From positions 1 through 53,098 of the IMG/VR virus record IMGVR_UViG_3300030090_000465: a stretch of DNA of 53,098 bases, one strand, 5' to 3'. The notes under the pieces are model-generated. The model saw nothing but the letters and a program-made list of their open reading frames with translations, had not been told where the DNA came from and ran no database searches. How positions within the stretch are numbered: position 1 is the stretch's first letter; every line of letters begins with the position of its first letter. Source of the DNA: a virus. Taxonomy: Duplodnaviria; Caudoviricetes. Position numbers and translations under genes: made by a program. Shown piece after piece: positions 1 through 53,098 of the stretch.

Positions 1-379
1 ATCTCCAACAGCCGTAGGATTAAAGTTAGTACCATCTGCTATTAGTAAATGTCCAGATGTATTAGTACCCATCGTAAGATCATCACCACTAATAGTAAGA
101 TCACCAGAAAGAGTAAGATTTCTTATACCTGTATAATCTTTATTAGAATCTAATACAACTGCTTTAGAAGCTATAGCTGTACCTACTGCGGTACTACCTA
201 AATCTAAATAATTTAATTCTCCTACAACTGCGGTAACACCATCTAAAGTATTAAGTTCTGCTGCTGTACTCGTTACTCCATCAAGAATATTAAGTTCTGC
301 TGCGGTGCTTGTAACACCATCAAGTATGTTAAGTTCTGCTGTGGTAGCTGTTACACCATCAAGAAGATTTAATTCTGCT
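1..379. repeat. Imperfect terminal direct repeat (copy 1) of 52720..53098
   Basis: Manual alignment: about 15 mismatches in 379 nt, last ~93 nt identical; indicates a circular or permuted assembly. Confidence 0.9.
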
Positions 380-1194
380 GTAGTACTAGTTACACCATCT
401 AAAATGTTTAGCTCGGCTGTGCTTGAAGTAACTCCATCAAGTATATTTAATTCTGATGCTGTAGATGTTACTCCATCAAGGATATTAAGTTCTGCCGTAG
501 TTGCAGTAACTCCATCCATTATGTTAAGTTCTGAAGCTGTAGCAGTTACTCCATCTAGTATATTTATTTCTGCTGCTGTTGCACTAATAGCTGTGCCATT
601 AAAATTTATAGCATCTAAATACGCTGTACCATCAATATATAAATCACGCCATTCTTGACTAGAAGAACCTAAATCATAAGCACTATCTGTATTAGGAATA
701 ATATTACTGTTTACATCTGCACCAAATACAACATTGTCATCTGCTGCATCTCCTAAAGTAAGAGTACCTCCATTAAAAGTTGTAGTGCCTGTTACCGTAA
801 GATTCCCACCAACAGATACATTACCTGTAGTTGTAATACTATCTATATAAGCATCTTTAAAATATTTACTTGATGTTCCTAAATCTAAGTCACTATCAGC
901 ATTGGGTACTAACGCTCCATCTTGTAATACCATTTGTTTTGCAGCAGCACTAGAAACTTCTACATAGAACTCCCAAGTATTACTAGTAGTAAGAATTTTA
1001 TTTAAAAAATCTTGATCACCAATAGTATGTATATTGCCGCCTTCCCCGGCAGTACCATCGTGTTGATGACCTGTAGTACTACTAGAAGCATATGAAAAAG
1101 CAGTTAGTAGTCTATTAAATTCATCATTAAATAAAGCGGCAGTTATAGTATCTCCATCTGCCATTGAGCTTTGTCTTACATAACTTGTACCCAT
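1..1194 (-). CDS. Long tail fibre protein, N-terminal part (runs off position 1 and continues at the right end of the window)
   Basis: ATG at 1194, 2 nt after the stop of the 536-aa gene; translates MGTSYVRQSSMADGDTITAALFNDEF...GHQHDGTAGEGG, followed by 13-aa LDGVTSTAAELNI repeats; same reading frame as ORF 50386..52791 through the terminal overlap. Not listed in the ORF track because it has no stop inside the window. Confidence 0.85.
   Translation of the reverse strand, partial: MGTSYVRQSSMADGDTITAALFNDEFNRLLTAFSYASSSTTGHQHDGTAGEGGNIHTIGDQDFLNKILTTSNTWEFYVEVSSAAAKQMVLQDGALVPNADSDLDLGTSSKYFKDAYIDSITTTGNVSVGGNLTVTGTTTFNGGTLTLGDAADDNVVFGADVNSNIIPNTDSAYDLGSSSQEWRDLYIDGTAYLDAINFNGTAISATAAEINILDGVTATASELNIMDGVTATTAELNILDGVTSTASELNILDGVTSSTAELNILDGVTSTTAELNLLDGVTATTAELNILDGVTSTAAELNILDGVTSTAAELNTLDGVTAVVGELNYLDLGSTAVGTAIASKAVVLDSNKDYTGIRNLTLSGDLTISGDDLTMGTNTSGHLLIADGTNFNPTAVGD
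205..580 (-). repeat. 39-bp (13-aa) coding tandem repeat, about 9-10 copies, in the tail fibre
   Basis: Recurring ccatcaagaatattaagttctgctg units encoding LDGVT(S/A)T(A/T)AELN(I/L). Confidence 0.9.
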
Positions 1195-1196
1195 TA

Positions 1197-2807
1197 TTAT
1201 CTCCTACCGGAAGGTCTATAGTCTACATAGAAACCATTTATTGAATAAGGTGCATTAGTATCCTGACTAAATATTTTAAAGGCTATATTGTGTCCACTTC
1301 CTTGTACTGCCTGTCTTGCCATAGGGTCTTGAGAAGCTCCGAATACTGCTGTATTAAAAGTTGAATCTCCAAATACTGCCGGAGTTGGTATTGAATCTAG
1401 TGTATAGTTTGGAGGCTGTGGTCTATTAGTATCATCAAAATCATATGTTATCTTTAATGTAGGCTGTACTGTTCCTTCAGGTGTAAAAGATATTTTTGTG
1501 TAGTGTAATGTTTTTAATGTTCCTGCATCTCCAAAATCTAAATTAGGTGTTTTATATCTTGCATCTATATTTGTTTCTGTTCCTGCCGGATTAAAAGAAT
1601 TTCCTGTATTATGATTATAAACATAGCCATCTTTATCACCATGATATATTTGTTCTACACTATTATTATCAAAACCTGATGTAAATCCATGAGCTTGTAT
1701 TCCTATTGTTTCAGACCACTCAAAACCTTGTGGTGTTATGGTTCCTATAATTCCTTTTGCTGTATCTGTAGAAGCTGCACCTGAACTATAAAATAATCTA
1801 TATTGAGACTTACTTCTTAATACTGCACTAGATATAACTAAAGAACCTATGTTAGAAGCTAAAGAAGCAACAATAGATTGTATTTGTCTTGATACTGAAC
1901 TTAACTCTACGTCACCAATACGAGCCGTACCTGCAACTAAACGAAATCCATCAGGGCTTAAAAATATAAGATCACCACCAATCTCTTGAATACTATTACC
2001 ATCTAAACAACCTACGTTTTTAGTTATAGGTGTAATAGCTATAGAATTTGAATCATTTATATTTACTAATTTATAAATACTGTTTTTACAAAATATAATT
2101 AAATCGCCACGGAAACTTTTTAGTCCTACTACTTGATCATCTAATACAATACTTCCAGAACCCGTTGAAGTAAAATCATTTATATCACTTGTGCCACTAT
2201 AGAATATAGTATTAGGTGCTGTAGCTGCTCCTGCAACTACTAAGTGTTTGTCGTGTATAGTACAAAACTTTGGATAGTGTGTACCACTTACTGTAATTTC
2301 TTCATAGAAAAAAGTTCTATCTGATAAGCTATCACCTGTACCTGTCATTTTAAATAAAGCAGGTTTTACGCCAGAACCTTTATCAGTTATTACTACTTCA
2401 CCATAAGTAGTATTTCCTTCAAATAATGTAAAGTTTGCATACGATTGACTTGTTCTAGTTGCTGTGCTTCTTCCTGTAAATGTAGAGTAATTATCTCCTG
2501 ATCCACTTACACTAGAACGATTTATTTGTACCCAACTTGTACCGTCTAAAGTAAAATAAAGATTAGTACCTGATGCTGCAATAACACCATCGGCATAAAC
2601 AAAAAGTCCTAATATTGGATTAGAACTATTAGGTCTTGCTGCACTACTGCCACCATAAAGTGTATAACCATTTATTCTTCTGTAACCACCATCAGGGTCA
2701 ACTTCAAAGTTTTGTAACTCTGTAGCAAATCCCGGTTGCTGTAACATTTGAAACTGGTTAAGATTAGTGTTTAGACCGCCTTGACATGATAAACCAAATG
2801 CTTGCAT
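1197..2807 (-). CDS. Tail tubular/nozzle protein (T7 gp12 / P22 gp10-like, beta-propeller)
   Basis: 536 aa, beta-rich; GGLN start and NVGC...SIQEIGGDLIFLSPDGFR motif typical of podovirus nozzle/stabilisation proteins; follows the adaptor gene. Confidence 0.75.
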   Translation of the reverse strand: MQAFGLSCQGGLNTNLNQFQMLQQPGFATELQNFEVDPDGGYRRINGYTLYGGSSAARPNSSNPILGLFVYADGVIAASGTNLYFTLDGTSWVQINRSSVSGSGDNYSTFTGRSTATRTSQSYANFTLFEGNTTYGEVVITDKGSGVKPALFKMTGTGDSLSDRTFFYEEITVSGTHYPKFCTIHDKHLVVAGAATAPNTIFYSGTSDINDFTSTGSGSIVLDDQVVGLKSFRGDLIIFCKNSIYKLVNINDSNSIAITPITKNVGCLDGNSIQEIGGDLIFLSPDGFRLVAGTARIGDVELSSVSRQIQSIVASLASNIGSLVISSAVLRSKSQYRLFYSSGAASTDTAKGIIGTITPQGFEWSETIGIQAHGFTSGFDNNSVEQIYHGDKDGYVYNHNTGNSFNPAGTETNIDARYKTPNLDFGDAGTLKTLHYTKISFTPEGTVQPTLKITYDFDDTNRPQPPNYTLDSIPTPAVFGDSTFNTAVFGASQDPMARQAVQGSGHNIAFKIFSQDTNAPYSINGFYVDYRPSGRR

Positions 2808-2809
2808 AG

Positions 2810-3580
2810 TTAATCAAACCTAACTCTGTCATCAGACATAAATGTTGGAACAGTCCCTATTAAGTTTTCCCTCATGCTTTTTAATCCCTTTCTATAATCT
2901 TCTAAGGCAAAAGCAGCCATTTGAGGGTTGTCTTTAAATTGATGTGTGTAATATCTAGCTTTAGATAATATCACTGTTTTATACAAATCAGGAAAAACTA
3001 TAGCATCGCTATGTGCAGATAGTTGTGTAGGAAGGTCGTAAGCAAAAAACCAAACCTTATAAACTTTATCGGGTATAGGACTTAATCCAAACTTTCTAGA
3101 ATCTGGACTTCTAATAACAAGATTAGGTTCTCCTCCTACTGCTTGATCAGCATCATCAGCATTTTCTCTAGCCCTTCTAAAGTCTTTCCATTTTTCTATA
3201 GTTACAAATCTTAAATTTTTAGAAACGTAAGGAGCTGATTCGCCACTTACACTTACTGTAGTTAAATAAAAATTATCCCAATCTATAGAGCCGTAGTCAT
3301 TTATTATAGATGAACTCGCAGCTTTTAATTCATACCACCTTGTACCTGCTACAGTATCTACTGATACATTGCCATACATAGGATCGGTAGCACCGCTTTC
3401 ACCTGTAGCTAAAAAAGGCCACTGAGGTTCTTCATTAACTATATCTAAGTATGATCTATTAATACAATCTTTAGCGTGTGCTTGAATACCTACAGCACTA
3501 GAAAAAGTTGAGGAAGTTAATACTACTTCATTTAACTCCCTTAATAGTTCATTTGTTAATTCTAAAAATGTAGTAGCCAT
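2810..3580 (-). CDS. Tail adaptor / tail tubular protein A-like
   Basis: 256 aa, TFLELTNELLRELNE N-terminus and WPF motif typical of podovirus head-tail adaptors; located between capsid and nozzle genes. Confidence 0.75.
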   Translation of the reverse strand: MATTFLELTNELLRELNEVVLTSSTFSSAVGIQAHAKDCINRSYLDIVNEEPQWPFLATGESGATDPMYGNVSVDTVAGTRWYELKAASSSIINDYGSIDWDNFYLTTVSVSGESAPYVSKNLRFVTIEKWKDFRRARENADDADQAVGGEPNLVIRSPDSRKFGLSPIPDKVYKVWFFAYDLPTQLSAHSDAIVFPDLYKTVILSKARYYTHQFKDNPQMAAFALEDYRKGLKSMRENLIGTVPTFMSDDRVRFD

Positions 3581-3582
3581 AA

Positions 3583-3753
3583 TTATTTTTCAAGCTCTTT
3601 ATGATTTACGGGATTATTAGGATTTCTAAAAACACGATCATAATTATCATCATATTTCTTTTTATCTTCAGCTTTCATATAGGCAGCACGAATTTTAACT
3701 TTATTATTAACATTAAACCGTACTGGATTTTTTTCACTTCCTATTTGTGGCAT
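3583..3753 (-). CDS. Small hypothetical protein (56 aa, MPQIGSEKNPVRF...)
   Basis: Manual translation; AAGGAA RBS; fills the gap between pqqA and the adaptor gene. Confidence 0.7.
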   Translation of the reverse strand: MPQIGSEKNPVRFNVNNKVKIRAAYMKAEDKKKYDDNYDRVFRNPNNPVNHKELEK

Positions 3754-3764
3754 ACTATATTTCC

Positions 3765-3836
3765 TTACCTATTGCTGTAATACATTGTGATTTCAAAACC
3801 AAGTCTAACATTTTCATAAGTAGGTTTAGTCCACAT
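3765..3836 (-). CDS. pqqA: Coenzyme PQQ precursor peptide PqqA (23 aa)
   Basis: [23 protein letters not shown]: matches the PqqA pattern W-x-K-P...R-x-G-F-E-[VI]-T-x-Y with the E-x3-Y pair; GGAGGT RBS (3844-3849) 7 nt upstream. Confidence 0.93.
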
Positions 3837-3851
3837 AATAATTACCTCCAA

Positions 3852-3882
3852 TAAAATTAAAGGGGGCATATTTCAGCCCCCC
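3852..3882 (-). terminator. Rho-independent terminator after the major capsid gene
   Basis: GGGGGC-tgaaatat-GCCCCC followed by TTTAATTTT on the - strand. Confidence 0.8.
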
Positions 3883-3889
3883 GTAATAT

Positions 3890-4879
3890 TTAGTCAATGC
3901 CGTAGAACGCAGAAACCAATGCTTCTGGACGTAGTACTTTAGCTCCATATACATGAAGACCTCGTACTATATCACCAAAGCTATCAGGATCACGAATTAC
4001 TTCAGTACTAGTAATAGTCTGAGCAGTTGCCGTGGATGACATATGACCTGCAATACACTTACCTGCTGCATTAGAGGTAGAAGCAATATTGTTAGTCTTG
4101 TACATATCAAATCCACGCAACTTACCAGTTGATACTAGTCCGTTACGGATTGAACCTTGACCTGCGTTGTAATCAACAGACAGAAGTTTAGAACTGCTTT
4201 GTACAAGCTGCTCATAAAACTCTGGGTTTGCTGCGAACCAACGACCTTCTTCTGGAACATTTTGCTCATCAAGAAGACGAGCCATGTGTGAAAGAACGTC
4301 AATAGGATCATGCTCACCAGAAGCAAAACCTATGTCTAGATTACCAGTACCATCAAAAGTACCTGCTGCTAGATCAGTTGCGTTGTCAGAACCTAAAATG
4401 TGATTAGGGCTAGAAGATGATACACCTGCAAACATTACTGCAAGCACACCTGCATCAAACGCATCTTTGATTGAATAAGCTGCTGAAGATGCAGCAACGT
4501 CACGAAAGTTAACGTGTGACATATTAGTTTCAATGTCATCTACGATAAACTTAAATGCGTTTGCTGTATCAACAACCAAGTTAATTTCTTGGTCTGTCAA
4601 CTTAGTCGCAGTTACGTCTTGTCCCCTTTCATACTGATAAACAGTAATTTCAGGTTCTTTGATAATTCTTACAGAATCACCATATGCCGCAATCTCTCCT
4701 GCATAATCTGTATTAGTAATTGCTTCTACTACAGATGATTTTCTAAAAAAGTTTAAAACAGTTTTAGAATAAATTGCAGGTAAGAAATACGAGTTTGTTT
4801 GACCCGATACGGAATTTGCAAAGTTTGCGTTAGTATCCGTAGACGGTTCAAAATATTGGTCAGATTGATTATAAGCCAT
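3890..4879 (-). CDS. Major capsid protein
   Basis: 329 aa; FLPAIYS, TNTDYAGEI..GDSVRI and FGDIVRGLHVYGAKVLRPEAL motifs of HK97-fold podovirus coat proteins; follows the scaffold gene. Confidence 0.92.
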   Translation of the reverse strand: MAYNQSDQYFEPSTDTNANFANSVSGQTNSYFLPAIYSKTVLNFFRKSSVVEAITNTDYAGEIAAYGDSVRIIKEPEITVYQYERGQDVTATKLTDQEINLVVDTANAFKFIVDDIETNMSHVNFRDVAASSAAYSIKDAFDAGVLAVMFAGVSSSSPNHILGSDNATDLAAGTFDGTGNLDIGFASGEHDPIDVLSHMARLLDEQNVPEEGRWFAANPEFYEQLVQSSSKLLSVDYNAGQGSIRNGLVSTGKLRGFDMYKTNNIASTSNAAGKCIAGHMSSTATAQTITSTEVIRDPDSFGDIVRGLHVYGAKVLRPEALVSAFYGID

Positions 4880-4899
4880 TGTAATATCCTCTCAAAAAC

Positions 4900-5754
4900 T
4901 TATTTAGCTATTCTGCCTTCTGCCAATGCTTGTTTGATTTCATCTTCATGCTTATCAAACTGGTCAATAGACATATTAGCAATTTCTCTTTCTGTCCAAA
5001 CTTTAGGAGCTTTCGCATCCACCGCAGTAGTTTTTGTAGACACCATATCGGCAGCAGACCTATTCTCCTCTTGCTTGGACTGCCTCTTTTGTGGTGGCTG
5101 ATTTATTCCCTTTTCCATTTTGTAAAGGTCAATAGCACGACTAGCTAAAGTAGCATCACTATTGTTAGCATAAATCCATTTTTGTATATCGTCAGGTTGT
5201 TCTTTAGCCCATTCGTGAAAAGCATCATCACCCCGTATATCTTCAAAATCTGGATGACGTTCCCTAAGAACTGTTTCAGCTTCTCGTTTCATAATGTCAG
5301 CTTCCCGTTCTTGCAAAGCTGTAAGTTGCTGTCTTAATTCTTCGGTTTGATTTTCACTTTGTAAATGAGCTACAGTTTCAACTGTCTCATACAAGTCTGG
5401 ATTTTTTGCTTTGAACTCCTCTAGTTCTTCTAAAGTTTTAGGAGCCTGATACTTAGGTGCTTTTTCAGCAGCCTCCGCAAGAAGCTCTTGTTCCTTTTGT
5501 TTGAACTCAGCAATTCTATTGTCGTAATGTTTCTTTAGGTCATCATACCTTTTCTTATAATTTACATCCTTAGAATTTTTAGCAGGGGGCGTTTCTGATT
5601 CCTCAGAAGGCGTAGCCTGTTCTTCTTTAGGTCGTGCATAGAATAATCCATCGGCATCACCCATTGATGGTTTATCAGGAGTGTGCCAATCTTTCTTTGC
5701 ATTATAAGGGTTAGGTGTTTTTTCCTCCACAGGATTAGTTTGTGCTTCAGCCAT
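4900..5754 (-). CDS. Capsid scaffolding protein
   Basis: 284 aa, acidic and coiled-coil, YKKRYDDL and HPDF motifs, C-terminal EDEIKQALAEGRI; directly upstream of the capsid gene. Confidence 0.8.
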   Translation of the reverse strand: MAEAQTNPVEEKTPNPYNAKKDWHTPDKPSMGDADGLFYARPKEEQATPSEESETPPAKNSKDVNYKKRYDDLKKHYDNRIAEFKQKEQELLAEAAEKAPKYQAPKTLEELEEFKAKNPDLYETVETVAHLQSENQTEELRQQLTALQEREADIMKREAETVLRERHPDFEDIRGDDAFHEWAKEQPDDIQKWIYANNSDATLASRAIDLYKMEKGINQPPQKRQSKQEENRSAADMVSTKTTAVDAKAPKVWTEREIANMSIDQFDKHEDEIKQALAEGRIAK

Positions 5755-5768
5755 AATACTTCCTCCAC

Positions 5769-5853
5769 GGGGCTTGTAAGTTTTAAAAGGTAGCCATTAC
5801 AATAAATTATTTGTACGGATAATTTATAATGGTGCTTTTACTTCAAGGTAGCC
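5769..5853 (-). promoter_or_regulatory. Structured 5' leader of the scaffold gene with duplicated GGCTACCTT...AAGC(A/C)CC boxes
   Basis: aaggtagcc at 5787-5795 and 5845-5853; gg(g/t)gctt at 5769 and 5831; AT-rich inverted repeat between the boxes. Confidence 0.55.
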
Positions 5854-5854
5854 G

Positions 5855-7027
5855 TTATCGTTGTCTAACATTTAGGCTAGGCATTTGATTAGAAGACATC
5901 ATTACTTTATTCATGTCATCTTCTAAATCAGTTTCCTCGCCCTTCTTCATTAAACCACCATCATAAGCACGTTCAGCTTCATCCATCATACGTTGAAGTC
6001 TGTCTGCACCTATTTGATCAGTGGCCTTTCTAGTCATCACAAATTCACCGTCAGATAATCTAGCGGGTATTGAATCTGAGACTCCCGTTCCCGGCCCTGT
6101 AACTTCTCCAGAGCCAGTAAACTCAGAAGCCGTTCCTACAACTTTGTCAAATATCATACTCAGTTGAGGATCGCCTTCTAAAGCGTTCATTAAATATGTT
6201 TGTTCTTCAGGTTGTAAAGCTTCGTTTACTACATAATCAATAAACTGATCTTCCATTTGTTGATCTGGAAGTTGTGAAGCTTCTACTGCTGCCATTTGTT
6301 CTGGTGGTATATTAGGGTAAGTATCTACTGGAACTTCACCACCCTCTTGAAATACATCACGGCCTTTAAGAATATCAGCCTGTGTTACTTTTCCATCACC
6401 TGTTAAGTCTGGAAACTTACCGCCTTCTGCAAAATTTCCACGAACTTCTCTAGGTCTAAGAGTAGATTGTATATCTGGAAGCTCTCCACTAAATATAGCT
6501 TTATCTTCATCTGAAAGACTATTCATAAATTTACGAGCATCTGAAGGACTAAGAGAATTAGTATATTCAAATATTTCTTCCATATCATTAAATAATTCTA
6601 AATTTTTAGCTGCATCTTCTGGATTCATTCCTTTTATTCTTTCTGCCATATTATCTAATGGATCATCTGCTAACCCCATATTAGCTCTTATTTTTTGTGG
6701 AAGAAAATCCATAACTTCTTTAAAATCTTCATCTGAAAGATCATCTAAAGCTCTAGGGTCTGACTCAGCTATTTCTGTTAATTGCCTTAAATTTTGTTCT
6801 TGATCTACCATTCGACCTTTAACATCTTTTGTTTGTTTACCTATAATTTTTTCTACAAGATCAACAACTAGTCGGCCTTTATTATAAGTTTCTCTTTCAG
6901 GAGGAACCATCATACCGCCATCCATTTTCTTTTCTTTAACTGCTACAGTTATAGCAACATCAGGAGCAGCTAGTAAGGCTTCTTTTCTTTTTCTACGTTG
7001 TCTATTTCTTTTAGATTTACTAGCCAT
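5855..7027 (-). CDS. Hypothetical virion-associated protein
   Basis: 390 aa; EF-hand-like DLTGDGKVTQAD loop, GPGTGVSDSIPARLSDGEFV motif, repeated FxxGG motifs. Confidence 0.75.
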   Translation of the reverse strand: MASKSKRNRQRRKRKEALLAAPDVAITVAVKEKKMDGGMMVPPERETYNKGRLVVDLVEKIIGKQTKDVKGRMVDQEQNLRQLTEIAESDPRALDDLSDEDFKEVMDFLPQKIRANMGLADDPLDNMAERIKGMNPEDAAKNLELFNDMEEIFEYTNSLSPSDARKFMNSLSDEDKAIFSGELPDIQSTLRPREVRGNFAEGGKFPDLTGDGKVTQADILKGRDVFQEGGEVPVDTYPNIPPEQMAAVEASQLPDQQMEDQFIDYVVNEALQPEEQTYLMNALEGDPQLSMIFDKVVGTASEFTGSGEVTGPGTGVSDSIPARLSDGEFVMTRKATDQIGADRLQRMMDEAERAYDGGLMKKGEETDLEDDMNKVMMSSNQMPSLNVRQR

Positions 7028-7177
7028 TTACTTTCCCCTATGAACTTTTTGTACATCAAAATTTGCATTTAACGTAGCACCTTTATGTGGCTTAAACTTA
7101 CCAGTGTGTTTCATAAGTTTATAGCCACCATTTTTTTGTTTCATCCAATGGTATCCTGCGGGAGCTTTAACTTTCAT
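7028..7177 (-). CDS. Small basic protein (49 aa, MKVKAPAGYHWMKQKNGGYKLMKH...)
   Basis: Manual translation; ATGA overlap with the upstream stop, own stop abuts the next ATG. Confidence 0.7.
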   Translation of the reverse strand: MKVKAPAGYHWMKQKNGGYKLMKHTGKFKPHKGATLNANFDVQKVHRGK

Positions 7178-7395
7178 TGTTTGGTCATGTCCTGTATTTG
7201 TAGTAAGTCGTTTACAATTTTTAATTTTTCTTCTGCTGCTGCTACTTGTTCTATTAGTTTATCTACTTCACCAACTAAGTCTGGATGTTCAGGTACACCT
7301 ACAGAACCAGATAAATAATTTTCTATATTAACAGCAAGTACTTCTAACTCTGCTGAGTATTTAGAAGCTAAAGCACTAAGTATTAAATCTCTCAC
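7174..7395 (-). CDS. Hypothetical protein (VGVPEHPD motif)
   Basis: 73-aa ORF with overlapping start/stop on both sides. Confidence 0.7.
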   Translation of the reverse strand: MRDLILSALASKYSAELEVLAVNIENYLSGSVGVPEHPDLVGEVDKLIEQVAAAEEKLKIVNDLLQIQDMTKQ

Positions 7396-7637
7396 TTTCT
7401 TCTATACTTCCTTGTTTTCTTTGCAATACGTTTAGGTTGTTTTGAGTGTTGCTTTCCTTTTGCAGTATCTTCTCTTTTCTTTCTTGTTGTAGCAGCGTAC
7501 TCTTTAGCAGATAAAGACTTTATAGCTTTTTCTGGTAAATATCTTTCACCTGTTTTAGCACTAGGTTTTCCAGATTTAGTACGCCACTTTTGTTTAGTCC
7601 AAGATTTAAGACTTTTTTGTGATTTCTTTAATGCCAT
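7392..7637 (-). CDS. Small Lys-rich phage protein
   Basis: SLKSWTKQKWRTKSGKPS...GERYLP, a motif common in marine phage basic proteins. Confidence 0.75.
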   Translation of the reverse strand: MALKKSQKSLKSWTKQKWRTKSGKPSAKTGERYLPEKAIKSLSAKEYAATTRKKREDTAKGKQHSKQPKRIAKKTRKYRRK

Positions 7638-7639
7638 AA

Positions 7640-7795
7640 TTAATTAGGTTTAGCAACCTCACCACCCATTGAGTACTTCATTTTGCCACCACCCATCATT
7701 TTCTTTTTATGCATACCACCCATCATCATACCTTTTTTCTTTTTATTCATACCACCCATCATTTTCTTTTTTCTATCACCATAATGCTTTGGCAT
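7640..7795 (-). CDS. Met/Gly/Lys-rich peptide (51 aa)
   Basis: MPKHYGDRKKKMMGGMNKKKKGMMMGGMHKKRKMMGGGKMKYSMGGEVAKPN; GGAGGA RBS upstream. Confidence 0.75.
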   Translation of the reverse strand: MPKHYGDRKKKMMGGMNKKKKGMMMGGMHKKKMMGGGKMKYSMGGEVAKPN

Positions 7796-7807
7796 AATTA
7801 AGTCCTC

Positions 7808-8008
7808 CTATTTATATCCACCACCTTTTGCTTTGTACTCTTTAGCTAACATTTGAGCTTTTCGAGCACTCCATTGTCCGGGCTTACCACCCTTTGAACC
7901 TGCTTTAATTCTATTAAATAAATTTTTACGCATTGTAGGTTTGGTATAATTACCTGCTTCATTCACTCTTGATGTTTTTTTCTTGGTTGTCTTTTTCTTT
8001 ACTGCCAT
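7808..8008 (-). CDS. Small Lys-rich phage protein (DUF5872-like)
   Basis: GNYTKP...GSKGGKPGQWSARKAQMLAKEYKAKGGGY motif. Confidence 0.75.
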   Translation of the reverse strand: MAVKKKTTKKKTSRVNEAGNYTKPTMRKNLFNRIKAGSKGGKPGQWSARKAQMLAKEYKAKGGGYK

Positions 8009-8120
8009 CAGGCCATTCCTCTTTTATCCATTCGTTATAGCACAAAAATTTTCTTTGTGGATAAGACCAATACTTTCCTTGATAGCTAGGAGTCTCTTCC
8101 TCTAGCTTCACTAATTTCAT
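7959..8120 (-). CDS. Small hypothetical protein (53 aa, MKLVKLEEETPSYQGKYWSY...)
   Basis: ATGA overlap with the portal stop codon; manual translation. Confidence 0.55.
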   Translation of the reverse strand: MKLVKLEEETPSYQGKYWSYPQRKFLCYNEWIKEEWPDGSKEKDNQEKNIKSE

Positions 8121-8313
8121 CCTTCAACTGCTCTAGGCGTTCCAGAGAATTGATCCTCCCCTGACTGCGGAACATTTCCTGTTCCGATATTGCCCCCACC
8201 AGTACCCGTAACTCCAAGGTCTTGAGGTTGTTGAGGTGTTCCATCAGGGCTTCCCATAACTCCTTGTTGCTCGTTAGGAGTGAGAGGCGTTTCGCCAGTT
8301 GCTTGTCCAACAT
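8086..8313 (-). CDS. Helical protein overprinted on the portal C-terminus
   Basis: 75 aa, LWEALMEHL...EMFRSQGRINSLERLEQLKDEI resembles the small helical gene that typically follows the portal in such podoviruses. Confidence 0.6.
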   Translation of the reverse strand: MLDKQLAKRLSLLTSNKELWEALMEHLNNLKTLELRVLVGAISEQEMFRSQGRINSLERLEQLKDEISEARGRDS

Positions 8314-10306
8314 TATTTTGCATCCCTATAATTTGAGCCATAATAGCTGCTTCTTCTGGATCATTGAGTATTTCATCAGGATCAAGATCAAGCGAGTATG
8401 CAAGCTCTCCAATGAGTTTATTAATCTTAACAAACGGAGCAATAGCAGGATTCTGTACACTTTGAAGAAAAGTAGTAAGCCTTTGGCTTCGTACTTCCTT
8501 CTGCATAAGACTTGCTGTACCAGTAGCCTTAACTTCTAAGTCTCCTTCTACGCCCAACTTACTTTCTAAGAATTGCATATTCCATTGAAAGTACGCTTCC
8601 CCTAAAGGCTTTAAAAGAAAGTCATCAAGATTTTTAATAACAGTCTTTATGTTTAGTGAAGCTGCTCCAAGTAGCATCGACATACCTGATGCTGTTCTTG
8701 TCATACTTTGAACACCTGTTTGTCCATGAGAGTAACTAGGTATTCCTGTTTGTTCGTCTGCAAGTTGTCTAAACTTATCAAACATCATCATGTTTTCTGT
8801 AGATGTATTAGGAAACTTCAAACCATTTATAGCTGTACCCGGAACTCCTGCTTGTCTGCGGAATACTTTACCCGGATATATTTCCATACTCTGTCCACCT
8901 ACAAGGGCGGTTTCATCTACATCAAATACTAATGATCCTGATAGTGCTAGATTATCTATTGCCATACGAGCATGACCATTCATAATCTTTTGAGAGTCAT
9001 CCATGTTCTCAGCAACACCAATACCAAAAAAACTATAAGGATTTTTTTCATAAGAGAAAGCATGGTAAGGAATACGGTGTGGCGTAAATGGATTTACAAC
9101 TGCTCTTAATACTTTTCCATTTGAAACCCAAGCATTAATCTGTACTTCATCTAAATCATCTACATCATCACTTAGCTCCATGCCTACTTCTCTGGCATAC
9201 TGAGCATCCATAATGCCCCAATACTCTAGTACTTCATACTTAGCAGAACCCATGTCAGACATTCTATTATCGTCTTTTAGTTCATACTCATAATCTTTTT
9301 CTTCGTAGCTTGGCCCCATTTCAAGACACATTCGTATTTGATCTTTATTAAAATAAGGGAGCTTAGACAAACTTCTAAATTGTGAACGATTAAGTTTATG
9401 TCTATGAATTACATATTCACATTCATCTATGCTAGTTGCATTAGGGTCTGGAAAAAAATCCCAAATACTTACAAACTCAATTCGAGGCACACGAACTTGA
9501 ACAGGATTATAAGTACGCTCTCCATCTTCATCAGTCCATCTATTTAATGTTTTATTAAAATTAAATGGGCCTTTAACAATTCCTGTTCCAAATAGAGATG
9601 CTTCAAACAAAGAACTTCTTATTTCACTAGCACCATTAGATTCTTCTATTTGATCATGAATTAACTTTTCCATGCGTCTTGCTGCTTTTTGTGCAGGTTT
9701 TATTTCTGGAAGTTGTGGATTTGCAGAAGCTCCTTCAGTTAAAGAATCTTGGGCTTTTTTATCTAAATGTCCTTCAAACTTACCAGTACCATAAGTAGCA
9801 CCTGCTTTTAAAGTTCTACCATCTCCTTCATAACCTACATCATAAGGACTTTCTACTTCTTCTTCACCTTCTTCACCCATGCTAGTTTCAATTCCCGGCA
9901 CAGGATTATTAGTATCTAGGTGTGCAATTTCTGGAATACCTTCTGGTATTTTAGTTTCTGACACACCTATAGGAAACTTATTGCCTCCAAAGATAACATC
10001 TACTAATTGACCAAAAGCTGCAAGAACTTTTGTTTTAGTAACTTTTACAAATACTCTGGATTTTTCTGATTCTCTAAACTTTACATTTTTAGGATACAGC
10101 CCACGATAATTATGATAGGATGTCATCCATCTGTTTTCATCAGCATCTCTAGCTAACTCAGCAGAAGTAAATCTGTCTTGTATAAGTCCGGCAAGTTTAT
10201 TATTTAAATCTTCTTCAAGATTTAAGTTCATACCCTCTTCATCATCTACTGATTCAAAGTAAAGACCATCAGCGTTTTGTATTAAAGTATTTTCTTCTTC
10301 AGCCAT
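8117..10306 (-). CDS. Portal (head-to-tail connector) protein
   Basis: 729 aa; ESEKSRVFVKVTKTKVLAAFGQ, VSIWDFFPDP and RTASGMSML motifs; located between terminase and scaffold genes. Confidence 0.92.
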   Translation of the reverse strand: MAEEENTLIQNADGLYFESVDDEEGMNLNLEEDLNNKLAGLIQDRFTSAELARDADENRWMTSYHNYRGLYPKNVKFRESEKSRVFVKVTKTKVLAAFGQLVDVIFGGNKFPIGVSETKIPEGIPEIAHLDTNNPVPGIETSMGEEGEEEVESPYDVGYEGDGRTLKAGATYGTGKFEGHLDKKAQDSLTEGASANPQLPEIKPAQKAARRMEKLIHDQIEESNGASEIRSSLFEASLFGTGIVKGPFNFNKTLNRWTDEDGERTYNPVQVRVPRIEFVSIWDFFPDPNATSIDECEYVIHRHKLNRSQFRSLSKLPYFNKDQIRMCLEMGPSYEEKDYEYELKDDNRMSDMGSAKYEVLEYWGIMDAQYAREVGMELSDDVDDLDEVQINAWVSNGKVLRAVVNPFTPHRIPYHAFSYEKNPYSFFGIGVAENMDDSQKIMNGHARMAIDNLALSGSLVFDVDETALVGGQSMEIYPGKVFRRQAGVPGTAINGLKFPNTSTENMMMFDKFRQLADEQTGIPSYSHGQTGVQSMTRTASGMSMLLGAASLNIKTVIKNLDDFLLKPLGEAYFQWNMQFLESKLGVEGDLEVKATGTASLMQKEVRSQRLTTFLQSVQNPAIAPFVKINKLIGELAYSLDLDPDEILNDPEEAAIMAQIIGMQNNVGQATGETPLTPNEQQGVMGSPDGTPQQPQDLGVTGTGGGNIGTGNVPQSGEDQFSGTPRAVEG

Positions 10307-10321
10307 ATTAAAACCTTAAAC

Positions 10322-10356
10322 AACCACGAACGCCACCAAAGGCAGCGTCCATGATT
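10322..10356 (-). promoter_or_regulatory. 16-bp G.U-rich RNA hairpin (terminator or processing site)
   Basis: AAUCAUGGACGCUGCC-UUU-GGUGGCGUUCGUGGUU pairs fully only on the - strand RNA. Confidence 0.55.
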
Positions 10357-10369
10357 AAACAGTTATGAT

Positions 10370-10960
10370 CTATTGATCAGGTGTTGTACCCATGTGTAAG
10401 AACTGAACTAAGTAAGTCACAGTCGTTGCTGCCGTAGCAAGATTATTTGCTAATGGCGTAAGACGAGCATGAAGTGTTCTTGCACTAGCTGTATACAAAG
10501 TACCTGCTATAACAATAGCTTCACTTGTAGCAGGGCCACCAACCACACCTGCTGTAGTAGATGTACTTACAAATTGGTTTGCTGCATGACCATGTGAGTT
10601 TTGAATAATATACAACGGTGCATTAGCTGACCAAGTTACTGCTGAACCGCCATCATCTAAGATAGCTTTTTGATCAATAATTTGACCGCCACCTGCTGAA
10701 GTACCTAAATCAAAATCAACATCATCGCCTGAAGCTCCTGCTGTAACAATGTTACCTGCCGGAATAGCAATAAGGTTACGAATAATTGTATCAGCAGGTT
10801 GTGTAAAACTAACATCAGTATTTGTATCAGCCGTAACTGCAATAGTTCCTGTAGTTACAGAAGTCCAAGAATGTACCATATTCTCAGCCATCTCTCTTAC
10901 ATCACCTGTTCTAGCAGAGTTTCTGCCTGTATCTCTAACATTATATACTGGATTTGCCAT
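10370..10960 (-). CDS. Putative structural/decoration protein
   Basis: 196 aa, T/A/G-rich beta-type composition, in the late operon. Confidence 0.65.
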   Translation of the reverse strand: MANPVYNVRDTGRNSARTGDVREMAENMVHSWTSVTTGTIAVTADTNTDVSFTQPADTIIRNLIAIPAGNIVTAGASGDDVDFDLGTSAGGGQIIDQKAILDDGGSAVTWSANAPLYIIQNSHGHAANQFVSTSTTAGVVGGPATSEAIVIAGTLYTASARTLHARLTPLANNLATAATTVTYLVQFLHMGTTPDQ

Positions 10961-10996
10961 TGGTTATTTCCTCGCTTGAGTTATAAAATTATTTTA

Positions 10997-12673
10997 CTAA
11001 TAGCCAAATTCGCTATCAGCCGGGGTATAAGCCTGTTCCAAATGTAGATTTCTTATTCTGCTAAAAGAATCTTGTATTCTTGGTCTAGACATTATTAAGT
11101 AGCGCAGAGCATCATAAGCGTGATCTGGCGCGTGAGTATCAACATCTTCAGGGTTTGAACGATCCAGAGGAATACTTTGTAGCTCCCGTATCAGGTTAGG
11201 ACAAGTATTAAATATCTGTAGTCGTGGCCTACCGCTTTGTTGCACTTTTAAGTATTCGTGGATTTGTATCTTTCCTTGTATCCTATTTTTATCGGCCCTT
11301 CGTAGTTTATGACCTGCACGAATTAAGGACTCACCTACTGTTGGGCCTGTAGTTCCTGTCCTAGCCCACGCTGCCGTGTCTAAAACCCCTTGAACTGAAT
11401 AAGGATCACTTAATTCCATTTGAGTAATCCTATCTCCTAAATCTTCTCCCGTCAAACCTTTTTGATATAATTCTCTATAAATTATAAGAGTACCGTCTGA
11501 TGGGTCTACCGTTCCCCATACACAAGAACTTTCAGAAGCATATCCATAGTCAATACCTTTTGTACGTTCCCACGATATAGGAATTTCAAAAGGTGTAATA
11601 ACGTGTACGTCTTGTTCAAACTCGGTAAAGGCTGCTCCTTCATTAACATCCCAATTACCTTCTAAAAGCTGCTTCCTTTGAGTTGGAGGCAATGCTTTTA
11701 GCATTTCTTCATATCTACCATCTTCAGCTAAGTAAGGATTGTCATCTAGCCTAGCCGGAATAAACTTTCGAGTTAGATTGTCTTCTCCAGTAAACGATTC
11801 GTTAGGTGGATGTGGATCAACATATCTCTTCTTTACCCATGTAGCTCCAACACCACCGGGGTTTGCTGTACACCGCATATAGGGTGTAATCTCAGGGTCG
11901 GTCGTTCTTAGGCGAGAAGCGAGATAATTCCATCCAAACTCAGTGGGCAAGTGAGTAATCTCGTCAAAACCAATCCAAGAATAGGCTTGGCCTTGATACC
12001 GATAGACATCGGCATCTCGCTCTAAGAAGCCGAACTCTACTTTGGCTCCGCTTGGGAAGTTCCAAAGTTTTTCAACCTCTTTGTACTTACACCCCGGAAA
12101 TGCTTTGGGGTAAAGTTCCCTACTTTTATCTATGAGTTCTCTTAACTCTGGCATAGACCTTCTAAGTATTAACGCCCTGTGTGCTGCTCTGTGTGCAAAA
12201 CGTAGCGGGTCAATAAGCATAGCATAAGACTTTCCACCACCTGCTGCACCACCATAAAGTACATCACGCTCTGGTGCTGCTAAGAAGTCTGTTTGAGGCC
12301 CAGTGTTAGGTTTAAATATAACATTGTCATCGACTTCTTGCTTTAGAGCTTTAGGTACTTTATCTAGTATATCTTCAGTAACAACTTTATTAGTTGTTTT
12401 CTTTTCTAGTTTGTTTAATGTTTCTTTAGAAGCATTTAATGAATTTCGTTTAGCTTCTAATCTTTGTTTTAATTTTTCTGTTCTTCTTTCTTTATCTTTA
12501 ACTGCTCGTCTTGCTTTAATCTTTGCCTTAGTCTCAGAGTGGTAGTTATACCCTCTACCTTTAGACCCTTTGGGCCTTCCGGTCTTTTTACGGGGAGTAC
12601 CATCTTTTTTAAGTATGAAGTTCCCATCTTCATCAGTCAGGTAGTTCTGTGGATTCTCTTTCCAATCTTCCAT
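10997..12673 (-). CDS. terL: Terminase large subunit
   Basis: Walker A YGGAAGGGKS, Walker B WIGFDE, TANPGG coupling motif, nuclease GIDYG and DHAYDALRY. Confidence 0.96.
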   Translation of the reverse strand: MEDWKENPQNYLTDEDGNFILKKDGTPRKKTGRPKGSKGRGYNYHSETKAKIKARRAVKDKERRTEKLKQRLEAKRNSLNASKETLNKLEKKTTNKVVTEDILDKVPKALKQEVDDNVIFKPNTGPQTDFLAAPERDVLYGGAAGGGKSYAMLIDPLRFAHRAAHRALILRRSMPELRELIDKSRELYPKAFPGCKYKEVEKLWNFPSGAKVEFGFLERDADVYRYQGQAYSWIGFDEITHLPTEFGWNYLASRLRTTDPEITPYMRCTANPGGVGATWVKKRYVDPHPPNESFTGEDNLTRKFIPARLDDNPYLAEDGRYEEMLKALPPTQRKQLLEGNWDVNEGAAFTEFEQDVHVITPFEIPISWERTKGIDYGYASESSCVWGTVDPSDGTLIIYRELYQKGLTGEDLGDRITQMELSDPYSVQGVLDTAAWARTGTTGPTVGESLIRAGHKLRRADKNRIQGKIQIHEYLKVQQSGRPRLQIFNTCPNLIRELQSIPLDRSNPEDVDTHAPDHAYDALRYLIMSRPRIQDSFSRIRNLHLEQAYTPADSEFGY

Positions 12674-12890
12674 TCGTTATAATTTTCTTTAGCCCTGTAT
12701 GGCTTAAAGACCTCCCAGTTTTATGTTCTATCCAAAGACTTCCTTCTCGTAAAGAAAGTATACCCTCTTTTACCATAGAAGACACATTCTTTAAAACTTC
12801 TAATTGATTTTCTATAGGCTTTAAAGTTTTATTATCTTCAGATAGTTCATACCCAAATGGGATTGTACTACTCGATCTCCGCTTTTGCAT
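12633..12890 (-). CDS. Small DNA-binding protein resembling the recombinase domain of serine recombinases (no catalytic domain)
   Basis: TIPFGYEL...SLREGSLWI...LSHTGLKKII. Confidence 0.6.
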   Translation of the reverse strand: MQKRRSSSTIPFGYELSEDNKTLKPIENQLEVLKNVSSMVKEGILSLREGSLWIEHKTGRSLSHTGLKKIITNGRLERESTELPD

Positions 12891-13260
12891 CTATAATAAT
12901 CTCATCTTTAGCCGGGAGTATGAATAAACCACCTTCTACTTTGTGATTAACATCCATCCTTTCTTGCTTACCCAAGCCAGTTCTATCTAAGATAGTTTGA
13001 GCGGCTTGGAGCCTAATGTTAGCCTGTGGAATTGGATTATCGGATTCCATAACATCCACAAGTTTCATAGCTGCTTTAGGTGCGGATTGCGCGAGTATGT
13101 TAGAGGCTAGTTCGATTATTTCGTTTTTAAGTGCTTGTACGACTTGCCAATGTCCATTTTCGGAATATCCGGCTAACTTTGCAGCTTTCTTAGGATCACC
13201 CCCTGTTTCTATCAGATGGTCTAAAAAAGTCTGTTGCTTGACTGTTAATTCTTTTTTCAT
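12868..13260 (-). CDS. terS: Terminase small subunit
   Basis: Likely start MKKELTVKQQTFLD; AAKLAGYS HTH motif; upstream of terL. Confidence 0.8.
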   Translation of the reverse strand: MKKELTVKQQTFLDHLIETGGDPKKAAKLAGYSENGHWQVVQALKNEIIELASNILAQSAPKAAMKLVDVMESDNPIPQANIRLQAAQTILDRTGLGKQERMDVNHKVEGGLFILPAKDEIIIDAKAEIE

Positions 13261-13270
13261 AATACTGTAT

Positions 13271-13299
13271 ATTATACATAGTTTTACAAGGTTTGTCAA
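13271..13299 (-). promoter_or_regulatory. Consensus sigma70 promoter driving the late arm
   Basis: TTGACA (13299-13294), 17-nt spacer, TATAAT (13276-13271). Confidence 0.88.
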
Positions 13300-13328
13300 G
13301 TAAATAATGTAATAAAGTGTAACACCTA

Positions 13329-13357
13329 TTGACAAATTAAAGATTTATATGTATAAT
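13329..13357 (+). promoter_or_regulatory. Consensus sigma70 promoter, rightward
   Basis: TTGACA (13329-13334), 17-nt spacer, TATAAT (13352-13357). Confidence 0.88.
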
Positions 13358-13404
13358 ACTATAGAACCCACCGGGGTTCACTACATCCCATACAGCCCCG
13401 ACTC

Positions 13405-13790
13405 TTCCTCTAAAGACACTCTAGAGACTTTAGAGTTCCCGCCCTAACTGGTTGACACTCTAAAACCCTCCAAAATGTATTTGTATTAGTATATATATAT
13501 GGGGAGTGGGGTGGCCTCCTGCCTAGCCCTATAGAGTATAGGATATACTCTAGAGGGCTAAGAAATCTTCAAAGTCCTTGACTTTGAAAACTCTAGAACT
13601 CTCTGGAATCTTCCAAGATTCCAAAGAAACTTTAAAGTTCTCCGTAGACCTTCGGTCTAAACTTTCTAGTTTCCATAAATCTCAAGAGATTTATAAGTCT
13701 CTAAAGTAAACTTTAGAGTCTCTTGAATCTCAAAAGATTCAATAACTTAACAACTTATCCTTCCAACTTAGAAACTCTCTGGAGAGTTTA
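13405..13790. repeat. Non-coding array of degenerate palindromic octamers CT(C/T)TA(A/G)AG; probable genome-end/packaging region
   Basis: At least 12 variants (ctctaaag, ctctagag, ctttagag, ctatagag, ctttaaag, ctcaagag, ctctggag), plus a (TA)n tract and a G-rich tract at about 13490-13514. Confidence 0.65.
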
Positions 13791-13943
13791 TAAATTCTAC
13801 CTGATTCTTCGCATATTTTCCACACGATTTAACTCGTTAAATTCCCGCCAAAACGCACCAAGAATAAAGAGTTCCGGCTTAATCCTAAAAAATCGCCTGT
13901 TTTCAACGCATAATGCGTAGGAAAAATCATGCACATTTTTTTG

Positions 13944-13973
13944 TTGACAAAAATTTTTGGCTATGCCTTTAAT
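13944..13973 (+). promoter_or_regulatory. Candidate early sigma70 promoter
   Basis: TTGACA, 18-nt spacer, TTTAAT, upstream of the first early ORF. Confidence 0.5.
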
Positions 13974-14022
13974 AGAAACCGTCAACAACGACACCACAAC
14001 TTTTAAACTCAAGGAGTTTATA

Positions 14023-14184
14023 ATGAAAAAACTATTAAATAGCTACGCTAAAAATCCATTTAGTATTACTTTGATTCGAAAGATTGAAGCTCATGTTAGA
14101 AAACATCCGTTTTCTATAATGGGTTTGACCCAAGCAGAACAGGATGTTCTGGATGATGTTCTGCTTTTAGCAGAAAATATTTAA
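14023..14184 (+). CDS. Early hypothetical protein (53 aa)
   Basis: AAGGAG RBS before MKKLLNSYAK. Confidence 0.7.
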   Translation: MKKLLNSYAKNPFSITLIRKIEAHVRKHPFSIMGLTQAEQDVLDDVLLLAENI

Positions 14185-14207
14185 TTTTAATTATCTATCA
14201 ATGAAAA

Positions 14208-14251
14208 GAACTTTTAAGTCCCTTTACGTAGTGAAGGGACATAAAAGGTTC
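14208..14251 (+). promoter_or_regulatory. Long hairpin 1 (RNase III-like site)
   Basis: CTTTTAAGTCCCTTTAC-GTA-GTGAAGGGACATAAAAG. Confidence 0.6.
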
Positions 14252-14301
14252 CCAAAGTTTTCAACGGCAATTTCGCCACCAAATGAACCGGAGGTTCAAC
14301 C

Positions 14302-14850
14302 ATGTCAAATTTTGACTTCGCTACAATCGACTCAACCCGTCCTGCTTCTTTGAAGCAAATTTTTGCTGTAAGCAATAGGTTCTTAAAACCTGCTGCTAAA
14401 ACTTTAGGAGTTTCTGGAGTGCAGGTTAATAAAATCTTACGGCCCAGAATAACTGCCGTTATTCAGAGCATGGAGCCAAATCATGGAATGATTCAGAAAT
14501 GGTTCAAGTCACAGACTTGTCCCAAGAAAATCTTGGACTTAATCAAGACCGATGGTCTTGGAGATAAGCCAAAGGCTTCCAAGAAGTCAACGACTTCTAC
14601 CAAGCCAAAGGCTACCAAGAAAGTTAAAACTTCTCCCAAGCCAAAGGCTACTCCGAAAGTTTCAGAGGAGCCAGAGGCTCCTAAGTCGGCTTCTGGCAAC
14701 AAGTCTTGGAAGGCTACTTCCAAGTCTGACGAGTTTAGTCAAAGACTAACTATTCTGGAAGCCATGCAGTCTCAAACATCGGAAGATGTTCAAAGTATTA
14801 AATCTGCAATGGAATCCCTTGTAGCTTCGCTAGGCGGTCTTAACTCTTAA
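14302..14850 (+). CDS. Early protein with a histone-like K/P/A/S/T-rich segment
   Basis: 182 aa, GGAGG RBS, KPKASKK/KPKATKK/KPKATPK repeats, C-terminal coiled coil. Confidence 0.8.
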   Translation: MSNFDFATIDSTRPASLKQIFAVSNRFLKPAAKTLGVSGVQVNKILRPRITAVIQSMEPNHGMIQKWFKSQTCPKKILDLIKTDGLGDKPKASKKSTTSTKPKATKKVKTSPKPKATPKVSEEPEAPKSASGNKSWKATSKSDEFSQRLTILEAMQSQTSEDVQSIKSAMESLVASLGGLNS

Positions 14851-14859
14851 ATCTTAACT

Positions 14860-14880
14860 GCCCCCTTCGGGGGGCTTCTT
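14860..14880 (+). terminator. Hairpin terminator (UUCG tetraloop)
   Basis: GCCCCC-TTCG-GGGGGC-TTCTT. Confidence 0.75.
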
Positions 14881-14891
14881 GGAGTTTTATT

Positions 14892-15098
14892 ATGTTTATA
14901 TATTTTAAATTAATTTTATGTTTGTTAAATCCTTCTCTCCGGTTAGTTAGATATAATAACTATAAGTTTTTATCGGCTTCAGATTTGTATAAAGTTGACA
15001 GATATTCAAGATCTAAAAAAATATTATCTATTCATATAGTTAAATCTACTGGGGATAACTCCCACAAAGATTGGTGTTTTAGACCTATAAAATTTTAA
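14892..15098 (+). CDS. Early hypothetical protein
   Basis: 68-aa ORF with GGAG RBS. Confidence 0.5.
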   Translation: MFIYFKLILCLLNPSLRLVRYNNYKFLSASDLYKVDRYSRSKKILSIHIVKSTGDNSHKDWCFRPIKF

Positions 15099-15111
15099 AT
15101 AAATATTTAAA

Positions 15112-15157
15112 TAGTCTTTTAAGTACCTTCAGGTAGTGAAGGTACTTAGAAAGACTA
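15112..15157 (+). promoter_or_regulatory. Long hairpin 2 (RNase III-like site)
   Basis: TAGTCTTTTAAGTACCTTCA-GGTAG-TGAAGGTACTTAGAAAGACTA. Confidence 0.65.
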
Positions 15158-15178
15158 CAAACACTTTGGAGAGCGATT

Positions 15179-15376
15179 ATGGCTACACAAGTTGTATTAG
15201 TAAAAAAAGTTTATTGGAATGGTTCGCTTCAAGGTTATAAACCTATGAATCGTTATGCTACTCAAGTTTTAGATTTACTAGGGCGAGGCCGTAGTAAGTT
15301 TACTGAACAAAATATAAGAGATTTAGAAAATCTTGAATTTGTAATTCAAACTGCTCAAGAGGGTCTTTATGAATAA
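15179..15376 (+). CDS. Early hypothetical protein
   Basis: 65 aa, GGAGA RBS. Confidence 0.7.
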   Translation: MATQVVLVKKVYWNGSLQGYKPMNRYATQVLDLLGRGRSKFTEQNIRDLENLEFVIQTAQEGLYE

Positions 15377-15539
15377 TAATAATTTAAACGATCAAATCAT
15401 AGAGTTTTTTAAATCTGATGGTAAAATAACTAAAGTTAAGGAGGGCGAGAGATCGCTTCCAGAATACCTTTGGTATAAAGAAACTTATCCTAAAAACTAT
15501 AAACTTAGACGAACCAATAGGAGTGCCAGAAATGTCTGA
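15369..15539 (+). CDS. Small protein with a SutA-like motif (56 aa)
   Basis: Manual translation MNNNNLNDQIIEFFKSDGKITKVKEGERS...; overlaps both flanking genes. Confidence 0.6.
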   Translation: MNNNNLNDQIIEFFKSDGKITKVKEGERSLPEYLWYKETYPKNYKLRRTNRSARNV

Positions 15540-15903
15540 ATATTTATTTAAAGATACTATTGATACAAGTAATTTCAAAGAGTATAAAAGTTTATTGCTC
15601 AGTCCTAAATCTGGAGATAAATTCTCTATAGATATTAATATTAAAAATGGTCAAAGATATTATAATGTTACTTGGGGTCGAAAATGGGCTACGTTTCGAC
15701 AGTCCTTTGGCTTTGGAGTTATTAAAATTAGCGTGGCTAAAGCCAGAGTATATTTAAAAAATTACTATTGGCGTAAAGCTGCTAGTGATGCCTTTGGCAG
15801 ATTTTGTGTAACTCAGCCATATTACCTTGATGAAACTAAAAATTATCATAAAGATAAGCCAAAGCGTAGAAGGTTACCTAAAAGATGGAGGGAGGATTAT
15901 TAA
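15532..15903 (+). CDS. Early hypothetical protein
   Basis: AGGAG RBS; contains a VTWGRKWATF motif. Confidence 0.7.
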   Translation: MSEYLFKDTIDTSNFKEYKSLLLSPKSGDKFSIDINIKNGQRYYNVTWGRKWATFRQSFGFGVIKISVAKARVYLKNYYWRKAASDAFGRFCVTQPYYLDETKNYHKDKPKRRRLPKRWREDY

Positions 15904-15979
15904 TATGGATAATCTAGGGGCTATGGGAATGGCCGTAGCAGTTTTGTTTGTAGTATTTATGGTAGTTAATATATTATTT

Positions 15980-16035
15980 TAGAAGTCTTTAAAACCCTTC
16001 TAACGAAGTGTAGAAGGGTTATTAAAGACGTTCTA
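15980..16035 (+). promoter_or_regulatory. Long hairpin 3 (RNase III-like site) upstream of the tRNA
   Basis: GTCTTTAAAACCCTTCTA-ACGAAGTG-TAGAAGGGTTATTAAAGAC. Confidence 0.6.
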
Positions 16036-16052
16036 CGGCTCGGTCAAACCGA

Positions 16053-16138
16053 GGACAGGTATGCAAGTGGTTAAAGCAAACAGTCTGTAAAACTGTCACC
16101 TTTAGGTTTCGTAGGTTCAAATCCTACCCTGTCCACCA
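16053..16138 (+). tRNA. tRNA-Tyr(GUA)
   Basis: Acceptor GGACAGG/CCTGTCC plus A-CCA; anticodon arm ACAGT-CTGTAAA-ACTGT; long variable arm; T arm GTAGG-TTCAAAT-CCTAC. Confidence 0.95.
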
Positions 16139-16211
16139 CTTAATGGAAGTAGGAGAGCAACTATGGAAGATTTAGACCATGATACTTTAATGGAATTAAT
16201 GGAGGAAATAT

Positions 16212-16370
16212 ATGATAAATTTTATTAAGGAATTAAATTTATGGTGTGAAGATCACTTTAATCATTTTGGTTTTTATCCTGTAGAATTTGAATATGAGGG
16301 GGTAGTTTATAACGATGAAGTCTTTTGGCCTTTGATTAATTTTAAAAAAATTAATAGGAGAAATATATGA
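16212..16370 (+). CDS. Small hypothetical protein (52 aa, ...FGFYPVEFEYEG...)
   Basis: GGAGG RBS; ATGA overlap with the next gene. Confidence 0.65.
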   Translation: MINFIKELNLWCEDHFNHFGFYPVEFEYEGVVYNDEVFWPLINFKKINRRNI

Positions 16371-16564
16371 TTAGTTTAAGACATGGTAGTCCATATGATA
16401 GAGGTGCTGCTGATAGTTATTATGGTAGACCTAAAGAACCTCATTACTATGAGGGAGCTAGTTACACCTCAAATAAAATAACAGATTTAAATACTAAAGA
16501 AATTAGTGACTACAATAAAGGTTATGATGACCAAGAAAAATCTGGAGTTAAAAAACAATATTAA
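16367..16564 (+). CDS. Conserved phage hypothetical protein
   Basis: RHGSPYDRGAADSYYGR motif. Confidence 0.75.
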   Translation: MISLRHGSPYDRGAADSYYGRPKEPHYYEGASYTSNKITDLNTKEISDYNKGYDDQEKSGVKKQY

Positions 16565-16579
16565 TATAGGAGAACCACA

Positions 16580-16849
16580 ATGGGTAAAGTAATAGAATGG
16601 CGTAGTGTTAAACATAAAAAAGATAGAAAAGAAGCTCAACGAGTTGTTAATGAAATTCATACTGCTAAAACTGCAATAGCTATGATAATGGGTAAGCTTG
16701 AAGTTGGTTTGCTTGAAGGTTCTTTAGCTATGCAAATTTTAGTAAATAAAATTATAGAAGATCAAGAATGGGATAAAGAAACATTTGATCTTGCAGCTAG
16801 TGAGTATAAAGTAGTAATTAATAAAGATGATGATGAGGAGTTACATTAA
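16580..16849 (+). CDS. Hypothetical protein
   Basis: 89 aa, AGGAG RBS. Confidence 0.7.
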   Translation: MGKVIEWRSVKHKKDRKEAQRVVNEIHTAKTAIAMIMGKLEVGLLEGSLAMQILVNKIIEDQEWDKETFDLAASEYKVVINKDDDEELH

Positions 16850-16850
16850 C

Positions 16851-17078
16851 ATGAAAACCTACATCCATGTAAACCAACACAATATTAGAGCTAATAATAA
16901 AGGGGCTAACAAGCCTGTACTAACTGTAAAAAATTATAAACAAAATATTAAATGTAATGAAGTTAAGTTTACTAATGGACGAGTTGTTTATAGTCCTGAC
17001 AAACCATTGTCATGTGGGGCTAAAGTATGGATACAAACTGAAGACCCTGTAGAAATAGTTGGAGATAGTTATGTCTAA
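16851..17078 (+). CDS. Conserved phage hypothetical protein
   Basis: IHVNQH...YSPDKPLSCGAKVWI motif. Confidence 0.75.
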   Translation: MKTYIHVNQHNIRANNKGANKPVLTVKNYKQNIKCNEVKFTNGRVVYSPDKPLSCGAKVWIQTEDPVEIVGDSYV

Positions 17079-17241
17079 AGAAAAGAAAAAGTGTGTATCT
17101 TGTAGCCAAACTCAAGGCTTAGTAGTTTCTCAAAGTACTGAAGCCGGAGAAGTTTTATGGTGTGCAAGATGTTACACAGATTATTTAAGAAGAACTTCTA
17201 ATAAACGGAGAGTTCGTTATGTTTCTCAACCACAATTTTAA
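17071..17241 (+). CDS. Small Zn-ribbon protein
   Basis: CVSC...CARC; GGAG RBS. Confidence 0.6.
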   Translation: MSKEKKKCVSCSQTQGLVVSQSTEAGEVLWCARCYTDYLRRTSNKRRVRYVSQPQF

Positions 17242-17860
17242 AATAAATTCTTTTGCTCAAAGAAACGCTGATAACTTAGCTGTAGTTATACTAATGGTTT
17301 CATTAAGTATACAACAGAAATGGTCAGCAGTTGGTGATATGTTGTCATCAGTTAAAGAATCAAAGAAAGATTCTATTTATCTTTGGGGTAACAAAGCAGC
17401 AACTTATGATTATATATCTACACATAAACATTTTATGTATGGTCAAATGATGGCTGCATTGAATTCACATTACTCCAATGATCTTAAAGCATTTTCACTT
17501 ATGAAAATATTTTTAAAGATAGATGGTTTGGGTATAGCTAAAGCCGGATTTGTTTGTCAATTAGTATCTGGTTTAGTTGGCTGTATGGATGTTCATAATA
17601 TAAAAACTTATGGTGTCGATCCTAAGTCATTGGTTTTAAACAAAAATTTAACTAGCAAGCGAGGTATTCAAAACAATGAAACTAAAATAAAACAATACAT
17701 AAAACTATGCCATGACTACGGCACTGAAAATCTTTGGAACTCTTGGTGTTCAATGATAGCAGACAAGTATCCTAAAGATTTTATTGATGCCCATCATGTG
17801 TCTGAATTACATTACACATACTTAACTGGAGACTATAATGTTTCTGAAAGAACCATTTAA
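17219..17860 (+). CDS. HhH-GPD superfamily DNA glycosylase-like protein
   Basis: HhH motif IDGLGIAKAGF followed by a catalytic-type Asp in GCMDVHN. Confidence 0.6.
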   Translation: MFLNHNFKINSFAQRNADNLAVVILMVSLSIQQKWSAVGDMLSSVKESKKDSIYLWGNKAATYDYISTHKHFMYGQMMAALNSHYSNDLKAFSLMKIFLKIDGLGIAKAGFVCQLVSGLVGCMDVHNIKTYGVDPKSLVLNKNLTSKRGIQNNETKIKQYIKLCHDYGTENLWNSWCSMIADKYPKDFIDAHHVSELHYTYLTGDYNVSERTI

Positions 17861-18029
17861 ATATCGCACTTTAAAAGGTGCATATGATTCAATGAGGAAT
17901 CAATATGATTCTGACTATATCTATAATGTAGAACTTGTAGAATCATTAGGTATTACAGGAGACTATTGGATAGTAAAAGTATCAAACAAATCTGGTGATA
18001 CTTTTTTAGGTTACTTAGACGATTATTAA
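17838..18029 (+). CDS. Hypothetical protein
   Basis: 63 aa with GGAG RBS. Confidence 0.6.
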   Translation: MFLKEPFKYRTLKGAYDSMRNQYDSDYIYNVELVESLGITGDYWIVKVSNKSGDTFLGYLDDY

Positions 18030-18052
18030 ACTTTAAAACTTGGAGATATACC

Positions 18053-19048
18053 ATGCAAAATATAACATCTTTACACGTTAATGCTCAAAACGAAGCTCGA
18101 CTAGCACTAAGAGAAGCAAGCTATAATGGTGCTGACTTTGGCGTAGAGTATTCTAATCTACGTTTAGATAATACTGGAGCTATTGTAGATAATAAATATG
18201 CTAGTGTTCGTAAAGACAACGGGCAAATACTAGGGATTCACAGTAAATCTTACAAGCCTTTGACCCACAAACAAATGATAGATAATCAGCGAGAGATTAT
18301 TATTCGATCTGGTTTAGCTGATGGCTCTATAAAAGAAACTATTTCTTTAGATAAGACAGGTAAAAAATGTTATGTTAAACATGAGTTACCTAATCATTAT
18401 CTGTATACTCCAGATGGTGACGTAGCACGTTTAAGATTTCTATCTACCAATAGCTTCAATGGTAGTTGGGCTTATATAGTTTCAGCCGGAGCCAAACAAG
18501 ATGCTTGTCAGAATGGTCAGATATTTTTAAATGATGTAGCAACTCTTTACAAATCTAGACATAATATACACTTAAACCTCGATCATGCTGCTGATGTTAT
18601 GACCAAAGCAGTTCCAATATTTATGGAGCAATCTGAGCTATGGCATAAATGGCATGGTACTAGATGTAATAATTACAAAGCCTTACGAATCTTTGCTGAT
18701 GTAGTTCAGAAACCTGAGATTGCTACTGCTTTACATAGACATATGGCTTCTAGTGAATCTGATGGCAATCATGGAGTTATAGAAGTTGTAGATGGCATAC
18801 ACTTTACTGAGCAAGAACATATCAAAAACAATAGAAACTTTTTGAGTCTTTGGAATCGTTGGAATACTCACTACAAAAATGCGTTAGGTCAGAATCTTTG
18901 GGGTGTTTACAATACTCTTACTGATTGGTCTACTCATGTTTCAAAGTCTAATGCTCCTACATACTCTGCTAGTATCCAACATACTAGAGAAAATAAAGTT
19001 CAAAAGGTCTTGAACAAAGATGAGTGGGGGTTTAAAATAGCAGTCTAA
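18053..19048 (+). CDS. DUF932-family protein
   Basis: RKDNGQILGIHSKSYKPLTH, NSFNGS, ACQNG and NLWGVYNTLTDWSTH motifs. Confidence 0.8.
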   Translation: MQNITSLHVNAQNEARLALREASYNGADFGVEYSNLRLDNTGAIVDNKYASVRKDNGQILGIHSKSYKPLTHKQMIDNQREIIIRSGLADGSIKETISLDKTGKKCYVKHELPNHYLYTPDGDVARLRFLSTNSFNGSWAYIVSAGAKQDACQNGQIFLNDVATLYKSRHNIHLNLDHAADVMTKAVPIFMEQSELWHKWHGTRCNNYKALRIFADVVQKPEIATALHRHMASSESDGNHGVIEVVDGIHFTEQEHIKNNRNFLSLWNRWNTHYKNALGQNLWGVYNTLTDWSTHVSKSNAPTYSASIQHTRENKVQKVLNKDEWGFKIAV

Positions 19049-19074
19049 TTTCGGTGCGTGTGGTGTAGTCCTTT

Positions 19075-19103
19075 GGGGGGTGTAAAAACCCCCCGTTTTT
19101 TTT
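19075..19103 (+). terminator. Rho-independent terminator
   Basis: GGGGGG-TGTAAAAA-CCCCCC-GTTTTTTT. Confidence 0.8.
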
Positions 19104-19114
19104 GGAGAATAAAT

Positions 19115-19423
19115 ATGAATATTTTAAAAGAGTGGCCTGATAATAAGCAACGCTACTATCGAACTATAGATCAAATGTGGCAAGTTTTCTGGCATAATAA
19201 CCATGTGTCTCCTCCTAAAAATTATATTAAAGATAAGTTTATAAAGTATATTGATAGTGCATTAGGTGTTAATAGTAATACAACTGATGAGAGATTCATT
19301 AAGTTGATAGAAAAAAAATATCCACATGAAGATACTTATCATTATTTTGAGGATATGATTTGCCATATTGTTGTTATGTTTATAAATAATAATATAAAGG
19401 AGAAAAACAATGAAGATCAATGA
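19115..19423 (+). CDS. Hypothetical protein
   Basis: Likely start MNILKEW with GGAG RBS. Confidence 0.65.
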   Translation: MNILKEWPDNKQRYYRTIDQMWQVFWHNNHVSPPKNYIKDKFIKYIDSALGVNSNTTDERFIKLIEKKYPHEDTYHYFEDMICHIVVMFINNNIKEKNNEDQ

Positions 19424-19574
19424 AGCACTAAAGATAATGCTTAACTATTCAGACTATGATCCTGATGACATAGAATGGCAGAAAGCTTTTAATGAAATTA
19501 CTGAGGCTCTTGGTGTATTCTATGAAAAAAGATCAGGCAATTTTGTAACTAAAGATACTGGAGATGTGATATAA
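19410..19574 (+). CDS. Small hypothetical protein (54 aa)
   Basis: AAGGAG RBS; manual translation MKINEALKIMLNYSDYD... Confidence 0.65.
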   Translation: MKINEALKIMLNYSDYDPDDIEWQKAFNEITEALGVFYEKRSGNFVTKDTGDVI

Positions 19575-19822
19575 TGAATGTATATATGTTAGCCACTGTA
19601 CAGGCATCAAACTTTATAGAAGATAAGCATAAGCTGTGTTATATAAATAAAAAAAATGCTGAGTATATTCAAAAGCTTATGAAAGATAAACATGATACTG
19701 AATTTAAACTCTTAGAGATAGAGATCATGGATACTGGTAATTTTCAAATGCAAACAAATATAAATATTAATGATGATAAATATGAGTGGGGTAATTTTAA
19801 TGAGCGCAAAGCAACGACATAA
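19574..19822 (+). CDS. Hypothetical protein
   Basis: 82 aa, TAATG coupling to the previous gene. Confidence 0.6.
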   Translation: MNVYMLATVQASNFIEDKHKLCYINKKNAEYIQKLMKDKHDTEFKLLEIEIMDTGNFQMQTNININDDKYEWGNFNERKATT

Positions 19823-20048
19823 AAATTTAACAAGTGACAGAAACTTTTTATTTAGTAAAAGAAAACATAAAAAAGAAGAGTTTGCAGAAAACAAAAGAGA
19901 ACTTAGTAAAAAATTAGAGGTTCAAATTAAAGCCTATGTAAACTCTGGAGGTCAAATACAGAAATGTACTCCTTGTACATATTCAGATGGTCAAAGATTA
20001 GTAATGACTAGTAGCCAAAGAAATAGAGTTTGCGGAGCTATCAAATGA
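19800..20048 (+). CDS. SutA RNAP-binding-domain-like protein
   Basis: KRELSKKLEVQIKAYVNSGGQIQKC resembles the SutA core motif. Confidence 0.55.
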   Translation: MSAKQRHKNLTSDRNFLFSKRKHKKEEFAENKRELSKKLEVQIKAYVNSGGQIQKCTPCTYSDGQRLVMTSSQRNRVCGAIK

Positions 20049-20147
20049 TGTTAGGTTCAGTATTTTTTATACTTATTCTTTTTATTGACATAGCTATTTA
20101 TCTTATGATAGATTCTTATATGGATGGTACTTGGGATAAAATCCATA

Positions 20148-20438
20148 ATGATACAGAAAAAAACTTATGATGATTTAAGATTACTTCTAGATACTTTAGA
20201 AGGATTACCTTATGAATCTCAAAAAGATATAGCATATGTAGATGCAGTTCGGTTGATCGTAGATAGATACGAGGAAGATGATATGCGTAGAAAATCTCCA
20301 CATGAATTAATTAAAAGTAATCCTGTAGCTAAAAATGCTAGGAAGTTTAACAAATCTATGATACACTCAGATCAATATAAGGAATCAAAGAAAGGTTATA
20401 TAAAGCATAAAGGAAGAAACACAGACAAGGATGTCTAA
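20148..20438 (+). CDS. Hypothetical protein with a basic NPVAK...KKGYIKHK C-terminal module
   Basis: ORF track; possible internal start at 20283 with GAGGA RBS. Confidence 0.6.
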   Translation: MIQKKTYDDLRLLLDTLEGLPYESQKDIAYVDAVRLIVDRYEEDDMRRKSPHELIKSNPVAKNARKFNKSMIHSDQYKESKKGYIKHKGRNTDKDV

Positions 20439-20480
20439 TTTAATAGAATTATCAACAACATACCTATGGAGGTATAACAC

Positions 20481-20912
20481 ATGGCGGTACTTAAAAACTG
20501 CAAAGTAGAGTGGGCTTCTATAACTGTCCCAAACACAACCTATGAACCAGTATATACAGTTAATGTATTATTGGATAACAATACTGCTAGTGACTTTGAG
20601 AAGCGTGGCTTCAAAGTAAAAGAAACTGAGAACGGTAAAGCAGTTGTTATTAAAAGAAAGGTTAATGGCCCGAATGGTATGACTCGTCCGGCTCCAAAAC
20701 TATTTGATAAATCTAAGAATGAAATAGATGTATCAGTAGGTAATGGATCAACCTGTAATGTTCAATACAAGGAGTGGGAAGTTCAGCGACAAGGACAAAC
20801 CTTTAAGGGTCTTGATCTTCAAGCTGTACAAGTTCTTGACTTGGTATCCTACAATCAAGCAGGTGATGAGTTTGATGTCGAAGAATCTTTAGAAGAGGAT
20901 GATGAACTATGA
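20481..20912 (+). CDS. Single-stranded DNA-binding protein (T7 gp2.5-like)
   Basis: VGNGSTCNV and LQAVQVLDLVSY motifs, acidic C-terminal tail. Confidence 0.8.
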   Translation: MAVLKNCKVEWASITVPNTTYEPVYTVNVLLDNNTASDFEKRGFKVKETENGKAVVIKRKVNGPNGMTRPAPKLFDKSKNEIDVSVGNGSTCNVQYKEWEVQRQGQTFKGLDLQAVQVLDLVSYNQAGDEFDVEESLEEDDEL

Positions 20913-21226
20913 ATGTAACTCCTGAAACTCCAAGATTCAGGACTGACGAGGGAGACTTTAATGTCTCCCTTTTCAGCGATGAAGGTAAATTAAAATTTAA
21001 ATTAGCACAGAAAGCTGTTACTGAACTGTCTGATTTAAGTGATAGAGTTATGATACAACGAGAAGCATTGCAATCATTACGCCAAAGCATTATGGATAAT
21101 GAATGTAATGATGATACACTTATTAAACCTGAAAGAGCGAGGACTGCTACAGGACAATATAAAGCTGATGATCCTTCTACACCGGATGTAAACGAAGCAT
21201 ACGTTCAGCCCGATAAAGAGGATTAG
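20909..21226 (+). CDS. Hypothetical protein
   Basis: 105 aa, C-terminal RARTATGQYKADDPSTPDVNEAY. Confidence 0.7.
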   Translation: MNVTPETPRFRTDEGDFNVSLFSDEGKLKFKLAQKAVTELSDLSDRVMIQREALQSLRQSIMDNECNDDTLIKPERARTATGQYKADDPSTPDVNEAYVQPDKED

Positions 21227-21228
21227 AT

Positions 21229-22896
21229 ATGGGATTTGCTAAGTATCATTTACCCTGCCCTGAGTGTGGGGGAAGTGATCCTGTCTCAGTAAATGATGAC
21301 GGGTCAGGCTATTGTTTTAGTTGCACAAAGTTCTTTAAGAACTATGAGTCATCTTGTAGAAGTAGCTTTACTCCTGAAAATGATTTTTGTAAACAGCCTG
21401 TAGACATTAAACCTTACAGGAATAATGCTATGAATAATGCAGAAGGAGAGTTTGTAGCTCTTACTGATAGAGGTATATCTTTAAATTCAGCTAAGACTTT
21501 TGGAGTCAAAGCTATAAAGAACTTACAAGGAGAAATAGTTAAACATCTTTATCCTTATTATATAGCCAATGAAATTGTAGGTTATAAAGTAAGAGAACAA
21601 AACAAAATGTTTACATGGAAGGGAACTGGACAAGGTAGTGGATTGTTTGGTGAACAGCTATGTCAATCAGGCGGTAAGTTTATAACTCTTGTTGAGGGTG
21701 AGTGTGATGCAATGGCAGCATACGAATTGCTTGGTTCCAAGTGGCCTGTAGTTTCTATTAAGAATGGGGCGGGTGGTGCAGTCAAAGATGTTAAGCAATC
21801 CCTTGAGTTCCTAGAGAAGTTCGACACAGTTGTAATTAATTTTGATAATGATAAACCGGGCAGGGATGCAGCTAAGAAAGTAGCTAGGATATTAAGTCCG
21901 GGTAAAGCTAAGATAATGAATTTACCAGAGGACTTTAAAGATGCCAATGATATGCTACGCAAAGGCAGTTCCCATGCTTATACTACCGCTTGGTGGAGTG
22001 CTAAGATATATACTCCTAGCGGTGTGGTTAATGCCGGAGATTTAAAAGATAAATACTTTAACAGAGAAAAGAAAGAGTCTGTACCTTATCCGTGGGAAGG
22101 CTTAAATCAAAAGCTCTATGGCCTTAGATCGGGTGAGCTAGTTACTTTAACTGGAGGCACTGGTCTAGGTAAATCTAGTATTACTAGAGAACTAGAGCAT
22201 TGGCTTATAACTCAGACTCAAGATAATGTAGGTATTGTAGCTCTTGAAGAACATGATATGAGGACATTGGATTGTCTGATGTCTATTGAAGCTAATGATA
22301 GACTGTATATAGATCATGTTAGAGAAAACTATGATCAAAAATATTTAGATGAAATTTATAATAAAATTTATAGTGATGGTAGAGTGTGGATTCATGCTCA
22401 CTTTGGCTCTAATGATATAGACGAAATCTTTAGTAAGATTAGGTTTATGATTATAGGTTGTGACTGTAAGTGGGTAGTAGTAGATCACTTACATATGCTT
22501 GTATCAGCTACCACTGAGGGTGATGAACGTAGAACCATAGATAGTATTATGACTAAGCTACGATCTATCGTTGAAGAAACAGGGGCGGGTATGATATTAG
22601 TTTCACATCTAAGAAGGGTTGAAGGTAATAGAGGACATGAGAATGGAGTGACAGTAGGACTCAATCACCTCAGAGGTTCTCAGTCTATCGCTCAGTTATC
22701 AGATTGTGTTATAGCTCTTGAGCGTAACCAACAGTCTGATGATCCTATAGATTCTCAAACAACTCATATGCGGATACTTAAATCTAGATATACTGGTGAC
22801 GTTGGTATGGCTACTCATTTGCTGTACGATCAGGATACTGGTAGACTTAAAGAGTTAGATGCCGCAGACTTTGAAGATGATGGAGCAGAGTTATGA
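21229..22896 (+). CDS. T7 gp4-like DNA primase/helicase
   Basis: Zn finger CPECGGSD...CFSC, TOPRIM EGECDA/FDND, Walker A GGTGLGKS, DHLH, LRGS. Confidence 0.96.
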   Translation: MGFAKYHLPCPECGGSDPVSVNDDGSGYCFSCTKFFKNYESSCRSSFTPENDFCKQPVDIKPYRNNAMNNAEGEFVALTDRGISLNSAKTFGVKAIKNLQGEIVKHLYPYYIANEIVGYKVREQNKMFTWKGTGQGSGLFGEQLCQSGGKFITLVEGECDAMAAYELLGSKWPVVSIKNGAGGAVKDVKQSLEFLEKFDTVVINFDNDKPGRDAAKKVARILSPGKAKIMNLPEDFKDANDMLRKGSSHAYTTAWWSAKIYTPSGVVNAGDLKDKYFNREKKESVPYPWEGLNQKLYGLRSGELVTLTGGTGLGKSSITRELEHWLITQTQDNVGIVALEEHDMRTLDCLMSIEANDRLYIDHVRENYDQKYLDEIYNKIYSDGRVWIHAHFGSNDIDEIFSKIRFMIIGCDCKWVVVDHLHMLVSATTEGDERRTIDSIMTKLRSIVEETGAGMILVSHLRRVEGNRGHENGVTVGLNHLRGSQSIAQLSDCVIALERNQQSDDPIDSQTTHMRILKSRYTGDVGMATHLLYDQDTGRLKELDAADFEDDGAEL

Positions 22897-24641
22897 CCTC
22901 TTTAGTATTTGACATAGAAACAGATGATTTAAATGCCACTAAGATTTGGTGTTTAAGTACCTGTGATGTCGATACAGAACACGTTTGTTCTTATTGGGGT
23001 GATAAACTTGATAAAGGTCTTCAAGCTTTACAGGATGCTGATAAACTTATAGGTCATAACATTATAGGTTTTGATATACCTGTACTGAAGAAACTTACTG
23101 GCGTTGATTTGTCCGGCAAAAAACTAATAGATACTTTAGTTCTTTCTAGATTATTCAATCCAGTACGAGAGGGCAATCATGGCCTTGAGTCTTGGGGCTT
23201 TAGATTAGATTGTCCTAAGATAGAGTTTAATGATTACCAAACATTCTCTATTGATATGGTTAAGTATTGTGAGCGTGATGTATTACTTAACAAAAGAGTT
23301 TATGATGCTTTGAGTAAAGAAAAGCATGGGTTTTCTAGAGACTCTATAAACTTAGAACAAAACATAGCAGGTATATTAACTAAACAAAGAGATAAGGGAT
23401 TCTTGTTAGACGTTAAGTTTGCTACGCTTTTGTTGGCTACATTAAAAGATAAGTTAGATGCTACAGTTGCAGAAGTACATAAAGAATTTAAACCAGAGGA
23501 ACATACTTTAATTCTTTATCCTGTTAAAACTAAAGCAGGTAAACTATCTAGGATGGCTGTAGCTGCTGATGGTACTAAGTATAGATTAAACTCTGATGAG
23601 TATGATGCTTTAGAAGCTCACGATCAAGTCGCAAGAATTAGTCGAACAGAGTTTAATCTAGGTTCTAGAAAACAAATAGGAGAATATTTACAGAAGTTTG
23701 GTTGGAAGCCTAGTAAGTTTACTCCTACTGGTCAGCCTATTGTAGATGAATCAACTCTTAAAAGAATAGATTCTATACCTCAAGCTAAACTTATAGCTGA
23801 CTATTTGATGTACCAAAAACGTATAGCTCAAATTAAATCTTGGTTAGATAATGCAGATGATGATGGTAGAGTTCATGGCTTTGTTAATCCCAATGGAACT
23901 ATAACAGGGCGTATGACTCATCGAGAACCTAACCTTGCACAAGTTCCTAGTTCTAGCTCTCCTTATGGAAAAGATTGTAGAGCTTGTTGGATAGTACCCA
24001 AAGGTTATAACCTAGTAGGTATAGATGCTTCGGGGCTAGAACTTAGGATGCTTGCACATTATATGAACGACAAGGAGTTCACTGATGAAATTTTACATGG
24101 AGACATACACTCCGCTAATCAAAAAATTGCAGGACTTAAATCTAGAAATCAGGCAAAAACTTTTATATACGCCTTCATATACGGAGCGGGAAATGAAAAA
24201 ATTGGAAGCGTGGTTGGAGGAAGCAAACAAGATGGTCAAAGACTTAAACAACGTTTCCTTGATAATCTCCCATCACTTAGAACTCTTAAAAACAGAGTTA
24301 CGAGAGCAGCAGCAAAAGGTTTCATCAAAGGGTTAGATGGTCGTAAGATTTATATTAGATCAGCACACTCAGCCCTCAATGCTTTATTACAGGGCGGTGG
24401 TAGTATAGTAATGAAGAAAGCTTTAGAGCTTTTAAACCAATATATTATAGAACATAATCTTGATGCCCACTTTGTAGCTAACATACATGATGAATGGCAG
24501 ATAGAAGTAGCTGAAAAAGATGCACAGCAGGTAGGTAAGTTAGGAGTTAAAGCTATACAACAGGCGGGACTTGAGTTTGACATGAAGTGTCCTTTAGATG
24601 GTGAATATCATATAGGAGATAACTGGAGTGAAACACATTAA
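22893..24641 (+). CDS. DNA polymerase family A (T7 gp5-like, Tyr at the 762-equivalent position)
   Basis: Exo FDIET, GHNIIGFD; motif A DASGLELR; motif B RNQAKTFIYAFIYG; motif C IHDE. Confidence 0.96.
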   Translation: MTSLVFDIETDDLNATKIWCLSTCDVDTEHVCSYWGDKLDKGLQALQDADKLIGHNIIGFDIPVLKKLTGVDLSGKKLIDTLVLSRLFNPVREGNHGLESWGFRLDCPKIEFNDYQTFSIDMVKYCERDVLLNKRVYDALSKEKHGFSRDSINLEQNIAGILTKQRDKGFLLDVKFATLLLATLKDKLDATVAEVHKEFKPEEHTLILYPVKTKAGKLSRMAVAADGTKYRLNSDEYDALEAHDQVARISRTEFNLGSRKQIGEYLQKFGWKPSKFTPTGQPIVDESTLKRIDSIPQAKLIADYLMYQKRIAQIKSWLDNADDDGRVHGFVNPNGTITGRMTHREPNLAQVPSSSSPYGKDCRACWIVPKGYNLVGIDASGLELRMLAHYMNDKEFTDEILHGDIHSANQKIAGLKSRNQAKTFIYAFIYGAGNEKIGSVVGGSKQDGQRLKQRFLDNLPSLRTLKNRVTRAAAKGFIKGLDGRKIYIRSAHSALNALLQGGGSIVMKKALELLNQYIIEHNLDAHFVANIHDEWQIEVAEKDAQQVGKLGVKAIQQAGLEFDMKCPLDGEYHIGDNWSETH

Positions 24642-25110
24642 TATACTTCCTGAAGATATAAAAAAAGCAGAGCATTTAGCTAATAAAATGGGACGATTAA
24701 ATAATTCAATAACAAAAGGACAGGGAAACGTACACGGATTTTTAGGAGAAATAATAGTTTCTAATTTTTTAAAATCTGAATTATGTAATACATACGATTA
24801 CGATATAATACATAATAATTTTAAAATAGATGTAAAAACAAAAAGAGTAAACACCCCTCCAAGACTTACTTATGAATGTTCTATAGCTGCTTTAAATACT
24901 AAACAAAAATGTCATATGTATATTTTTACTAGAATATTAAATAGTATGAAAGAAGGATGGATACTTGGATATTTAAATAAAAAAGAATATTTTAAAAAAG
25001 CTACCTTCTTAAAAAAAGGACATATTGATCCCTCTAATAATTGGCAAGTATTAACAGATTGTTATAATTTACCTATAAGTATTTTAAATAATATAGAGGA
25101 ATTAATATGA
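24628..25110 (+). CDS. PD-(D/E)XK-type nuclease-like protein
   Basis: GFLGE...YD...IDVKT; visibly AT-richer than its neighbours. Confidence 0.6.
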   Translation: MKHINILPEDIKKAEHLANKMGRLNNSITKGQGNVHGFLGEIIVSNFLKSELCNTYDYDIIHNNFKIDVKTKRVNTPPRLTYECSIAALNTKQKCHMYIFTRILNSMKEGWILGYLNKKEYFKKATFLKKGHIDPSNNWQVLTDCYNLPISILNNIEELI

Positions 25111-25391
25111 CAATAAAACATAATCCAAGTAGAGTAGGTGATCTAGCAGAACACTATGCTATTACATGGCTATGGGATAATGGCTATCATGTCTTTAAAA
25201 ACTGTGGGTGTACTGGCCCTGTAGATATTGTGGCTATGTCTCCAGAAGGGGAGATAACTTTAATAGATGTTAAGTCATATAAAGATACTAGGCTTTCAGG
25301 TAAAACAGATATACAGAAAAAACTAAATGTGCAATACTTACATTACAATTCAAAAAGTCGCAAGTGTAGATTTGTGAGGCATAAAAAATGA
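25107..25391 (+). CDS. Hjc/PD-(D/E)XK resolvase-like endonuclease
   Basis: GDLAE...GY.VF...PVDIVA...LIDVKS. Confidence 0.7.
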   Translation: MTIKHNPSRVGDLAEHYAITWLWDNGYHVFKNCGCTGPVDIVAMSPEGEITLIDVKSYKDTRLSGKTDIQKKLNVQYLHYNSKSRKCRFVRHKK

Positions 25392-26284
25392 ATGACTTAA
25401 TTAAAGACATATACGAAACTATAGAACCTCTATCAAATGGTGAAGCTATAGATATATCTGAATATCAAATAGAAGTATTTGGTAAAGCTATGGAAGCTGC
25501 GCTTCGATCTTGGGCTAACCCAACTCATAGAGATTCTAACTTTAATATTAGAATGTCTAATGTTGGTAAACCTGTTAGACGTTTATGGTTTGATAATAAA
25601 TATAAAAATACACACTCTGATTCTAAACCTAGTGCTCATACACAGATTAAATTTCTTTATGGTCATATGCTAGAAGAGTTAGTTAAATTATTTGTAATTA
25701 TATCTGGTCACGATTTAACAGGGCAACAAAAAGAAGTTGTTGTCGATGGCGTATCAGGGCATATAGATTGTATAATAGATGATGAAGTAGTAGATATTAA
25801 AACTGCATCAGGCTTTGCGTTTAACAAATTTAAAAACGGAACACTAAGAGATGACGATCCTTTTGGTTATCTAGGACAGCTTGCAGGTTATGAGGAGTCA
25901 GAAGGTACAAACAAAGGTGGTCTTCTTGTTATTAATAAAGAGAACGGTGAGCTTTGTTTCTATCAACCAGAAGATTTAGATAAACCAAACATAAGAAATA
26001 AAATTAAAATTATAGATAAAGCATTAAAGGATTCAAATCCTCCGGCAGAGTATTGTTATAACACTATACCTGATGGAGTTAAGGGTAATGAAAAGCTACA
26101 CAAAAACTGTGCTTGGTGTCCACATAAGTTTGAGTGCTATAAAGATTCTAATAATGGTAAAGGTTTAAGAATTTTTCAATACTCTAAAGGCTACGCTTTT
26201 CTTACTAAAGTTGTAGTAGAACCTAAAGTACAGGAGCTAGACCATGAATTCAAAAACTTGCAAGAAGATACGGAAGCAATCTAA
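25388..26284 (+). CDS. Cas4-like PD-(D/E)XK exonuclease
   Basis: GHID...VDIKT, QLAGY, CAWCPHKFEC. Confidence 0.8.
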   Translation: MNDLIKDIYETIEPLSNGEAIDISEYQIEVFGKAMEAALRSWANPTHRDSNFNIRMSNVGKPVRRLWFDNKYKNTHSDSKPSAHTQIKFLYGHMLEELVKLFVIISGHDLTGQQKEVVVDGVSGHIDCIIDDEVVDIKTASGFAFNKFKNGTLRDDDPFGYLGQLAGYEESEGTNKGGLLVINKENGELCFYQPEDLDKPNIRNKIKIIDKALKDSNPPAEYCYNTIPDGVKGNEKLHKNCAWCPHKFECYKDSNNGKGLRIFQYSKGYAFLTKVVVEPKVQELDHEFKNLQEDTEAI

Positions 26285-26534
26285 AGTTGTACTAGTAGAA
26301 TGGTTTAAGACTTTAGTATCTGAAGAACAATCTAAAGATATAAACGAACGTAATATACTTTCGTACCTATCACATCAAACACACATCTTTGCTAACAATC
26401 AAATGAGATTAAGTGCTTACTCTTTTAAGTGGACTGTTAAGAGAATCAAAGCTTTAGTAAAGAAAACTAATATGGACGTTGACAAAGTGAGGTTAAAGGA
26501 CATTGACCAAAAAAAGAGTACGCAAAGGATTTAG
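26244..26534 (+). CDS. Hypothetical protein
   Basis: 96 aa, AGGAG RBS. Confidence 0.65.
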   Translation: MNSKTCKKIRKQSKVVLVEWFKTLVSEEQSKDINERNILSYLSHQTHIFANNQMRLSAYSFKWTVKRIKALVKKTNMDVDKVRLKDIDQKKSTQRI

Positions 26535-26994
26535 AAAGCCTAGAGTTAAACGGCCTAAAGAAAAGAATGTTCCTCCTAGTTATGATTCTAATTGGGAACA
26601 TGAACTTCATAACGGCCTTCTTAAACAATGGGATCATCATACTAAAGAAGTAGCTTATATAATTGAGCACGTTTACGAACCTGACTTTGTTAGAATTATG
26701 GGTAATCAAATAATTCTTTTAGAAGCTAAAGGTAGGTTCTGGGACTTTGCAGAATACAGTAAATACATATGGATTAAAAAGGCTTTACCGCCCAATACTT
26801 CATTAGTATTTTTGTTTGCCAATCCTTCTGCTCCAATGCCACAGGCTAAAAGAAGAAAGGATGGTACTAAAAGAAGTCATGGTGAATGGGCTTCCGCAAA
26901 TGGATTTGATTGGTATAGTGAAGACTCATTACCTGATAAGTGGATAGACATAAACTATCGTAAAGATAATACTTTAAATATTGAAAGTGAATAG
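26503..26994 (+). CDS. Endonuclease I (T7 gp3-like Holliday junction resolvase)
   Basis: YDSNWE, YEPDF, LEAKGRF, EWASANGF. Confidence 0.85.
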   Translation: MTKKRVRKGFRKPRVKRPKEKNVPPSYDSNWEHELHNGLLKQWDHHTKEVAYIIEHVYEPDFVRIMGNQIILLEAKGRFWDFAEYSKYIWIKKALPPNTSLVFLFANPSAPMPQAKRRKDGTKRSHGEWASANGFDWYSEDSLPDKWIDINYRKDNTLNIESE

Positions 26995-27002
26995 GAGACA
27001 CT

Positions 27003-27338
27003 ATGAGTATTGATGATGCAACACCTAAAGAGTGGGATAATGTTAATGAAGAATTTAAAAAGGATGGAGGAAAATCTTTTCTTGCTGACCTTTGGAACAG
27101 CCAAACGAATGATGAAGTAAATCATCCTACCCATTATAATAATGGTAAAGTTGAATGTATTGAAGCAATAGAAGCTGCTTCTACTCAGGAAGAGTTTGAA
27201 GGATATTTAAGAGGTAATGTATTAAAATATGTTTGGCGGTTTAAATACAAAGATAATATTAAAGACTTGCGTAAAGCTCGTTGGTATTTAGACAAACTTA
27301 TAGAGAAGGTAAACGAGAATGTGGGATCGGAAAGCTGA
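27003..27338 (+). CDS. DUF3310 / T7 gp1.7-like nucleotide kinase
   Basis: VNHPTHY, ECIEAI, GNVLKYVWR, DLRKARWYL. Confidence 0.85.
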   Translation: MSIDDATPKEWDNVNEEFKKDGGKSFLADLWNSQTNDEVNHPTHYNNGKVECIEAIEAASTQEEFEGYLRGNVLKYVWRFKYKDNIKDLRKARWYLDKLIEKVNENVGSES

Positions 27339-27424
27339 AAGAACCGAAAGGTACAACAGAAAAAAGAACTCAATAAAACCTAAACCTAAGAAACAACCTA
27401 TAAAAAAGAAGGAGAAGAAATCAA

Positions 27425-29254
27425 ATGACTGAGAAGATTGGAGTTCAGCCATACTTAGGGATAAGGATAGATTACGGCAAGGAAGATTTATTAAATACTT
27501 TTACAAAAGAAACCATAAGAGATAGATACTTATGGGAAGGAGAAACTCATGCTCAAGAGGCTTTTGCTCGTGCCAGTATATTTGGTGGAACTTATATGGG
27601 GAATACTGACTTTGATCTTGGACAGAGACTTTACGAGTACGCTAGTAATCTTTGGTTCAGCTTCAGCACTCCTATACTTTCTAACGGGGGAACCTCTCGC
27701 GGTTTACCTATCAGTTGCTTTCTTAATTATGTACCTGATTCAAGGGATGGTCTTTCTGTTCACTATGATGAGAACATATGGCTTGCAAGTGGAGGTGGAG
27801 GCATCGGTGGATATTGGGGTGATATTCGGAGCAATGGTGTGGACACTTCTAACGGTAGCAGGTCTACTGGATCAATACCATTTATGCACGTTGTAGACTC
27901 TCAGATGTTAGCCTTCAATCAAGGCGTTACAAGAAGAGGAAGCTATGCTGCTTATATGGATATATCTCATCCTGAGATAGAAGAATTTATAAACATGAGG
28001 AAAACCACTGGCGGTGATTTAAATAGAAAATGTTTGAACTTACATAACGCTGTCAATATATCTAAAGAGTTTTTAAATGCAGTAGAAAAAGATTCTGAGT
28101 GGAGACTAATAGACCCTAAAACTAATACCGCAGTTAAGATAGTATCTGCTAGAAACTTATGGTTTCAAATACTACAAACTCGTATGGAAACTGGAGAGCC
28201 TTACTTAATTAATATAGATAATTGTAACGCTGCTCTACCAGAAGAACAAAAGAAACTAGGGTTAGAGATTAAACAAAGTAACTTATGTTCTGAAATAACT
28301 TTACCTACCAATGAAGAAAGAACTGCTGTCTGTTGTTTGTCTAGTGTTAATCTAGAGCATTTTGATGAGTGGTCTAAAGTAGATACATTTATTCCTGATC
28401 TTATAACTATGCTAGATAATGTACTTCAAAACTTTATTGATGGCGTTGCAGGACAAAGTGGTTACAGTAAAGCAGCTTACTCTGCTATGCGTGAAAGGTC
28501 TGTGGGACTTGGAGCTATGGGATTCCACAGTTATTTACAAAAGAATAATATAGCTTTTGAAAGTATGTACGCATCTTCTTTTAATAACAAAGCGTTTTCT
28601 TACATAAAGGATAGAGCTTCTGCTACCACTAGGAAACTTGCAGAAGAAAGAGGGGAAGCCCCTGATATGAAGGGTAGTGGTAAACGTAATGCACACCTTC
28701 TTGCTATAGCTCCTAATGCTTCTAGCTCTATTATATGTGGAGGTACTAGCCCCTCTATAGAACCTAACAGGGCTAATGTATATACACACAAGACTTTAAC
28801 AGGGAGCTTTAAAGTTAAGAACAAATACTTAGACGATCTTTTACTTGAGCTTGTGCCTAGTAAAAAGAAACGTGATGAGATATGGAAAGATATAGCAGCA
28901 CATGAAGGATCAGTACAACATTTAGATATATTATCAGATGCACAAAAAGAGATGTTTAAAACTGCTCCTGAAATAAATCAGATATGGATAATAGAACACG
29001 CTGCTATGAGACAAAAATATGTTTGCCAAAGCCAAAGCGTAAACTTATTTTTTAAGACCCCATCAATAGAAGCTGATCAAGAAACCCATGATGTTTTCTT
29101 ACAGTATCTAAATGATGTACATTGGGCGGGAATACATAAACTTAAATCTTTATATTACTTGCGATCTAATGCTGCTCGTAATACAGAGAATGTTAATATC
29201 AAAATTCCTAAAATTAATTTAGAAGAAGAGGGGTGTCTAAGTTGTGAAGGGTAA
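27425..29254 (+). CDS. nrdA: Ribonucleotide reductase class Ia, alpha subunit (no ATP cone)
   Basis: STPILSN, ISCF, SNLCSEI, APNASSS, YYLRS, C-terminal CLSCEG. Confidence 0.95.
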   Translation: MTEKIGVQPYLGIRIDYGKEDLLNTFTKETIRDRYLWEGETHAQEAFARASIFGGTYMGNTDFDLGQRLYEYASNLWFSFSTPILSNGGTSRGLPISCFLNYVPDSRDGLSVHYDENIWLASGGGGIGGYWGDIRSNGVDTSNGSRSTGSIPFMHVVDSQMLAFNQGVTRRGSYAAYMDISHPEIEEFINMRKTTGGDLNRKCLNLHNAVNISKEFLNAVEKDSEWRLIDPKTNTAVKIVSARNLWFQILQTRMETGEPYLINIDNCNAALPEEQKKLGLEIKQSNLCSEITLPTNEERTAVCCLSSVNLEHFDEWSKVDTFIPDLITMLDNVLQNFIDGVAGQSGYSKAAYSAMRERSVGLGAMGFHSYLQKNNIAFESMYASSFNNKAFSYIKDRASATTRKLAEERGEAPDMKGSGKRNAHLLAIAPNASSSIICGGTSPSIEPNRANVYTHKTLTGSFKVKNKYLDDLLLELVPSKKKRDEIWKDIAAHEGSVQHLDILSDAQKEMFKTAPEINQIWIIEHAAMRQKYVCQSQSVNLFFKTPSIEADQETHDVFLQYLNDVHWAGIHKLKSLYYLRSNAARNTENVNIKIPKINLEEEGCLSCEG

Positions 29255-29510
29255 AATTGTGGAAGTAAAATGGGATGATGCTTGGATTGATACTGAAGAT
29301 GTTTTAATATCTGAAGCTAAGAAATTAAAAGCTGTGTCTCGTTCTACTGTTGGATGGTTAGTATCTGATAATGAAAATGAATTGATATTAGCTACCGATA
29401 TGTACCACAATGACAAAGACAAAGAGTATGTTAATGCAATAATGGTTATACCTAAAGGTATGATAATAGACTATTGGGAGTATGTAATAGATGAGCTTAC
29501 TAGGAACTAG
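29244..29510 (+). CDS. Conserved phage hypothetical protein
   Basis: VKWDDA...TVGWL...IPKGMI. Confidence 0.7.
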   Translation: MKGKIVEVKWDDAWIDTEDVLISEAKKLKAVSRSTVGWLVSDNENELILATDMYHNDKDKEYVNAIMVIPKGMIIDYWEYVIDELTRN

Positions 29511-30471
29511 AGATTACTATAAACCTTTTGATCATCCATGGATGTTTGATTATTACGTTCAACAAAATCAAATGATATGGTTGCCAGAAGATGTTCCGCT
29601 TCACAATGATGTGAAAGATTGGCAAGAGATGGATGACACGGAAAAGAATTTACTTACACAAATATTTAGATTGTTTACACAATCAGATGTAGATGTAGCA
29701 TCAGGATATATAGATAGATACATGAGGGTCTTTAAAAAGCCTGAGTCTAGGATGATGATGTCTTCGTTTGCTAACATGGAGTCAATACATCAACACGCTT
29801 ACAGCCTACTGTTAGATACTGTAGGGATGCCTGAGATTGAGTATAAGGCATTTGCTGAGTATGAGGCTATGGCTGACAAGCATGAATATATAAGTAGCTC
29901 TCCATTAAAAATAAATAACAAAGAATCTATTGCTAAAAACTTAGCGATCTATTCAGCGTTTACTGAAGGGCTTCAACTGTTTAGTAGCTTTGCAATACTT
30001 TTAAACTTCCCCCGATTCGGTAAGATGAAAGGTATGGGGCAGATAGTTACTTATAGTATTCGGGATGAGTCCCTCCATGTAGAAGCAATGACTAAACTCT
30101 TTAGAGAATTTATGCAGGAAAACATTAGCCTTTGGACAGATGACTTTAAGAAAGAAATATATACTGTTTGTAGGCAGATGGTTAAACTGGAAGATAAGTT
30201 TCTGGATTTAGTATTTCAAATGGGAGACATACAAGGTCTTACTAAATCTGAAATGAAAGAATATATAAGATATATAGCAGACAGGAGACTGTTGCAGCTA
30301 GGATTAAAAACTAACTTTGGGGTAAAGGATAACCCTATTGATTGGATAGATGATGTACTAGGTGTAGAACATCAAAACTTTTTTGAAGGCCGAGCAACAA
30401 CTTATATGAAGGGCGGTCTAAAGGGCAGCATGGAGTCTGTCCAATTTAAAGGAATAGCAGTAGAGGGGTAA
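29491..30471 (+). CDS. nrdB: Ribonucleotide reductase class Ia, beta subunit
   Basis: FTQSD, ESIHQHAY (radical Tyr), EGLQLFSSF, DESLH, NFFE. Confidence 0.95.
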   Translation: MSLLGTRDYYKPFDHPWMFDYYVQQNQMIWLPEDVPLHNDVKDWQEMDDTEKNLLTQIFRLFTQSDVDVASGYIDRYMRVFKKPESRMMMSSFANMESIHQHAYSLLLDTVGMPEIEYKAFAEYEAMADKHEYISSSPLKINNKESIAKNLAIYSAFTEGLQLFSSFAILLNFPRFGKMKGMGQIVTYSIRDESLHVEAMTKLFREFMQENISLWTDDFKKEIYTVCRQMVKLEDKFLDLVFQMGDIQGLTKSEMKEYIRYIADRRLLQLGLKTNFGVKDNPIDWIDDVLGVEHQNFFEGRATTYMKGGLKGSMESVQFKGIAVEG

Positions 30472-30476
30472 TAAAT

Positions 30477-30704
30477 ATGGACAGCAAAGAAGAAGGGAAT
30501 CTTGTTTCTTTTAGAGTGTTTTTAGCTAGAGATGGAAATATTTTATCTGAGTTTAAATATCTACCAATAGAAGATATAGGTAAAGTATTTCCAGAAAATG
30601 AAATCCCTATTATACAAAAAGTAATTAAAGAAGGATTTCTTAAACTAGAGGGACTACACGATTACATAGAAAAAGAAGTTAAAAACTTAACGACAATTAC
30701 TTAG
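30477..30704 (+). CDS. Hypothetical protein (last gene of the + arm)
   Basis: 75-aa ORF converging on the - arm. Confidence 0.65.
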   Translation: MDSKEEGNLVSFRVFLARDGNILSEFKYLPIEDIGKVFPENEIPIIQKVIKEGFLKLEGLHDYIEKEVKNLTTIT

Positions 30705-31026
30705 TAGCTTTGTGGTGCATAAATGCGGTAGCCCCCATGTATGTACCGACAATGCCACACATAGAAAAATAAAACAGCCCCAACAAATCTGACAGAGCGT
30801 TTACTCTACTATCAGATATTAGGGGCGTAAATAAAACTACCGTAGTTACTACCATGATAATGATAGCTAACCAAGCCATCATCTTTTGAGCCTCAGACTT
30901 TTCTTCTCTTAGTTCTAAGTCTACCATTTCTTTAGCTCTATCTAGTTCCTCATCACTGATGATGCCATCATTGTTTAGATCAAACTTCTCGTACTTAGAC
31001 TGTAGCTCTAGTTTCTTTGGAGACAT
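30697..31026 (-). CDS. EF-hand-containing two-TM membrane protein (holin-like)
   Basis: DLNNDGIISDEE loop plus two hydrophobic helices. Confidence 0.65.
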   Translation of the reverse strand: MSPKKLELQSKYEKFDLNNDGIISDEELDRAKEMVDLELREEKSEAQKMMAWLAIIIMVVTTVVLFTPLISDSRVNALSDLLGLFYFSMCGIVGTYMGATAFMHHKATK

Positions 31027-31028
31027 TG

Positions 31029-31208
31029 TTAGTGCGTATTCTCCTTACCATCAAATATTTTATGAGGTTCTGACATAGCTATAAATTGAGCTTCAAATAT
31101 TTCTCTGTAAGTTTCAAAGTCTACTATGTTTAGTCCTCTAGCAGCGTGTGTTCTAGCATATATCTGGTATGCTGCTCCTAATTGATCTTCCGTGTACAGT
31201 GCTAACAT
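31029..31208 (-). CDS. Small hypothetical protein (59 aa, MLALYTEDQL...)
   Basis: Manual translation; AGGAG RBS; fills the gap exactly. Confidence 0.65.
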   Translation of the reverse strand: MLALYTEDQLGAAYQIYARTHAARGLNIVDFETYREIFEAQFIAMSEPHKIFDGKENTH

Positions 31209-31209
31209 A

Positions 31210-31686
31210 TTATTCTCCTACTCCCATTACGATCTTAACTATAAATACTAGAAATCCTATTCCTATTACAACTACAGAACCTATTAGTAACATATCTAAA
31301 AGAAATTTTTTATGTTCTGCTTGTCTTCTAGCTACGACTAGTCTTCTTTGTCTTTCTTTTTGTCTAGCTCTCATCATGGATTTATAAACATCTCCTTGAC
31401 CAGAATAAACAAATAGTTCTCTTAATTGTTTCTCTAATTCTTTTGCTTTATGTTCCGCTAGTGCTACCTCAAGTGCATGGGCTTCTACAGACTGAGCATC
31501 AAACATTTTTTTCCCTATGGGAGTATGATCTGAATCTGCTTTGGCTTTATCTATTTTGTCTTTTGCATCAAAGAATTGTGCAAACTGAGATGATAACTCT
31601 TGGGTGTCCTTACCTAATGCAAGACCTTTTTTTATTACTGTAATTGCTTTTGAGGCAGCAGCAATGGCTACTGTTACTTCTATCAT
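31210..31686 (-). CDS. Coiled-coil protein with a C-terminal TM helix
   Basis: 158 aa. Confidence 0.7.
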   Translation of the reverse strand: MIEVTVAIAAASKAITVIKKGLALGKDTQELSSQFAQFFDAKDKIDKAKADSDHTPIGKKMFDAQSVEAHALEVALAEHKAKELEKQLRELFVYSGQGDVYKSMMRARQKERQRRLVVARRQAEHKKFLLDMLLIGSVVVIGIGFLVFIVKIVMGVGE

Positions 31687-31703
31687 TACTGCCCCCTTTA
31701 AAT

Positions 31704-31886
31704 TTAATATCTTCTAAATAAATCTTCAGCAGCACAGTGATCCATAGCTCTGCAAATCCTTACATTTTGCATATATAATTGTTGATCCATCCAATTCCAC
31801 TCAGGATAATCTGACATTTGCATACTGACTTCGCTTAAAGAACATCCTGTAAGTGATAGTAAAATTATTATTAATAGTCTTCTCAT
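31704..31886 (-). CDS. Small lipoprotein
   Basis: Signal peptide with lipobox LTG-C; CxxxxxC near the C-terminus. Confidence 0.7.
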   Translation of the reverse strand: MRRLLIIILLSLTGCSLSEVSMQMSDYPEWNWMDQQLYMQNVRICRAMDHCAAEDLFRRY

Positions 31887-32086
31887 TGTCCTGCCATCAT
31901 CCTCCTATCGACATTACAATAACTAATGTTATCGCACCCACCTGAGTTTAAAATATTTTGATTGCTTGGAATATTACGCATAAAAATATCTTGGTTTCTG
32001 GCATCTTGCATGGCCCAATCTTGAGCAGACCTTTCCGGCAAACTACTGCAACCAGTTATAACTAAAGCAATAAGTAAGTATCTCAT
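31883..32086 (-). CDS. Small lipoprotein
   Basis: Lipobox ITG-C; CxxxxxC near the C-terminus. Confidence 0.7.
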   Translation of the reverse strand: MRYLLIALVITGCSSLPERSAQDWAMQDARNQDIFMRNIPSNQNILNSGGCDNISYCNVDRRMMAGQ

Positions 32087-33366
32087 TGTGCTACTAATCT
32101 CCTGTTGTTTCTTTCGGTTAGCATTTCCTGATAACCTTCTTCATCAAGATGAGTTACTGCTATCCAAGCATGAGTCATTTCATCTCCTGTTCTACTGCCT
32201 CCATAAACCCACTGATCTGCATCAGGGTTGTTAGGATTATCGTCAGTGTTGTCATACCATTGTTTAAGAACTAATACTGCCCCTGTTGGAATCAAAGGTG
32301 CAAAGTCTGGATCATATATGTGACTGTGATGCCATGTTGCACTCCAGTTAGATACCTGACTAATTTGCTCAGTTATTCCAGTATCAGGGTAAAATATTTC
32401 AAAGCTTGCTGCGTTCATTCTTAGGTGTCCATGAGGTTGCCATGAATCAATGCGAACAGGGTGATCAAAGGAGTGGAATCCCTGAGTCATGTGATAACCA
32501 TGAGGAGGAATAACAATATCATCTTGATCGCTTATCCTGTAAAGCTTGAGGTCTTGAGCATATGTAAGTGCCTTAGATTCCTCTGGAGAGTATAGCCATA
32601 GTCCTATCTCTACAACATTATCTTCAATAATAGTTCCGGGTGCTATAGCTCCTAAACCACCGGGAAACATATGAATGTCCCAAGCTATCTCAGAGTTAGC
32701 AGGTATGGTACGACAGACACCTTCAGGTACTATCTCGCCCCATTTACCCATAGCATACTCTGTCAACATCCCGTATCTTTCACCATCAACATTAACGGAG
32801 CTATTGGCATGATGCACTACACTCTTAGCATCGCCTCTTGGCTTAACTTGGATAGCTTTAATACATCTATCCTCTGTCAACCCACTAGCTACATTGTGTT
32901 TGTGCCATAGGTCATTACCACTGGCAGGTATATCTATAGGAGTAGAAGGAATAACCATTGTAGGCTCTCCAAACTCTCCGTAGAAGTTCCACTGATCGGG
33001 GTCTGAAAGGGCCGGAGGTTGTACTACAACATCTGTATTTCCATACTCTGATCCGGTATCTACCCACTCTACTATCGTGGCTATATCGGCCTCTGAGAGC
33101 CTCCAATCACCATGTAATTCCTGTATTCCTATACCCTGATCATAGGCATATGGCGGCATCTCTCTGTTAGCAACTTTAAGTTGTATCAAAGGACTCCACG
33201 GTCTGACTTGATCATAGGTTTCGAACTGCATTGGGCCAATCCCACCATCACGGTGACACACAACACAATTATTATTTATTATTTCAGCTACATCATCTAC
33301 ATAAGTAGGTGCTCCATGAGCCATAGAGCTACACAACATAGCTCCAACTAGTAGTAAATATCTCAT
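32083..33366 (-). CDS. Secreted cytochrome c / type II copper monooxygenase (PHM/DBH-like) fusion
   Basis: Signal peptide; CVVCH heme-c motif; VVHH + IH (CuH), HGH + EM (CuM) ligands. Confidence 0.85.
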   Translation of the reverse strand: MRYLLLVGAMLCSSMAHGAPTYVDDVAEIINNNCVVCHRDGGIGPMQFETYDQVRPWSPLIQLKVANREMPPYAYDQGIGIQELHGDWRLSEADIATIVEWVDTGSEYGNTDVVVQPPALSDPDQWNFYGEFGEPTMVIPSTPIDIPASGNDLWHKHNVASGLTEDRCIKAIQVKPRGDAKSVVHHANSSVNVDGERYGMLTEYAMGKWGEIVPEGVCRTIPANSEIAWDIHMFPGGLGAIAPGTIIEDNVVEIGLWLYSPEESKALTYAQDLKLYRISDQDDIVIPPHGYHMTQGFHSFDHPVRIDSWQPHGHLRMNAASFEIFYPDTGITEQISQVSNWSATWHHSHIYDPDFAPLIPTGAVLVLKQWYDNTDDNPNNPDADQWVYGGSRTGDEMTHAWIAVTHLDEEGYQEMLTERNNRRLVAQ

Positions 33367-33367
33367 A

Positions 33368-33736
33368 TCAATAACTCCATATCCACGGTCTAGGCCGTTT
33401 GGGTGAATTTTCTATGTCATCTAAATGTATAAATCTACTGCTGCCTTTTTGGTTAATACCAATACCTGTGAACTCTCCAGACTTCATAGCAGCTTCTATA
33501 AGATTATATGCTTTCTCTCCAGAGACTCCAATATCTATTGCGTGTCCTGTTGCGTGTGCGCCCGGAACTTTTTTACGAGCTTCTATAGGATGTTCTGGAC
33601 ATCTATAGCCACTATTAACAGGGAAAGGGAAACCTAGTTGCTCTCTAAGGACTTCTACTTTCTTCATAAAGTTTTCGTCTATGTTACTCTTACCACAGTG
33701 AGAGCATTTTAGTTCATCTTCTGTGAAGTATTTCAT
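33368..33736 (-). CDS. Endolysin, peptidase M15A family
   Basis: CSHCG, SGYRCPEH, H..GHAID, FIHLD. Confidence 0.88.
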   Translation of the reverse strand: MKYFTEDELKCSHCGKSNIDENFMKKVEVLREQLGFPFPVNSGYRCPEHPIEARKKVPGAHATGHAIDIGVSGEKAYNLIEAAMKSGEFTGIGINQKGSSRFIHLDDIENSPKRPRPWIWSY

Positions 33737-36700
33737 TGGTTGTTCCTTTCTTTAAATGCTTGTTCTGCCCTTCCTAAACGATCCATAGTTTTAGATATAA
33801 AATCTGGAGGAACATCTCCCATATTTGTTATAAGATCACGCCCCCTTTCTAAAGGAATATTATTTTGCATTTTATATTTAGTTCCTTTACCATCTTTAAA
33901 ATCAACTAAACTATTTACTATATTAGTATATTTAAATTCTTCTCTAGGAATACCTCTTCTTCTAGCATCTATGCCAAAGCTATTGTTCCATCTATCTCCA
34001 TGTTCTGTTCTTGGGTCTTGCCCCAAGTCTATTTGTTCTTTTGCTGAAAGAAGTTCTCTGCCTTGAACAAGAGGAGTAGTTAAATAAGCATTATCATATC
34101 CTAATAAAGCGTGTTGAATTGCATTGAAAGCTTCTTCATTTCCAGATATACCCATTGCAACATTATCTCTATTAAAGTTTCTAACTTCTTGTTCACTTAA
34201 AAATCTTGCAGGTACTTTGTATCCTCTTTCATCTTTAACAGGTATGGGATTACCTTCTTTATCTTTTGTCATTTCCCATTCAGCATATCTAAGTCTTTGA
34301 TCTTCTTTTAATAAACCTTTATCTACTAATTCATTATTTAAATTTACTGCTTCTATAAAAGTATTCATTTGTTTTTCAGGCCCACGCCCTATTAATTTTG
34401 CTAGTGCATTTTTTATACGTCCACCAACACTAAACATTTTTCTATCTTCTTCATCTATATAAGCTTCACCTGCTTGCTCGTTATATGGAAAACCTGTTAG
34501 CTTATCTATACGTTCATCAGGTTCTACAGGAGCTTGAGGTACGTTATATACTTCACCGCCTATAGCAAAAGAGCCTCTAGCTTCTCTTGCTTTTTCTTCA
34601 GCTTGTTGTTTTTCAATTAAATTTTGAGTTGCTCCAAAACCAGTTGGATTTTCAGTGGGTTCAAAATTTAAAGGTACAGTAAGATATTTTGTGGCTGTTC
34701 TTGTTAATTCATCTAATTTATCTTGTGCCTGTTCTTCAAGTATTTCATCTGCAAAAGGAGTGCCTCTATCAAAAGATTGTTTTATAAAATTTAATACATC
34801 AGTTGTATCTAAAAATCTACCATCTTCCATAGACATTAAAAGTGTGGTACTAGCTCCAGAATCTTTTAATACTTGATAGGCTGTTGTAGACCTTAGTTCT
34901 AAAGGAGAAAGTTCTTCTTCTCTACCCTCTCTACTTGCAGTAAAAGCTTGTCCATATGTACTGTCTTCATCTAGTAATGACTGAACAGCTTGATATGTAG
35001 AATATAAATCTTGGGCTGCTTTATATTGTAACTGTAGATTTGTATCTACTTGTTCAATAATATCATCTGCATTTTCTCTAAAATTTGGATAAGAGGGGTT
35101 AATAAAATTTGATCTAAGTTCTCTATACTCTCTATATTTAAAACGTAAAGCTTCTACAGGATCAACTTCTTGAAATCTTATACCTAATAAAGAAGCTACT
35201 AATTCTCCTTGCCATTCTGGTAATTTACCTGAGTATTCATTTACATTACCTGCTGCTATATTATATAAATCATAAGCATCTTCTATAGTTCCGGGCATAA
35301 AAGGAGTTAGTATACTTTCAACTATTGAAGCAACAGGATTTTCTCCTATACTAAACGCTCTTGAACCATCTGGTCTTACGCCATTATTAGTTACCGAATA
35401 TTTAGCATCTAAAAGACTTTTGGCAAGCATTGATTCAGAAACAAAAGGTTCTAAAAGACTACCAACAAAATTTATACCTGCATCTGTTAATACTTTATCT
35501 AATTCTTCGCCTTGTAACTTTCCTGTTCTAACATCTTCTAATGCTTCCATTAAAGGCGCACGAATAGTATTATAAGAATTATAGTTTGTAGTATCTTGTG
35601 TATAAAACTTATCTCCTACTCTAACAATATTTCTAGTTGCTCCTCCATTCCACGGAGTTTCTGTAACTTTGTGAATATTATCTTGTTGTTCATCAGATAA
35701 ACCATAAGTTAAAGCACTAGCCGTTGCTGCTCCTTGCCAAGAACCCATAGAAAGCATATAGCCTGATAGTCTTTGAAGACCCCTTTCTTTTAATACTGGA
35801 TTACCTGACGCAATTTCTTTACTAGCTTCTGTAATTATATTATAACTTGTTCTCCATATTTCAGCAGGAAAAGAAACAAAGTTACCCATTGGTAAAAATC
35901 TTAAAGTTTTAATACCTGCCGGAACTCTATCATAATTAGGAAAAGTATTTTTTACTTTTCTCGCAGCTTCTTGTTCTAAAACATCTAGTGGTTCATTTGG
36001 AAATGCTTTTTGTAAAGTTTCTAATTCTCTTTGAAAATTATTCATTTTAAAAAAATCATCAGTAGCCATATAAACTTCTGTAGCACCATCAATAGTTTTA
36101 TCTAGTACTTGACCACCATAAGGAATTTCTCTTAATTTACTAAACCAATTATCAGCAGTAGATTCCTCACCTACTCTTAATAAATCTTTAAATTCACTTA
36201 AACGAACATTAGTATTAATAACACCTAGTCTTTGATATTTTTCATATTGAGCATCTAAAGCTTCATCTCCAGACTTTAATATTTTATTCCAAAGAACAGC
36301 GTTATTATTAACACCACCTTGAAAGGGCCATACACCATTAGCTAATCCAAACTGCACTCCACCTGCTGCGTTTCTAGCCTGAGTAGCTATGCTTAAAACT
36401 GTTTTAGATTGTTGTGAAGTACCTTTTGCAGTTGCTAAGTTCTTAAAAAAACCACTATCTATAATGCCACCGGGATTCCAAGCATTATTATTTTGCAAAC
36501 TAGCTGCTACTTCTGGTGTTGTCCACTTTCCATTTAACGGAGAGTTTGTCATATTTATTTGTGTTGTAAAAACTTCTGTATCTCTAGCTATTCCATCATC
36601 AAAAATATATTTACCATTAGCTATTTCATTTAAATTACTATGGAATCTACCTACCTCATAAAACTTAGACATTTTTTCTACAGTCTTTACAATATTTAAA

Positions 36701-38679
36701 GCGGGGTCTTCTATCTCCCCTAATAACGCTCTTATTTCTGGCGGTATATCTTTTTTTGCTTTAAATATATATTTGTTTAATGTTCGGCTTTTATCTGTAT
36801 ATTCAAAAATATTATTATCTAACATTTCATTAATAGAATCAGATACTCTAGTAGTTAAAATATCATCTACATGACCAATAAGTTCATCAGGAGATAAATT
36901 AACTCCATGTTGTTTATATACTAAATTTTCTATTTCTAACATTTCTGAACGATCATTAAGAATTTGATTCTTTAAAAAATCTTCTGCATCAAGTCTTACA
37001 TCTATACTAGGGGTGTACCCCTTAGTTTCATAAGCATGATATGATCTTCTTAAATAAGCACCTATATTTTCATTAATAACTTCTTTTACACCATCATCTA
37101 CAAAATCAGTATGTAACATTTTTCTAGACATATCATCTATAAGTAATCTAGCTTCTATTACTTCTGGAGCTATATCTCTTGGTATAGAAAATTGATCTAC
37201 TAAATCTTGTACTACATCTTCATAATTATCATCATTTATAACTCTTGGCATTTTAAAATCAGATGTTAAAACTTTTTGTATTTGTTCAGGCAAAAAATTA
37301 TTTAAAGAATTTGAAGACATTAAATCTTCTAATTTCGATTGTAATCTTCCTGCTACATTTGTAGCATTTTGCATAGCTGCTCTTTGAGCAAAGACAGATT
37401 CATCTAATAAATTTTTACCTGATCTAGAAAGAAAACCATCTGAAGAAAAAAATAATCCTCCAAGTCTTTTAAAACCACCTGTAATACCTTTATTTTGATT
37501 TAATATTTTTTGTACACCTTCATCGGTTTCAGAAATATTTATTTTAGTAGTTCCTTGTTGTTTTGCTACTGCTGCTAGTTGCCTAGCTTCATCTAATTCA
37601 CTTACAACTATATTTACCCGTTGTTCATTAGTTAAATTTTCTGCCCGAGTATCGTACATCTCATAGCCTTTCTTTCTAAAAAAACTATTACCCATCAATT
37701 CAAATGCAACACCTAAACCAATAGTATCTATTTGTTGTTTTAATCTTGCTGTAGCTCTAGAATCATCAGGGTCAGTAGATAAAAACTCAATGGCTTGTTG
37801 CGCCCAATTTAAAGACTTACCACTTTCAGAATCAACAAATACTTCTTCTAATACTGTAGCTAAATTGCCATCTTCAGGATCAAACAAAGCATTTTCCAAT
37901 ACAAATGCTTTAGTAACTTCTCTAACTATAGGACTCTTTATATTTTTTATAGCATTAATTTTTCCTAATGCACCATAGCCACTTATCATTAAACCTAAGT
38001 CTGTTGCTAGTCCTGTAAAACCTTCTGCGGGTACTACTTTACCAGTATCAGGATCATATAAGTCTTCCATTTCTACATCAGGTAACCACCCAAAAGAAAA
38101 TCCTTTAGATGCAAGAGTAGTAGTTCTTCTAGCAGCTTCTCTTCTTCTTTGTTCTCTTTCTTCTGGTGTACGACCAAACCAATCTCCATCCCTATCTATA
38201 ATAGAAGCTACATCTACTAAAGCTTGTCCTGTATTAACTCCTGCTCTAGTTATTGATTTAGCTACTTCAGTATAAGTAGAAGTTTCTTTTTCTTCTGTTT
38301 CTTCGGCTTCTTCAACTTCAGGTAAATTTAAACCTGCGGCATACACATCAGAAGCTTCAGAAAGTCTTTCAGACCTTTGTTGATCTGCTAGTATTTTATT
38401 TTCTATATCTATTTCTTCTTGGCTTCTTCTATATCTTTGTGCTTGAGATTTGCTAGGTACTACTCCCGGCATAATACTATCAGGGGCATCACGTTGCGTA
38501 GGTCTAGTAATTATCGTAGTAGAAGAATCAAGATAGTTTCCTTGTTCTCTTTGAAGTGCAATAAAATCTTTTAACTCCTGTGTAAAAGTACCATCCTCAT
38601 TATAAGGAGTAATGTTTGCACTAGCCGGAACTTCGATGGGCCTATTATCATTACCTGTATAAATAAATCTTTCAGCCAT
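33733..38679 (-). CDS. Large internal virion (ejection) protein
   Basis: 1648 aa, helical; PNYDRVP...GNFVSFPAE motif of large podovirus internal proteins. Confidence 0.75.
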   Translation of the reverse strand: MAERFIYTGNDNRPIEVPASANITPYNEDGTFTQELKDFIALQREQGNYLDSSTTIITRPTQRDAPDSIMPGVVPSKSQAQRYRRSQEEIDIENKILADQQRSERLSEASDVYAAGLNLPEVEEAEETEEKETSTYTEVAKSITRAGVNTGQALVDVASIIDRDGDWFGRTPEEREQRRREAARRTTTLASKGFSFGWLPDVEMEDLYDPDTGKVVPAEGFTGLATDLGLMISGYGALGKINAIKNIKSPIVREVTKAFVLENALFDPEDGNLATVLEEVFVDSESGKSLNWAQQAIEFLSTDPDDSRATARLKQQIDTIGLGVAFELMGNSFFRKKGYEMYDTRAENLTNEQRVNIVVSELDEARQLAAVAKQQGTTKINISETDEGVQKILNQNKGITGGFKRLGGLFFSSDGFLSRSGKNLLDESVFAQRAAMQNATNVAGRLQSKLEDLMSSNSLNNFLPEQIQKVLTSDFKMPRVINDDNYEDVVQDLVDQFSIPRDIAPEVIEARLLIDDMSRKMLHTDFVDDGVKEVINENIGAYLRRSYHAYETKGYTPSIDVRLDAEDFLKNQILNDRSEMLEIENLVYKQHGVNLSPDELIGHVDDILTTRVSDSINEMLDNNIFEYTDKSRTLNKYIFKAKKDIPPEIRALLGEIEDPALNIVKTVEKMSKFYEVGRFHSNLNEIANGKYIFDDGIARDTEVFTTQINMTNSPLNGKWTTPEVAASLQNNNAWNPGGIIDSGFFKNLATAKGTSQQSKTVLSIATQARNAAGGVQFGLANGVWPFQGGVNNNAVLWNKILKSGDEALDAQYEKYQRLGVINTNVRLSEFKDLLRVGEESTADNWFSKLREIPYGGQVLDKTIDGATEVYMATDDFFKMNNFQRELETLQKAFPNEPLDVLEQEAARKVKNTFPNYDRVPAGIKTLRFLPMGNFVSFPAEIWRTSYNIITEASKEIASGNPVLKERGLQRLSGYMLSMGSWQGAATASALTYGLSDEQQDNIHKVTETPWNGGATRNIVRVGDKFYTQDTTNYNSYNTIRAPLMEALEDVRTGKLQGEELDKVLTDAGINFVGSLLEPFVSESMLAKSLLDAKYSVTNNGVRPDGSRAFSIGENPVASIVESILTPFMPGTIEDAYDLYNIAAGNVNEYSGKLPEWQGELVASLLGIRFQEVDPVEALRFKYREYRELRSNFINPSYPNFRENADDIIEQVDTNLQLQYKAAQDLYSTYQAVQSLLDEDSTYGQAFTASREGREEELSPLELRSTTAYQVLKDSGASTTLLMSMEDGRFLDTTDVLNFIKQSFDRGTPFADEILEEQAQDKLDELTRTATKYLTVPLNFEPTENPTGFGATQNLIEKQQAEEKAREARGSFAIGGEVYNVPQAPVEPDERIDKLTGFPYNEQAGEAYIDEEDRKMFSVGGRIKNALAKLIGRGPEKQMNTFIEAVNLNNELVDKGLLKEDQRLRYAEWEMTKDKEGNPIPVKDERGYKVPARFLSEQEVRNFNRDNVAMGISGNEEAFNAIQHALLGYDNAYLTTPLVQGRELLSAKEQIDLGQDPRTEHGDRWNNSFGIDARRRGIPREEFKYTNIVNSLVDFKDGKGTKYKMQNNIPLERGRDLITNMGDVPPDFISKTMDRLGRAEQAFKERNNQ

Positions 38680-38680
38680 T

Positions 38681-40075
38681 TTAGATTCCTTGTCCCTGTG
38701 CTCTTATTAATTTGTTAGCTTCAAAAATACTATTTATTCTTACATTCATTTTTGATACTATGTCATCAAAGCGTTGTTTATAGTAATCAGGATTACTAGT
38801 TTTAAATTCAAGTATACTTGCTAACATTTCAGTAACTTCTGTATTTATTAAATCAAATTGAGCTTTAAGAGCAGCATCCATTGTTTCTGATCTTAAATTA
38901 CCGGGAACTGCCGACAGTTCAGAATAAATATCTGATACAATTTTTAAATTTTCAACTATGTCATCACCCGCTTCTATATCTATTAAAGAAAGCTTACCTT
39001 TTGACTCATCACTTACTCTTTCATTAAATTCTATTACAGCTTTAGGATTTAATTGAGCAACAGCCATCATATGAAAATTAGCTGCTGCATAAACTTCTCT
39101 AGCTATATCGTCTGCTGCTTTGTCTCTCATCTCTGGACTAGAATAATCGTTAAAATTTATTTTATCTTCATCTAATTCTTGAATAAATTTACGTTCAGGA
39201 TTGTTGAGAGCGTACCATTTTCTTTGTCCTTTAAGCATTAATCTACCATCTACAACTTGTGTTTGTATCTCTTCGTCTTCTATAGCCCATAATTGTTTTT
39301 TTTCTCCTGCTATGCCAAGATCATCTTTCATATCAGTAGCAAATTTAGCAAAGTCATAACTTTTCATAACATTTCTACTTTTGTTATAGTTTTTTTCAAA
39401 AAGATTTAAAGCATCAGCATTACGAGCAAAAGGAGAATTAGCTATTGATTGTATAGCTCTAGCATCCAATTCTTCTTGAGAAGTTCCTCTAACATAATTT
39501 ACACCTTTTTGAAATAAAGCCCCAAACAAATCATCAGACCTAGCTTTGCCTCTATTTAATTTTACTAAAGATGCGTATTCTTCTGGAGTTCCTATTTTTC
39601 TTACAAGAGCCATAGCTTCGTTATGTTTATCAGCATTTTCTTGCGCCCAATCATCTACTAATTTTGTAATTTGTTCTTTATAAGGCCCGTAGTCTCCAAC
39701 ATAAATATCCATACCTTCTGATCTTAAAGCTTCTGCTGCTCTCCTTTCTGCTTCTTCTCTATCAACATTAGCATAATATTGAAAAGCATCACCACCAAAC
39801 TCTTCATTTATTCTTTTATTTATTCCTAATCTAGTTTGTGCATTTTCTAAAGCTAGTGCATAGTCTTGATTTTCTTTTACCAAAGCTGAGTTATAATCAA
39901 ATTCTTCTATATTTGAAGTTGTAAGTGCTCTAGTACCTGCATCTATAATAGGCGGTATAAGAAGTTCAGCCCAAGCTTGTCTTTTTTGAAAAGATTCTTG
40001 ACGCTTTCTAAACTTATCATCCCTAGCTCTTTTTTGAGATAATAAGCTTGCTCCTAATTCTTTTGCTTTACTCAT
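38681..40075 (-). CDS. Putative internal virion protein
   Basis: 464 aa, helical, in the ejection-protein cluster. Confidence 0.6.
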   Translation of the reverse strand: MSKAKELGASLLSQKRARDDKFRKRQESFQKRQAWAELLIPPIIDAGTRALTTSNIEEFDYNSALVKENQDYALALENAQTRLGINKRINEEFGGDAFQYYANVDREEAERRAAEALRSEGMDIYVGDYGPYKEQITKLVDDWAQENADKHNEAMALVRKIGTPEEYASLVKLNRGKARSDDLFGALFQKGVNYVRGTSQEELDARAIQSIANSPFARNADALNLFEKNYNKSRNVMKSYDFAKFATDMKDDLGIAGEKKQLWAIEDEEIQTQVVDGRLMLKGQRKWYALNNPERKFIQELDEDKINFNDYSSPEMRDKAADDIAREVYAAANFHMMAVAQLNPKAVIEFNERVSDESKGKLSLIDIEAGDDIVENLKIVSDIYSELSAVPGNLRSETMDAALKAQFDLINTEVTEMLASILEFKTSNPDYYKQRFDDIVSKMNVRINSIFEANKLIRAQGQGI

Positions 40076-40077
40076 CT

Positions 40078-40668
40078 TTAGTTCCTTCCTAATAGACTAT
40101 TAATGTCATCTTCAACAGCTTGATCAGGTTGTGCTAATAAACTAGCAACTTCTATATTTTCTAAATCTTCTTTTATCTCTGTAGGTAATACTCCTGCCGG
40201 AATAGTATCTTTTCTAGCAGCTTCAGCTAATTTTCTTAGCTTATCTTTTTTCATATCTACATTAAACATTTGAACTTCTTCATCTGAATCTTCATCTTCG
40301 CCATCATAAATTATAGGGTCTATATCATTTCTTTCGCATAGTGCTAGTAACATATAACATAAAGGTTCAGCTAGTATCATCATAAGATCAGGATTCCATT
40401 TACCTTCTGTAAATCCTTGAAATAATAATACTTGAGATATTTCCATTAAAGGAGTTCCTTTTGCTGTCATATCCATTAAAGATGAGTACGCATCTCGTTG
40501 AGTTATTATATTTAATAAGTATCTAAGACTTTCATCTAGATTTACAAACTCTGGAGGTTTTTCCCAAGGCCACGGATTATCAGGATCGCTAGTTAAACTT
40601 TGACCGGGAATTGATCTATTTAAAGAAACTCTAGAGTCTATAGGATTATCCATTCTCTGCATTGCCAT
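40078..40668 (-). CDS. Conserved virion-associated protein
   Basis: IPGQSLT...WPWEKPP...GKWNPDL motifs. Confidence 0.7.
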   Translation of the reverse strand: MAMQRMDNPIDSRVSLNRSIPGQSLTSDPDNPWPWEKPPEFVNLDESLRYLLNIITQRDAYSSLMDMTAKGTPLMEISQVLLFQGFTEGKWNPDLMMILAEPLCYMLLALCERNDIDPIIYDGEDEDSDEEVQMFNVDMKKDKLRKLAEAARKDTIPAGVLPTEIKEDLENIEVASLLAQPDQAVEDDINSLLGRN

Positions 40669-40679
40669 TATAAACTCCT

Positions 40680-41810
40680 TTAAGATAATCTATAAAATGC
40701 TTGTAAGTCAGCAGCGTAAGTATTAGAACCATCATATAAACCTGTAGCTTTTGGTTGTCTTAAAGAAGCTGCTAAGAATTGATCGCCTCCTATACCATAG
40801 TCTACTGCTCCACCTGCACCAGATACTTGAACAGTTCCGGCATCAACTGTATAACCAATATTAGGAGGTTCAGGAGCCGGGCCTGTTGCTAAATTAGTTA
40901 TTCCTTGTACTGCCATAGTTTTTGCAGCACTAACGCCTACATCTTTAGCAAAACCACCTACTGTAGTATCAAAAAAGCCACCTACTGCATCTTCTACTGG
41001 AGGGCTTGGCATTTTAAAAGGTACATCTACAGTTGGAGTAGGTATTATTTTTTCTCCAGTTAATAGGTTTGTATCAGGACTTAATGCTTTATCTAACAAA
41101 GAAGACCTCGGTGTTGTTGCTTGAGCTATTGAAGACCTATTAATTAAAGATGGGCCTTGTACAACATTAGAAATATTATCCATATCTAAATTTATAACTT
41201 GTCCATCAATATTGCCCCAATCAGATATTTGAGGATTCATTTTTTTAATACTATCTACAGAATGATAAGCACTATCTGATATACTTTGTAATGTTGTATT
41301 TGAACCTGCGGTTATGCTAGATTTAAAAGGGTCTAAAATTTTATTAGCATTTGCGGTTATATCTGTAGTTACTTTGCCCCAAGCTTCTGAAAAAGTACTA
41401 GAACCCACATCTCCAAATCCAAATTTAGTAGGGTCTAAACCTAATTTATTTAAACCTGTTTTAGTAAATTCTTTTAAAAAACTTCCTATTCCTTCTGTAA
41501 TAGTTCCAAAAGCATTTTTACCTGCGGTTATAAACTTACCTGCTTTACCTATTACAAATTGTGAGCCTTTAAGTACAGCATTTCCGATTGGCCCCATAGC
41601 TTTTAAAGCTCCTGCTGCTATACCTCCCATGCCTTTAAACATAGAACTAAGCATAGGCCCGACCCCCGGAATAAACATTAAAGCTATTTGACCAACAATG
41701 CCAATCTTATTCATAAACTTGCCAACGCCTTTAACAACTTTTTTAATACCCCTACCAATTTTCTTAAAGACATTTTTAACACCTTTAAATATTTTTTTAA
41801 AGAATCCCAT
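40680..41810 (-). CDS. Putative ejection protein with an N-terminal amphipathic helix
   Basis: MGFFKKIFKGVKNVFKKIGRGIKKVVKGVGKF followed by Gly-rich hydrophobic segments. Confidence 0.65.
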   Translation of the reverse strand: MGFFKKIFKGVKNVFKKIGRGIKKVVKGVGKFMNKIGIVGQIALMFIPGVGPMLSSMFKGMGGIAAGALKAMGPIGNAVLKGSQFVIGKAGKFITAGKNAFGTITEGIGSFLKEFTKTGLNKLGLDPTKFGFGDVGSSTFSEAWGKVTTDITANANKILDPFKSSITAGSNTTLQSISDSAYHSVDSIKKMNPQISDWGNIDGQVINLDMDNISNVVQGPSLINRSSIAQATTPRSSLLDKALSPDTNLLTGEKIIPTPTVDVPFKMPSPPVEDAVGGFFDTTVGGFAKDVGVSAAKTMAVQGITNLATGPAPEPPNIGYTVDAGTVQVSGAGGAVDYGIGGDQFLAASLRQPKATGLYDGSNTYAADLQAFYRLS

Positions 41811-41819
41811 TGTTTTCTC

Positions 41820-44800
41820 CTAGCTAACTACTTTGTTTTTAATAAGATCAAGAATTGGACTAATGCCGTCTGCTCCTTTACCGCCTACATCATTTGAAAT
41901 TGCTGTAGCATAAAGAGTTGTTGTTCTTTGTTCATCATTTTCATATGCCTGTCTTAAATAAGCTGCTTCATCTCTAAGTTCTTGCCAAATAAAATTTTGA
42001 TCGGCTGCTGAAATTTGAAAAGCTTTAGCTGCATTTTCTTGGTTAGCTGCATTTGTAGCTGCTGTATCAATCGTATTAGCTTGTCTACGCCATTGTATAT
42101 TAGATTGCTCTATAGCTTGAGCATTAGCAGCGTTCCATTGTTCTCGTTGTAAATCATACTGTTCATTAAAACTATCAATCTGTACTTTAATTTGATTGTT
42201 AAACTTAGCAGCATCTATAGCGTTACCTGCGTTTACTGCTGCTACTCTATTTTCTTCAGCAGTATTAAACTGAGCCATAGCATTTGTTTGACTTGTATTA
42301 AACTGTTCAATTTGTGTAGCTAAACTTTCATTAAACTGATTAACTTGATTATCTGATGTAGCATTAAATTGTCTAGCTGCATTAGTAGCTGCCTGATCAG
42401 ATAATAGTCTTTGTTGCTCTACTTGCGTATCAAGTATTAATGCTTGTTGCTCATTACTTAAATTAGCCATATCTCTACTTAAAAAGTTTTGAGCTTGAGT
42501 AATAGCTAGTCTAGTTCTTTGATCGGCTGTAGCAACATCTAGTCCTGCAAGTGCTGTAGCATTTTGCATAACAGCTTGTTGTCTTGCATTAAAGTCTGTT
42601 ATTGTTGCAGTTTGCATAAAACGACTATTAGCTAGTTCAACCTGCTGTGCATCATTAAACTTAGTTAAATCCATTCGGGCTACTGTAGCTGCATTATTAA
42701 CTGCACGTTGTTGATCTGCACTTAATAAAGCTACTCCCATTCTTTCGGCTATTCTAGCTTGAGCTAAATTAGTCTGCATCCTAGAATTTAAATTAGCTAA
42801 TTCAGTTTGTTGGGCTGCTGATAAATTTTGAGCATCAGCTTGGTTTAAAGCTGTTAAATTAGCTAGTCTTGTTTGTTGATCACTACTAAGATTAGCAAGC
42901 TCCATTTGTTGAGCGAACCCTGCATTTCTAGACAAGAAGTCTGCTGCTACTTGCATCTCAGCAAGACGCTCTTGATTTTCAGCAGTCATGTTTTGCTGTT
43001 CTGTTTGATTCTTTATTTGTAAGTTAGCAAGTTCTATTTGCTGTTCATTACCTAAGTTTTGTGATCTAGATGCAGCTTCATTCTGTGCATTAAGTTCAGC
43101 AGTTCTTTGTTGGTTCTGAAGATTCTGTAGTCTAACTTGCTGCTGTTGATTAGCAGATAAAGTATCTCTCTCTTGATTAAACTGACTTTGAAGAACATTT
43201 AAGTTCTGTGCAAACTGCGCTGACTGTGACTCTGCTGTTTGACGATTTGCTAAGTTATTCATTCTTCTAGTAGCATCTAACTGTGATCTTTGTAGATTAG
43301 CTTGTTGCTCATTAGAAAGATTTTGTGCTGCTCTAGTCTGTAAAGCCTGTGCATTACTTTGGGCTATAGGTATAGCACTTTGTATAACAGCATTAAATAA
43401 AGCATCTCGTCCTACCGTAGAAGCATCTATGCCTCGTTGAGTCATGTTTTGATTAACAGCATCATAAGCAGGTCTAGCCCATGTAGGTATATTACCAGAC
43501 TCCATACCTGCTAAAAGTGTTTCCATCTGTGAAGATACTAAAGCTTCTTGAGGTAACGCTGCTACTGCTGCAATAACTTCAGGAGTTTCATTGTCTATCT
43601 GTGCTTCTACTTTAGCGGGGTCTTCTACTATAGTCCTTGCTAAGTTAGTGGGAATGTTAGCTGTCTGTGCAGTAAACTGAACTGCTGCATCTTTAGCTGC
43701 AACTCCTGTAACTTCTCTACGTTTATAAGATTCATAGTCTATAGTGTCTGTAATTCTAGCAGCATCACCTGTAGCTGATGTACCTGTTATAGCTTCTCTA
43801 GTTTGTTTTTCAGCTTCTTTAGTTGGTGAAAGAGTAGTCATTCCTCTTGGTTCTACTTTTTCTACGAACGCAGCATCAGACAAATTAACATCTGTTGTTC
43901 TTCTGCCTAATCCAGTTTTTAATTGTTCTGCACTAAACTGTGCTGCTTGCGCTCTTTCAGTTAGTTGATTAATTTCATCTACTGTAATAGGTGGTCTATT
44001 TCTATTTTGTGCAAACTGTGGACTGTTTAAAACATTTACTAAAGCTGCGTTATAGTTTGCAGGAGTTACTGTACCTGCTTTAGCTGCTTGATCTACAGTA
44101 GCCTTTGCTGCTGTAAAAGCTGACGTAGATACTCCTGTAGGTGCTGTTATGTCTTCAAAGTCTGATACTGCCTCTACATCTGCATCTGCTGTTATACCTG
44201 TACTTGGATCAATATTTGCTGCTATTCTATCATCAAATAATAAATTAGGATCAACTCTTTGATAATCAGATATAAAAGCTCCCGGTGCTGTAGTACCATC
44301 TGCTTTTGTTGCAGTATCAACAGCAGCCATTTGTGCTTGTTGCGCTCTATCTAACAATTTAGGTCTGGTAGCTGCTTGAACTCCTCCTGCAAACGGAGCA
44401 GGAATATCAGTAGTACCTGTGTCTGCTACTTGATTTTGTCTAGCTAGTTCTGCCTCTACTTGTGCTACAGTAGCTCCAAACTTATCAGCAGCTTGGGCTG
44501 AAGTTATTGTTCCTGCATTAAGAGCATCAACTACTTGTTGTGTTTCAGCCGGAGTATATCTACCATCGGCAGGTATAGCTGCTATAGTAGAATCAGTAAT
44601 AGGTGGAATGGTAGAAGTTGTAGCCGGAGCAGGTGCAGGTGCAGGTGCAGCTTGAGTATTAGCAGCAGCTTGAGCAGCAGGAGGTGTATAGCCTGAAGCT
44701 GTATTAATAGCTGCTAAGTTTTGATTAACATAATCTTCAGTAACACCATACTCTTTTGCAAGATCAGCAGCAGTTCTTGTACCTGCATTAAGATCAGCAA

Positions 44801-45014
44801 CAGCTTTATCTATATCTGCCTGAGTAAAAGATTTAGTAGGTACATTACTAGGTTGAGGCTGTGTAGCTGTAGGCGTAGTTCTTGTATTAACATTTGAGTC
44901 AATAGCTCCAAGAGCTTCTTGCCTATCTTCATCAGTCATACCACCAATTTGATAAGAAACTCTACCACCTTTACGATAGTCTACTCTGTTCTTGTATGCT
45001 CTTTTTCTAGCCAT
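41820..45014 (-). CDS. Q/N/A-rich coiled-coil internal virion (pilot/ejection) protein
   Basis: 1064 aa, recurring LANL/QFN pseudo-repeats. Confidence 0.7.
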   Translation of the reverse strand: MARKRAYKNRVDYRKGGRVSYQIGGMTDEDRQEALGAIDSNVNTRTTPTATQPQPSNVPTKSFTQADIDKAVADLNAGTRTAADLAKEYGVTEDYVNQNLAAINTASGYTPPAAQAAANTQAAPAPAPAPATTSTIPPITDSTIAAIPADGRYTPAETQQVVDALNAGTITSAQAADKFGATVAQVEAELARQNQVADTGTTDIPAPFAGGVQAATRPKLLDRAQQAQMAAVDTATKADGTTAPGAFISDYQRVDPNLLFDDRIAANIDPSTGITADADVEAVSDFEDITAPTGVSTSAFTAAKATVDQAAKAGTVTPANYNAALVNVLNSPQFAQNRNRPPITVDEINQLTERAQAAQFSAEQLKTGLGRRTTDVNLSDAAFVEKVEPRGMTTLSPTKEAEKQTREAITGTSATGDAARITDTIDYESYKRREVTGVAAKDAAVQFTAQTANIPTNLARTIVEDPAKVEAQIDNETPEVIAAVAALPQEALVSSQMETLLAGMESGNIPTWARPAYDAVNQNMTQRGIDASTVGRDALFNAVIQSAIPIAQSNAQALQTRAAQNLSNEQQANLQRSQLDATRRMNNLANRQTAESQSAQFAQNLNVLQSQFNQERDTLSANQQQQVRLQNLQNQQRTAELNAQNEAASRSQNLGNEQQIELANLQIKNQTEQQNMTAENQERLAEMQVAADFLSRNAGFAQQMELANLSSDQQTRLANLTALNQADAQNLSAAQQTELANLNSRMQTNLAQARIAERMGVALLSADQQRAVNNAATVARMDLTKFNDAQQVELANSRFMQTATITDFNARQQAVMQNATALAGLDVATADQRTRLAITQAQNFLSRDMANLSNEQQALILDTQVEQQRLLSDQAATNAARQFNATSDNQVNQFNESLATQIEQFNTSQTNAMAQFNTAEENRVAAVNAGNAIDAAKFNNQIKVQIDSFNEQYDLQREQWNAANAQAIEQSNIQWRRQANTIDTAATNAANQENAAKAFQISAADQNFIWQELRDEAAYLRQAYENDEQRTTTLYATAISNDVGGKGADGISPILDLIKNKVVS

Positions 45015-45016
45015 AA

Positions 45017-45424
45017 TTATTTCTCTCTTTGAACACCTTTAACCTTTTCAAAGGTTCTTAGTCCACCTAGACCAAGCATACCTAGAAGAACAGGCATCAT
45101 AGTTTGTAAGTCAATTAATGGTATAACTATATCTGTGTCAGCTAATGCTAATGCAAAGTTAGCAAATGGGATTATAAGAAAGTTACCAACCATACCTAAA
45201 CAACAAGACCATCCTATAGCCGGACGCCATCCTGCTACAAATAAACTGTTATGTGCTGCTTCAGTTTTATTTATTTCTAATTGAGCTTGTATAGTTTCTT
45301 GAGCATGACGTTCGCTCATAGTTGCTATTTCATGTGCCAACAGTGAACGCTGATCTTTATCTTCTACAAACTTATCTAAGATGCTTGATACAGGCCCAAT
45401 TAATTTATCTACAAGTCCAATCAT
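45017..45424 (-). CDS. Holin (GTA 3TM holin family-like)
   Basis: FVAGWRPAIGW and LLGMLGLGGLRTFEK motifs. Confidence 0.8.
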   Translation of the reverse strand: MIGLVDKLIGPVSSILDKFVEDKDQRSLLAHEIATMSERHAQETIQAQLEINKTEAAHNSLFVAGWRPAIGWSCCLGMVGNFLIIPFANFALALADTDIVIPLIDLQTMMPVLLGMLGLGGLRTFEKVKGVQREK

Positions 45425-45437
45425 AATTTATATCCTT

Positions 45438-45593
45438 TTAAATTGCTATTGCGATTCCAAGAAGTATAACGACTACAACACCTGCATAGACTAATACTCT
45501 ATTATCTAAATTAGAGGGCGAGTCTAGTTTATCTTTAGTGCGTGTTAAAAATCCTTGAAGTTTTTCTAGTAGTGCGTGTAGTGCTGTCAACAT
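45438..45593 (-). CDS. Small protein with a C-terminal TM helix (51 aa)
   Basis: Manual translation MLTALHALLEKLQG...VVVVILLGIAIAI. Confidence 0.6.
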   Translation of the reverse strand: MLTALHALLEKLQGFLTRTKDKLDSPSNLDNRVLVYAGVVVVILLGIAIAI

Positions 45594-45595
45594 AG

Positions 45596-45835
45596 TTATT
45601 CTCCCCATCCCATGTAAATACCAACCGCTAGTGCAGTCAGTAACGCTGTTGTTACCATTCTAGCTATAGTCTGTCCTACTGTAGTTTTAGTAGCTCTCCA
45701 AGAGTCTAGTAAACTTCTAAGTTCTTTAACATCGTCATAGGCTTCTTCATCAGACAAACCTACTTCTTTGAGAGCTTCTTTAGCTCCCTCTTGGGCTGCT
45801 TTATGTATAAGTAATTCTAATTCCTGTTCAGTCAT
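45596..45835 (-). CDS. DUF6127-like membrane protein
   Basis: AAQEGAKEALKEVGLSD...DVKELRSLLDSWR plus a TM helix. Confidence 0.7.
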   Translation of the reverse strand: MTEQELELLIHKAAQEGAKEALKEVGLSDEEAYDDVKELRSLLDSWRATKTTVGQTIARMVTTALLTALAVGIYMGWGE

Positions 45836-45837
45836 GA

Positions 45838-46131
45838 TTAACACTTCCACCGTTTTCTTGCTTGACGTAACCTAGAATTAGGATTCTTAGCTGCTTTTGG
45901 AAACTTTTTCATCTGCCCCGCAGAACGAGCACAGAACGACTTACGCCTCTTTGCGTCCTTACTACCTTTCTTAACCTTGCCCGTAACTGCTGTTTGCAAC
46001 TTAGAGCCGGGATTGTCTCTACGGTATTTAGCCACACCCTTCTTGGTCATACCTGCACCAGATTTAGTTGGACGCTTATGACCACCTTTAATGGTGTGGC
46101 CTTTCATAGACCCTTTTTTCTTAGTTGCCAT
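45838..46131 (-). CDS. Basic phage protein (DUF6321-like)
   Basis: GMTKKG...NPGSKL...RRKSFCAR...RWKC. Confidence 0.75.
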   Translation of the reverse strand: MATKKKGSMKGHTIKGGHKRPTKSGAGMTKKGVAKYRRDNPGSKLQTAVTGKVKKGSKDAKRRKSFCARSAGQMKKFPKAAKNPNSRLRQARKRWKC

Positions 46132-46132
46132 A

Positions 46133-46321
46133 CTACTTATCCTCACTAAATGATAAAAGTTCAATAGTTATATTAGTTTTATAAACATCTAAAAGACCTA
46201 TGATAGCTTCAAGAGGTACACCTCTATCTGCTTGAGTAACAAGATAATCTACTAGTTCTTTAGTAGCAGTTTCAATTAATTTATCTTTATTTTTAGGATT
46301 TAAATAAACAATGTTTTCCAT
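46133..46321 (-). CDS. Hypothetical protein
   Basis: Likely start MENIVYL. Confidence 0.6.
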   Translation of the reverse strand: MENIVYLNPKNKDKLIETATKELVDYLVTQADRGVPLEAIIGLLDVYKTNITIELLSFSEDK

Positions 46322-46322
46322 A

Positions 46323-46520
46323 CTATTTGTACCACCTTGAGTCTTCATCAACATTAATATGCTGACAATGAGCTTTAATGTCTGGGTATTGCGGTTGATT
46401 ATTTAATCTTTGAGCAAAGTACAAACATCTGTCTATATCTTGAAAGCAAAGAGCTTGATCACAAGTTTGGTCTACTCTTTGATCACCTATAGTAACTATT
46501 AAAATAAATAAAACTTTCAT
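46323..46520 (-). CDS. Small Cys-containing hypothetical protein
   Basis: 65 aa. Confidence 0.6.
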   Translation of the reverse strand: MKVLFILIVTIGDQRVDQTCDQALCFQDIDRCLYFAQRLNNQPQYPDIKAHCQHINVDEDSRWYK

Positions 46521-46522
46521 AG

Positions 46523-47023
46523 TTACTCAGGCTTTTCAGGCCATGTAATATCGTGGGGAAATCCTGATTGACTTGGAACATCTCTAAGAGCTTGTCTATA
46601 AGTAGCCCAATCAGAAGACATTGTAACATCTGATAGTCCTATCCAATCTGTTTCAGCTAATAAATTATTACGAGTTAATCTATTTTTTTCAGCAGCATTA
46701 GCATCTAATGTAGCTTGATAAGCTTCTTCATGTTCTGCCTTAGTTGTTGTCACACCATCAACAGTAGTGTCAGCAAACATATCTTGCTCAATCCAAGCCT
46801 GTACCCATTGGTCTTTAGCATTTTGCTCAACACCATTTCGTACAACTTTTTTATAAGCTCCGCTTGGTGTAGGTTGTGGAGTTTCAAAAACTACGTCAAC
46901 TCCTAAAGTTTCATATACACCCTCTCCCCATACTTTAGGCATAGACATATTTTTATTAGCTGCTATAAGTTCTTCTTTAGTTTTTATACTTCCGTCTGAT
47001 TTAAGACGATATTCATTTGCCAT
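46523..47023 (-). CDS. Tail fibre assembly chaperone
   Basis: RNNLLAETDW...YRQALRDVP...WPEKP. Confidence 0.85.
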   Translation of the reverse strand: MANEYRLKSDGSIKTKEELIAANKNMSMPKVWGEGVYETLGVDVVFETPQPTPSGAYKKVVRNGVEQNAKDQWVQAWIEQDMFADTTVDGVTTTKAEHEEAYQATLDANAAEKNRLTRNNLLAETDWIGLSDVTMSSDWATYRQALRDVPSQSGFPHDITWPEKPE

Positions 47024-47032
47024 TGTTGTCTC

Positions 47033-49030
47033 CTACGAAAAAGCTAAAAATATATATGTGCCAGAGGTGAAGCTGGATGTTAGGGTAAATCCTGACGAAA
47101 GCGGGTCTATATAATCTGTATTTGTAGTCTCTGCATTATCCTTATTATTTACAAGAAAATAAGGATCATTACCACTTACAATGCCTCTTGCTGTATCCCA
47201 GACATACCAATCACCTGTTGAATCATAACGCTTCACCATTACCCATCTAGCTCCGCTACTAAATCCGCAATCCACATCAGTTGAACCAGAATGAGATACT
47301 GAGCCGACTTTTGATACTCCGGCTAATGTAGCAAATAATTGTACAGACGTAGGTTCAGTAGCAGCATTATTAAGATATTGATTTAAAGTAAATTGTGTTG
47401 AAGAGACTGATCCAAAATGCCCTGAATAATCAGCAAAAGCACTATTAGCATTTAGTCGTAAATATCCTTCAGAAGACCCTTGTGAACTATGATAAACGTA
47501 CCAATCTTTACCAAAACTACTACCACTATAAGATATATATTTCATAATTATCATTTCAGGAGTAACACCTAAAGCATGATCATGTGTTTTTGCTCCTGAA
47601 CCAGTTCCATACACTATATGATGAGCAAAAACTTTTGGAGCTGTCTTAAATGCGTAACTTATTGAAGTAGTGTCATCAATATATGTACTACTAAATTTAT
47701 TTTGTTCCTCACTAAAAACAAATGCGTTAGCAGTATCTCCAAAAGTACCATTACTATTTAGAGATGCTCCTCTGTTATAACCAATTTGTCTAGAATACAT
47801 ATATCTTTCGTTGCCAGAATTTTGAGTTTGTCTAAGTATCCAAGCAACATCAACATTAAAACCTGCACTATGGGTATCATTACTAGAATTTGTATTTTTT
47901 AAACGTGAAAATACTTCAGTACCGGCTTCAGGTGTTTTCATTCTGCCTCTAATTGCCATGTAAACATAAGTTGAGCCAGAATTACTTACATTTGACTCAT
48001 TCATAACAAAGCCTGTACTTGTTAATCTACCTCTGTATGAATTGTTATCTTCATCTTCGTTTGAGTTCCAAAACAATGTATGTTGGTCATATCCTGTTCC
48101 TGTCCATTGTCTTGTAGTATCAAAAATATTCCAAGAATTAGCCTGAGAATTTCCTGAATCATTACCAGTACTTCTTTTTATCATTAACCATTGTGGTTCA
48201 AATCCAACATCTACCGTTACATCTGTTGTACCATTTCCATTATAATAACCACACTTTATAATAGCTTCATCGCCATCATCACCAAAAATTTGACTATCTG
48301 AATCACCTTGACCTGCAAATAAATACGCAATATAGGTTGCCCCATTTTGATTTGTATCATCAACCCGACTTCCCTGACCTAAAGTAAAATTACTAGCGTT
48401 CCCATTTGCATCGTAAAATGCCGCATTATCACCACCAGTGTTAGTAAAAGCTGCGTCAGTATTTAGAACACCGTAGCTATAACTAAGTTGACTATATCTG
48501 TGCCAAACTCTCCAAGCAGCACTAGAATCTGTTCGCTTTACCATAATCATTCCGGGTTTACACCCAAGATTGTGACTTATCGTTCTAGCTGAACTGCCAT
48601 TGCCAGTGTAAGTAACAATATCAAAAAATCCTTCTTGTTTAAGAAATGTCCAAGCTACCATATTTTCATTATTATTATTTGCAGCAGCAGCATAATTATC
48701 ACCAACTGTAAAACCATTTGAATTAAATTGATAAAGTCCTGCTGTTCCACCACCGCCTGAATCGTCTTGATTACCTCCTGTCGCATTTGAAATTAACGCT
48801 TTTTGAACACCTCTTTCAGTATCATAAAGACTATTACTTCCACTTGTACTTCTAGGTTTTGCCCAAACAAGCCCACCTGTACCTGACAAATCCATTCCAT
48901 TATTTATAGATTGTGTAGTAGAACCATTACCTTTATAAAGATGTATGTTAAAAACATCTTCTACATAAACTGGATCACCACCGGCAGAACCCGCAGCAGC
49001 GTGTAATAATTTTTTAGCTGATCCTGACAT
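47033..49030 (-). CDS. Tail/receptor-binding structural protein with internal beta repeats
   Basis: Repeated YTGNG / H.LG..P.MIMVKR / W.V. modules; flanked by fibre and chaperone genes. Confidence 0.7.
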   Translation of the reverse strand: MSGSAKKLLHAAAGSAGGDPVYVEDVFNIHLYKGNGSTTQSINNGMDLSGTGGLVWAKPRSTSGSNSLYDTERGVQKALISNATGGNQDDSGGGGTAGLYQFNSNGFTVGDNYAAAANNNNENMVAWTFLKQEGFFDIVTYTGNGSSARTISHNLGCKPGMIMVKRTDSSAAWRVWHRYSQLSYSYGVLNTDAAFTNTGGDNAAFYDANGNASNFTLGQGSRVDDTNQNGATYIAYLFAGQGDSDSQIFGDDGDEAIIKCGYYNGNGTTDVTVDVGFEPQWLMIKRSTGNDSGNSQANSWNIFDTTRQWTGTGYDQHTLFWNSNEDEDNNSYRGRLTSTGFVMNESNVSNSGSTYVYMAIRGRMKTPEAGTEVFSRLKNTNSSNDTHSAGFNVDVAWILRQTQNSGNERYMYSRQIGYNRGASLNSNGTFGDTANAFVFSEEQNKFSSTYIDDTTSISYAFKTAPKVFAHHIVYGTGSGAKTHDHALGVTPEMIIMKYISYSGSSFGKDWYVYHSSQGSSEGYLRLNANSAFADYSGHFGSVSSTQFTLNQYLNNAATEPTSVQLFATLAGVSKVGSVSHSGSTDVDCGFSSGARWVMVKRYDSTGDWYVWDTARGIVSGNDPYFLVNNKDNAETTNTDYIDPLSSGFTLTSSFTSGTYIFLAFS

Positions 49031-49036
49031 ACTATT

Positions 49037-50095
49037 TTATCCCATTGCTTGTCCGGCAGTAAAGCCGTACCAAATTGTACCACCATCATTAGTTAAAAAT
49101 ACAAATACATCAACTCCTGCATTTGTTGCAGTTAATGTAGGTGCAGTTGCAGAAGGCCAATCAACTGTTCCGGGCCAAGTAATTGTTCTAGCTGATGAAT
49201 CTTGAACTATTTTTAGTGTCCATATACACGCTTCAGTAGGAGGATTACTAAATGTAAAAGTAGTATTTTCAGTAAGAGTATGTAAAAAATTTGTACCATC
49301 TCTTAGATTTACAGTAGTTGCATTAGAGGAAGATGTTACAGTTACAGCTTCTTCATGTATACCACCTGTAAATCTTACAACATTATTAGCATCTGCTGAT
49401 ACAACTTTAGAAGCTGCTGTGCTTCCTAGTGTTGCTAAATCTAAATAGTTTAGCTCTGCTGTAGTTGCTGTAACCCCATCAAGAATGTTAAGTTCTGTTG
49501 CAGTACTTGTAACCCCATCAAGTATATTAAGTTCTGCTGTAGTTGATGTTACCCCATCTAATATGTTAAGTTCTGCTGCGGTACTTGTAACTGCTGTGCT
49601 GCCTATTACAAGTCCATCTTGAGGTACAACTACTCTAGCAGCACCACCTAAAATTAAATCATCGGCTGATGTATCCCACAACATATAAGCACTTGCTGTG
49701 TCTCCAAAAAACTTAACATCATATCCTGTATCATCTTCACCTACAGTAACAGTATTATCTATTTGTACTGCACCATCTATATCTACAGCATCAAGATTTG
49801 TTGTGCCATCTATATCTGCATTACCTGAAATGTCTAGAGTTGCAGCATCTAACTCGCCTGTAAGAGTTACATTTCTAAAACTTGCAATGTCTTTATTAGA
49901 ATCAACTACAACAGCTTTACTAGCTACAACTGTTCCTGCTGTAGAACCATCTATTAAATTTAATTCTGTAGCTGTAGCTGTAACTGCAACATCTTCATTA
50001 ATCTTAGGAGATGTTAATGTTTTATTAGTTAATGTATCTGTACTCGAATCTGTAACAAGATTAGAAGGAGGTAGAATATCTGATAAGTTAGCCAT
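49037..50095 (-). CDS. Second tail fibre protein
   Basis: TDTLTNKTLTSP and LDGVTSTTAELNI repeats shared with the long fibre. Confidence 0.78.
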   Translation of the reverse strand: MANLSDILPPSNLVTDSSTDTLTNKTLTSPKINEDVAVTATATELNLIDGSTAGTVVASKAVVVDSNKDIASFRNVTLTGELDAATLDISGNADIDGTTNLDAVDIDGAVQIDNTVTVGEDDTGYDVKFFGDTASAYMLWDTSADDLILGGAARVVVPQDGLVIGSTAVTSTAAELNILDGVTSTTAELNILDGVTSTATELNILDGVTATTAELNYLDLATLGSTAASKVVSADANNVVRFTGGIHEEAVTVTSSSNATTVNLRDGTNFLHTLTENTTFTFSNPPTEACIWTLKIVQDSSARTITWPGTVDWPSATAPTLTATNAGVDVFVFLTNDGGTIWYGFTAGQAMG

Positions 50096-50098
50096 AGT

Positions 50099-50389
50099 TT
50101 ATGCCTCCGGCTTTGTAGGCCAATCGCTATCTTCTAAGTTAGGCCAGTTGCTATGAGTCGGTAAGTCTCTTAATGCTTGCCGATACGTTTTCCAGTTATC
50201 AGCCATAGTTACATCTGAATTAGCCATCCAATCTGTTTCTGCTAATAATTCATTTCTTGTTTTTCTATGTTTAACAGCCATTCTATCATCCGCTTCTGCT
50301 TCCCATTTTGCTTCCGCAGCATCCCATTCAGCTTCTTCTTCAGCAGTAAAAGGAATATTTCCATTAGCTGTTGCGTGATGTCTACTCAT
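50099..50389 (-). CDS. Tail fibre assembly chaperone
   Basis: RNELLAETDW...YRQALRDLP...WPTKP. Confidence 0.85.
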   Translation of the reverse strand: MSRHHATANGNIPFTAEEEAEWDAAEAKWEAEADDRMAVKHRKTRNELLAETDWMANSDVTMADNWKTYRQALRDLPTHSNWPNLEDSDWPTKPEA

Positions 50390-53098
50390 GATTTTGCCAC
50401 TCCATATAATCTAAAGTTACCAGATGTAATATTGCCTGTACTGCTTTTAAATCTTACTCCTGTTACTGCGCCTCCATTTGCATCTATTCCATGAGAAAAA
50501 CCACCTTGGGATTCACCACCTGCGTTCTTTGCACTACCATAACAGTATGCAGGTGTAGCTCTGCCTGTATCATGCACATTAGAAAGAGTTACTTTAAACT
50601 GACCAACTTCGTTATAAGCATTTCCTAAATAACGCGCTACCATTATATAACTTGTTGTACCACCTGTATTTTCAATACTTATACTACTTGAGCTGTGATA
50701 GTTATATACATAAACTGTATTATAACTTGACGATGACGATTGATATGATCCCCCAATTTTATATTGCATATATAAATCTGTTCCATCAGTAGCAGGAACA
50801 TAATCACTAATCATAATAATGTAATCATCATAAGTGCTGTCAAAAGTGGTTTCTAAATCTACTGTTGCTGAATTAGATGCGGTTACTGTAGATAAAACTT
50901 GCATACCACTAGTACCACCAGCAGCAGCATTTTCCCAAGCTACTCCGCTTCCTGTTGAGGTTAATACTTGTCCATCACTGCCTTGCGCTCCACCGATTGT
51001 AAGGTTATCTGTTTCTAGTGTTCCATCAACATCTACATTACCAGATATATCTAATGAAGCAGCATCAACTTCTCCAGTTACAGTAATGCTATCTACATAA
51101 GCATCTTTCCATCTAACTGATGAAGAACCTAAATCAACATCACTGTCTGATTGTGGGCCAAATATATTATCGCCAAGATAAACTTGTTCTACATTGTTAG
51201 CGTAGAAGTGTATTTCATCTGCTGTTTCAAAATCAATCTTAGTTTCATCGTCTTCACCAATCTTTATGTCAGTTGCAAGTAATGAAGTGATTCCTGTTTG
51301 TGCTGCGTCTACTGTAAAAGTTAAATCATACGGATCACCATCTGTACCATTATCCGTATCTGTCCAGTTTGTAGTTATTCCTGAACCAATAAATTTTACT
51401 TCTTTAGCATTAGAAACAGTAACTTCTGTACCATCATCATCTTCAAGAACAAACTCTGTACTGTCAACCTGAGAGTCTACATAAGCTTTAATAGATTGTT
51501 GTGTGGCTAATTTAGTTGCTGAATTAGAAGCCATGTTATCTTCATCAAGAACTGCTGTACCACTAACACCTGTATTTAAAACAGCACTTGTTAATGTTTT
51601 ATTTGTAAGAGTTTGTGTTGCTGTTGTATTTACAGCAGTACCACCCTTACCACCAACCTGTGCGTAAACTCTCCAAGTGCTTCCATTATAAACAAATTGA
51701 ACACTAACACCAGTTATATCTAATACAAGATTAGCAGCAGTACCATCAATAGTTTCACCATTACGAGCAACAGTTAAATTATTAGTACCAAAAGCATCAC
51801 CGGAATCAGCAACAATAACTTGCGCTCCGGCTGATGGTGAGGCAGGTAAAGTAACTGTAAATGCTCCACCACTAGTATTAGCAAGAACACCTTCTAAATC
51901 TTGAGTTGTATAATTTGCAGTTTTAGTAACATAAGTTACGCCACTTGCTGCGGGTGCAGCCCAAGAAATATCAGTACCATCAGATGTTAAAACTGTACTA
52001 GCACTACCTTTAGTAAGAAGTGCTGTTGCTCCACTAGAATTTCCATAAATTAAAGAACCTCTAGAAACTGCATCAAGTATATTAAGTTCAGCAGTAGAGC
52101 TTGTAACTCCATCAAGAATGTTTAATTCTGCTGCTGTACTTGTAACGCCATCAAGAATGTTTAGTTCAGCAGCAGTAGACGTTACGCCATCCAAAATATT
52201 AAGTTCTGCTGTAGTAGCTGTTACGCCATCAAGAAGATTAATTTCGGTAGCTGTTGCAGATACTGCTACATCTTCATTAATTTTAGGAGATGTCAGTGTT
52301 TTATTAGTAAGAGTATCTGTAGATACACGGGATACTAATGTTGAATTAGCACCTGCGGGTAACATTAAATTATTAGTAACCCCTGCTGAATGAGGTTGTG
52401 CATAAACTTTTTGACCATGACTATTATTTTCACAATTAAATACTATTGCACCTGAGTTAGTATTCCCTCTAACTACAACTGTACCTGTACCATTTGGTGC
52501 TAAATCAAGAGTAGCATTAGAAGTTGTAACAATGTCTTGACCGTTTAAATCTAAGTCACCACCTAGCTGTGGTGTAGAATCATCTGCTACATTTGAAATA
52601 GCTCCTGATGAAGCTAGTCCTGAAACCAATGTGCTTCTTGCAATTTTCTTTAGTCCACCACCAGAAGTATCTACTGCAAGTAATACATCATCATTAGCTA
52701 CTGTAGATATTTCTGACAAATCTCCTACTGCTGTAGGATTAAAGTTAGTACCGTCTGCTATTAGTAAATGTCCAGATGTATTAGTACCCATTGTAAGATC
52801 ATCACCACTAATAGTAAGATCGCCTGATATAGTAAGATTTCTTATACCTGTATAATCTTTATTAGAATCTAATACAACTGCTTTAGAAGCTATGGCTGTT
52901 CCTACTGCGGTACTACCTAAGTCTAAATAATTTAATTCTCCTACAACTGCGGTAACACCATCTAAAGTGTTAAGCTCTGCTGCTGTACTCGTTACTCCAT
53001 CAAGTATATTAAGTTCTGCTGCGGTGCTTGTAACACCATCAAGTATGTTAAGTTCTGCTGTGGTAGCTGTTACACCATCAAGAAGATTTAATTCTGCT
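50386..53098 (-). CDS. Long tail fibre protein, C-terminal part (joined with 1..1194 it is about 1175 aa)
   Basis: Frame open from the window end to the stop at 50386; PQLGGDLD, TLTNKTLT and 13-aa repeats. Confidence 0.85.
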   Translation of the reverse strand, partial: AELNLLDGVTATTAELNILDGVTSTAAELNILDGVTSTAAELNTLDGVTAVVGELNYLDLGSTAVGTAIASKAVVLDSNKDYTGIRNLTISGDLTISGDDLTMGTNTSGHLLIADGTNFNPTAVGDLSEISTVANDDVLLAVDTSGGGLKKIARSTLVSGLASSGAISNVADDSTPQLGGDLDLNGQDIVTTSNATLDLAPNGTGTVVVRGNTNSGAIVFNCENNSHGQKVYAQPHSAGVTNNLMLPAGANSTLVSRVSTDTLTNKTLTSPKINEDVAVSATATEINLLDGVTATTAELNILDGVTSTAAELNILDGVTSTAAELNILDGVTSSTAELNILDAVSRGSLIYGNSSGATALLTKGSASTVLTSDGTDISWAAPAASGVTYVTKTANYTTQDLEGVLANTSGGAFTVTLPASPSAGAQVIVADSGDAFGTNNLTVARNGETIDGTAANLVLDITGVSVQFVYNGSTWRVYAQVGGKGGTAVNTTATQTLTNKTLTSAVLNTGVSGTAVLDEDNMASNSATKLATQQSIKAYVDSQVDSTEFVLEDDDGTEVTVSNAKEVKFIGSGITTNWTDTDNGTDGDPYDLTFTVDAAQTGITSLLATDIKIGEDDETKIDFETADEIHFYANNVEQVYLGDNIFGPQSDSDVDLGSSSVRWKDAYVDSITVTGEVDAASLDISGNVDVDGTLETDNLTIGGAQGSDGQVLTSTGSGVAWENAAAGGTSGMQVLSTVTASNSATVDLETTFDSTYDDYIIMISDYVPATDGTDLYMQYKIGGSYQSSSSSYNTVYVYNYHSSSSISIENTGGTTSYIMVARYLGNAYNEVGQFKVTLSNVHDTGRATPAYCYGSAKNAGGESQGGFSHGIDANGGAVTGVRFKSSTGNITSGNFRLYGVAKS
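52720..53098. repeat. Imperfect terminal direct repeat (copy 2) of 1..379
   Basis: Manual alignment, about 96% identity. Confidence 0.9.

Follow-up and report, generated by a model that had tools for sequence, protein, structure and literature searches.

A predicted host-derived pqqA gene directly behind the capsid gene of a marine HMO-2011-type podophage

The window analyzed here, a virus record of 53,098 bp that CheckV rates as 100% complete, is the genome of a phage that we place by capsid identities in the HMO-2011-type group of marine podophages. Its major capsid protein is 60% identical at the amino acid level to that of pelagiphage HTVC115P and 40 to 47% identical to those of HMO-2011, the Roseobacter CRP phages, and HTVC033P. 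A 23-codon open reading frame (ORF) immediately downstream of the capsid gene is predicted to encode PqqA, the precursor peptide of the cofactor pyrroloquinoline quinone (PQQ) (Table 1). The neighbors of this ORF are all minus-strand late structural genes, and with capsid, portal, terminase, and adaptor genes around the site, it sits inside a bona fide viral genome. The 56-codon ORF that follows it has no PHROG or Pfam match. Elsewhere, a plus-strand block encodes a primase-helicase, a family A DNA polymerase, endonuclease I, a DUF3310 protein, and both ribonucleotide reductase (RNR) subunits; other minus-strand genes encode an M15 peptidase, a holin with three transmembrane segments, and a DUF6321 protein. 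A tRNA-Tyr gene (anticodon GTA) is located at 16053-16138 on the plus strand, in the early/replication region.

Table 1. Coordinates of the predicted pqqA gene and of the late genes and signals that surround it in the window
Feature	Position	Strand	Basis or remark
Terminase large subunit	10997-12673	(-)	Profile annotation
Portal	8117-10306	(-)	Profile annotation
Sigma-70-like promoter match, 11/12	4868..4895	(-)	Before the capsid gene; consensus match only
Major capsid protein	3890-4879	(-)	phrog_267, E = 3.5e-69; PF25209
Capsid intrinsic terminator	3851..3882	(-)	7-bp G/C stem at 3882-3861, then U-rich tail
GGAGGT ribosome-binding site	3844..3849	(-)	7 nt upstream of the pqqA ATG; read directly
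Predicted pqqA	3765..3836	(-)	23 codons plus TAA stop; translation, PF08042 and TIGR02107 matches
56-codon late ORF	3583..3753	(-)	AAGGAA ribosome-binding site overlaps the pqqA stop
SU10-type adaptor/tail protein	2810..3580	(-)	phrog_10775, E = 2e-70; PF24175; next in the late operon
Large virion proteins	downstream of 2810	(-)	Profile annotation

As read from the sequence, the ORF runs on the minus strand from an ATG at 3836-3834 to a TAA at 3767-3765. Its product has the 23 residues and the W-x-K-P ... R-x-G-x-E-x-T-x-Y pattern of PqqA, and the pair of residues to be cross-linked (E-x3-Y) consists of Glu15 (3794-3792) and Tyr19 (3782-3780) within E15-I-T-M-Y19, a spacing that is equal in every aligned phage and bacterial PqqA copy. 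The original prediction had called this ORF a stand-alone PqqA with a GGAGGT ribosome-binding site 7 nt upstream, just past the capsid terminator. Its coordinates and sequence were right, with the (minus) strand left unstated, and the gene map and a hairpin scan bear out the position directly behind the capsid gene and its terminator. The identification itself came through the profile search that had been proposed as its check far above the cutoffs, with 39.4 bits against a cutoff of 21.1 for PF08042 (E = 5e-10) and 44.2 bits against a cutoff of 20 for TIGR02107 (E = 1e-11). Because both curated PqqA models are passed at about twice the cutoff, the ORF is not a chance one. A six-frame search of the whole 53-kb genome returned 3765-3836 as the single PqqA match above cutoff, and the same search of 14 control genomes returned none above it. 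Judged by its sequence, the ORF at 3765-3836 is best read as a genuine, host-derived pqqA. A longer reading of 34 codons, from an ATG at 3869, was rejected, as it starts inside the terminator hairpin and is without a ribosome-binding site; the homologues, all of which begin at the M-W position, also speak against it.

The genome encodes none of the partners of PqqA that we looked for. Models for PqqB-E (TIGR02108, TIGR02109, TIGR02111, and TIGR03859) gave zero matches at E ≤ 1 in the complete genome, in agreement with the earlier statement that no pqqB-E genes are present; the PqqC model, run as a control, was positive on four of five bacterial genomes. A genomic association of pqqA with pqqB, C, D, and E is thus absent from the phage genome; solitary copies are common in bacteria as well. 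Likewise, no PQQ-dependent dehydrogenase appeared in the Pfam annotation of the 40 larger phage ORFs.

The capsid terminator hairpin at 3882-3861, for which folding gives −17.8 kcal/mol (z = −2.7), ends 12 bases short of the pqqA ribosome-binding site and is present in all 17 relatives inspected, with or without pqqA. Capsid relatives in IMG/VR number at least 600, and we took the best 80 (86 to 97% identity) with their flanks; three of these loci end too near the capsid gene to judge, which leaves 77 evaluable. By pattern (regular expression) and profile search, 6 of these 80 best relatives (77 evaluable) contain a PqqA ORF, in each case directly behind the capsid gene. The synteny that had been suggested as a check is seen in these six, and most relatives are without pqqA. 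One of the six (L009) encodes a peptide identical to that of the window, with one synonymous difference in the gene. The others (L010, L012, L028, L069, and L073) carry a second variant in the slot, MKWSKPTYQK(I/L)RLGFEVTMYFKQV, with a ribosome-binding site, GGAGAA, positioned as is the GGAGGT of the window. Where pqqA is lacking, the 56-codon ORF begins ~50 to 60 nt past the capsid stop and the terminator abuts its ribosome-binding site; the pqqA insert amounts to ~90 nt, comprising the ribosome-binding site and the ORF with no flanking host DNA. No pqqA was found anywhere in five near-complete relatives (85 to 100% complete), which, together with the small share of relatives that carry a slot copy, indicates that the gene is dispensable.

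Other relatives hold different micro-ORFs in the same slot. These include Cys-rich ORFs of 10 to 16 codons with the motif C-x-C-x2-C-x-C (L016, L025, and L026), a 16-codon ORF (L014), and an ORF of ~85 codons (L048), and every one of them has a ribosome-binding site to itself. In this phage group, the site behind the capsid terminator looks like a hotspot for tiny cargo ORFs.

The original prediction also described the locus as highly expressed. The strong terminator that precedes pqqA weakens this description, and a sequence scan detected no promoter match between the hairpin and pqqA. Since no promoter match follows the hairpin, pqqA would be expressed by read-through of the terminator, together with the downstream late genes. 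Marine metatranscriptome libraries contain the pqqA region, and contigs from two of them reach from the capsid 3′ end across pqqA into the beginning of the next ORF (X2 record 6, 3672-4048; X3 record 9, 3672-4178). Being contigs rather than raw reads, they give neither strand, ends, nor level, and DNA carry-over is possible; they are a weak hint at pqqA expression, in which depth and uncovered stretches carry no weight. Two RNA contigs of higher depth (44.6 and 28.6, from X2 and X3; window 3764-3839) cover pqqA only and share with the cellular contig L458 (see below) both its synonymous changes and its 3′ flank. An L458-type bacterium, the putative donor or host lineage, thus occurs in the samples that contain the phage.

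A scan of metagenome contigs with the window-type motif gave at least 119 stretches, 80 of which were taken. An intact PqqA ORF is present in 77 of the 80, and 24 of the 80 are cellular, given the PqqB-E homologues that adjoin their pqqA. Two uncultured marine contigs (L458 and L484; 42 to 43% G+C) encode a PqqA that is identical to the phage peptide at 22 of 23 residues, and the genes agree with that of the phage at 67/72 and 65/72 nucleotides, respectively. The sole difference between the phage peptide and the L458 copy is Y20F, outside the cross-link pair. In the L458 cluster (1473-7055), the genes run pqqA-B-D-E-C; a terminator separates pqqA from pqqB, and a gene for a TonB-dependent receptor lies immediately downstream of the cluster. 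The products of the four genes after pqqA all score above the curated equivalog cutoffs (PqqB, 405.6 bits; PqqD, 84.3; PqqE, 517.9; PqqC, 367.9). No PQQ-dependent enzyme was identified on this contig. The G+C content of the phage is ~35%, versus 42 to 43% for these best cellular matches.

Other phage copies point to other donors. The second slot variant (in L010) agrees with the window peptide at 13 of 22 residues and with the cellular type L513 at 20 of 22, and a phage copy at a different site (L379) is identical to the cellular L456 at 63 of 66 nucleotides. Because phage copies are each nearer to some cellular type than to each other, they look like separate acquisitions from different bacterial types, as far as sequence comparison can tell.

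Named bacteria offer more distant relatives of the phage peptide. Among the matches listed, the best of 80 named bacterial loci agrees with it at 14 of 22 residues. Among 401 genomes sampled from the class to which a Methylophaga genome belongs, the best identity was 70 to 74%, with any match at all in 55 of the 401 and with the top loci that we looked at on high-G+C contigs; four unpublished genomes count in this tally alone. In 201 Methylophilaceae genomes, identity peaked at 61%. A Methylophilales (OM43) host for the window phage was considered and is unsupported by the peptide type, given that ceiling in the Methylophilaceae, and the host need not be a methylotroph. The PqqB-E proteins of L458 are only 46 to 71% identical to those of the named loci, tblastn against phage records found no pqqA in the closest cultured capsid relatives (pelagiphages), and a literature search on pqqA in marine clades turned up nothing that pointed to the host lineage.

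The tblastn search with the phage peptide found matches in 12 of 50,697 phage records, of which 9 come from phages isolated on Methylophilales or Methylophilaceae. In Venkman, MEP401, MEP402, MEP301, and P19250A, pqqA is not annotated. In the four Melnitz genomes, the match is listed with an annotated “hypothetical protein,” and in the inspected genome, Melnitz-1, that ORF covers pqqA from the opposite strand. An opposite-strand annotated ORF also overlies pqqA in MW202481, an uncultured spring-water podovirus. The pqqA-bearing cultured phages are of sipho-, podo-, and myovirus types, and the copies from Venkman, MEP402, P19250A, MEP301, Melnitz-1, and MW202481, as well as the slot copies of L009, L010, and L012, score 34 to 44 bits with TIGR02107. 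It had been expected that gene callers would miss a gene of this size, and the records of the cultured Methylophilales phages, unannotated or with an ORF on the wrong strand, show this to be so. The remaining two records are labeled “Acinetobacter phage MD-2021a.” The one inspected (CAKLQF020000010.1; L007) is an ordinary bacterial pqqBCDE locus, with a polyphosphate kinase, a full pqqA-BCDE operon, and a dipeptidase; it looks like a bacterial chromosome rather than a phage, and the second record may be likewise.

Viral pqqA is widespread. Uncultured viruses were covered by three pattern scans of IMG/VR, each with at least 120 matches, for which the viral label of IMG/VR was accepted except where phage genes were seen. 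Among the matches listed, the first scan gave an intact PqqA ORF of 23 to 25 codons in 80 of 80 loci, and the second and third gave an intact PqqA ORF in 67 of 70 and 80 of 80 loci, respectively. Among the matches listed, PqqB-E occurred near none of 87 viral pqqA copies (80 IMG/VR loci, 6 phage-record loci from five cultured phages and one uncultured phage genome, and the window) and near none of 70 in a second viral set; bacterial comparison loci had PqqB-E nearby in 25 to 36 of 80 cases, again among the matches listed. The description of the phage pqqA as a stand-alone gene accordingly fits both the window genome and the viral loci tested.

By sequence, the viral copies include two types: those ending in ...EMRFGFEVTMYVMNK, which match Methylophilaceae chromosomal copies exactly, and window-like ones (...YE..RLGFE(I/V)TMYF..). 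Window-like copies occur at several phage sites. Behind the capsid gene, the window variant recurs in L009, L385, L393, L403, and L402 (in L402, the last pqqA residues contain ambiguous bases). Other copies lie beside the RNR small subunit gene, adjoining a homologue of the window ORF at 7392-7637, or near distant homologues of the window ORF at 32083-33366. Nine contigs (L108, L115, L349, L352, L358, L386, L391, L396, and L406) carry a window-like pqqA directly behind a homologue of the DUF6321 gene (85 to 97% identical; window gene at 45838-46164, minus strand). These contigs have a G+C content of 45 to 48%, or 39% in L115, and the DUF6321 site is a second recurrent insertion site.

Viral pqqA is under purifying selection, as a dN/dS test named in the original prediction found. 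With the Nei-Gojobori method and a ratio of means, 12 distinct viral sequences of the window-like type gave a dN/dS of 0.15 (52 usable pairs), and 72 distinct ones of the Methylophilaceae-like type gave 0.105 (1,967 usable pairs). Host derivation and purifying selection, two of the marks of an auxiliary metabolic gene, are thus both seen here, the former in the 67/72 nucleotide identity to a cellular copy. The residues W, P, R, G, E, T, and Y are invariant in the viral copies, each being encoded by several synonymous codons, and the cross-link Glu and Tyr, whose loss in related phages would have spoken against the prediction, are kept. The invariance of the G-F-E-[IV]-T-M-Y core in two of the viral sets was partly forced by the search patterns. 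The third scan constrained the leader half only (MWTKP-x5-R-[LF]-G-F), and E-x-T-x-Y and a length of exactly 23 codons were nevertheless found in 80 of 80 loci among the matches listed. As these hits were free to vary in the other half and retain the motif, the viral peptide is more readily understood as a substrate that is processed than as a dead decoy.

Taken together, the close match to a cellular operon copy, the purifying selection, and the unchanging Glu and Tyr argue that the phage most likely supplies consumable PqqA precursor to the PQQ machinery of its host. We put the probability that a host-derived pqqA cassette in the late operon feeds host PQQ synthesis during infection at roughly 0.7. 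In such a scheme, a cassette of ~90 nt would have been inserted downstream of the capsid terminator and ahead of the next late gene in a lytic podophage, and late transcription that reads through the terminator would give rise to the PqqA peptide. Host PqqD and PqqE would cross-link Glu15 to Tyr19, after which host PqqB, PqqC, and peptidases would process the cross-linked product to PQQ. The phage copy would keep up or raise the supply of precursor as host gene expression declines. The sustained activity of periplasmic PQQ-dependent dehydrogenases and respiration could then favor phage production. This scheme presumes that the peptide is translated in infected cells, that host enzymes process it, and that the phage benefits.

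What is known of the pathway is compatible with such a supply-side role. One PqqA is used per PQQ, PqqE cross-links Glu to Tyr, and PqqD is a peptide chaperone (in part from the sections of PMC9851590 available to us); with one peptide consumed for each PQQ, an additional copy would sustain the precursor supply. The same sections describe a methylotroph with five pqqA copies, three of which are solitary and one of these highly expressed, and cite a study in which added PqqA peptide was converted to PQQ in cell extract (PMC9851590). In Acetobacter, overexpression of pqqAB raised PQQ by 29%, a modest effect versus that of the full cluster, according to the portion of that report at hand (PMC7936290). 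The solitary bacterial copies, the conversion in extract, and the effect of pqqAB overexpression all fit this role. In our sample of Methylophilaceae, 124 of 201 genomes matched the phage peptide at E ≤ 1e-4, with 1 to 12 matches per genome, and multiple pqqA copies are the rule in this family.

Because PQQ is stable as a cofactor, the need for fresh PQQ within one infection cycle is an assumption. This bears on the alternative that survives best, in which a peptide derived from PqqA has another role: as a signal or regulator acting on the host pqq or dehydrogenase regulon, as a source of PQQ for antioxidant use, or as the substrate of a different maturase. The phage annotation contains no PQQ-dependent enzyme and none was identified on the matching cellular contig, as would suit such a role, and a benefit from extra PQQ within one infection is conjectural. 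However, the viral copies are under the same constraints as cellular PqqA, down to the residues that become PQQ, and no alternative maturase was seen near the viral loci in the PqqB-E search or in the Pfam annotation of the window. We regard another role, its regulator version included, as unlikely.

A neutral passenger, that is, a recently captured fragment of host DNA sitting without benefit in a permissive slot, would explain why pqqA occurs in a minority of relatives (6 of the best 80 of at least 600, and none of the five near-complete ones), why unrelated micro-ORFs occupy the same slot in other relatives, and why nucleotide identity to a cellular copy is so high. It fits poorly with a dN/dS of 0.10 to 0.15 over many distinct viral sequences and with a cassette that is trimmed to a ribosome-binding site and an ORF, without flanking host DNA. 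Nor would it account easily for acquisition at several sites by unrelated phage types, Methylophilales sipho-, podo-, and myoviruses included, or for the return of the window variant behind the capsid gene in the five contigs named above. On balance, a passenger is very unlikely. Least probable is the decoy that the original prediction had offered as its alternative (titration of PqqD), in which the phage peptide binds or floods host PqqD/PqqE and halts PQQ synthesis or diverts radical-SAM capacity: viral copies do conserve the leader half (W-x-K-P ... R-x-G), which any binder of PqqD would require, and the phage is without processing enzymes, but nothing would hold a decoy to the reactive Glu or Tyr, and selection might even remove them, yet E-x-T-x-Y and native length persist in 80 of 80 loci among the matches listed, the window peptide departs from the cellular operon copy by Y20F alone, and cells themselves have many extra solitary pqqA copies (also described in the available part of PMC9851590).

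Precursor supply, the reading that we prefer, has counterparts in known systems. Compared with bacterial PqqA (pqqABCDE(F/G); TIGR02107 and PF08042), the phage peptide shares the 23-residue length class, the conserved pattern, and up to 22 of 23 residues, whereas the gene lies in a late operon behind a capsid terminator rather than before pqqB, in a genome without any pqqB-E. Like the solitary pqqA copies of methylotrophs, it is a micro-gene that stands apart from the genes for processing; in methylotrophs, the copies are chromosomal and host regulated, whereas the phage copy is mobile, virus carried, and timed by the late program of the phage. A parallel in principle is cyanophage psbA, a phage copy of a quickly used-up host component that keeps energy metabolism going after host expression fails. 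The difference is that psbA encodes a full protein subunit, whereas pqqA encodes a 23-residue peptide that is destroyed for the cofactor and needs four or more host enzymes.

Viral PqqA as a class is already published. Coutinho et al. (2020) reported PqqA in the Lake Baikal viral population VP_266 and proposed that it raises PQQ for the methanol dehydrogenase of the host; according to the text of that report that was available, VP_266 is a freshwater virus with a predicted methylotroph host and itself carries methanol dehydrogenase (PMC7678222). The window phage, in contrast, belongs to the marine HMO-2011-type podophages, lacks a dehydrogenase gene, and has a PqqA that matches a marine lineage rather than the Methylophilaceae (at most 61% identity in 201 genomes). 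A 2026 study of reservoir sediment lists viral pqqA, pqqD, and pqqE among phosphorus-cycling genes, as stated in the part of it consulted (PMC13188868). In the main texts of the papers on Melnitz, MEP401/402, MEP301, and HMO-2011-type phages, we found no mention of a phage pqqA. New here are the marine HMO-2011-type case, the anatomy of the cargo slot, the near-identical cellular donor type, and the evidence of repeated capture, as well as the unannotated pqqA copies in cultured OM43 and LD28 phages.

More broadly, and at somewhat less than even odds, phage pqqA may be an auxiliary gene that is pervasive but has been overlooked, probably smaller than any other known and the first class made up of a RiPP precursor alone, captured repeatedly and at different sites by unrelated phages, marine as well as freshwater, of PQQ-making bacteria, with each copy matching the PqqA type of the local host. 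If so, the supply of precursor peptide would be an infection-sensitive bottleneck of PQQ-dependent energy metabolism, and the peptide type could mark host linkage for uncultured phages. Abundant aquatic bacteria oxidize methanol, alcohols, and sugars by means of PQQ-dependent dehydrogenases, and if phages top up the precursor, infection would directly tune one-carbon and alcohol turnover. As the present case shows, the annotation of phages systematically overlooks genes of 70 nt whose function is clear. The cultured OM43 phage-host pairs, all with an unannotated copy, make the hypothesis directly testable. On the bacterial side, the four streamlined 1.3-Mb Methylophilaceae genomes tested (from the G405-G602 sample) all have PqqC.

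Follow-up and report, generated by a model that had tools for sequence, protein, structure and literature searches.

The window analysed here, a viral DNA stretch of 53,098 nucleotides, raises the question of why a marine phage should carry a gene that appears to join a secreted cytochrome c domain to an enzyme resembling peptidylglycine alpha-hydroxylating monooxygenase (PHM) and dopamine beta-hydroxylase (DBH), and what such an enzyme might do during infection. The animal enzymes of this class make neuropeptides (PHM) and noradrenaline (DBH), and we know of no prokaryotic or viral member with a described function. The searched literature described no phage or bacterial member of the class, and it contained nothing linking auxiliary metabolic genes with an ascorbate-dependent monooxygenase. 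The literature naming the Pfam family or its description carried eukaryote titles throughout, among the matches listed and as judged by title. Neither a cytochrome nor a monooxygenase is mentioned in the main text of the HTVC103P preprint. Our analysis makes it very probable that the gene, denoted here as CytPHM, encodes a secreted heme c protein with a PHM-type two-copper enzyme, and that it is a real phage gene under selection. The explanation that on balance appears best for the whole is a functional monooxygenase of the periplasm that has an electron supply of its own, is of gammaproteobacterial origin, and has been spread by phages as an auxiliary metabolic hydroxylase.

ORF calling and translation revealed that CytPHM is an open frame of 427 aa with an ATG start, and its surroundings are listed in Table 1. 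An earlier reading of the sequence (the original prediction) had named a heme c motif and a set of copper ligand motifs, each of which was found in the translation: CVVCH at residues 34–38, VVHH at 183–186, IH at 231–232, HGH at 312–314, and DEM at 395–397. Across 41 aligned homologues with identities down to 26%, C34, C37, H38, M70, H185, H232, H312, and H314 are invariant, while H186, E396, and M397 are at least 90% conserved. The ten ligand residues are all invariant in 36 viral CytPHM copies (36/36). Given this conservation in both homologues and viral copies, the predicted motif set is beyond chance. The N-terminus, MRYLLLVGAMLCSSMAHGAP, has a basic residue ahead of a hydrophobic stretch, and a leader of this type is found in CytPHM and in 21 of 21 homologue rows among the alignment rows listed. 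Residues 1–20 show low pLDDT values of 50–62, and the conserved mature part begins at T21. CytPHM is accordingly predicted to be secreted, as read from its leader. The start codon of CytPHM (33364–33366) is separated by one base from the stop codon of the endolysin gene (33368–33370), in agreement with the 1-nt spacing noted before, and its stop codon overlaps the start of the downstream lp67 gene as ATGA (32083–32086). When CytPHM alone was compared with Pfam, no copper-monooxygenase model (PF01082, PF03712) was matched, and no family was assigned in PHROGs. A phmmer search of the PDB with the single sequence returned at best only a cytochrome c6, with an E-value of about 0.6. A SurA match in NCBIfam was judged spurious.

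Table 1. Features of the CytPHM locus (positions in the window)
Feature	Position	Strand	Description
M15 peptidase endolysin	33368-33736	-	PF08291 E 4.6e-12; phrog_894 E 1.6e-29; directly upstream of CytPHM
CytPHM	32083-33366	-	predicted secreted monoheme cytochrome c domain (~residues 21-110) and PHM/DBH-fold two-copper monooxygenase (~132-412)
lp67	31883-32086	-	67-aa predicted lipoprotein, lipobox ITGC; lp60 paralogue (jackhmmer family)
lp60	31704-31886	-	60-aa predicted lipoprotein, lipobox LTGC; conserved Cys-x5-Cys pair, putative disulfide; C-terminal AExLF motif
p158	31210-31686	-	small late-operon gene; C-terminal hydrophobic stretch (read by eye)
p59	31029-31208	-	small late-operon gene
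p109	30697-31026	-	hydrophobic stretches (by eye); EF-hand_5 E 6.5e-4, below cut-off

The structural relationship emerges from the AlphaFold2 model of CytPHM (pLDDT 89.4, pTM 0.86). The best 31 Foldseek matches listed for this model are all DBH or PHM, with E-values from 4e-13 to 1e-9. VIA-align places PHM at Z 19.7 (rmsd 3.5 over 248 aa) and DBH at Z 17.0, far above the Z 8.9 of the following row, in line with the PHM/DBH fold that had been claimed. In the predicted model, the catalytic core is the two-domain beta-sandwich of PHM and DBH. Furthermore, a family profile built from 41 sequences matches DBH (E 8.4e-8) and PHM (E 2.5e-6), and its alignment sets the HH, H, and HxH of CytPHM on the copper histidines of both enzymes. 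Specifically, H185, H186, and H232 of the CuH site are aligned to the HH and H of PHM/DBH, and H312 and H314 of the CuM site are aligned to the HxH, while M397 is assigned to the CuM site by its position within the aligned range 132–412. The copper histidines of the original prediction are thus upheld, and the conserved M397 is a probable Met ligand. A distant homologue, P0215, passes the Pfam model PF03712 with 26.5 bits against a cut-off of 23. The PHM residues that hold the peptide carboxylate are presumably not kept in CytPHM, which would speak against peptidylglycine as substrate.

In the N-terminal domain, the heme motif C34-V-V-C37-H38 and the M70-P71-P72 segment (MPP) are invariant in 41 sequences, and this conservation suggests M70 as the axial heme ligand. 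The invariant CVVCH and M70 support the N-terminal monoheme cytochrome c domain that had been proposed. The Pfam cytochrome c models score below their cut-offs (PF13442, 18.9 bits against 27; PF00034, 19.8 bits against 21.3). The monoheme cytochrome PccH matches residues 18–108 with 20% identity and Z 7.0, a value in the range that VIA-align calls common.

The window, an IMG/VR record with a CheckV completeness of 100, carries the phage hallmarks terminase, portal, major head protein, DNA polymerase, and primase/helicase. The GC content of CytPHM is 42.6% against 35.6% for the window, and its GC3 is 31% against 11–29% in six other genes. The difference in GC content would fit an artefact or a dead passenger, in the form of a chimeric assembly that includes host DNA or of a captured gene in decay. 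However, contigs from the runs of three studies span both CytPHM junctions, which contradicts a chimera, and 36 IMG/VR loci keep the gene at the same site, as defined by synteny on the RNR-beta side. Pairwise comparison gave a median dN/dS of 0.07 among the podoviruses (206 pairs) and of 0.096 among the T4-like phages (75 pairs), figures that are approximate because dS is near saturation (medians 1.1–2.6). Together with the invariant ligand residues, these observations leave a negligible probability for an artefact or a passenger. CytPHM therefore has the attributes of an auxiliary metabolic gene, namely a bona fide phage genome, cellular homologues, conservation, and purifying selection. One RNA-library contig (run X20) covers positions 31896–32336, although such contigs do not prove transcription.

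The distribution of the gene extends well beyond the window. The original prediction had considered CytPHM to be very unusual cargo; the 36 syntenic loci instead show that it is fixed throughout a phage lineage and is not a single case. Large T4-like phages carry CytPHM as well, in surroundings that include genes for the clamp loader, thymidylate synthase, PhoH, and Gp23. Each viral locus has one copy, apart from some T4-like loci in which a divergent second paralogue is present. CytPHM is thus distributed over many unrelated ocean phages, and in most cases a tiny lipoprotein gene follows it. Among cultured phages, in a collection that may omit the window's own record, no match was obtained by tblastn with CytPHM and lp60 or by megablast with 20 kb of the window. 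The label of one locus (L076) had brought up Marinimicrobia as host or donor, and this was rejected because that 335-kb region is T4-like phage DNA. Strong purifying selection, fixation in the lineage, and the sharing of the gene with giant T4-like phages mean that CytPHM must matter during infection.

Phylogenetic analysis points to a cellular source. In a 140-row tree, the viral rows are all united in a single clade (SH-aLRT 98) that is sister (99) to four gammaproteobacterial rows, and the corresponding supports in a 42-row tree are 99 and 100. An AU test on this 42-row subset disfavoured a tree holding all gammaproteobacterial rows together, with a marginal p of 0.036 for a group that was chosen after the tree had been inspected. 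The four sister rows are gammaproteobacterial MAG sequences with 53–57% GC, as compared with 35.6% for the window phage. The viral clade is nested within Pseudohongiellaceae-like gammaproteobacterial paralogues, and CytPHM shares 63–77% identity with the Pseudohongiellaceae copies and 26–40% with distant ones. The gene had been described as captured from the host. A donor lineage could indeed be identified in the Pseudohongiellaceae-like sister group, but the identity of donor and host was not borne out: host capture is unproven because the nearest cultured relatives of the window phage are Pelagibacter (SAR11) phages (TerL identity 65–67%) that carry no CytPHM.

The cellular relatives offer a hint of the ancestral chemistry. 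We found 65 cellular loci with CytPHM homologues, using scan patterns that catch close relatives only. The cellular genes occur in tandem arrays of up to about six paralogues within periplasmic oxidative-catabolism islands, where their neighbours encode a PQQ dehydrogenase, a GMC oxidoreductase, an MFS transporter, an AMP-binding enzyme (acyl-CoA ligase), a sulfatase, and a cupin. These neighbours point to a first-step hydroxylation of dissolved organic compounds. A partner, denoted as c1, is conserved in 44 of the 65 loci and is a 300-aa secreted protein with two beta-sandwich domains. Folding of c1 (pLDDT 83.9) gave no functional lead, since the model matches only generic Ig-like or macroglobulin-type beta-sandwiches (best Z 10.5 over 109 aa). 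An NHL-repeat protein is encoded near the cellular gene in 13 of the 65 loci, and an AhpC/TSA peroxiredoxin-like N-terminal domain is present in 6 of the 10 long distant homologues scanned. The members of this cytochrome c-fused family are annotated as 'cytochrome c domain-containing protein' or as hypothetical, and it is as uncharacterised as had been stated.

In phages, the usual companion is of another kind. A member of the lp family, as one or two genes, lies within 450 nt downstream in 43 of the 62 viral CytPHM copies and in none of the 106 cellular copies. The order CytPHM-lp67-lp60 also occurs in the T4-like loci L076 and L066, and in L076 the three-gene module sits between thymidylate synthase and PhoH with no lysis gene beside it. 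The original prediction had assigned CytPHM to a lysis region. An endolysin gene, however, lies upstream in only 18 of the 36 syntenic loci, and a large virion protein gene abuts CytPHM in 16; the conserved neighbour is the small lipoprotein gene, which recurs in the T4-like genomes. The endolysin gene is hence a variable neighbour outside the CytPHM module, and the lipoprotein genes, being restricted to viral copies, define a phage-specific module and not a member of a lysis cassette. The mature lp60-family protein is poorly conserved except for two Cys, one Asn, and the C-terminal motif. A whole-database search with lp60 by a shared-word method, which is weak for a 60-aa query, returned six close unnamed proteins. 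A predicted complex of CytPHM (19–427) with lp60 (15–60) scored 0.00 with an uncertain lp60 fold, and this result has no bearing either way on binding. A copper chaperone function of lp60 through its Met and His residues was rejected, as these residues vary across the family. The genes p158, p59, and p109 (30697–31686) close the late operon, match phrog_32327 and phrog_27150, both families of unknown function, and are conserved in synteny with the CytPHM module in the podovirus lineage.

In the mechanism that we propose, CytPHM would be exported by Sec, and heme c would be fitted at CVVCH by the host cytochrome c maturation system. The heme domain would draw single electrons from host periplasmic c-type carriers and hand them to CuH (H185, H186, and H232), thereby replacing the ascorbate of PHM and DBH. 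CuM (H312, H314, and M397) would bind O2 and hydroxylate a C–H bond of the substrate in the periplasm. The gene may have been acquired once from a Pseudohongiellaceae-like gammaproteobacterium. In phages it has been kept under strong purifying selection, and it would have passed between HTVC103P/HMO-2011-type podoviruses and large phages of the T4-like type. One or two lipoproteins would have been gained in phages; they most likely tether or assist CytPHM at the membrane and may replace the two-domain beta-sandwich partner c1 of the cellular gene. As an auxiliary metabolic gene, CytPHM would retain the ancestral hydroxylase chemistry during infection. We hold a catabolic role on small molecules to be a fair way short of probable, yet a real possibility. 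The phages carry a single enzyme of a multi-gene cellular island, and no c1 homologue was found in the window (tblastn best E 0.2), which speaks against such a role; any catabolic benefit would therefore need host enzymes. There would also be little time for a metabolic pay-off, because CytPHM is one of the last genes of the late operon and shows no promoter signal of its own: in a promoter/terminator scan of positions 30300–34200, signals were no richer than in shuffled controls.

The lipoprotein partner, found only in phages, is at least as compatible with a role directed at the envelope as with a catabolic one. CytPHM and its lipoprotein(s) could represent an envelope system invented by phages, in which a PHM-type enzyme powered by the respiratory chain modifies the lipoprotein encoded beside it, or a host envelope component such as a surface or periplasmic protein, by hydroxylation or cross-linking and thereby blocks superinfection, changes a receptor, or readies the envelope for release. 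The phage specificity of the lipoprotein genes argues for this reading, as do the overlaps of their start and stop codons with those of CytPHM, their joint travel with CytPHM between unrelated phage types, and the general knowledge that PHM itself acts on peptides. Nevertheless, in 19 of the 62 viral copies no lipoprotein gene follows within 450 nt, so that CytPHM can persist without a lipoprotein; moreover, little of the mature lipoprotein is conserved beyond the few positions named above, and late expression is a poor fit for exclusion. We consider envelope or protein modification unlikely, though it deserves attention: if true, it would be the first protein- or peptide-modifying enzyme of the PHM class outside eukaryotes, and one that is mobile among abundant ocean podoviruses and giant T4-like phages.

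A different possibility is that the fold serves other chemistry, such as oxidase activity, the handling of peroxide, superoxide, or copper, or an electron sink. The AhpC/TSA domain of many distant homologues hints at peroxide or thiol chemistry elsewhere in the family. The complete and separately conserved CuH and CuM sets, including the Met, nevertheless constitute the signature of an O2-activating monooxygenase, and the tandem cellular paralogues suggest a diversification of substrates, which together render this alternative distinctly improbable. Even less probable is an accessory function in lysis, with lp60 and lp67 acting as spanin-like lipoproteins of the outer membrane and the oxygenase weakening the envelope. 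The single base between CytPHM and the M15 endolysin gene would suit such a function, as would the genes downstream of CytPHM for two lipobox proteins and small membrane proteins, but the inconstant endolysin neighbour, the virion protein gene in its place, and the position of the module in L076 oppose it. In addition, no N-terminally anchored inner-membrane spanin partner was seen, the hydrophobic stretch of p158 being C-terminal as read by eye. The periplasmic monooxygenase spread by phages thus appears to be the better account of the locus. The fused cytochrome c suggests a way for enzymes of this class to dispense with ascorbate and draw directly on the respiratory electron pool. Although CytPHM depends on the host for heme maturation and copper, it has been retained in a lineage with relatives among the most abundant phages of the ocean. 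The Pseudohongiellaceae arrays, in turn, suggest that a family of periplasmic hydroxylases acting on dissolved organic matter has gone unrecognised.

Comparison with known systems delineates what is shared and what is new. PHM, the catalytic core of PAM (PDB 1sdw, 1phm), has the same two-domain beta-sandwich and the same HH...H / HxH...M pattern as CytPHM and, by inference, the two separated copper sites and O2-dependent C–H hydroxylation, at a sequence identity of 11–14%. PHM uses soluble ascorbate, whereas CytPHM has an N-terminal cytochrome c domain with covalent heme instead; unlike PHM/PAM, it is prokaryotic or viral, predicted to be periplasmic, and devoid of a fused PAL lyase. DBH/tyramine beta-hydroxylase (PDB 4zel) is the best match of CytPHM in both the Foldseek search (E 4e-13) and the profile search (E 8.4e-8), and it likewise has an extra N-terminal domain before the catalytic core. 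In DBH, however, this domain is a DOMON domain and not a c-type cytochrome, a dimerisation domain is present, and the donor is ascorbate. Within the cellular cytochrome c-PHM-like family, which includes the AhpC/TSA-fused forms, the phage CytPHM is a full-length member. The cellular genes form tandem arrays with the 300-aa partner c1, in contrast to the phage copies, whose partners are small lipoproteins.

Viral amoC and cyanophage plastocyanin are further redox metalloprotein genes carried by phages. The pmoC gene of large freshwater phages appears in the reference list of PMC11480375. Like CytPHM, the pmoC, amoC, and plastocyanin genes of phages encode redox metalloproteins, were taken from cells, and have been kept by phages. 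Their products are subunits or carriers that plug into an existing host complex, whereas CytPHM is a self-contained enzyme that brings a domain for electron entry and for which no host pathway is known. The cytochrome domain of cellobiose dehydrogenase (CDH) feeds electrons to the copper of LPMO, and CytPHM would by analogy use its heme domain to give single electrons to a copper oxygenase. The CDH/LPMO pair differs from CytPHM in its unrelated folds, its heme b, its mononuclear copper, and the placement of the heme domain on a separate protein.

CytPHM is an enzyme of the PHM/DBH superfamily with a built-in cytochrome c, and it forms a phage auxiliary module together with a private lipoprotein. 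The ORF is intact and encodes 427 residues in translation, in which all of the motifs claimed in the original prediction were found. As also claimed, its ATG (33364–33366) lies one base beyond the TGA of the endolysin gene. The CytPHM stop codon and the start codon of lp67, a gene for a 67-residue lipobox protein, share the sequence ATGA, and lp67 overlaps the gene for the 60-residue lipobox protein lp60. The window comprises an entire phage record (53,098 bp, CheckV completeness 100) and encodes a large terminase, portal, major head protein, DNA polymerase A, primase/helicase and ribonucleotide reductase. A single tRNA-Tyr gene (anticodon GTA) is located in the early region. Lysin-like matches were obtained for two structural-module proteins, one to phrog_5107 'amidase' (E 2.5e-83) and the other through a C-terminal segment similar to tape-measure or endolysin families, and thus, judging from sequence, the phage may possess virion-associated wall-degrading activity in addition to the M15 endolysin.

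Coordinates of the features discussed (positions in the window unless another record or CytPHM residues are named)
Feature	Position	Strand	Evidence
CytPHM	32083–33366	(-)	translation
CVVCH	CytPHM residues 34–38		translation
VVHH	CytPHM residues 183–186		translation
IH	CytPHM residues 231–232		translation
HGH	CytPHM residues 312–314		translation
DEM	CytPHM residues 395–397		translation
M15 peptidase endolysin	33368–33736	(-)	PF08291 E 4.6e-12; phrog_894 E 1.6e-29
lp67	31883–32086	(-)	
lp60	31704–31886	(-)	
p109, 109-residue protein	30697–31026	(-)	phrog_27150
Structural-module protein, lysin-like	1197–2807	(-)	
Structural-module protein, lysin-like	5855–7027	(-)	
tRNA-Tyr	16053–16138	(+)	
Contigs over enzyme/endolysin junction	33229–33571; 33229–33600; 33062–34600		runs X2; X5; X9
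Contigs over enzyme/lipoprotein junction	31945–32241; 31295–32979		runs X2; X9
Second cytochrome c-PHM-like paralogue, example	L046:7256–8485		
HTVC115P late-operon end	L142 (MN698247.1) 17410–18762		
L076 locus	PBPT01000016.1 1–17245		

CytPHM alone yielded only cytochrome c matches in Pfam, all sub-threshold, no family in PHROGs, and nothing in NCBIfam but a spurious weak SurA match (E 0.11). Its family comprises 2,583 proteins at E ≤ 1e-3 in a word-indexed search and 8,713 at the same threshold in an exhaustive representative search, 192 of these at E ≤ 1e-30, and the relatives are named 'mono/diheme cytochrome c family protein' or 'hypothetical protein' in the source databases. Across 41 aligned full-length members, with identity down to 26%, Cys34, Cys37, His38, Met70-Pro71-Pro72, His185, His232, His312, and His314 are invariant, and His186, Glu396, and Met397 are at least 90% conserved. 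The AlphaFold2 model built from this alignment (mean pLDDT 89.4, pTM 0.86) was compared with the PDB by Foldseek, in which the best 31 rows listed are human DBH or rat PHM (E 4e-13 to 1e-9) and the first rows after them have E values of about 1e-5. Against 48,161 representative chains, VIA-align superimposed model residues 132–412 on PHM (1sdw; Z 19.7, rmsd 3.5, 248 residues), followed by another PHM entry (Z 18.7), DBH (Z 17.0), and a further row at Z 8.9. The N-terminal domain (residues 18–108) matches the monoheme cytochrome PccH (Z 7.0). The 41-sequence profile, using sequence only, detected DBH (E 8.4e-8) and PHM (E 2.5e-6), and the alignment places the HH, H, and HxH of CytPHM onto their copper histidines. 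Since DBH and PHM are the top matches in both the structure and profile searches, the PHM/DBH-like structure proposed originally is confirmed. An N-terminal AhpC/TSA domain is present in six of ten longer homologues scanned, and one longer homologue, P0215, passes Pfam PF03712 (26.5 bits, cut-off 23). The ESM Atlas neighbours belong to 'cytochrome c domain-containing protein' clusters, 70% and 53% viral, with PF03712 and PF01082 found in more distant clusters.

Part or all of the stretch is present in runs from 10 studies. Mapping across both CytPHM junctions had been proposed as a check for a chimeric join; in a comparison of the contigs of four runs (contigs, not raw reads) with the window, both junctions are bridged by contigs from three studies. 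CytPHM relatives occur in 75 IMG/VR loci, of which 36 share the same arrangement and are flanked at the far end by a convergent ribonucleotide reductase beta gene. Upstream, these loci are mosaic: 18 of the 36 have an endolysin gene, a giant virion protein gene directly abuts in 16, and two loci have no upstream sequence. In locus L001, the enzyme is 99% identical to that of the window, the giant virion protein is 33% identical, and no endolysin lies between them, which places an abrupt mosaic boundary right at the 5' end of CytPHM.

The closest cultured relatives of the window phage are the Pelagibacter phages HTVC115P, HTVC103P, and HTVC104P (TerL 65–67% and DNA polymerase 48–49% identity), followed by HMO-2011-type phages. 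A tblastn search with CytPHM against 50,697 phage records gave no match. The equivalent late-operon end of HTVC115P holds one Hsp20 family gene plus four small genes, and what it has in common with the window there is limited to ribonucleotide reductase and a few structural genes; the late-operon end thus serves this phage group as a site for variable cargo. The last gene of the window's late operon encodes p109, a member of a PHROG of unknown function with a weak N-terminal EF-hand-like match (E 6.5e-4, below cut-off) and apparently two hydrophobic segments, judged by eye; it is possibly a holin-like or calcium-binding membrane protein.

A second viral set, 72–77% identical to the window's enzyme, resides on low-GC contigs with other neighbours. 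One such locus, L076, belongs to a 335 kb contig labelled as a Candidatus Neomarinimicrobiota MAG. Its enzyme gene is surrounded by genes for a clamp loader (E 8e-76), thymidylate synthase (E 1.6e-69), PhoH (E 2.3e-75), and a virion protein, and the Gp23 major capsid protein is matched twice in the MAG. The contig probably represents a giant phage assigned to the wrong bin, or else a phage-rich region, and the Marinimicrobia host implied by the label was rejected because the region around the enzyme gene is T4-type phage DNA. The T4 major capsid family PF07068 was found in three of five records or genomes searched, including an IMG/VR record of 230,036 bp rated 66% complete (L041). These neighbours and PF07068 place the second set in large T4-like phages; L041, L057, L046, and L054 are such records. 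In L041, a TauD-type taurine catabolism dioxygenase gene (phrog_24590, E 3.9e-71) lies 0.6 kb downstream of CytPHM, so that two oxygenase genes stand close together in one giant phage. Dereplication at 97.5% left 36 viral copies (the window, 22 podovirus, and 13 of the T4-like kind), in all of which the ten ligand residues are invariant. Nei–Gojobori dN/dS was restricted to pairs with dS of 0.05–3, most cross pairs being dropped as saturated. The medians were 0.070 for 206 podovirus pairs (maximum 0.143), 0.096 for 75 T4-like pairs, and 0.092 for 24 cross pairs, ratios that are approximate because median dS was 1.1–2.6. CytPHM is neither an artefact nor a one-off.

An iterated profile search from lp60 and lp67 across all ORFs of 35–130 residues in all loci recovered 55 lipoprotein family members, including the window's two, and all 55 are in viral loci. 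Viral enzyme genes were counted only if 300 nt or more of sequence followed them; 43 of these 62 have a member beginning no more than 450 nt downstream, versus 0 of 106 cellular genes. Among the other 19 are a podovirus subclade, T4-like loci where a divergent second paralogue (409 residues, 26% identical) occupies that place, and L041, whose lipoprotein gene is 1.8 kb from the enzyme gene. The window's order of enzyme, lp67, and lp60 recurs in the T4-like loci L076 and L066. Because the lipoprotein gene accompanies the enzyme across phage types, the unit moving between phages is the enzyme with its lipoprotein(s), not the enzyme with lysis genes. The lysis-region placement in the original prediction is accordingly not supported as a description of the module, the endolysin being upstream in half of the syntenic loci. 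In 18 aligned lipoproteins, the lipobox Cys is invariant, conservation reaches at least 90% for one Asn and a Cys-x5-Cys pair, and Met and His residues are not conserved. In L043, L045, L046, and L047, the second cytochrome c-PHM-like paralogue directly follows the first and overlaps its end.

In GTDB, sampled at one genome per species, 65 loci encode close relatives, nearly all from Pseudohongiellaceae or unclassified Pseudomonadales/Gammaproteobacteria (63–77% identity); four are from Gemmatimonadota (58–60%), and one is the mislabelled L076. For phylogeny, 195 full-length ORFs from all loci were reduced to 172 by removing 23 below 55% identity and to 139 by dereplication at 97.5%, and the window was added. 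The resulting 140-row maximum likelihood tree was inferred by quick search, with SH-aLRT as the only support measure, and was rooted on Gemmatimonadota. In it, the 38 viral rows all fall into a single clade (SH-aLRT 98), whose sister (SH-aLRT 99) comprises four gammaproteobacterial rows of 53–57% GC (L077, L082, L083, and L133). This pair is nested within the remaining gammaproteobacterial diversity, and the podovirus copies are monophyletic (SH-aLRT 100). A 42-row subset gave supports of 99 and 100 for the viral clade and its sister grouping. The alternative, in which all gammaproteobacterial rows group together, was disfavoured by the AU test on this subset (log-likelihood difference 15.2, p 0.036), a moderate support since the tested group was named once the tree had been seen. 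The gene's composition (GC 42.6%, GC3 31%) exceeds that of the window (GC 35.6%; GC3 11–29% in six other genes), in agreement with a foreign origin. We read this as one capture event, from a Pseudohongiellaceae-like cell, after which the gene spread among phages. The original observation stands, and its interpretation is supported in part. Both the difference in GC and the kinship with SAR11 phages speak against a Pseudohongiella host.

The literature searched contained nothing pairing 'auxiliary metabolic' with 'ascorbate-dependent monooxygenase' and nothing relevant on Pseudohongiella with phage or pelagimyophage with cytochrome. Among the matches listed, the papers naming PF03712, Cu2_monoox_C or the family description all carry titles that concern eukaryotes. 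In passages of one review, 'PHM-like' denotes DBH subdomains and 'bacteria' antibiotic targets. The main text of a preprint on HTVC103P-type phages lacks 'cytochrome', 'monooxygenase', and 'auxiliary', although its supplements may list environmental-contig genes. The phage distribution is unexpected, and the enzymology is directly testable.

In cellular loci, the gene usually belongs to a tandem array of two to about six paralogues (61 loci hold 127 family members); such arrays occur in Pseudohongiellaceae genomes among loci L077–L140, such as L089, L105, and L109. A secreted protein of about 300 residues, c1, accompanies the gene in 44 of 65 cellular loci; it has a conserved C-terminal CC-W motif, no Pfam family, and a predicted fold of two beta-sandwich domains with generic structural matches only. 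The genes that recur around the cellular gene encode a PQQ dehydrogenase, a GMC oxidoreductase with its small subunit, an MFS transporter, an NHL-repeat protein, an AMP-binding acyl-CoA ligase, a STAND NTPase, a TAT-exported sulfatase, a cupin, a thioesterase, and a beta-lactamase-fold protein. This setting is periplasmic oxidative catabolism, and the arrays suggest many substrates.

Beyond the fold, ligand sets, heme motif, hydrophobic leader, conservation, selection, ancestry, and module, which the analyses show, the chemistry would follow the mechanism established for PHM and DBH. CuH would receive two one-electron transfers, CuM would activate O2 and abstract hydrogen, and the covalent heme c, reduced by periplasmic c-type carriers, would take the place of ascorbate. 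The main rival to a small-molecule substrate is that the enzyme acts on a peptide or on the envelope, the lipoprotein then being its anchor or substrate. The cellular gene context suggests small organic molecules as the substrate class. Within that context, the NHL-repeat protein, found near the cellular gene in 13 loci, recalls the PAL partner of animal PHM.
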